Assembly: GCF_031769215.1 (NCBI RefSeq)
Contig: NW_026781969.1
Coordinates: forward strand, 248,001-312,000
Source of the DNA: Ylistrum balloti
Taxonomy: Eukaryota
DNA: 64,000 nt
Direction of reading: 5' to 3'
The stretch's first letter is position 1. Each line of letters opens with the position of its first letter. Shown here piece after piece: positions 1-64,000 of the stretch. Below the pieces are notes generated by a model, which was not told where the DNA came from, ran no database searches, and worked only from the letters and a program-made list of their open reading frames with translations. The translations under genes and the position numbers were made by a program.

Positions 1-135
1 TTAATATAAGAAAAAATACCAATATTTTGCCTTATTCTTGTGATATGAATAATATTAAACAAACACCTATAAAATAATCATTTTTTAATGTTCATGGTAC
101 ATTTACATGTGTTTACATACTGACACATTATTCAG

Positions 136-3100
136 GTGTGGAAGTGTGAGTTCTGTGGTCATAAGATGGAGGTGGACATTATGGAGGAAGAAAAACCAAC
201 TCGGGATGATGTGACCTTTATGTTGACCCCTGCTTTGTCAACCACAAGTAGTGGACCAAAGGGCACCAACAACTCACTGGTCATTTTTTGTATAGATGTC
301 TCTGGCAGCATGTGCATCACAACAGAGGTAAGAGGTCGGGGCCAGGACAGCTGGACAGCATTGTTGATAAGAGTTGGGAGAAACTGGGAAATTATGATTA
401 AATCACTTTATTGAACTGCTATACCAGTGCAAATTATAGGTATCATAAAGTTATTATGACAATCAGAAATACAAGTGCTCTATCATTGTATGGAATGATC
501 AACTGAAATGAAAGCTAGCTTATAAACATCATGATAATAATGACTATGATTGTAGAAAGGTTCTCATGGTATCAAGTATTGATATTGTCATCTGCCCTCT
601 TTGATCTGGATGTTAAGGCTTTCAACACTTTACATAAATCTATTTCTTCTGAAAGATTAACATGACGATATTTGCTATATATATTTGATATATATATACT
701 GTTTTTATACCCATTGTTTAGGTACCAGGTAAATTGAAACTGAGAGGCGGAGGTAGTGCTCGACATGTTCGCCGTATGCAGGATGACCGCCATGACCAGT
801 TCTTACCCAACCAGAACAGAAATGTGACATTTGTGTCAAGACTACAAGCTGCACAAGCTGCTGTTGACCAGCAACTGGAAGAGATGTCCAAAAACCACCC
901 AAACAGAAGAGTGGGCTTAATTATTTTCAATAGTGAGGTAAGTTCTGCAAGCATATTGCAGGCTTATATCAGGACATTGTTCAGATCAGCAAAACCTGCT
1001 ATATCGTGGATTTGAATAGAACCAGCATCTGTTTTGATAATTAAGAACAACAAGACATTTTTATTAAGAGAAGCAGTGATAATGCTAGAAGTTGTGTCTA
1101 ATAAACTACTCTCTGCCATTGTAGGTTGTTGTAGTCGGGGATGGGAAGTCCACACCGGTTGTCATTGCTGGGGACAAGCTAACAGAAAAAGAGGAGTTAG
1201 TAAAGATAGGCACTGACCTGCCATGCCCGGGGGACATCAGAACTACACGTGCAACACTCAGCACCAAAATCTTTGAGTAAGCACAGTCTTCAGTCTCCCA
1301 TGACTTTTACATCATATGATATCATTAATTTAGGTGACATATCCTTGTGATACCATTAATTTAGGTGACACATCCTTGTGATACCATTAATTCAGGTTAC
1401 ATATCCTTGTGATACCATTAATTTAGGTGACACATCCTTGTGATACCATTAATTTAGGTGACACATCCTTGTGATACCATTAATTTAGGTTACATATCCT
1501 TGTGATACCATTAATTTAGGTGACATATCCTTGTGATACAATTAATTTAGGTGACACATCCTTGTGATACCATTAATTCAGGTTACATATCCTTGTGATA
1601 CCATTAATTTAGGTGACACATCCTTGTGATACCATTAATTTAGGTGACACATCCTTGTGATACCATTAATTTAGGTTACATATCCTTGTGATACCATTAA
1701 TTTAGGTGACATATCCTTGTGATACCATTAATTTAGGTGACACATCCTTGTGATACCATTAATTTAGGTGACACATCCTTGTGATACCATTAATTTAGGT
1801 GACACATCCTTGTGATACCATTAATTAAGGTGACATATCCTTGTGATACCATTAATTTAGGTGACACATCCTTGTGATACCATTCATTTAGGTTACATAT
1901 CCTTGTGATACCATTAATTTAGGTGACATATCCTTGTGATACCATTAATTAAGGTGACATATCCTTGTGATACCATTAATTTAGGTGACACATCCTTGTG
2001 ATACCATTAATTAAGGTGACATATCCTTGTGATACCATTAATTTAGGTGACACATCCTTGTGATATTATTATTTCAGGCTAGAGGAAGGGGGTGCTACAG
2101 CTCTAGGACCTGCCTTACTTGTTGCGTCAACGATGGCCTCCCAACAACCTGGGTCTAAGGTGATAATCTGCACTGATGGGCTGGCAAATGTTGGCCTTGG
2201 TCGACTGGATATTTCCACAGCAGATGTACAGGAGAGCTCCCTTGACTTTTATGAGAGTGTTGCTGACACTGCTGCAGATAAGGGGTAGGTCTACCTTAGA
2301 GGTTTGGATTTAAACAAACATAAAGACAATTTTATTATGTTTTAAGTGTAATTTTGTCAATTTACCATAAGCTTGAAAAGGTGTATTATTACAGAGATTC
2401 TGTTTCATTGAAGAAATTTTGTTTGATGTGTGTTATAGAGATTCTGTTTCAGTGAATGTTTAATATTTTTTAATTATTTGATTCTTGATGTAAATGAAAT
2501 ATTTTCGACTCCTCCAAAATTGCTTAAAAATCATACCAAGCTTGTTAACAGTGAAAACCAGCTTGAAACATTTGAACATATCCAAACAATCAAGATTTAT
2601 TGAAATGGTCTTTCTAAACATGATTACCAATGTAAACAGACTGCTTTCCTTATCATTGACATGATTTTTATACAGACAAGTGTTTGAATTTATCAGCATG
2701 AACTGCCTCCATCAGATTACATTGGATAATTCATGTAACGAGACAGTTGTTTAACCCCTGTAATATCAGTCATCAGTCAAACCTAGTAAAGTTGTTTAGG
2801 TTTGACTGAAAAAGCATGAAATGTATATTGTAAACCTATGTTCTTTTACTGCTACAAACCTTTGCATCTGCTTTCCCCAAAGTCACTATTATGTCGACAT
2901 TTGAATTCAGAGATAAATCTCAATAAATCTGCTTATATAAATTTTCCCAGTTTATGGACAAATGAGATCATAAATTATAAATCTCCTCCATGTATATTAA
3001 TATTTTTACAACATATCATGCTTAACCATGTTTGTTGTTTATCATTTCTGTCAGAATTTGCCACAGTTACTGTTCACAAACTTGAACTTTGTGAAGATTT

Positions 3101-6100
3101 TCAGTATAACAGTGTGACAATCAACTGAGGGATTATTTTTTGTGTGTTTTACAGAGTGTCTATCTCAGTGATTAGTATGAAGGGCACAGACTGTAAGATG
3201 ATTCAGCTTGGTAAAGTGGCAGACAAGACAGGAGGACAGGTATAGACATTACATGCTGTCTGTGATAGGAACATCAATAAAAAATTATGAAGAAATATTG
3301 ACATACATGTAAATCACATTAACTAACTCCTTTCATGGTTTCTATCATGTTACTTTATATTACATCTTCTGGAGAAAATATCTAGAGATTATTATATGAC
3401 CATGCATTTTGATATCACACCCCTTATCACCTCGAGAGTCCTGATATTAGTACTCAAGTGCTAATAAAGGTCTGATATCAAATGGCCATCAAAAATAATA
3501 TCATACATGTGTGAAAGTTAAATTAAATTGCATTATACAGTGATTTTATCATTCTTCAACTCCACTGTAACAGTGAGAAACTTCTAAACTTTCATGGTTT
3601 TCCATAGTTTTGTTAGATTTTGACACATTTTATTTAAAAAAATGTTGCACTGAAATATGTTTGAGCTAATTGCAGTTACAGTATGGTGTTAATATTAATC
3701 AGTTAAAGTGGATGCAGAAATTCAACATTGCACTTATTTGCCGAAAAATTGTAATCTGCTAAAATTTTATTGCGCCAAATTTAGTTTGTCATTTTAAGCT
3801 TTTATTTTTCTTTATAATACTGAAAACAGATAAACATAGTGGACCCTCTGAAGCTGACACAAGAATTTTCAACGATTCTGGAAGGTCGTATCATAGCAAC
3901 AAATGTGGTGGCCACATTCATCCTACACAAACAGCTGTATGTAACCTGATTTTTTTTCATGATCCATTATTTTAGAAACTATATCATGAGGATAGGGTTA
4001 TCAACTGGCCCATTACTGTTGTTTTTCTTCTTCAACCTTTTTTGCTATCAGTTTCCTGACTTTCAAAACATTTTTTGTTGTACTGTAAAAGTTGTTATTT
4101 TTGTGGGGCTTTATTTTCCACTCTTGAAGGATGGCATAAAACTACAAAAAATGGATACCTAGAAAATATGTGTAGGTGTGTTGTTTTTTTAAAAGAATTC
4201 TGTAGTCAATTGCATGACTTTCATGAAAAGCACATTCTTCTGTTCCGTGATTGTAGTAAAACCATGGAAATGTGAATCATCAGAAAAATTCAATCTTTGC
4301 AGTATTTGTTAACAAGTAATCTGTTATTATCAAAACAAACTGTAATATCTGATTTTTGCTTGAAATAAATCTGACTGAAGATATTTATTTTGATCATTTT
4401 TCATCCACATGAAGGTTTTTTCATTATGAAGACACAGAAGAAAGCAAAGTTGTGAAAAGTGTTGGAAATGTAACCTCTGACACTGAGATTACTTTTGAGT
4501 ATGGTGTTAGAACCAAGTCAAATAAAGACAAAGGTAAGGATAAGAGAGTAAATAATGCCTCTACATTCAATGACATAAAAATTGTGAATACATTAAAGGA
4601 AGCTGTGGTACGACAGGAAATGGTGAGGGTGGGGATATTACAAAATTTGATCTTTGATTAAGCTTAGCTATTACATAGTGTATTCAGATATGTTGAAAAT
4701 TATTGTGAATTTGTCTTTTACAGTTAATTTAGTACATGGCCACTATTAAGTAATGTTGTAATGGGTGAAATCACACATGATATATTTGTTGTTTATTTTT
4801 AACAAAGTGCTGATATGAGTTAAAATGAAAACTGCAACCAAGTGTAAATACAGGGTATGAGCTTAGCTGAAAAGACCTGTCAGTTAGATTACCATCCTGG
4901 TATAGTTTCCATGTCAGTGAACTTAACTTCACAAGTCATACTTCTGCTGAAGGTGACACAGTATGGCCACTTAAATGTCATACATAAAGTATTAAAATCT
5001 TTTCACTTAGTGTATAGGACTTTTAATGTGTTTTGTTGTCAATTGATTCTACCTACTTTGATCATCTCTTTAGATCAGTCCACTGCTCCTTCAAATCAAG
5101 TACCACAAGAGGGTGCTACAGGAGGTCAAAGTTCAGAAGGAGCAGGTCAAAGTTCAGAAGGTTCAGTTCAAAGTTCAGAAGGAACAGGTCAAAGCTCAGA
5201 TGATGATGCTGAACATCCAAAAGAGATGCCTTTCCAGCTGCAGGTGAAGTACACTGATGTAGATGGTGCTACTGCACTCCGTGTCCTCACCAAGTCCAAG
5301 CCTGTCACTAAGGATAGAAAGCAAGCTGAGAAAAGTAAGGACAATATTAATCAGTACATTATATTGTATGAAACCGAGTATGATGGTGTGGTGTGGAATA
5401 TCCTTATAGTTAGGCAATAACCCTTAAAACGTGAGGTTTCTTTGGATACTGTAAATTCCACCCACAGTGATACTCTTGTCACACTTTCATTTGGGCCATC
5501 AAGATATGATTAATATAACTGTATATAACTTGCTTAGCAGTTACTGTAAAAGAAGTAATGTTTATGTTAGATAATTATTAACCCTGTAGTCCTTTGTAAT
5601 TATCTAACCTGTAATCCCAGACTGATTACTAAGACCTCTGGATTGATCATTTAGTTACTTATTGTTTGATTTCAGGCTGGCATCATGTGGTTGTTTCTCT
5701 AATGAACTTAATTGATACATTCTTACAAAGTAGAATTACCAAGTAAATCAGATATGAAACAATACCTAAGATTGAGTTTGATTATAACGATATTTAAGAC
5801 TGGAAACAATCAAATATGATCGTTTTTGACATATACTAAACAAAAAAAGAACGGTAACACTACTTTATTCTGTGATTAATTAATTAACCCCTTCATAAAT
5901 CCTTACCAATCATGTACGAATAAAGTAATTGATCAATTCTGATAAAACTGCAGTCATGGTTCATTATAAAACTTTGCGTTCAGTTGATTTTATTCGACTG
6001 TAAAGGACGTTGGGGTCAATTTCAAAGGTAACACCGTTAGTAACGGTATGGCTACCGTAAACAGCATTGCAGGGTCGTCGCATGGAACTCGTAAACCAGT

Positions 6101-9100
6101 GGATAATTCAAGGAGAGATGTTGTTCCATTCAGCGATCAAGGCTTGGGCCAGCTCCTGCAAGTTTGATGGCTGATTTTGACGTTTTCTCACGCGTCGCCC
6201 ATGAACGTCCCAGACATGCTCAATCGGTGACAATTCAGGTGATTTAGATGGCCAATCTAACACCTGGACGTTATTCTGCTGCAAGAAAGTTCTGCCTATG
6301 TGACTGATGTGCGCTGGTGCGTTATCCTGTTGAAAAATGGCGCCAACGCCATGGTGTCTTAAGAATGGCAGAACCACCGGTCTTAAAAATTCGTCCTGAT
6401 ATTGAATGCCAGTTAAATTGCCATTTAACACAAGCCTGGTATGAGTCACCCCACAAATACCACCCCAAATCATTACACTTCCGCCGCCAAAGTGGTCCCA
6501 ATCTGCGACACAGCAGTTCGCAAAACGCTCCCCTCGTCGCCTCCACACTCTGCACCTTCCGTCACCAACGACGGTGAACACGGGTCCAGTTATGCCAATT
6601 ATTACGGTGATGTCGCAACAAATTGGGTCCAGTTTAGGGACGCCACACTTTCAATTGGTAGGCCCTCAACCTGTTGCGAACTGTTTGGGGAGACACACGA
6701 TGCCCAAACAATGTCCTTGTAGTCTCTACTGCGGTTACGAATCGATTGCGCAAGTGTATCAATCGTATACGACAGTCATCCCTGGCAATCGTTTTACGGG
6801 GTCGGCCGCTTTGGGGACGATCAGATGTTGACCCAGTTTGGTTCAAACAACTTACCAACTGGCAAATTGTCTTAACATTGCAACCAAAATGCCGTGCAAC
6901 TCGACGGTGATACTCCCCAGCCTGAATCATGCCTACAGCCCTTTGTCTCTGTACTTGTGACAGCCGGGGCATAATGATAAAGTTGATAGATAGCAAGATT
7001 TGATGATTATTAAGTCCTAAGGATTTAAGGAACAGTTGTCAGTTTGAATGTTTATGAAATTCAAGCGAAGATACAAGTTAGTCGCAGAAAACCCTGTGCA
7101 GCTCTTTCACTGATACAGACTTTCACGCTTGAATGATTTTGGTAACCCCATTGGATTTTGTAATGTAAAACATTACCATTTTCTAATATTGCACAAACGT
7201 CATTTTGTTTTCACTCATTTACAGGTATTCGCCAAGGAAACATGTTAACCTTTCTTTTTTTGTTGAGTATATATTTGTATCTCTTCAATATGATTTTGAT
7301 ACATTTTCTTGTAGAGATGAAAATGGATGTGGTTGCTAAACACACAGCTCAAGTATCAGCCAACCTAGCACTAGATGGCAAGTACACACAGGCTCGTAGC
7401 AGGGCACTTATGAACCAGAGACTTGCCTGGAGACACAAGAAGTAAGGGTTTCTATCCAAAGAAAGTACACCCACATCTCATCACAGTACACACATTCTCT
7501 TCATAGAACACCACCATAGTATTCAGGGTTATCATCTGAACAAAGACCAGTACACAGGGTCATCATCTGTACAAAGACCAGTACACAGGGTCATCATCTA
7601 TATAAAGACCAGTACACAGGGTCATCATCTCTACAAAAACCAGTACACAGGGTCATTATCTGTACAAAGACCAGTACACAGGGTCATCATCTATATAAAA
7701 ACCAGTACACAGGGTCATCACCTATACACAGGGTCATCATCTTTAGAAAGACCAGTACACAGGGTCATCATCTGTACAAAGACCAATACACAGGGTCATC
7801 ATCTCTATAAAAACCAGTACACAGGGTCATCATCTGTACAAAGACCATTACACAGGGTCATCATATGTACAAAGACAAGTACACAGGGTCATCATCTGTA
7901 CAAAGACCAATACACAGGATCATCATCTCTATAAAAACAAGTACACAGGGTCATCATCTCTATAAAAACCAGTACACAGGGTCATCACCTATACACAGGG
8001 TCATCATATGTACAAAGACCAGTACACAGGGTCATCATCTCTATAAAAACCAGTACACAGGGTCATCACCTATACACAGGGTCATCATCTGTACAAAGAC
8101 CAATACACAGGGTCATCATATGTACAAAGACCATTACACAGGGTCATCATATGTACAAAGACAAGTACACAGGGTCATCATCTGTACAAAGACAATAAAG
8201 ACCAATAAAAACAAGTACACAGGGTCATCATCTCTATAAAAACCAGTACACAGGGTCATCACCTATACACAGGGTCATCATCTGTACAAAGACCAATATA
8301 CAGGGTCATCATCTCTATAAAAACAAGTACATAGGGTCATCATCTCTACAAAGGCCAGTACACAGGGTCATCATCTGTACAAAGACCAGTACACAGGGTC
8401 ATCATCTATATAAAGACCAGTACACAGGGTCATCATCTCTACAAAGGCCAGTACACAGGGTCATCATCTGTACAAAGACCAGTACACAGGGTCATCATCT
8501 GTACAAAGACCAGTACACAGGGTCATCATCTGTACAAAGACCAGTACACAGGGTCATCATCTGTACAAAGACCAATATACAGGGTCATCATCTCTATAAA
8601 AACAAGTACATAGGGTCATCATATCTATAAAAACCAATGCACAAGGTCATCACATGTTCATCTTGACTATATTGCATAGACCACTACCATAGTACATGTG
8701 GTTGTCACATTAACACAACTGTTAAAAATTGAAATATGAAGTACTGGTTTATCATTCTTACTTGTTAATACTAAAGTCTGTTGATGTTGCTTGCAGGAGT
8801 GACACCCATGAGAGCAAGTCTGAGAGAAAGGCAGCCCACGAAACCTATGAAGCAGTGTTTGGGAAGGTCAGATCAGTGGAGAACTACCTCAACATGGCAC
8901 AGAAGGTAAACTATATGCACATAAGAATCTTACACATTACATTTATGCAAAACAACAGGACTGGTGCAACAGTGAATGAAATTTTAGTATATTGTTGTAA
9001 ACAAAGAGATGTGTTAGCATAATCTTATTAGTATATCAAGTCTTACACAAGTTAAACTGTGAGATTCTGTCTAACCTCTAAGTTAGGAGACTTTACAAGC

Positions 9101-9818
9101 ATTTGTAAAAATGTCATTAGACTAACAGAATCTAATTTGGCAATATTCTCGCTCTATATCTCTTTCTTTGGTGAGGTCACAATATCATTTTGTGTTGTTA
9201 CAAAAGGGTTGTTAATAGCAAAGTGTACTTTATCCAGAGGGAGACAGCTTCTAAAGGGAGAACTTATAGTGATGATGAAGAAGATGATTATGAAAGCAAA
9301 GTTGAATATCTAGCCCCAGGGTACTCTGTACCCGCACCTACAGAGAAGAGTGGATCCCTTTTTGGAAGGAAGAAAAAAAACAAAAAGGTAACCATTATCT
9401 TCCTATAACACATTCCATATTTTAGTCTTTAAGAAATACAAAATAAACATGAACATTTAGAAAGTTGGAGAGTTATGTTACCTGTGGTAGAGATTTGTTT
9501 ATTGGGTTGTTCAGAGGGGTAGCCACCAGCTAAAACAAAGAGACACCATTTCAAAATGACCTTGACTGTTCATCAGATGATAAACCCAACATGACTCCTC
9601 ATAACAGTTGTAAACTCATTTGGAAATCCATCTTACATATAAATAGTTATTTACAAAATTAATGAACAGTAAATCTGTCCTTGTCTATTGATATGTTCTT
9701 ATGAAAACTTTTTCTTGTTTGTTAGATGTTGAAGGTATCTAGGACAACTGAAACATCCGATGAGGCTGCTCAAATGCTGTATGAACTCAAGAGTGCCAGC
9801 AAGGTTATGAAGAAGTAA
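136..9818 (+). CDS. Zn-knuckle + vWA domain protein (Sec23/Sec24-like; metazoan 'circularly permutated Ras protein 1-like'), 5'-truncated by the window edge
   Basis: 12 phase-consistent GT-AG exons: 136-327, 722-937, 1125-1276, 2078-2284, 3155-3239, 3830-3936, 4415-4533, 5074-5334, 7315-7441, 8797-8905, 9238-9387, 9726-9818 (TAA), about 605 aa in the window. Motifs: WKCEFCG (second half of a Zn knuckle), VIFCIDVSGSM (vWA DxSxS), LEEGGATALGPAL, KVIICTDGLANVGLG, LGKVADKTGG. Family name is from recognition, not a search. Confidence 0.85.
1320..2077 (+). repeat. 31-bp minisatellite, about 24 copies, intron 3 of the vWA gene
   Basis: Unit TACCATTAATTTAGGTGACACATCCTTGTGA; period measured 1331 to 1362. 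The array ends in register with the functional acceptor AG at 2076-2077. Confidence 0.95.
3409..3482. repeat. Degenerate palindromic element (MITE/Crypton-like relic)
   Basis: Imperfect inverted arms TTGATATCACACC...GGTCTGATATCAA around a CCTGATATTAGTAC centre. Confidence 0.4.
5122..5199 (+). repeat. Coding 21-bp minisatellite (GQSSEGx x about 4) inside exon 5074-5334
   Basis: GGTCAAAGTTCAGAAGG units; translation GQSSEGA-GQSSEGS-VQSSEGT-GQSSDD. Confidence 0.85.
5834..7269 (-). mobile_element. Tc1/mariner DNA transposon (DD34E), full length but inactivated, intronic
   Basis: TA target-site duplication at 5832-5833 and 7270-7271. Imperfect TIRs: left TACTAAACAAAAAAAGAACGGTAACA, right (reverse complement) TACTCAACAAAAAAAAGAAAGGTTAACA. 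1436 bp, with a transposase remnant inside. Confidence 0.92.
6037..6972 (-). pseudogene. Tc1 transposase pseudogene
   Basis: N-terminal paired-like HTH (MPRLSQVQRQRAVGM...GRPRK...), GGGSVMIWGGI, FQQDNAPAH and SPELSPIEHVW with 34 residues between D and E. Lesions: stop at 6634-6636, a frameshifting deletion near 6570 removing the FSDES-type motif with the first catalytic Asp, stop at 6108, and a frameshift near the C-terminus. Confidence 0.92.
7540..8640 (+). repeat. 31-bp minisatellite with occasional 19-bp short units, intronic
   Basis: Unit CAGTACACAGGGTCATCATCTGTACAAAGAC; period measured 7548 to 7579. Unrelated in sequence to the 1320-2077 array. Confidence 0.95.
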
Positions 9819-12375
9819 CATTCCAAACTGTTTACCTTAACTCTGCAGGAAACATGGCAGATAAGGCAGCATAAACAGCTCTACTGACTTCCTGCATATT
9901 GTCACTTTTATTGTGCCCTATTTCTTAGCCCAATTTGTCATATTTTTGTACATCGCCTTCGTACGCATGGAAGATATTGCTTTATTATATGAGAAGTAAG
10001 ACTGTTTAAAAATTGGATTTGTTTACAGACTATTGTGAATATTTAAATCTGGACCTGTGAACTATTTCTAATTAGTCGACTTCTTTTTTAATGATCTTGA
10101 ATAATTCTTCATATTTATAGATAATGCAACTGTCTGTGGTTTCTTCACTCATACATACATAAATAAATCAAACTGTGATATAGTTAATTGTTAACTGCAT
10201 GATATAAAAGTACAATTTATCTTCATTTGTTTAGGAAATAAGTTAACTACTGTAAGTACTTCACATGCATCTTAGTAATATTGACTAAGTTTTAGATATT
10301 ACTGCATTTCATTTTTTCATGCAGTTATTTCTGGACTAGATGTTGGATTCCCTGTGTGTATTAAATAAGCAAACATTTGATATTCACTTTTAATGATCAA
10401 GATTTAAAGATACCAAAATTTTAATATATTTCTGTTTATGTATCTTGTTATATATTGTAAGATTTTTTTTTTGACTTTTTATACATGGGGTATTTTGATT
10501 TTGTTAAACCAGAGCAGGTTGTATAATATCACTTAATGTTTATTTGCACCTGTTGTGATGTGTACTGGTATTTTATGTAAAAAATGTACAAAATTGATGT
10601 CTTTCTGTGCTTGTGTTGAGTTGTCATTTTTTTTCTTTATCACACAATATCTAAGCAGTTATTAAGTCCTAACTATACTGTATACATGGAAGATCGTGTC
10701 CCAATTACAGCATGCTTAGCTGGCTAAAACATGTCTGCAACCAATTAGACTGAAGGAAAATATACTGTATAGAAACCTGAATTCAGGATTTTTTTTTATT
10801 TTATCGACTCATATTAAGGCGCTTCAGTATACCACTGTGCATTTTCCTAAAATTCAGTGAAAACCTGCGTTATATATACTTGGTTCCTTGAATATTTTTG
10901 ATATTTTGTTGTTGTACTGGGTGTAATAGACCAGAGTCGGATGTAAAATATGTTCGTCTTTGAATGGATTGCAGAAAGTACACACAAGTAAAATGATTTA
11001 TTTTTGTCACATTCAGACTCCCATTGTTCTAGATCGTTAAGGGTATGCATGTCTAACAAGGGACATATTTTAGCCATTTTAGTCACGAAGATGCAATGAA
11101 TTCCATTTGCTCCTTTTCATTATCTGTTCTGGGAGCTTTAAAAATAGACCATTTTTCTTATGTCAGGAATCATCATATTACAACGCATGAAATGCACTCA
11201 GATTTTGATAATTACAAATAAAATGTTGAATTTTTAACTGTTTTTGTGTTATGTTTAGCTGGTTGATGTACATGTTAATTGCAAAGCATGACAATACACC
11301 ATATTCACTCCCCCAGGCAGTAGTATACACCACCTCACCAAGATGAATCCAAACCTCAGGCATGAAGTTCCAGTTGTGACTGTAGAATAGAGGGTATGGA
11401 AAACTTTTTCATTGCTCTAAGTGACCACCTTGATACACGACACACTTCCAGTGACTAGTCTTGAAAAGCTTGTTCTTTTATGCATGTCAAAGGTCAAAAT
11501 GAAGCTCAAATTGACCTACTTTTGATTCATGACATTGCCTCACCAAGGTAAATCTATTCCCTAATTTATGTTCCAGGGACAAGTAGTGCAATAGATATTT
11601 TTTTTATGCTTCTTCTAATGGAATAGTATTTAATACCTGGACGGTAGTTTCCACCCTGTGATATTCACAGAAATGTTGGCTGCTTTTCTGTTATTCCTCC
11701 AAAGCCATAATTTTAATTTTCCACTTTTGCCCAAGGATATTGAAAGAAGGACCATTATTCATGTAACACTTCTTTGTGTCATGCTTCAATATGTTATTGG
11801 TTTTAATTGCCATACTACATTTTCCTAGTTTTAATTACTGATCCACACTGTTTGGTTTCTCGTGAATATATTCGATTTAAGGCAAAAAAAAAAAAAAAAA
11901 GGCAACTGATGGCCACATTGGATTTTAACAGTTTGTAATAGCTTTTTCTTAAAATTACTGGATGCAGCATCAATCAATAAAAAACAATTCCAGCACTCTC
12001 AAAGAGCAAAGAATTAACAAAGGGAATGTGGATCTGGACTCATAATGGAAGATTATTGGGCCATATGACCAGAAACATTAAAAATATTACAAGGTATCAG
12101 CACATCACCTTATAAATAGATTAATCATTTCACACCTCATATCAGCATTATTTAACAGAAAGCACAAGGTTTATCTTATTTTGTTTGTGCATTTAATAAA
12201 TTACTTCTTGAAAACACTAACATAGTCTTAACCTTCTAAATTAAGTTTCACAGAAATGCTGCCAGATTTTCAAGTTTTCTCTTGCCTAATGAATGATAAA
12301 CAACAGAGTCTTATTTTGGTGTTCTACCCGATAATTTATTTACAAGAAACAGTGCTGGCTCCATGAACTGCTCTT

Positions 12376-15300
12376 CTAGAACATGATCATCTGGCCCTGT
12401 AAAGATACAAAATACAGTGTGCTTTAGAAATGCATGTATTTACCAAAGTCTTGACAAAGATCTGGAATTCTGAATTATAACATAGGTGGTATAGAATTGG
12501 TGCAAGAGACATATCAACTGAAATATTGTTGAAAATCACTGGTAATCTTTCTTCAACAACATAAGTCAGGTCTATAGAATATGTAAACATTTGGCTGACA
12601 TTTTCTTTGCAGATACAATATGAAAATGAACAATACATTTTAAAATGTTTGCCGTTTGACAATGTAGCATCAACAGAAAGGCTTGGTCACCGAACATTAA
12701 GAAAGAGGTTCAACAAGAGCCTATACTCCATGGATTGCTGTTTATATCCTTCCTTTGCACGACCCTTACTGTCATTGACCAGTCCTCAGCTTCGGTGCTT
12801 CCACCAACGACATGATCTACAGAATTGTCCATTTGTGCAGAAAGGACATACCAACCTCAATGTTTTAATAGGAATGTGCTGTCAGTAATGGAACTCTGTG
12901 CATTAAACTACCTTTTGGTTGAGTGATCCAGTACAGTTTGATAGTAAATGAAATGAAAACTGAAAACTTGCACAAATGATTTGCTAAGATGACTGACCAA
13001 TTTTGAACTTATACTCCTAACATCACTTTGAAACCCAAGTATTACTCTCATCAGTTTTAAAAAGCAGCAAGAAGACAGTAAATGTGTATAAATAATGTGT
13101 GAATTTCGAAACTGTAGTCCAAGACAATTAGAATAAATATAACCAGCTAGATTATGTCTTCCTTCAATGCTTTTAGTTTTCTTTTAACTACATCTTCAAC
13201 ATTTAAAGCCCTAATGTAATAAATGCATGGAATTTGAAAAGTATACAGACTGTATCATTCAAAAAGAAAACGAAAGTCACATTGTATTCCAAGCAGATAT
13301 CTGGTTTTCAAATACAATAAATAACAATGCAATACACTGTGGTAATTTACAAATATACTGAGCAATATGGTATCAGAATTATGTGACAAGATGATTACAC
13401 TATGAATTAAGCTAGTGTTAACATAAAATATTTAGCATTTCTTTTTTAAACAAGATTTTAAACTAAATCACTGAAGGTCAAATTCACCATTCCCAGTCAA
13501 CATTCACACTGTAAAACATATGCATATAGCAGTTATACTAAGCTTCCAAATTCTCTTTACTCAACTTTGTTACATGAGGTTGATCAAAAACAGAGAAAGC
13601 AACTAAATGTATTTATGAGTAATTAACATATCTCTGACTATAACAATCTCTTTTTTATTTGAATATGAGTAATATTTTAAGGATCATACCTTCCTCTTCT
13701 TGTCACCTCCCAACTCAAAGTGTTTACAGCGTTTAAGTGACAACTGTTTCCTGTACTTGCATGTGATACATTCCATTCGTAGTGTGATTTTCTTTGTGGT
13801 CTTTGCCTGAAGTCAGAAACAAAATATGTCAATGCTGCTATTAAATCTAAAATAAAAATTATATAACTAATTCATACTAATATTCAGTTCAGATAGAGAT
13901 AGCATGTTTACCATTGAAAGGCCTCAAATAAAAAACAATAGTGTCAATGTTTCACAAATCTGAAGTAATTATTAGTTTAACATTACTTTCTGTTCAAAAC
14001 AGTGCAAGTTTCATTGTACAACAGCACATATAGCATTAGGAACAAAAAAGTGAAGTATAAAGTGACTATGACATGCATCCTCTTTAAATGCAATTGACAA
14101 GATTTTTCTCATTTTCTCTAAATATGCAAACGAGTAGTAAAATATTATCTTAATGGAGAGAATTGACCTCCCATTATCAATATTAATAGTATCCATTTGC
14201 ATGTACACAGCAAATCATAATCGGACATCTAAAAAGTATAAAGCATTTAAAAATGAAGAGAATAATTGCCCAGACAATTATTAAATCAGATCAAATCTTA
14301 AAAAGAAGGAGAGTGGTGGTTATTGGAAACAGGCAGACAAAAAAAAGCAAGGAAGGGCAATTATTAAAAATGAAAAAATTCAAATGTCAAAACAGCATTT
14401 TTACAATATTGTAGTCTAATCAGTGTGGATTACAAACAGGACATATTACTGTAAAAGGTAAGTATAATATCCATTTAATTTGTTGCTTTATCATATAGCA
14501 GGTGTAAATGTTTGCTGAATGTTAACATTACCATGTAAATAATGTGACCATCAATGCTTTCCTCTACAGCAGAAACAAATAAAAAATATAGAACAGTCTG
14601 CGAGTACAGATAGCCAGAGAGGACATGACTGCAAACATAACCATAACCCATACTTAGAGAGAAACTATTATAGGATAGCACTAAAGCATTGATCTGTTAG
14701 TATCTAGGATCAATTGGACAATATTTCGGTTACATAATTAAGGTAAGTGCTGTGTCTGTGGAGAAAAAAAGAGAGGGGTAACTGCCATTATTGGAGGTTT
14801 ATGAAAAACCAATTAAAGGGTAGAAACAATAACAACAAAAAAACTTGTTTGGGGCCTAAAAGCAAGTACAAAAATGTTATGGCTGATTCTCATAGCATGG
14901 GCAATTATTTGAATGTATGTGTTTTTAAAAGCTGGTTGTCAATCCAAATTCTGTTCCATACTCCAATCCAATGTTTTTAAGTTAATTGATCACAGCTCTT
15001 GTTATTATAATCACCTTCTTTCTAAAAATAGGCTTGGTCTGACCTCCGTATCCACTCTGCTTTCTGTCGTATCTTCTTTTTCCTGTGACAAAAATGTCTA
15101 CTGTAAGATTTTTGTAATGGAATAAAAATGATGTGGTCATATATATAATATCTTGTACAATTTTTGAATCATGACTTCATATTCAAATTTGAAGTCACAA
15201 TTTTGCTTTTTTTGACACCTTTGTTTCAAAGCAAGTAACGCAAGACGAAATAGTCATAAGTTGTTTGTTGTTTGACAATGTAGCACCAACAGAAAGGCTC

Positions 15301-18121
15301 AGTCACTGAACATTAAGAAAGAGGTTCAACAGGAGCCTATACTCCATGGATTGCTGTTTATATCCTTCCTTTGCACGACCCTTACTGTCATTGACCAGTC
15401 CTCAGCTTCGGTGCTTCCACCAATGACATGGTCTACAGTATTGTCCATTTGTGCAGGAAGTTAAAGAGAAAAGAATCATTTGATTTCTATCAAGAATACC
15501 GTTTTCAACCAAATTAATGCCATCTCCAAGTAAGTACATCTATATTCTTAGAGGTGGGTTTGCTTAATTAATGTTTAATTCATTGCCTTGTTATTACACT
15601 AAACTGATAAGTAATATGGTTGCATTTAAAAAAAATTTTATCAGTGCACCAATTCAACAGAAACTACTATTAGAATATTTGTTCAATTAAGTATTCAAAT
15701 ATTTGTTTTATATGGTCCACAATTTTAGGAAAGCTTGAAGTATACACTACACACTATAATGTTTTTCCAATACTGAACAAAATGGTTCATAAATCTACAT
15801 TGGCTCATTTTTTTTTGTAATATGATGAATGCAGCTCGTAACTTGGTTAACCAAAAAGGTTGTTAAAAACACTATCAATTTCTCAGCCTAATGGTCTGCC
15901 TTATGAACATGGTTTTAAAAGTGTGAAACGAACAAGAAAAGAAGTCACAGGAAGTGGTATGATGTGAAGACACAAATACATCCTCTCATATTTCAATATT
16001 CAGAAAAAAGTATTGTTCTTAGCATGTATCAATCACTTTTTTTCAATAGAATTACCATCTTACTTCAAAATGTATGAAAATAAAGCTAAAGCCAAATCCA
16101 GTACAATGGTGGCCTGGATAACTTTGTCCATGGATGAGACTGTAGGACAATTGAGAAGGGGCCTACAAAAATGCATTTTCATATACAACTGAAACCAAAC
16201 TGCAAGCTTTTCAGGTGTAAAACTTTGAGCATTGAGAATACATTGATAAATTTACTACGACTCTTCAGAGAAATCCAAGTTTTTTCCTATTATATTTAAG
16301 GGTACACTTCTTCTGGTAGCCCAATCATTAGATTATTTAAAAGCATTTACCTTGGGCGTACAGGGAAGCTCTTCCTGTCTTGTACTGGGTAACTTTATGA
16401 AGGGTATGCCTCTTGCATTTTTTACCCTTGCAAAAGGTTTTCCGTGATTTCGGAATGTTAACCTGAAACATAAGAAATGTGATATTGATCAAAAGTTCAT
16501 CACCATTAAATTCCACTCACATCTTAATTAAAGATTGTAAAGACATTGAGACAGGTACATTTACAGTCTGAAGTCCCAATTATCTAGTTGATAGCCACTA
16601 CAACAATGACAAAAATATAGCAACCAATGGCAAAAGAGCAAAGCCCTTTACCAGTAACATGTACAAACAACTGTGGTCATGGTAACATTGATACACTAGG
16701 ATTCTAAGTGCCATGAAAGTAGTTACTGTAGTCCCCTTTTTACAATACTATATATTTAGCCTTGCTATACTTTTTAAGAAACTACAAAAAACTCCAAGCC
16801 GGTTTTAATTTTTCAGTGCATGACTACTGTAAGTTATGTCAATTGTAAAAAAACACACAAGCATAACTTGTCATCTTCTTAAGATCAGATTGTAGTAAGT
16901 TTCCAATCTTTAGATGAATATTCTTTGCATAAGATGTCATAAAAATGGTGTGATTGATCACTCGATTGAATGCAGTGAACATAGGATTTTAGGTTATCTA
17001 ATGTAAAAGTACTTGTATGTGACAGTCTATTCTGTGTTTTTGATGCCAAGAATTATCTAATTTACATTCTAAAGATGGTAATATACCACTAACCAGCAAA
17101 GCATTGTGCATAAGACTAAAAATACATTTTCTATCAAAGGTTTAAAGAATTATTTAAAACCATCCACATAATGCTGCGAGATTTGTTGTTCTTTCAGATC
17201 AGGTGATCTGGTTATAGGTGCCCTACAATTCGGAAATGTAAAAAATTCAAAGTAAAAATTTACAGTGAATGCACTGTACATCATACAGAAAAGGTAAACC
17301 ATATCACATACAAGATCCAGCCTCTGCAAGACTTAAGTACAACAGATTTTGAAGGATCTTGCAGATTGGGTCACCAAAAAGTAGGACTCTGGATTTTCGA
17401 TTATAGCTAACAGAGGAATATATCTTTAACTGAACTGAACCATATACTTGTCTCACGGAGGCTACATCGATTGGTGGTATCTGGCGAAGGTTGACATTTC
17501 AATCTTACACTATATGTGACATGCATTAGTACAGGTTTTATTGATCAAGTGGTCTTTGAAGTGTGGCAAATTGTAAGAATATCAAAGTTTTGTTTTGAGA
17601 AGATTTGAATGTCATCTGAGGATTTTGAAGGAGCAAGATTTCCATCTACTATATACATCCAAATACCCGTCTTTGTAAACCGGTCACGAGTTGGTACCTA
17701 CAGGCTGCACTGTATTTATTCTAGAACTACGTGAAAAATAGTTCACGTATTCAAAAATACATGAACATGACACAGCAGGCTGGATGACAAAAAAACGACA
17801 TGTATCTATTCAAATGCTGCGCTCCATTCAATCATGACCTGTCCCATATTATGAAACATAAACATCGAAGTAGTCTGTTATACGTCCCTGATTTGGGCCA
17901 ATACCTGATAATACATTCTAAGCGACTGTTTACATGTGTACATCACGTTACAAATAAGTACAAAAACATTATCAATCATGAATATAGATCAAAACTAAAC
18001 GTAAAATGGAATGTAAAAAGCTTGTATCTTTAATTTCATAATATTCACTAAGAGCAAGATGGCTAGTAACAGTCGATGCTTTGAGATAGAACGGTGACAT
18101 CGTTATGAATTTTCTCACCAT
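12376..18121 (-). CDS. RPL36A: 60S ribosomal protein eL42 (L36a/L44)
   Basis: Exons (minus): 18119-18121 (ATG), 16351-16462, 15015-15082, 13690-13806, 12376-12396 = 321 nt, 106 aa: [112 protein letters not shown] on the minus strand at 12335-12340. Confidence 0.98.
12660..12840 (-). ncRNA. Candidate box H/ACA snoRNA/scaRNA, copy A (RPL36A intron 4)
   Basis: Sense to the host gene. 5' hairpin closed by TGCAC...GTGCA, ANANNA hinge (AAAGGA/ATATAA), 3' hairpin (AGCAATC...GATGCT with inner AGGCT/AGCCT and GAAC/GTTC stems), ACA at 12663-12665. About 96% identical to copy B with unrelated flanks. Confidence 0.65.
15276..15456 (-). ncRNA. Candidate box H/ACA snoRNA/scaRNA, copy B (RPL36A intron 2)
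   Basis: Paralog of 12660-12840 (8 substitutions in about 181 nt); ACA at 15279-15281. Confidence 0.65.
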
Positions 18122-18270
18122 TTTGCAGGTCGGTTAGAAAAAGGAAGTGGATTTGCGCAGGTCACCTAATCTTGCCTCTCAGACGTTTGTAAGCAAACTC
18201 ACGTCAATGGCAATTTCGAAGCATGTCAATGACGCCGACTAGACAGGAAGCTGGGAAATCGAAAACAGAG
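18122..18270. promoter_or_regulatory. Compact bidirectional promoter RPL36A/ACAT2 with TCT/5'TOP initiator
   Basis: Only 149 bp between the two start codons. Minus-strand CTTCCTTTTTCT (18136-18147) is a ribosomal-protein TOP tract. ETS-like GGAAG at 18143 and 18246; CRE/E-box-like TCACGTCA at 18199-18206. Confidence 0.8.
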
Positions 18271-26462
<8,192 letters not shown>

Positions 26463-28854
26463 ACAATACATGGCTGTATATTGGAACATTATTGTTTTTT
26501 TGTTTTAACTTTTCATTTGACCAACTGGTATGTAAATTTGTCACAAATTGGTGTTCAGAAGTGGATTAGACCAGATTTTGCTAGTAGAATTCATTATTGG
26601 TAAATGGTTAGTGACTAAGAATTTAAAATATAGGATGTAGCTATTTGATTTTAAGGATAGCCTCCCCTGTTTGTATGACTTCCTTACACTATTAAATCCA
26701 TTGCAATTATTTTATGAAAAAGCTTGTCAGTTATGTTTCATTCTTCACAGTATTTATAATTACCAATTGCTATCGCTCTATGCTCTTAGCTCTTTGCTTC
26801 AGTGCAAATACGTTTTTTTCAACTGTTGTATTTGAAAATTCTGTGTACAGGCACATAAAAAATGACAACAGACTGATGCTGCTGATTGTGTTAAGATTGT
26901 TAGCCAATAAGGTTCCCAGAACAAACACTTTTATGATCCAGATTCATTTGTGTTAAAATCTCTGTTGTCTAATAAGAATGACAAACATCAACAAATCATG
27001 TCAGATAGTATGATCAAAGTTTTGTTAAGTCCTTGAGCACATATATTGAGAAGAAAAATGTAATAAATCAGGACTTGATTGACATTCTAATGAGAATTTA
27101 AATGGCAATGAGAACTTATTGTTTTTTAAAAGCAATTAATCTGATTCTTCCTTGATACTAGAGGAAGAGTCACAATCATTGCCTTGAAGATCTATTCCTT
27201 AGGTCACCCTGCTACCTAGGGTTATACTACAAACTGTTTTTTATAATGCCACTGAAATATATAATATTTACCATATCAAATTTCTCCTATCTGTGATATA
27301 TTAAATGTGATGGTATTATGTACATATAATCAGAGTTTTAGTTAATGAAGGAACATCCTCTGATATGTAAAGTATATATAAAATATTTGTTTATGTAAAT
27401 TAATGTCTCCAGAACACTCTCATATTTGCGGCAGCATTCATATACGTAGGTAGCAGTACACAGTTTCTCATTGTGGCCATGGATGACATTTTTGTTCATT
27501 AGATTACCCTATTATATAGATTTTGATTAAAATTTATAAAACAAATCCATGCTAAAATTGGTCTTGTCATGTTGAAGTGGTCAATGTGGGGTTTCATTTT
27601 TTTCAGAATGATATTTTAGCTTTGTGTTGGAGATTACTATTTGGGCAATCTTAAATCTACACACCTAAACAGGAAATGAAATTTTCGTAGTGTTTACTCA
27701 TGGTCATGTTGTCATGTTGCTGAAATGTAAGCAGTTTATCACCATGACAGTGTTAAGACAGGTGTTAAGAAATAATTTTTTTTCTAGAAAGTTGTAGTGG
27801 TGTTAGGTTGGAATTAGCAGTATTTTTGCATTTTTAGCATTTTTGAGGTAGTTACCATGGCAATCACATGTCAGAAATCGGAGGAAATTTTTGATTTACA
27901 CAATTCTTATCTCTCTACTATTAATAAAATTGTTATGCAATTTATAAATATTTATACATGTAAGGATGTATTTCTCATAACCAAACTACCAAACCTGTAT
28001 ATCCCAAACATGACCAATAATTTCAGGAAAAGTAAGTTAAATGTTTCCTGCTTCCTGAGTTTTATTGAACAACGTACCTGTAATTTTATTGAACCCTGTA
28101 CCTGTAATAATGATTAGAGATGTTCCTATGAGTTATATTTGTCAGAATTTGAAAAAGAGATTTTATCAATTTAATTGAGATTATGATAACACAATGAATG
28201 AGATGTGGAGATAGAAAAGAATTTTAAAGTTTGCCTCATCATTTACAATCTTTGAGACTGTATGTCCTCCAAGTCACAAAATCAAAATTTGACAATCATG
28301 ACCAGTATTACAGTACATTTTCATCAAATGCACACATATTCTGTGTCTTAATTTGTTAACTATAAGAATCTGAAATAATTTTCAATGCTGATTATTAAAC
28401 TATATATATTTTCCCAATGATTCATATGACCAGATGTTATTGTAGGAGTCAAATTTACTACTTCCTGTGTATATTTGTATTGAAAGGCTATATTGGTGAA
28501 AGTGGAAGGTTTTTGATATATAACCTGTTATTGTGTAGTCCAAAGGGTTCTGATTATCTATCTACAGTTTTATTTTTGTTTTAGACTGTGATTGGGGCAA
28601 AAACAAAACCACAGATAAATAGTCAGAACTCTTCAGACTAGCTATTATGCAGACAATTTTTATGATGACTGACTTGTAATAGGGATTATTTGTACCATAA
28701 TGGGTGTAAAAAAAATAAAATGAAAGATTTTGAAAGAGTTATGTTATATCTGTTGAGTTAAGGTTGTCAGTGTCGTCTCCTTACACCAATCATTGCAAAG
28801 TCCACTATAGTGTTATGTCATAATTATAATGTATGGTACAGAAGGACCTAAAAC

Positions 28855-29435
28855 AAGTAAGTCGTGAAAATGGCAATGTAAAGTACATTAAAAGTCAAAA
28901 CACATAAGTCATGAAAATTGTAATGTATAGTACAAAGCTTTCAAAACACATAAGTAATGAAAATTAAAAGGACTAGTACAGTAACAGTCAAAACAATTAC
29001 AACATATGTAGTATAGTAGCATCCAAACCTAGTAAGTCGTGAGAATTACAATGTATAGTACAATAACATCCAGAAATGTGTAAGTCGTGAGAATTACAAT
29101 GTATAGTACAATAGCATCCAGAAATGTCATGAGAATTGAAATGTATAGTACAATGACATCCAGGAATGTGTAAGTCGTGAGAATTACAATGTATTGTACA
29201 ATAACATCCAGGAATGTGTAAGTGGTGAGAATTACAATGTATTGTACAATAACATCCAGGAATGTGTAAGTGGTGAGAATTACAATGTATTGTACAATAG
29301 CATCCAGGAATGTGTATGTCATGAGAATTACAATGTATAGTATAATAGCATCCAGAAATGTGTAAGTGGTGAGAATTACAATGTATAGTACAATAGCATC
29401 CAGAAATGTGTATGTCATGAGAATTACAATGTAAT
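28855..29435. repeat. 48-bp minisatellite, intergenic
   Basis: Unit GTAAGTCGTGAGAATTACAATGTATAGTACAATAACATCCAGAAATGT; period measured 29041 to 29089. It produces the spurious 16-aa-periodic ORF at 29029-29418. Confidence 0.93.
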
Positions 29436-30189
29436 GACTTTGCTGGCTATGTGAATCAAGTCGCGAGACTACTTTTTTAAAAATTTCAGACTACACAACT
29501 AATACAAAATAAAATTGCGGCCCGTTAGTTAATAAGAATCTGCGTGTTAACTGAAAAGATACAGAGACATACAATAAGATCATGCGTTCCGTAATCTTCT
29601 TATGCTTCGTCGACAACACTCTCTATGCAAATCTTGGTCAATTCAAGTAAGAAATGTCATGTTCACAAATAAGAACAACGGCACCAACAGGTATACCAAG
29701 ATGCATCAAACACGTCCAACTTATATTGAATAAGGAAATTGACGCCTGTTAAGCTTCCTCCATCAACTTTAATCTCTCGAAACCTTTTGTTATGACGGTG
29801 TTAGTTATATTGAAAATAAACCCTTGAATATCGAATCAACAGCGTCTAATTCAAACACTTAAGTTTGGAAATACATGGACTTGGCTTTCCTTCAATTGAA
29901 AATTTACACAACGAAATTGAAATCATCATTCTTATGCAGGTAAAAATCTATGTCCTTTGATATTGCTGTAGGAAAAGAATCAGTCGTATCTTTAATTTCC
30001 AATTCAGATGGAAATACTATATAGTCAATAGTCATTAAATTTCTTCTGATTTAAAACAAGACATCGCCATGTATAATACATTTGAAAATGAAATTGAAGG
30101 ACTAGACAGGAACTTTGTGACCATTTTAGAGAAGGACACAGTTTGTTAACTGAATCGTGTGATATCAGTGTTGAATCCTTCACTAATCA

Positions 30190-30570
30190 ATCACATGACT
30201 ACATCACTTTTATAAAAAGGTATATAATCATGTGACTACATAAGCGGTGAATACATTATTTAGTCACATGACTACATCACTTTCATAAAAGGTACATAAT
30301 CATGTGACTACATAAGCGGTGAATACATTATTTAGTCACATGACTACATCATTGCTGCAAAAGGTACATAATCATGTGACTAGATAAGCGGTGAATACAT
30401 TATTTAGTCACATGACTACATCACTTTCATAAAAGGTACATAATCATGTGACTAGATAAGCGGTGAATACATCATTTAGTCACATGACTACGTCACTGCT
30501 ATAAAAGGTACATAATCATGTGACTACATAAGCGGTGAATACATCATTTAGTCACATGACTACGTCACCG
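30190..30570. repeat. 72-bp tandem repeat (about 5.3 copies), each unit with an inverted pair of E-box/M-box motifs
   Basis: AGTCACATGA at 30262, 30334, 30406, 30478, 30550 (period 72). Each unit also contains the reverse complement TCATGTGACT. Confidence 0.93.
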
Positions 30571-31634
30571 TTAGGTATATATCTAATCATTTTACTACAT
30601 CAGTCGAGAATCACAAAGTTACATGAGAACATCCCTGCTTAGATACGTATCTAAGTCTTATGGCTACATCGACAGTGGATACATGCTTCATCAAGAGACT
30701 ACACCATCACTAGGTACGTAACTAAAATACTTACTAAACCTTGGTAACAAGGTCAGAGGTATACTGCTAGCTATGCAGTGTTTATTTATTGTTATTCTGA
30801 TAACCTTTTATCTTCAATACTGTTTATGTTAACTTGAAAAATAAGCTGGTTGCTTTAAAGTTCGGTTTGATTGAAGCATTTGTGATTCTATTTTATGTTT
30901 ACAGTGTGACCGGTGTATTGATCAAGTCAGCCGCTGTGGTTCTCGATAACATGTATCAAGATAAATACAAAAAACATGTTAGATCATAAAAAATGAAAAC
31001 TATCTGAAACAAATTGGGAATACTACCGTGAGTTTTCACATTTCCATACCTTTGGGCTAATTGTTGTGTGCCGTGAATTAAGGAGTCCGGGTTTTCGTAT
31101 AGTCCTTTATCAATATTCAGGTTGCAGTTTAAATTGAACACGTCTGGTAATTTGAAGGGTTATCCCTGTGTTTCTTTATACATTCATATTTAATTGTATC
31201 TCGGTGTCGATTTAAAGATGTTGATAATAACGATACACTAGTGAGTTCAGAACGATGTACCTCTTTGTCACAATATTTATCTTGCTACTTTTTAGAGTTA
31301 TATTGACTTGAAGTCTTTTGATCTAGTCATCGTGAGTGGCATTGCTATGCGGTGAAATAGTTATCGTGCTAGTCAGCATTTTTACCTCAATTTTCTATGA
31401 ATAATTTTTGGTTCGTAAGACAACACTACACAAGAGTGATGCATTTATAGACAAGGAATGTACATTTAAAATAGATGGATAGATGGATGGATGGAGGGAA
31501 GGATGTCGTCAATACACCACCGTTTTTATCTCGATAAAATCAGTGCTTGATATCTGCTGCCTGGTGATAATCTTGAACACCACAAGGGCACCCGGGTACA
31601 TGTCGGCTGATAAGCAGACAGATGATTAGCGACA

Positions 31635-33735
31635 ATGGTGGATTGCGGAAACATATTTCGTGTGTTGCTTTTCCTGTGGTGTTTCGCTGTCCGTGCTGTT
31701 TACGCTGGTAAGTACCTTTTGTTGTAAGTATACTAGTGTTACTCCATGCTTCGAGCAAAGTTGTCAAATACATACGTATTATTGGGATTAACTGCATATC
31801 ATGGATTAGTTTTCATAACCAGTCTTACTTACATCAAACACGGACATTATCCTGTTATCTTTTCCACAGAGAGAAGCCAATATGATTTCAAAATTTCATG
31901 GCGTCACAAAAAGGCACCAAAGTGCAACATTAAGAAATCAAGATGTCAAAGTGATATCTTTTCTTCAAATTCTAGTCACCTTTCGAAAACAAGTTTGTGT
32001 GAGATAGAAGTAAACTGCTTCCACTTCAAAACCCATTTGCAGTACCCTTGTTCAGTTTTCATTGCATCGATATCTTTTTCGTGTCTTACAATGAATTTTT
32101 AGCCAGGACGTATCTGGTTTGGATGAATTTTTAGCCAGGACGTATCTGGTTTGGATGAATTTTTAGCCAGGACGTATCTGGTTTGGATGAATTTTTAGCC
32201 AGGACGTATCTGGTTTGGATGAATTTTTAGCCAGGACGTATCTGGTTTGGATGAATTTTTAGCCAGGACGTATCTGGTTTGGATGCCTATATTTAGAGTT
32301 GTAGTATTCGGCTCTTTATTCCGAATACATGTATGTTCTCTCGGTGACCAGAGAGTTATTTTGATACAATACCGAACAATTATTTTGTTTAACCATGTAA
32401 TTATGATAAATCGTTCGTGTGCTGGCTGTAATAGGATAAAAAGTTTCGTACCCAAATTTGTATAATTGTCTAAGTTGAATCTGTGTCTGCCTGCCATTAG
32501 GATCCCCCCTTCCCCCACTCATTTAGGGGTAGATAGTCTGGTATTCTGGATTTAGGAAGTCGAATTAATAAACGCAAAATTTTGTCGTCAATAAAATGAA
32601 ACTGCAAGATCATAATAGCAGATATGAAAATCCATTCAGTTACAGATTCAATGAAAAAATATCTATTTCAGCATTGGAATACTTACAGATGACATCCATG
32701 AGCATATACCAGCTATATCCACTTCATGTTGAATTCACTTTTGTCAAGTTATCGTTCATGATGCCCAGAGATGCCAACTAAAAGAAGTTCAATGCTTATA
32801 TATATATTTATCACTTTTTCAATTTTTATCCCGTTAGAAGGCAAGGTAACCTCAATATGTTTATATTTCTTGTAACATTTTACGGCTGTTGACATTTCAC
32901 GTACTAGCAATAGTCAATTAATTTCGGTACGATTACATAGTAGCCCTATCACACAATACACACGTGTGTAATGTAAAGTCAGGGAACGATGGCAAAGTCC
33001 GGAAGATTCTTATTGATTAATCTCCGACTTTTTGTTTTTGTGGTTTTTTTTTTCATCAACTCCGAAACAAATAGAACAACAAACGTATCAGTGAAACGTA
33101 TTAAGTGAAAGCTCCTCACAAACGATTTTATAGGACACAATATTTTTACAAAGGACAAGAATTCTGTAGTTAATGGGTTTCAGGCCCCGAATTGGGTATA
33201 CTGCGCATTATCTTAGAATGCTAACATGCTCCTGGCTTAAACGCAAGCAAAGTTGTAACAAGGACAAGATATTTTAACAAAGGACAATAACTATGTAATT
33301 AAGGGGTTGCGGGCCCTGAATTTGGTGCACAGCGCATTGTCTTAGTATGATTAATGCATGCACCAAGTTTCATTATCCTAGTTTAAATGCAAGCAACTTG
33401 AATTTGAAGCTCTAGACGCAGAATTTTTAACAAGGGACAATAACTCTTTAATTTATGGGCCAAGGGCCATAAATTTGGATGAATGGGCATCACCTTAGTA
33501 TGACCAACGTATACACCAAATTTCATGATCCTTGCTTAAATGTTTGCAAAGTCATACTCCGGACACACAAGGACGGACGGCAGGACAAACGGACGGACAA
33601 AGCGGCGACACTATGCATAGGGAGCATAAAAATCGCGGTTAGACGGGCAAAACCCGTGGAACAACCGACCACATACCTGGGTTACGCTGTCAAGTTATTT
33701 ACGAAGCAAATAACACATACTTCCTCATTGTTTTC

Positions 33736-33791
<56 letters not shown>

Positions 33792-36700
33792 GGGAGGGGG
33801 GGGGGTTGACAATTTATTATCTTTTATTATTTTGATAGCCTATATATATAGCATATAAAGATTTACTCGCCAATCATGACATAAAACCGTCATTGGGTCC
33901 CCTGTGTCTCAATGTTTGATTTATCTAGAGTAACGGGAAAGATAAAGGATCATACACTATTTTTAGTAAAGTACACATAAAAAATCTACAATCGGAGGAG
34001 ATACTTGGCTGCCTAACCTCTGTTTAGACTGTCAAATATATCCAATAGATCAATATATCTCTATCTCCCCGTCGGATAGAGAGTGGGAATCCTAATGCAA
34101 TGATTGTACAAGATAAGGAATCTCAATCCTCGACGTAATATTATTTTTTATTTCCAACTAAATACTCAGCAAAGACTCATGATTGTCATCGCATATCAAT
34201 AACTCCAATACGACCCAAAACTGCCTGTCGTCGAGATAGCGACAACACTACATAGGGAAGCCAGGTGGGAAATAGAAACCTAACCTTTGACAACTAAAGA
34301 ATCTTTCTCTGGGTGTGGAGTTCTATTACTTAATCATCTACCGCTACTAGTCAGTGATAAAGGACACCTTAAATAACACTATTAGTCAACGATCATCCAC
34401 CTACCACTTCCTACTTGTATCACAGTCCGTGATAAAAACACGGAATACAACATTTGTGATAAAACACTATAGCATTACTTGTCCAGGATACAGACACATT
34501 TCATGCTACTTTCAGTTCCCGATAAGACAAAACATTTACCACTGTTTGGCTCTAATTAGACGGTTACCCGAACACTGAAGCTACAGACCTTGAGTCACCT
34601 ATACGATCCAAGATAAGGGCACCATCACACGTGTCACATTCATGGAATGTCCATGAATGATGAAAACATTGACTAACATAAAAGTCAACTTGGTCGTTTT
34701 CATTGGTAAGCAACAATCGGGTTTGACATATTAGAAACATATATTTACATGACATCACTGTCTCAACTAATGAGAAGAAAGTGCATTTTAAGACATAATT
34801 GATAAAATTCAATGCATGACCATCATTAAATCACAGCGCTTGTTCCATTTGATCTATAACTCTGTCGATCGATAATGAATAATTTAATTTAGTTTTCAAG
34901 ACGTGCCGGATCCAGGATTTCTCTGAAAAGAAATTGGGATGATTTGGCAAATAATTTTATTATGAAAATGATATTCATGCAGCAACGTATATGCGTCAAG
35001 GCAGCTACGCACCTTAAGGCTCATCGTCCACCAATAATAAAAATTTTAAAAAACCTGCTACATATGGATATGATACTTCTCTCTTCGGTTCCATCCTCGA
35101 AAACTGGAATCAAGACGTGTAATTCTTTAGGTAATAACATAAAGATCTTTGCTAAATCCCCAGTTTGTTCTTTGTTTTTCCCTCATGTGTCTGTCATTTA
35201 TAAAATCATGACAAAAAAAAAGTCAAAAGATTTAAGCATATTTTGAACTGAAACCAGAATAATCATGACAAGACACTTCATTCTTTAAGTACGGAACGTG
35301 GGGTTGGTGCAACCAAAGAACCGAAAACCTTTCTTAACAGCTTCTATCGGGCAACACTTCTATTCGAACTAAATGATCTCTATTGCATTCTAACAGGATT
35401 GCTGATATTCAAAGGATATGATTAATTAATAACGAATGTGAACATCACCTGTGGATTTATATTTCGCAGTTTTTATTAAAATACATTTAATCTCATCAGT
35501 AAAAAAAATTAGTTACTGATCAAGTGTTTTCATGCTAATGGTTTCCTTTGGCAATGTTACATTCTACCATTGCAGATCAAGACACCAAACATGTGTATGC
35601 ATGTTACGCCAAGACGTTTTTCCCGAAGTGTACTGATGACAGAAAGATGGCTATCCTCGGATTGGAATACGGCGTGAAAACTCCATCAGTGGTTTGTCCT
35701 CTCGAGACAGCCACAGCAGGGGCGGATCAAAATGGTTCGTGCTGTTCCTACCAATCGGGTGACTGTTTGGTTCCGATCACAAAATACACGGAAATACTTC
35801 AATATTACGCTGCTTTCTCCGGCTTAACACAACCACTTACCCAACCCCAAGCAGTGTGGCGGCGGATCGTAAACGGTGATAACTGCACCGTCGGTAGAAC
35901 GTTCTCAAATTATCTTTCTATGGAATACCAGTGTATTGCAGGTAGGCGAACAATTTAACCATGATATATGAATATTTTAATTTCGATGTATGATACGAAA
36001 ATGCACCAAGACTTAAAATAAACAATTGTGTTTGTGGAAGATTGTTGCCCACGAACAAATGTCCGTTATACATTTAATTATCTTGCATCTTTTTGTCATG
36101 CATGTTATTATTATTCCCGATTTCACGAACCCGTATTTGCATCAAAGTATCATACCATTAAGTTTTATAATTCATTCGATTTTTGTGATCATCAGTCAGT
36201 TATATAGGGTCAAAGGTAACACATACAAGACATCTTGCATGAATAAACCAACAAATTTAATTTATTTTCAACTCATTCGGTAGGCCACACGTGACAAATT
36301 TTTATAGTGAAAAACTCGCATTGTTTTTACTCAAAGTTGATATCTCGTTAATCACAGACTCTTCCATAATAAACATGGCGACTGCTGCTTCGCTTTCGGG
36401 CCACTTTGTCTCTGCAATGTACCCAGTCATAGAAGGGGAGGATGCACGCGAGCTCTGTGAATGTACAGTCACGAGCAATCAGCCAAAACTGGACATCATT
36501 GCGCTGGACATGCGTCTTGAATGTTATGCTGCATATGAAAACATCACATGTAGCGCCAACCATTCGTTAACATTCACGGATAGGGAACAAAAGAAAACGT
36601 TGGTCAGTGAAACTGACAAAGTTCTTGGTCAAAACAACGTGGTCTTTAGCACACAGGGTTCCAGTTTGACGATCACTTTTCGGCGTGATAATGGGACTCG

Positions 36701-39198
36701 TCCACAAATGGTTTGGTTCAGTGTTCAAGGTAAGTCTACCCTAGGTATTCTTAGTTTGTAGGTGGCTTCTTTACAGACGTAACTGTTTGTAAGAGAACAA
36801 CTAAGATTATGTTCCTATTAAGTTTCGCCCTATGACTACAGAAACATGGTTCCAGGAAAATATTGGGCCATGATAGTGCGATATTTTATTTTACTTAACA
36901 GATGTATATGAACGGGACTTTGGAATGATTTCTTTGAACAGTTTGTGTTTATATTGTACCTCCTGTCAAGGCTATATAAAGGTACTGTTGATCCGTAAAT
37001 GTCTTGGTCAACAAAATATTTATCCAATAATAATGCATTTAAGATGATGGGTTACTTACGTATATATATAACACGAAACAAAACAAACTTTATAGAACGT
37101 TTGAAGAGTCTGCAATACTTATTTGTTTTAATGTTCCGCTCCTTGCTCATATGACATTGATGATTTATTGAACTAATTTCACAGGCAGAGAACCTACTGC
37201 CATGATAACCGTCCGCTGTAACAAACCGGAAATTTCGACAAGATCCACAGTGAACACCACAACATCGGATGAGGAAGGTAACGTGTCACTCAATTGTATA
37301 TTCAGTCCAACAGCGAAAATAATTACAATGTAAAACATAGTTTTATACTTTTTAAAAGTTTGGAGACAAAATACATCGCCGAAACGAATGTATTGTTTAG
37401 AGCAAAATGAATTTGCTTCGGGAAAGACCCTCATATAACAATCGTTTTTGTCAGTTTGCATTGACGTTTGGCACTTGCAATCTAAGTATGACAGCCCGAT
37501 TTTGGACCCAAAGAGTGAGTTTATTTGTTGCTAAAAAGATATATATAATTCTAACCAAGTGGTCATATGGCTTGTTGCAAACTAAACAAAGCAAAGTCGT
37601 GTACATGGTAGAGAAGGGCCATTTCAAGACAGCGATGAAGCATACTGTACTTGGTATCGGCAGTCATGGTCTCAAGCCTCGACTTGTGCTATTTTCTGTA
37701 GTTAGTTGCAGACTAACAATATTTAAGATTTGAGAGCATCTTATATTCATTGTTAATATAGCAAGATTAAAAACTGAAAGCGTGTTTCTAAACGGAGGAG
37801 CCTTTTCAACGGAAATTCAAACTATCAACGATGTATGTCCCTTCAGTTAACATGTGACTTTATCTTAGCACAAATAATCACATAAAATATAGACATTAAA
37901 TAGTTAAAATTAACACTACACCCATTAACTTACTCTAGTATGCAACCTCAAGTTTCATTAAATATCTCCCCTACATTGCACACATTTAAACTTTCGGCAA
38001 TGTCACTATTCCGTTTTGGACGAAACCCAGTTTCGAGTAAATATGAAGATAATCGTAAGTTTGAGTATAAGATCTGTACTTGTGTGTTGATGTCGATCAA
38101 ATAGTTTTAGTATGTGTAACGATTCAGGACCCGGCTCGTTTATCCGCACCACCTACAAGACAATATTCCATACAGAAAGGATTTCAGCAACACGCAAGAG
38201 CCAAGCATTGGCCGTTGCACATAGTAGAGTGTGATATGCACGTTATTTTGCAACTGTTCAGTTAAGAACACCCATGTAAAAATAGGTGGACGCACAAATT
38301 AATGATAAATAGCGCCAAGGATTTACTAAACCACGTACTCAAGTAGGCAAACAATTTCTCTTCCATATCTTTAAAAAGATTGCTATTTTTCAGATGCCAG
38401 CCTCACCGCTATTATAGCAGGAACTGTTAGCGGGGCCGTCCTTATTCTTCTAGTCATTGTCATTATGGTGTGCAAAAACAGGTATCTACTAATATTGCAC
38501 AGTGTAAAGCTGTAATCACCTCATAAGGCTTAAGGCTGCATTTAAACACATCGACAAATAAGGCTATAATCAATACACATGTTCACGGAAATTTTACGTA
38601 CAGATCATTAAAGGATAGTAGAGAACTATAATACAATAACAGAGTAACAGAAAATGTCAAATCTGCTAAATTGTGAATACTTTCTACAGAGGAAACAAGC
38701 ACCGACTTGGGAATACAAAATTGAACAAGGGGAGATAAGCCAGATGATGGCAACTGTATGTGTTTAATTTCTTGGAAGCGTTGTGGATAGGTAACTTACT
38801 AGTAATGGTAGTTTTTAACTAATGTTAACTTAATGAAACAGTGTAAAAGGTGTTACGCTGTGCATTACATAGTGATATTATGAGTGCACATTGTAAATAA
38901 CATTTCACAAACAAAATTTTCTGATCTCTTCAGGTCTGATCTGGCAAAGGCAGAGAATTTTGCAAACAGAGGGAAAATAAAGCAGGTACCATCCAGTGAC
39001 CATCCAAAACCTAAACAGCCGCAACAGAAAACAAATCACCAACAGAGAGGAGGCCATGAGGAAAAGACTAATCAGCAAAAGAGAAGACAGATGAAAATCA
39101 ATTCTCCAAAGGGTTTGGAAATGAGCATGAATGACCCTGTCTACCATGATGTCACGATCCCGAGTCAAGGGCAACGACAAAAAAAGGTCACAAGATAA
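31635..39198 (+). CDS. Uncharacterised type I membrane protein: signal peptide, Cys-rich SUEL/Gal-lectin-like domain, CUB-like domain, S/T stalk, TM, cytoplasmic tail
   Basis: Exons 31635-31707 (MVDCGNIFRVLLFLWCFAVRAVYA), 35576-35941, 36337-36729, 37185-37277, 38394-38481 (TM AIIAGTVSGAVLILLVIVIMVC), 38934-39198 (tail with NDPVYHDV) join in frame, about 425 aa. An extra symmetric exon at 38128-38223 is possible. Domain names are from pattern recognition only. Confidence 0.75.
32091..32286. repeat. 32-bp minisatellite, 6 identical copies
   Basis: Unit ATGAATTTTTAGCCAGGACGTATCTGGTTTGG; period measured 32091 to 32123. Confidence 0.97.
33110..33632 (+). mobile_element. HINE/pearl(CvA)-like non-autonomous element
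   Basis: Three diverged 130-150-bp core repeats starting ACAAAGGACAA, then a (GGAC/GACA)n microsatellite (about 33560-33600), then a terminal hairpin TATGC...GCATA and an A-run. This is the modular layout of bivalve pearl/HINE elements. Confidence 0.7.
33738..33805. repeat. (GA)n microsatellite followed by a poly-G run
   Basis: Read directly from the sequence. Confidence 0.97.
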
Positions 39199-40394
39199 AC
39201 ATTTTCATCATCAAATGATGTCTTTAGGATGTCATATAGTAACCTCCTTACTGAGAAGACTGACACCATCTCTAGGATTGTGTGGTGATATTATTTTCAA
39301 CATTGTACCAATCTATTGTTTTGTTTACATTATCAGGATCATCAGTGACATTGTTTCTAGGTCAATAAGGCAACATCTGAGATGGCACAGTGTATAATTC
39401 TATGACATGTTACTAGGTTGTCATGGGGACCTTTGGATTTGGTACATGTACATAATTTCTAGAATTTCCTGATCAAATAATCATGATGACTACAGTACAC
39501 ATTGTCTGTAGGCTAAGACTTTAAAGTCTGAAAGTCAGTAACATCCTTTTAGGTTCCTATTTATCAACAGTGACAGGAACTTTAAATACACATATACACT
39601 GGTAGCCAACACTATTCTAATCAAATTGTGAAATACAAAAAACAAGAAAATATTATACTCTCTCTTCATTTACTTACTTCACATGACAACAGAAAATAAT
39701 CACATCATTCCCTCATATCCTCAAAACACTGTTTACATTAAAAACCACAAAAAATATAAAAAACAATAATTCTGTTTCTACCAGTAATCATAATGTACAA
39801 TCTGAAATGGCAGTTAGTCAGCTTTACAGTTTCAATATTTCCTAACTTACTAGTTAAACATAGTTCAATGTTTTTTTAATAACAGTGAAATCAAGCACTG
39901 GAAATAATGTAAACCAAGAATTATTTAGTCGTATCATTTTTGTGGATACATTCTGTATATGAGATGCACCTTCTCGACATTCTGGTATATACATTAAAGT
40001 GAAAACTGACCAAGGAAAAGCTTGGTTGTTGTTGAATACAGTATATCAATAAAGTCTGGTAAGTTTGATAATAACACTGTATCCATGACAATGTCACAGG
40101 AATAATGGTCATTCCTATGATTTCTGAGAAATATGAAATATGATAATGTAATATTAAGATGATGATTTGCTGCTTTGTGATGATGATGTTGATGATGCAA
40201 GTCCTGATAGTTTTTCTGGACGAAACTTCCTCCAGTCACCAGGTACAGAATGTGGACACATTTTCAGGAAATGTCTACAAATGTAATGTAAACGTTCATA
40301 TCCCTCTCATCACTTCCATTCTCAGATTCATCTTCCAGACTTCCAGGTGTTGTGTTCTTAATAAATGTTTGTACAAGTCTTCATGATGGTTGTT

Positions 40395-43300
40395 TCACTG
40401 TACTTGTTGTATCAATGTGATGTTGTCTCCCTTCAGAAGAATTCGCCCTGAAAGTATATATTTTTGACATTTGACAACAGTTGTGTACTTATATGTTACA
40501 GCATGGTCACAATACAGATCAAAACATGGTGTTAAAACAATTCATATCTAAATGTAAGGGGTAAATGACTCTAGTTGTGATATTTATAACTGAAATTTGT
40601 ATCAACATCTGCTAACATTATCACCCAATCTGTACCAACATTATCACCCAATCTGTACCAACATCTACCAATCAATCAGTATCAATCAATCAGTATCAAC
40701 ATTATCAACCAATCTGTACCAACATCTACCAATCTGTATCAACATCTACCAACATTATCAATCAATCTGTGCAATTATATAAATAAAATCAACAGATACA
40801 TGTATTGTCTTCTGACCAGAATTTGAGAAGTGTTTGTTACTTCACTATGTATGAACCAGTTTCACATGCAAGTCTTGAAAAATGTCTAGGAAACTAATGC
40901 CACCTGAACACCACAATGCATTAAATGACATCAATCTTGCCAATTTCTGTTGAAATAAGATAATGTAATTTGTTTAAAAAAAAAGTCATGGAACCGACCA
41001 CATAAAGACTTGACCCTTAATGTTTGCCATATTTGTTCAATAAAACCATTGCTGAGTTATCAAATTAAATTGCTGCTTCACAGTTCTGCTAACAGCTAAG
41101 GTCATTTAAAGATTTGGGTGGTAGAAGAAAGCTGTAGTTCCCGCAGAAAAACTACCAACTTGTAGTCGGTATCTGACAAGGCCCCAGGTAGGCCTTGAGC
41201 CGATGGCCCAGAGGATGGGGCTATAGTGATTAAGCTGGACAGATGCCTGAACCATTCGGCCACTTGATCAGAATAGAGGAAATGGCCATATTCATATCAT
41301 AATCAATATTTTGATAATTTGGGTATGGTAAATAAAGGTATGATTTTTATAATGTCTTAATAGTGAACTAGTCTGGTTGATAACAAAACTAATATGGCTA
41401 CAACTGTAAGCCAATTTCCTTTCATCTTTTATCTTCAAACTTTAACATGAATTTTATCACTTCGGATGGTAACAATTAACTTGGCTTTACAATTTAACAC
41501 AAGAAAAAAATAAAATAAAAAAATCACTCAGGATTAAAATTTGTTGGCTTCTATTATAGTAATTCTTCTGAAATTTTTAAATCCAAGATTTTCAGATACC
41601 TATCAACAATGACAATCAAAATTCTTACCTAATGTTTTTCTTGTCTTTGTTTTCATGTGAACTTCTTCAGCTTCATCCAACACTAAATTCATGTATTCAT
41701 CAAACCCCTGTTTTATAATACAGAATTCCAATTTACTTGCATTGTATGTACTTTTTCAGTTTTTCAAGCATTTGATAAACAGTGTAAGTGGAACACAGGC
41801 TACTTACATGGAATAAGGAGAAACATATTATTGCTGAAATAGGTTAATTCAGTATCTTGATGAAGAACATGTTACTCCATTGAAAAAGTAACCAATTATA
41901 ATGTCAGCATACTGGAGAAATGAATTATATGTATAATACATTTATGAAGTTTCCATGCACAGTTTTTGAGATTTGTTTGAAAACAATCATTACTTTAGCA
42001 ATTTGTTTCCATGACCAGCAACAGAAAATTATGTCAATGGAAAATGAAGATTCTTCATAAAAGACATTAGCAATATTGCATCAACTGGACAAATAGGTTG
42101 CAATCAATAAGTTTTCAATTATTTATTAACTTGTCAATTAAATCAAATACTTACAACAATGCATCCCTCTATTCTAAGATTTGTCTGTTCATAAAGCCAA
42201 ACTTGAATCCGTGACCTCTGTAATTTTATATATAAAAAAAAAGTGAATGACATACACCTGCATACACTGTATTGGAATATTTCATGTAAAAAAAATCACA
42301 AACCCAAAATCTACCGGAAAGAAAAACCTGGTCGACTTGAGTCAGGCCAACAGTCATTTATAATATCTTAGGTAGGGAATCCTACCACATTTTGTTTAGC
42401 ATGTTTTTAACATTTGAAAGTATTTTCTTTTAAATTATAACACACTCTCCTTCAAAAAATGGATATCAAAAATCTCTGAAGTTGTATTGCATTTTTATCA
42501 TGATTGTGATAGTTACTTTTTATGAACAGAATAATCCAAATGCATGACAAATTTTTGTAATGTAATAACTACTGGTACATCAAACTGTACCTTCTTGATG
42601 GCAGAGAGAAGCTGTAAATTTCTAATCTGATTTACATTATACATATACCATCGGCATGACACTACATAATATTATGCATATAATTGTATCAATGACATTC
42701 ATACTTACATTTTGCAAATATCTGAAAATCAAGTTCTGTTCTGAATCAAGGAAAAATAACACAATACAAACTTCCATTATAAAATTAATTAGCTTCATTC
42801 TTAAGAACTTCATTTAACTACCGTACCATAAAAGCGAAATATAAAAACAAATCAAACCATTGTTCAGGAAAACAACTTTCACTGAAAAACAGAGTAGTGT
42901 AAAATATTTGGGGTGCCAAGCTGTCTGACCACTTGATATGTCTGGCAAAAAATTGTTCAATCTGCTATTTTGGTAAAGCAAAAATGGAAAAATATGAACA
43001 TTTCTCTTTCTTTGGTCCGGTGAGTCTTTAAAAAGGTTTGTGCACACTGTCGGTGTCACTTGTACGCAAGCTAAACACTCTCTGTTACTCAGCCAGCTGA
43101 GCATGTTCCTTTGGCTCAGTTGGTAAAGCAGATAATCAATCCAAAGGCCTGGGTTCAACTCCAGAAGGAGAGCTCAACATGCATGCAGGAGTTTGCTTTC
43201 CCTTTTCTGCTACAAAACATATAAGCCTACCAATATTTTTAGTGATACTGCTAGGTTGAAAACTGGTAGATAGAACAATGAAAAGTTTACAATGAACAAA

Positions 43301-44016
43301 ATGCAGTCACACCATAATACTATCTACCTTTTCAAGCTTTATGTTGATACTTTTTGATTTTGTGTTATGCTCCGGACAAAATTATAAGAAAACAAATAGA
43401 CAAAGTTCCAATTCTATGCTCTTCCATCAGAAAACGTAACAAACACATCTTATCATACTAAAAAAGAAGGAACATTCTATTAATCAACCACAATAAAGAC
43501 AGGCCCTTAAAGCGATTGACCACACCTATTGGGTAATAGTCCTGCATTTGAAGGATAGTTAAGACACACAGTGCCCTTTTTGTTTTAAATGTGTAAGACA
43601 AGTTGATGCAATCTTATTTCAAATTATCCTAGCTACATTCGAGTAACTTATGGATTATCCATGGACTATCTCTTACATGCAGGACCAGTATGAGGGGTTT
43701 TGCCCAATCTGTTCCAAGGACTACTAGAGTACGTTATGCATTAAAGAAACAAAACCGAACACATTTCAGATGATATGGGTGAATCAGGAGTAGTTAGCGG
43801 TTTGGGTAGGCGTAAAGACTGGAAGAAGGCTAAAAGAGGGGAGAGGGGAGAGGGGGGGGGGGGGGGGGTTTGCATGTAGAACACGTGAGTAAAATTCAAG
43901 CAATGAAAATTCTACAATTTTGTCACAACTGCTGCATATTCATTATGAATCATTTGAAAGGATACAATGGGTTGCACCATCACTTTCTGTACTTTAGGTC
44001 CGCCTTTGTAAGCCAT
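40395..44016 (-). CDS. SNRPE: Small nuclear ribonucleoprotein E (SmE)
   Basis: Exons (minus) 43966-44016, 42709-42735, 42155-42217, 41629-41707, 40395-40447 = 273 nt, 90 aa: [90 protein letters not shown]. Confidence 0.98.
40598..40772. repeat. Degenerate short-period repeat (ATCAACATCTACCAATCTGT-like), SNRPE intron 4
   Basis: Repeated TGTATCAACATCTACC / TGTACCAACAT motifs. Confidence 0.8.
41087..41263 (-). mobile_element. tRNA-derived SINE (V/Meta/CORE-type central domain), degenerate
   Basis: Minus strand begins GTGGCCGAATGG (A box), then a degenerate B box GGCTCAAGGCC, then GGTAGTTTTTCTGCGGGAACTACAGCTTTCTTCTACCACC resembling the GGTTTTCTCCGGGTACTCCGGTTTCCTCC domain of metazoan SINEs. Confidence 0.65.
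42736..43965 (-). other. U12-type (minor spliceosome) GT-AG intron 1 of SNRPE
   Basis: 5' splice site GTATCCTTT (43957-43965 on minus). Branch site TTCCTTGAT about 10 nt upstream of the 3' AG, with no polypyrimidine tract. Confidence 0.93.
43108..43214 (+). mobile_element. tRNA-like Pol III relic (SINE head or tRNA-containing LTR fragment)
   Basis: A box TGGCTCAGTTGG (43112-43123) with D-stem GCT/AGC; B box GGTTCAACTCC (43152-43162) with T-stem CTGG/CCAG; anticodon arm degraded; ends TTTTCTGCTACA. Confidence 0.55.
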
Positions 44017-44019
44017 GAC

Positions 44020-44140
44020 TGGTAGTGTGTGCTTAACAATAAAACAATATACAAAACGTTATAGAAGCGAAGCCGGGAGAAATGGCGGAAGCTTTGTTGT
44101 TCTCGCGAGATGTGAATATAAGCAACGATCCGTTAGCAGG
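44020..44140. promoter_or_regulatory. SNRPE promoter region with TCTCGCGAGA palindrome and YY1-like motif
   Basis: Perfect TCTCGCGAGA at 44101-44110 and AAATGGCGG at 44080-44088, within 100 bp of the SNRPE ATG. Both are known housekeeping-promoter motifs. Confidence 0.65.
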
Positions 44141-44360
44141 TAACGAATTCCGGATTCTCAAGAATGTATGCTTCAGAATTTACAAGCTTATGAATAGTAT
44201 TTATCAAAAACATTTTTTTTTCTAGCCAATAGAAACACAATGGATCGGTTTTGGAATTTTGAACCAAGGGCTTCACGTCATGTGTCACATATTCCGGACT
44301 CGCAATAAAACGTATATATCTTGGAACACTGATGGACTAATAACCCGTTCAACAATATCG

Positions 44361-45028
44361 GGGACGTATACAACAGATTATACGTCCCTTACAATATAAA
44401 ATACTTTCAAAAACACCTAACGGTAATTATTTAATGAACACATACTAAGCCTACACTTTTACTGAAAGTAACGGACTTGTTTTCTGTGCCGGAAGGGTCG
44501 TAAACACGTGGACATAACGACAAAAGATAGCAAGAATATTCAAAATTGAACTTGAGGAAATATTCGTTCACGCAGAGGACCGTACATGTTTGGAACAGTC
44601 TTCCATTTCGTGTTGTAAATGCAACGACAGTTAAACAATTTCAATATAATCTAGATAAACATTGGAAAACCCAGTCACAGTAGTATTGTTTTAGAGAAAA
44701 CATTAAGTGGTGAACTTAATTTTAGTAAAAATTGTATCAGAGACGTATATAACACATGTTATATACGTCCCTGATTGTATAAAGAACTGACTATCAAAGA
44801 ATTGTTAATCCTGTAATACTTTCTGTACCTTGTTAATGTCAGAATAAATCTATGTATCGATGTATTTAGAGCTTACCCATTTAACAAACTTATGTCACTA
44901 GTGCCAGTCAAGGGACGTGCGTGCATCAATGGTGACAGCTAATGGATTTCTGTACATCACTTGTACCGGAATTTAGGTTTTACAGAGGCAGAGGCGTATA
45001 TGTAACACATGCGTTATATACGGCTCTG
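44361..45028. repeat. Three related GGACGTATA...TATACGTCC hairpins (probable non-autonomous DNA element remnants)
   Basis: 44361-44388 (10-bp perfect stem), 44742-44769 (12-bp perfect stem), 44989-45028 (imperfect). Confidence 0.7.
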
Positions 45029-45559
45029 ACAGAGGTAATTATTTAGTTCAATGCTTCAGCTAGCATTCGAACCCGTGACGAGCCTGATGTTCACCCAATA
45101 ATTCTGTTCGTAGGATCGATATATTGCAGCTAGTATTTACGAAGTTAGATAAAAAATACACAGACATTTTACTAGACACTGGAAATTCAGACTAAGAAAA
45201 GAGAGGGAATTGTTTTCGTGAGATAATGTCGATAATAAAATCCGAAGTGATAATTCTTAATGAATCACCAAGATTTTTTAAATTCTACTTTTCATTTGTA
45301 AGATTTTAAACAAAGGTACCCTTTTCAACGAGTTTTAGCGATGTATCTATTTCCGTCATTACCTTTATCGTTAGGTAGAGTATTTTATTTCCGCACAGTC
45401 TGCACAAATATCATGCATTGACTTAACTATTGTAGTGATTGTTTCAAATTATTTTGCAAAAAAAATATTTTCTCATTTTTAGTTTTGCAATTTTATGTTG
45501 TAATGTGTGTAGGTTATATATTCGTTATATTAAATTAACCGTGAGCCTGTTTTGCATAC

Positions 45560-45648
45560 CGTTGTTTACTTCCGGTAATGGACTGCGGAAAAAAGTTGAC
45601 AACGCCGACTGCTTGGAGATTTCATAGTTTCTCAACATAAAAGATTCG
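45560..45648 (+). promoter_or_regulatory. Probable CAPS2 TSS / non-coding first exon
   Basis: CpG-richer patch with TGTTTAC (FOX-like) overlapping ACTTCCGGT (ETS, 45568-45576); donor-like G|GTATGT at 45649. The next acceptor at 46477-46478 precedes an in-frame stop and then the ATG at 46534. Confidence 0.45.
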
Positions 45649-46533
45649 GTATGTTTCATATATTCAAATGAATTCGTATTTTTCTTTTGGATTTGCGTTC
45701 TTTAGATTTCGCATAACAAGATTCAGTTAGTAGCTTTCATGGTATTCTCAAGGCGGTTGGCAGAAACTGACCGGTTGATTAATGTTAGTTAATTAGCAAT
45801 TACCTTGTAACATGATATGTGATAAGATCACATGAAGTCGATGGATGCTTAAAATCAGAAACACAAGCCTTTGGTTGACTTTTACAGCTGACTATAAAAT
45901 ATAAACAACCATATAACAAGAAAGTATCAGTAAAGGAGTTTTGCTTATATGTTCGCGATTTTATCGCAACGAAGACCCATCCCAAATCATAGTCAATAGG
46001 TAATTAAGTCATATATAGAAAAGTCATGTACATGTGGATGAATATGGATGATCTAATTCTGCTCCAGATTGAAAGAAGATGGCTATTTTCCAAACTTAGG
46101 CAGCTGAATTCCCCCCCCCCCCCCACCACATTGATTGCTAATTAAAGGAAAAAATTATATATTAGCATAGCTTCTGTTGTCCACAAAAATTGACAAGTAA
46201 TAGACTTATAGCAGACATCAACATTCTATCTTGAAGTCTGTTAGTTTTAGCAGTAAACTGTGAGGTTTTGAAAATAATGAAAACCTAAAGCAATAAATTT
46301 GTATTCATAAAAGCTGTTGTGAAATAAGGAGGGTACATTGCATGGAATACTTGAAACTTTGACCATTGTAACTTGTAGTAATTAATATATAATATATATA
46401 TATGTATAAATAATGTATCATTTTTGTTGCTATAAACAGAAGAGACATAAAATTCTGGAAATGATATTGATATTTCAGGTTAAACAAACTGGGTATTGAG
46501 ATGGAGTAAAGCAACAGTTTTACAACTGGAGTC

Positions 46534-58201
<11,668 letters not shown>

Positions 58202-61200
58202 ACAGTGTTCACCATTAATAGATACTTGTTATACAGTAGATATTTATTAAGGAGTAGCAATATTTAAAACATGGAATGTCCAATTTCTGTAGTCAGACTT
58301 TGAAAACATCCAGTAGCTATATTGATAACTGAACAAATACCAGATATTTTGTTATCAAGAATATAATTTTTATCAAGTAGCATACCTGGCAAGCGTTTTG
58401 TATCGTATAAGAATTTTGACCTCCTTACATGTACTTTCCAGGATTTGTTCTACTGGTGCTGAAGTACAGTGTTTTATAAATCATTTCATTAAACATTGTT
58501 TCTCTAATATGAGTTTTTTAGACACATGAAATGGAATTCATTGATCTTCAGTGTACTTTCTGAGTAACTGTTCTGTAGATCTAGATGTATTGGTAATTTA
58601 GAAATGGCATCAGTATTAATATTGACTCTTACTTATTGAGAGTTTTTGACAAGTACACTTCAACATTTATCATAATTACATATTTTTATAAATGCCGTAA
58701 CATTTCAGGAAACAGATTGTGCTAGGATTATAACACATTACTTAAACATCTAGGGAGGATTTAATGCTGTAATAAAGTTGGATCAACTTCCAGTTTCTAA
58801 CTTTCCCAGATTTTATCATCAAACCATGTTCTCAACAATTACAGATAATATTAATTATACCACACCTTTTAACATTCCCAAAACAGACTATATTTATTAA
58901 ACCACACCTCTAAACATTCCAAAGAGACTATATTTAATACCTGGTATACTACACCTTTTAACATTCCCGAAACAGACTATAGTCGTTATTGTTGTCTTCA
59001 TTCTTGATATTTTTTGTTACAAATGTATTTCAATTGAAATTCATATAAATAAAACATGCAAAAAAAAAAAAAAAAAAAAAATAAGTTTACAGTATGCCAA
59101 AGTTATTGTACTTTCTACATGTATGTACCAGACCATGTCATTGTTGTAGATTACTGTAGACTGTGTTAAAGAGAGAAGATTTGAAATGTTTCAAAGATGT
59201 GCTTTCAAAATGTTTATTTATCTTGCTGATTAAGATTCTGTGTCTTATTACTTAGATAAGTTGTTGAATCATCTACTTAACACATTGTCTTCAAACTTGT
59301 GTGACAAGACTGTGATACTTTTGTGAAAATATATTTTATTCCACTCATAACATTTTGTCTGCTTTTCACTGTATCTACTGTACTGCTAATTGCAATTTGA
59401 TGTACGTTATTGATTTGTATTGATTTTAAAACAAAAAAAGCTTGGATCCAATTTTTCCATTCCGTCCAGACAGAGACGCATATACGTCTCTGGGTCCAGA
59501 TGATATCACATATTCAGATACATTCCTTTGTGAAAATACTGTGATTCCCCCTACATTATATATCATATTTAAAGGTTTTTGATCTGCTATGGGAAAACTT
59601 TTAGTTTCTGTTGAGAATGGTGAAACTAAAGCGACTTGTTCCTTTTTTACTTGATGTTTTTGTTGTATTTCACAAACAGTCAAACCTGTCTATGACAACC
59701 ACCCAGAGAACCAGTAGAAATTGATTGCTTTAAACAGGGGGGCGTTATATGGTCAACATCATACTTTTTCATGCGCATAACCTATAAGATCAATTAATAC
59801 AAAGTTGACATTTCATTTCTGATGTAATGAATGTGGTGTATATGATTGTATAAAATGCTTGTTTTACTACATGTTTATGTTGTGTCTTTATCTTACATAC
59901 ATTTTATGTTCATGAGCTGTGTATATAGATATTTGTGCCGTGATGGTAAAACAGTGTATGTTTGTGATCTGTGTATAGTTTTAAACATTCCTTTATGACA
60001 TGGCTTCTACAGCTTCATTTCTCTATTAAAATGTGGTCACTTTGATAGATGTTGTTATATATATAAAGCAGCGATGTATTTATTCTCTCCTTTGTGTCAA
60101 GGATAACTTGGAATGTATGAACGGTAAATGCATGGGATAAATCACGAAGCCTGTTCAGATAGAGGCTTCTGTGACCTGATGTGACCTCTAAGGGCAGAGG
60201 GTTGAAGCCTTAACTAAATTAGTCTACCCAAATATATACATATCTTGTCCTTGAGGAAACACATCATGTCCATTTCTTTTCTGAAAGTTTTGTTGATATC
60301 TATGGAGATGTTATGATATTTGACACCTAAATGTAAGGCTGATCATTAAGTATAGCATGTCATTATGGATTGGTTTTTCACAGAAGTATTTACACATTCT
60401 GTTATCAAACCGCTATGACAAAATGTGAATCAGAATTTAACATGTTTGGTGTAAACCATTAAAAAGTCAAATGAATAAGGAGTTTCTCTATCAAACGCAT
60501 AATGTGGCTTCTCTGGTTAAGAGAGTGTTGCTACATGAACATATACACAAATCTATCAAAAGAAACTTTTGTGGGACATAGATCAATTTAATGCTGTTAT
60601 GTTCACAATTCTGTGATTCATTTTATTTTCTAATTCACAAGTTGGCAGAAATTATTCAGAGATGAAAAAAAATTCCTGAACTGATCCCAGATTTTAATAA
60701 ATATTTCAATACATTAGTAACTTGAAAAAATCAAAATAAACAAAACAAAGCCAATTCTGTTTTTATTTTCCTTTATTTACAGTATAATTTTATCTAAAAT
60801 GAACTTGACCTAGATAATAAAATTTGAATAACATAACAATACAGAGCTATGGATATAGCAAGAAGATTGTGAGCGTTGATATGGACGGAATGGTACCACA
60901 CTGTACAGAGGTGTGGTGACACAAGGCAAGGACACATAATACTGGCACAACTCAAATAGAACTGTACCTGATATTATGTAGAAAAAGCATGTTTATCTTG
61001 ATTGCAACTAGACAAACCATAAGAGAAATTTATAGAATCTCTTATTTGGTTGCAGATTTTACCAGTAACGATTACATTACCTAATCCCAAAATTACACAC
61101 CTGACATGATGACCTAAACAGCAAACCTTACAAAGCTCCAAAGATTGCACACCTATATAACTACATATAAGGTAGATTAATTAAGTGGTGTTAAATTCAC

Positions 61201-61738
61201 TATTGCACAATGGTTAATTCATGAACGATACAAATCTATCATTACAGCAATGTACATGTAAAGGTGTGCTCTATGAAAGATGTTAAAAAATTTAGGAATT
61301 TCAAAGTGTTATAGATACAAGGTAAAAAGTAATAAAATATTTGCTAGATATCAAAGTTATATAAAAATGATTAAATATAAGCATTTTAAAGAATATGGAG
61401 TCAGTTTGATAACTAAACACAAGGTATATAAAAACAAGAAAATATATAGAGAGTGAAATTGTTTCTCCAAGCTTCTATAAAGTTTATTTCATTAATATAT
61501 CTGTGGTTTTGAATTCTTACAGGTAACAATATAAGTACAATTACGTTTACTGTCAACCTAAAATTTTATGAACATATAGAGAAATCATGAAAGCAAAGCA
61601 TTGACATGAATGATGTTTATCAGGTACTTCATGCATTCATATTTGTTCATTAATGAACTATAAAAAAAGAGTAAAATTGATTTTCTAAAAATATGAATAG
61701 ATATAGGATATTTAATAGTGTCTTCAGTAATAAGTATA

Positions 61739-61826
61739 TTTCACTAGTGTGGCTAATATTTTGGTATCTTTCACGAGTGTGAAGCACGAGTGAATGATAT
61801 CAAAAATATTAGCCACACGAGTGAAA
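61739..61826. repeat. Long palindromic element (about 30-bp arms), probable Crypton-like/MITE insertion
   Basis: TTTCACTAGTGTGGCTAATATTTTGGTATC versus GATATCAAAAATATTAGCCACACGAGTGAAA, with inner CACGAGTG repeats. Confidence 0.75.
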
Positions 61827-63736
61827 AATATTACTTTTATCAGTTTGAGATATCCCTATATTTCTTTGCTAAAAATGTAATAAAAGATTTTATCTTAGGA
61901 CCTGTGTATTATATATTGGCTGAAGTAATAAAGCATTTACAACACAGTAAAACATGACACTGTTCATGTCACAAAGTTGAAAGACTTTCCCTCACTGCCA
62001 TTGTTGGACTTTGGACTTTTGGTGTGTAATTGCTTATGTCAAGGACATAACTTCGTATGTATGAATGTAAAATTGGAATGATGAATTTTTCTGTGCATTA
62101 CTGGACTTTTTTCCCTCGATTCAAAATCGGAAACAGAATGTGCAGAACTAGTCATGTTCATAGCTAATGTCTCAATATAAAGATTAGATGAATTTTCTGT
62201 GTACAACTATTTGTTCAGGATTTAGGTCCAAATGTAAAATCAGATGGATGAATTTTCTGTGTGTAGTCCAGTGTCAGTTATCTCCAGGTGGTTTGTGCAA
62301 TATATGTATGGACAGATGGCCCTTCTGTAACTGTTAACATTATGTAATGGTGTTCTGTCTCGGACATCTGTCCTGGTGATGAAGTCTAGTGATTGTATTT
62401 CCATCATAAACCAGCTGCTACAGTAGTACAGAGGATTTTTTTGTAGAAAAGAATCAAAACAGGCATAGAATGAAACAACTTTCTATCAATTAGATAAATA
62501 TGTATAAAAATAAATTAGAAATATAACAATTTTATGAGTTATGCAAGTTGGATGACTATGTTTCTTTTAAGGACAAACTAAAACAGGCTAAATAAAGATA
62601 AAATGAAAACAAATGAGTATAAACTAAGTCTTGTATAGTATAAGTCCTGTATCTATCATTTATCATCCCACCTGAGGAAACATGTTGTATCCTGTCTAAT
62701 CTGACCAAACACGATATGCAAATTTGTCATTGTGGTTCCACAGAAACTAGGTAAACTTGTTTATTCCTGATACTGAACATGGTAGAGATCAGATAAGTGG
62801 TTACATCTGTTCGTCCTCTGATAATGTTAACACTTAAAACATGCAACAATAAGGCAAAACGAAATGCATGTGGAACACTCCCTGAGTCATGTTGAACTCG
62901 ATAGAGGACCTTCATATAACAATACTATTTATAAAACCTTAGTCATTGGACCACCATGTTTATGTAAAAGCAGAGACAGGACCTCCTTATCATAAACAAC
63001 ACTATTTAAAAAACCTTTGACATAGGGACACCATGTTGATGTAAAACCAGAGACAGGACCTCCTTATCATAAACACAGGGACACTGCACAATTTCCCAAT
63101 CCATGATCCACATACACTATAATACATTGTGGGTTGAGAAAATGTGCCAAGTCCCTGTGACCTTGATCATGTGAAATTAAAACATGGCCTCTCTGTTATT
63201 GACAGTTCTAATGACAATACATTTACCAGGAAAATATCAGAATTATATTTGATATCCATATTGTTAATTATGATAATCCAGCTAGACAATATGAAACTCT
63301 TACACATCATGGATGTACTTATCTAGTATGTTTAATCCAAGGTGACTCATCAACTAAAACAGTTCATTTGAGTTGTATGTTTCATGTAAACAAAATCTGG
63401 GTGTTATAGATTAAACTAAAATAAAATAAAAATAAACAATAAAGAAAAACAAGAAATAAAAAACCCAAATGCCTTGCTACTTTTCTACATCTCCTTCATT
63501 TGCTTTTGACAGCCTTAAGAAAATTTGATGAAATTTTCCTTTCTGAGCTTTACTAAGAAAGACCTGAGAAATGGTAATTTTATAATCACAGTGTTTTTTT
63601 TTTATCTTTTTTCTATTTGTTGTTTTCCTGTAAGCACAGTGATAATTACTGAAGTTTCCCTACTGTACTTATAAACCAGTAAACACATTAGAATGAAGAA
63701 GGCACTACGTCCAGAGCTGGTCAATCAGAAAGCTCC

Positions 63737-63800
63737 TCATCTCTTGGCCTTAGACTTGGGGCGTTTCTTCTTCTTATCATCAGGCTCCCCTCCTATGGGT
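63737..63800 (-). CDS. Terminal coding exon of a gene extending beyond the window (xPIGGEPDDKKKKRPKSKAKR*)
   Basis: Acceptor TTTTACAG at 63801-63808 (minus), 1 nt plus 21 codons ending in TGA, followed by a long AT-rich 3' region. Protein not identifiable from this fragment. Confidence 0.6.
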
Positions 63801-63837
63801 CTGTAAAATATACATTTTTACATAGAATAATGACTGC

Positions 63838-64000
63838 GAGGGAAACATTCCCTGATTTTATTGAGAGGAATATGATGGAAATATTTCCTGATTTTATTGA
63901 GAGGAATATGAGGGAAACATTCCCTGATTTCATTGAGAGGAATATGAGGGAAACATTCCCTGATTTTATTGAGAGGAGTATAAGGGAACATTTCCTGATT
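63838..64000. repeat. 36-bp minisatellite, at least 4.5 copies, runs off the window
   Basis: Unit GAGGGAAACATTCCCTGATTTTATTGAGAGGAATAT; period measured 63838 to 63874. Confidence 0.92.

Follow-up and report, generated by a model that had tools for sequence, protein, structure and literature searches.

Introns 2 and 4 of the ribosomal-protein gene RPL36A in the scallop Ylistrum balloti each carry a copy of a block that is very probably an intron-encoded box H/ACA snoRNA gene of ~186 nt, with its 3' pocket as the likeliest working part. The class as such is an ordinary one, to which the block would add a new invertebrate member. Covariation among eight mollusc copies, boundaries that are identical in four genomes, and a hinge hexamer that keeps the ANANNA pattern while its sequence changes all point in this direction, and a repeated, sub-threshold resemblance to the vertebrate SNORA81 family suggests where the RNA may have come from.

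Host gene, copy number and conservation

The window, by which we mean the whole 64,000-nt stretch of DNA analysed, contains the host gene on its minus strand. Only the 64-codon open frame of exon 3 served as protein query for RPL36A, and Pfam PF00935 was found on all protein hits. The five exons lie at approximately 18119-18147, 16346-16462, 15015-15083, 13690-13806 and 12376-12396, and this map places the block copies in introns 2 and 4.

12376-18147, minus strand: host gene RPL36A (eL42), five exons
18136-18147, minus strand: 5'TOP tract of RPL36A, then ATG/GT
12660-12845, minus strand: intron-4 copy, predicted mature RNA 5' CCUUUCU ... ACAUUG 3', with boundaries shared by eight copies
15276-15461, minus strand: intron-2 copy of the 186-nt RNA, from the repeat search and covariance model R1 (212.6 bits)

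A repeat search of the window returned a direct repeat of 204 nt at 94% identity (12641-12844 versus 15257-15460). The conserved unit measures 186 nt, and its intron-2 and intron-4 copies are 94.6% identical; the RNA sense of both is the minus strand, matching RPL36A, as in the intronic mode of animals. Repeat search and exon mapping thus confirm the central claim of a preliminary description of the window, which had reported a duplicated block of ~181 nt in introns 4 and 2, sense to the gene, with 8 substitutions and unrelated flanks. Its 181-nt frame holds exactly 8 substitutions, sequence on the 5' side is unrelated and similarity on the 3' side fades within ~20 nt; the length alone had to be amended, the conserved unit reaching 5 nt further at its 5' end. 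The placement of sense-oriented, paralogous intronic copies in a 5'TOP ribosomal-protein host is likewise supported.

In the whole 648-Mb genome, neither a DNA search nor a covariance-model search found more than these two copies, and the block is therefore not an interspersed repeat; a high-copy repeat was the finding that the preliminary description had named as a danger to its reading. Although duplication with sharp boundaries could also be produced by a repeat or mobile element lying by chance in two introns, we consider this exceedingly improbable for an element with two copies per 648 Mb, a position in the same introns of three scallops, an invariably sense orientation and a covarying fold.

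Our comparison set consisted of eight copies from four genomes, those of three scallops and of the caenogastropod Batillaria. The two further scallop assemblies (Mizuhopecten and one designated L011) each contain a pair of copies, again in introns 2 and 4 and in the orientation of the gene, which are 87-92% identical to the Y. balloti copies, and Batillaria has two in RPL36A introns 3 and 4, which are ~61% identical and score 100-104 bits with the scallop covariance model; under covariance model R1, the Y. balloti copies reach 216.9 bits (intron 4) and 212.6 bits (intron 2). The conservation in RPL36A introns of relatives on which the preliminary description had made its interpretation depend is thus present in two other scallop assemblies and in Batillaria. 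The conserved span runs in all eight copies from CCUUC to three nucleotides beyond ACA, with identical boundaries in the four genomes and unrelated sequence outside them, and its distances from the exons vary. Among the scallop loci, alignment is limited to the promoter/exon 1 region, the coding exons and the block copies, and the blocks match the exons in their degree of conservation; purifying selection on the blocks is supported by this sequence comparison. Searches of the RPL36A loci of Solemya, Gigantopelta, Tubulanus and Antedon detected no relative; a weak BLAST match in Solemya intron 2, which does not contain the loop motif, was dismissed as chance.

Identity between the two copies within a species (88-98%) exceeds that of the same intron between scallops (87-92%). 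Judged from the aligned sequences, the twin copies are kept similar by concerted evolution, and gene conversion would be the process that keeps them alike inside each species. Like other paralogous intronic snoRNAs of ribosomal-protein genes, they have a 5'TOP host and sense orientation, and similar copies have been kept across scallop genera where the surrounding intron decayed; unlike these, they occupy separate introns instead of lying in tandem in one, and the second intron differs between bivalve and gastropod. Searches of the literature for H/ACA RNAs from molluscs or hosted by RPL36A returned nothing specific.

Fold, pocket and target search

The RNAalifold consensus consists of a hairpin, an ANANNA hinge, a second hairpin and an ACA box, laid out as follows:

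12748-12845 (intron-2 copy 15364-15461), minus strand: 5' hairpin, RNA positions 1-98, from the RNAalifold consensus
12742-12747 (intron-2 copy 15358-15363), minus strand: H box AUAUAA in the hinge
12666-12739 (intron-2 copy 15282-15355), minus strand: 3' hairpin, positions 107-180, from RNAalifold and covariation
12723-12731 (intron-2 copy 15339-15347), minus strand: 5' strand of the pocket, AUGGAGUAU, the only canonical pseudouridylation pocket
12696-12707 (intron-2 copy 15312-15323), minus strand: apical loop of the 3' hairpin, CUCUUUCUUAAU, from cmscan alignments
12673-12678 (intron-2 copy 15289-15294), minus strand: 3' strand of the pocket, UUCUGU, starting 13 nt before ACA
12663-12665 (intron-2 copy 15279-15281), minus strand: ACA box, 3 nt before conservation ends

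Pairing holds in 95.9% of cells (52 predicted pairs in eight copies), and 18 of the 52 base pairs have changed on both sides yet are still paired, a count that none of 500 shuffles reached and that compares with 1-3 in slid controls. The 5' hairpin has a long, irregular stem that is interrupted by the 5-nt bulge AAAUG and capped by a 12-nt apical loop; its helices 1-3 are paired in 94-99% of cells and contain 10 doubly changed pairs, while helices 4-7 of the 3' hairpin are paired in 93-100% of cells and contain 8. All scallop copies have the same apical loop in the 3' hairpin, from which Batillaria departs at 1-2 positions. Depending on the genome, the hinge hexamer reads AUAUAA, AGAUCA, AGAUAA or AAAGCA, every one of which fits ANANNA despite the sequence change, and the ACA box stands three nucleotides from the 3' end, as placed by the point at which conservation stops. 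Folding energy was no better than that of shuffles (z = -0.10) and is uninformative on structure.

Covariation and the retention of ANANNA hence support the H/ACA-type organisation of hairpin, hinge, hairpin and ACA+3 put forward in the preliminary description, whose structural details require revision. Two stems cited there as compensated, UGUCGUUGG/UCAAUGACA and UUGAAC/GUUCGG, exist only species-specifically and break in other scallops: the former is paired in just 74% of cells and disrupted, without compensation, in four of the six scallop copies, and the latter pairs in 86% of cells, again without compensation. What had been described as an extra 5' arm is in fact the 5' strand of the long, covariation-supported 5' hairpin.

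Autoregulatory RNA structures are known from ribosomal-protein genes, and one might therefore think of a conserved structure in the introns that acts in cis on RPL36A splicing or autoregulation and yields no stable RNA. This is very improbable, as the element occupies different introns in scallops (2 and 4) and Batillaria (3 and 4) at variable distances from the exons, and as ANANNA, the ACA+3 boundaries and the match to an H/ACA family model all argue against it.

For the favoured reading, an intron-encoded H/ACA RNA, we envisage the course taken by other intronic H/ACA RNAs, which bind their proteins co-transcriptionally and are released by exonucleolytic trimming. The RNA would be transcribed within the RPL36A pre-mRNA, bound co-transcriptionally by dyskerin/Cbf5-Nop10-Nhp2 and freed when exonucleases trim the spliced intron back to the foot of the 5' hairpin on one side and to 3 nt beyond ACA on the other; its 3' pocket would then direct one pseudouridine in some RNA.

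This pocket comprises 9 + 6 unpaired nucleotides, and the distance from the upper stem to ACA, counted on sequence, is 13 nt in scallops and 14 nt in Batillaria, which agrees with the canonical pocket position ~14-16 nt upstream of an H or ACA box. The 5' hairpin offers such a pocket only if an invariant 4-bp GCAC/GUGC helix opens. In the 3' hairpin, the 5' strand of the pocket is invariant in the six scallop copies and reads AUGGGUUAU in Batillaria, and the variants of the 3' strand, UUCUAU and UUUUGU, differ by transitions only; the pocket contains no doubly changed pairs, whereas the flanking helices do change on both sides. Since the pocket sequence has been kept from scallop to snail, the 3' pocket is most likely the working part of the RNA. 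Its two strands are mutually complementary in 95.8% of cells, so that the pocket could also be a weak closed helix.

Target scans were run on both hairpins under contiguous, one-mismatch and gapped rules with shuffled-guide nulls, the rDNA of the genome having been found by a short conserved motif. No target rose above shuffled controls in the genome's 18S, 5.8S and 28S rRNAs, rDNA spacers, U2, U5 and U6; the best sites common to all eight copies, 18S U813 and 28S U862 (6+3 bp), were equalled by shuffled guides in most trials. The CAB box (UGAG), a sign of scaRNAs, is absent from both apical loops, and the single UGAG of the 5' hairpin, in the 3' strand of its upper stem, is replaced by UGGG or UGAA in other copies. 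The functional guide RNA of the preliminary description thus retains one canonical pocket and obtains no target above chance, and we speak of a candidate guide.

Possible relation to vertebrate SNORA81

Nowhere in the window does any Rfam family pass its gathering score. The only family matched was SNORA81 (RF01241), which appeared in three separate searches and in seven of the eight copies with 26.3-36.8 bits (best E 0.002), against a gathering score of 45 bits. The window copies score 30.4 bits (intron 2, E 0.021) and 26.3 bits (intron 4), and cmscan gave 28.5 bits in Mizuhopecten, 36.8 and 35.2 bits in L011, and 29.4 and 27.9 bits in Batillaria; a search at the scale of the whole genome gives E-values of 0.29 and 2.5. 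The preliminary description had called the family unrecognised, which is correct insofar as nothing reaches the gathering score, and which the repeated sub-threshold matches to SNORA81 qualify.

SNORA81, also named HBI-61, is a vertebrate H/ACA snoRNA from an intron of EIF4A2, which guides pseudouridine 4636 (4606 in the older numbering) in helix 96 of 28S rRNA. The mollusc RNA resembles it in a length unusual for the class (179 nt versus 186 nt here), in its overall two-hairpin layout, in the 5' end ACCUUCUU, which recurs unchanged in the Batillaria intron-4 copy and pairs with the purine hinge AAGAAG/AGGAAG, and in the apical loop of the 3' hairpin, CCUCUUUCUUAAUG, which is identical in scallops and highly conserved in the Rfam consensus. 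It thereby has both the conserved 3' apical loop and the 5'-end/hinge pairing of the SNORA81 consensus. The two differ in their hosts, EIF4A2 versus RPL36A, in the presence of two copies per gene in molluscs, and in their pockets: the vertebrate helix-96 pocket, as read from cmscan consensus lines and the human helix-96 sequence, appears closed and sequence-divergent in the mollusc RNA, and neither pocket sequence is shared. Among all plausible pockets tried, no canonical one pairs with GGUUUA-U-G-UGCUUGG. We lean towards the view that the RNA is related to vertebrate SNORA81, as a divergent invertebrate form that has another host gene and another guide.

It is much less likely that we are dealing with a working SNORA81 orthologue that still pseudouridylates the helix-96 uridine of 28S rRNA (U3683 here), even though both window copies match RF01241 over its full length, the target uridine and its 3' flank UGCUUGG are retained in the genome's 28S, and scallop AAGCAC and UAAG complement GUGCUU and UUUA, respectively, for 9 bp in total. 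Human SNORA81 guides the equivalent site, the helix-96 28S uridine U4636 (10.64898/2026.10.06.757013; PMC8759569). However, AAGCAC is found in the apical loop of the 5' hairpin, not beside the upper stem, and Batillaria has UGCUC; the counterpart of the human pocket is closed by the invariant GCAC/GUGC helix, its unpaired part being AAAUG versus CCAAG between the classes, and GUGCAA, its 3' strand, fails to match GGUUUA. To obtain the 9-bp match, the pocket had to be defined post hoc.

Comparison of scallop, snail and the vertebrate family consensus shows the 12-nt loop of the 3' hairpin to be the most strongly conserved element; the mollusc RNA and the consensus have no pocket sequence in common, and the scans yielded no target. 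All this would suit an H/ACA RNP RNA that is not a guide and whose loop docks or acts as a chaperone in ribosome assembly. The model for this would be U17/snR30 (SNORA73), which acts in pre-rRNA processing without guiding modification and is comparable in having H/ACA architecture with conserved elements not recognisable as a pseudouridine guide. The internal-loop motifs of U17/snR30, however, have demonstrated 18S complementarity, and none was found for the mollusc RNA: in duplex searches against rRNA, the conserved loop, hinge and strands did no better than shuffles, with 72-95% of shuffles equalling the loop. Considering also the canonical geometry and conserved sequence of the 3' pocket, and that a docking loop leans on a SNORA81 homology which is itself unproven, we regard such a role as rather unlikely.

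Significance

If the link to SNORA81 holds, the family is older than the split between protostomes and deuterostomes, its host has changed (RPL36A versus EIF4A2) and its helix-96 guide has changed or been lost, while the apical loop was retained. A bolder version, to which we would attach only a small probability, is that the RNA comes from an ancient SNORA81 lineage whose host gene and two guide pockets turned over between molluscs and vertebrates, the loop and the 5'-end/hinge pairing being kept for more than half a billion years. If true, it would point to a guide-independent role of the loop, such as docking, a chaperone function or a conformational switch. SNORA81 has recently been noted for tuning translation in human cancer cells, which makes the conserved loop a concrete element to test.

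To our knowledge, mollusc snoRNAs are almost unannotated, and Rfam gathering thresholds miss the RPL36A intronic RNA altogether. The eight copies supply a covariation-backed structure and exact boundaries for its annotation, and the twin RNAs would represent a clean case of concerted evolution across different introns of one host.

As a minor observation, the purine hinge has complementarity to the 12-nt apical loop of the 3' hairpin as well.

Two H/ACA RNA blocks in introns of RPL36A

Comparative sequence analysis identifies two 186-nt blocks in a ribosomal-protein gene as a real, conserved pair of predicted box H/ACA snoRNA genes, whose putative RNA is a new invertebrate member of this very well-known class. 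The features concerned are listed below in window positions.

RPL36A (eL42), minus strand, host gene of both blocks
18147-18136, minus strand, 5'TOP tract CTTCCTTTTTCT, then ATG directly followed by GT, start of RPL36A
About 16462-16346, 15083-15015, 13806-13690 and 12396-12376, minus strand, RPL36A coding exons
15276-15461, minus strand, RNA block
12660-12845, minus strand, RNA block

The exon positions place the blocks in introns 2 and 4, and the exon map, together with the minus-strand motifs, bears out the preliminary description, which had put them there in sense to the gene; the eight substitutions it counted between them are likewise found within its ~181-nt frame. The window holds a single long direct repeat (12641-12844 versus 15257-15460; 204 nt, 94%). 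A high-copy interspersed repeat, raised by the preliminary description against its own reading, is ruled out, since DNA and covariance-model searches of the whole 648-Mb genome place the block at two sites only.

A thiolase gene (18223-18363, plus strand) lies divergent from RPL36A, a few hundred bases off its 5'TOP start, as it does in the second scallop assembly (L011:1-1351) and in Solemya (L009:1-1420); a SMAP-domain gene replaces it in Batillaria, Gigantopelta and Tubulanus. Mizuhopecten has an intronless RPL36A with a complete 106-codon frame (L008:2501-2821), probably a retrocopy. In RPL36A intron 1, the histone 3' stem-loop family gives a weak match (17134-17186, plus strand; 18.4 bits, E 0.55), probably due to chance.

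Conservation and copy history

A 64-codon open frame spanning exon 3 served as the sole query, after which RPL36A loci of other species were retrieved by exact protein look-up. Conservation in the RPL36A introns of related species, proposed earlier as a check, was found in two scallop assemblies and in Batillaria, with two copies each: Mizuhopecten yessoensis (locus L010) and the scallop-like assembly GCA_041381155.1 (L011) carry theirs in introns 2 and 4, in the orientation of the gene and with 87-92% identity to the window copies, and in the caenogastropod Batillaria attramentaria the copies, each 187 nt long, occupy introns 3 and 4. The latter are ~61% identical to the scallop copies, and a scallop-only covariance model matches them over their full length with 100-104 bits (E about 1e-20). 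The RPL36A loci of Solemya, Gigantopelta, Tubulanus and Antedon yielded no relative.

When the three scallops are compared, nothing outside the promoter/exon 1 region, the coding exons and the two blocks can be aligned, and conservation of the blocks equals or exceeds that of the exons (88-92% versus 84-90% identity). The conserved unit spans 186 nt, from CCUUC to three nucleotides past ACA, and its flanks are unrelated in every copy. The promoter/exon 1 block (18111-18339), the sole alignable non-coding part of RPL36A between scallops besides the RNA blocks, is 82% identical to L010:1280-1511 of Mizuhopecten.

Copies within a species (94.6, 95.2, 97.8 and, in Batillaria, 87.8% identity) are closer than same-intron copies of different scallop species (87-92%), despite intron positions common to all three scallops: the paralogous copies evolve in concert by gene conversion, which accounts for near-identical blocks amid unrelated intron sequence. 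Intron 4 is occupied in scallops and Batillaria alike; the intron of the second copy differs.

Fold and probable relationship to SNORA81

For the six scallop copies, RNAalifold predicts a long irregular 5' hairpin (RNA positions 1-98), a hinge, a 3' hairpin (107-180) and ACA. In the alignment of all eight copies, which is biased towards the covariance model because it was fitted to it, and with which an independent MAFFT alignment agrees, standard pairs occupy 95.9% of cells, and 18 of the 52 pairs are altered on both sides yet still paired. None of 500 shuffles matched this pairing and these double changes, and controls with partners slid by 1-3 columns gave 1-3 doubly changed pairs and 28-48% pairing; the folding energy (z = -0.10) is uninformative by itself. 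Every variant of the hinge hexamer (AUAUAA, AGAUCA, AGAUAA, AAAGCA) fits ANANNA, and the H box is therefore maintained despite sequence change. The predicted RNA also carries a conserved apical loop. The fold, the doubly changed pairs and the ACA+3 boundary thus support the earlier proposal of a hairpin-hinge(ANANNA)-hairpin-ACA order plus 3 nt. Two of its details did not survive: the 9-bp stem and UUGAAC/GUUCGG extension, read as kept pairings, occur in the window species only and are broken in the other scallops, and what was taken for an extra 5' arm belongs to the 5' hairpin as its 5' strand.

The apical loop CUCUUUCUU (12696-12707) and the purine hinge tract AAGGAAGG (12748-12757) are complementary to each other, as are their intron-2 counterparts, over 8 bp in scallops and 6 bp in Batillaria; since the tract also pairs with the RNA 5' end, an alternative pairing with the loop is possible in principle.

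The family had initially gone unrecognised, which holds at Rfam gathering thresholds, where no family is found anywhere in the window. Below them, in E-value mode, SNORA81 was the sole family matched, in seven of eight copies over three separate searches: 30.4 and 26.3 bits for the window copies, 28.5 bits for Mizuhopecten (one copy among the matches listed at E ≤ 1), 36.8 and 35.2 bits for L011 (E 0.002), and 29.4 and 27.9 bits for Batillaria. A whole-genome SNORA81 scan listed just the two blocks, with E 0.29 and 2.5 at that scale. The SNORA81 consensus and the mollusc RNA are alike in length, in a 5' end, ACCUUCUU, paired with the purine hinge, and most strongly in the 3'-hairpin apical loop, which scallops share base for base.

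In humans, SNORA81 is the guide for 28S U4636 in helix 96 (10.64898/2026.10.06.757013; PMC8759569). The 28S of the window genome retains the helix-96 target U and its flank UGCUUGG. Going by the cmscan consensus lines and the human helix-96 sequence, the vertebrate guide would lie in the 5' hairpin. An invariant GCAC/GUGC helix closes its mollusc counterpart, whose unpaired part differs between classes (AAAUG versus CCAAG); scallop AAGCAC, able to pair with 28S GUGCUU, sits in an apical loop, where Batillaria has UGCUC. The mollusc RNA departs from SNORA81 proper in two defining features, score and helix-96 guide, and we do not file it under that name. On balance we lean towards homology, with the mollusc RNA as a distant relative of SNORA81.

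Candidate guide pocket and target search

Guide geometry is present in the 3' hairpin only, which leaves 9 + 6 nucleotides unpaired and has 13-14 nt between its upper stem and ACA. The strands of this pocket, AUGG..UAU and UUCUGU, could also pair with each other; their sequence is kept between classes and never altered on both sides, whereas 18 pairs in the surrounding helices have turned over, which suggests a constraint beyond mutual pairing.

Targets were sought under several pairing rules, requiring a fit to all copies and using shuffled-guide nulls, and no site exceeded the null in the window genome's 18S, 5.8S, 28S, entire rDNA unit, U2, U5 or U6. The best sites common to all copies, 18S U813 and 28S U862 (6+3 bp), equal chance expectation, and the conserved loop, hinge and strands showed no unusual complementarity to rRNA.

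Within the 28S of the rDNA unit (L007:5178-9210), one conserved stretch occurs twice, at about 28S positions 2643-2700 and 2902-2960, ~259 nt apart, either as an assembly artefact or as a real internal duplication. Two stray fragments outside the rDNA array (L003 and L004, on contigs C336 and C614) contain nothing of 28S but its 3' end and share a start point, with unrelated upstream sequence and several substitutions. The window genome (G000) also contains at least 25 U5 snRNA genes in tandem, at a spacing of ~946 nt (contig C627:2171890-2195654), as well as U6 genes in a short tandem series (C684:313964-316689).
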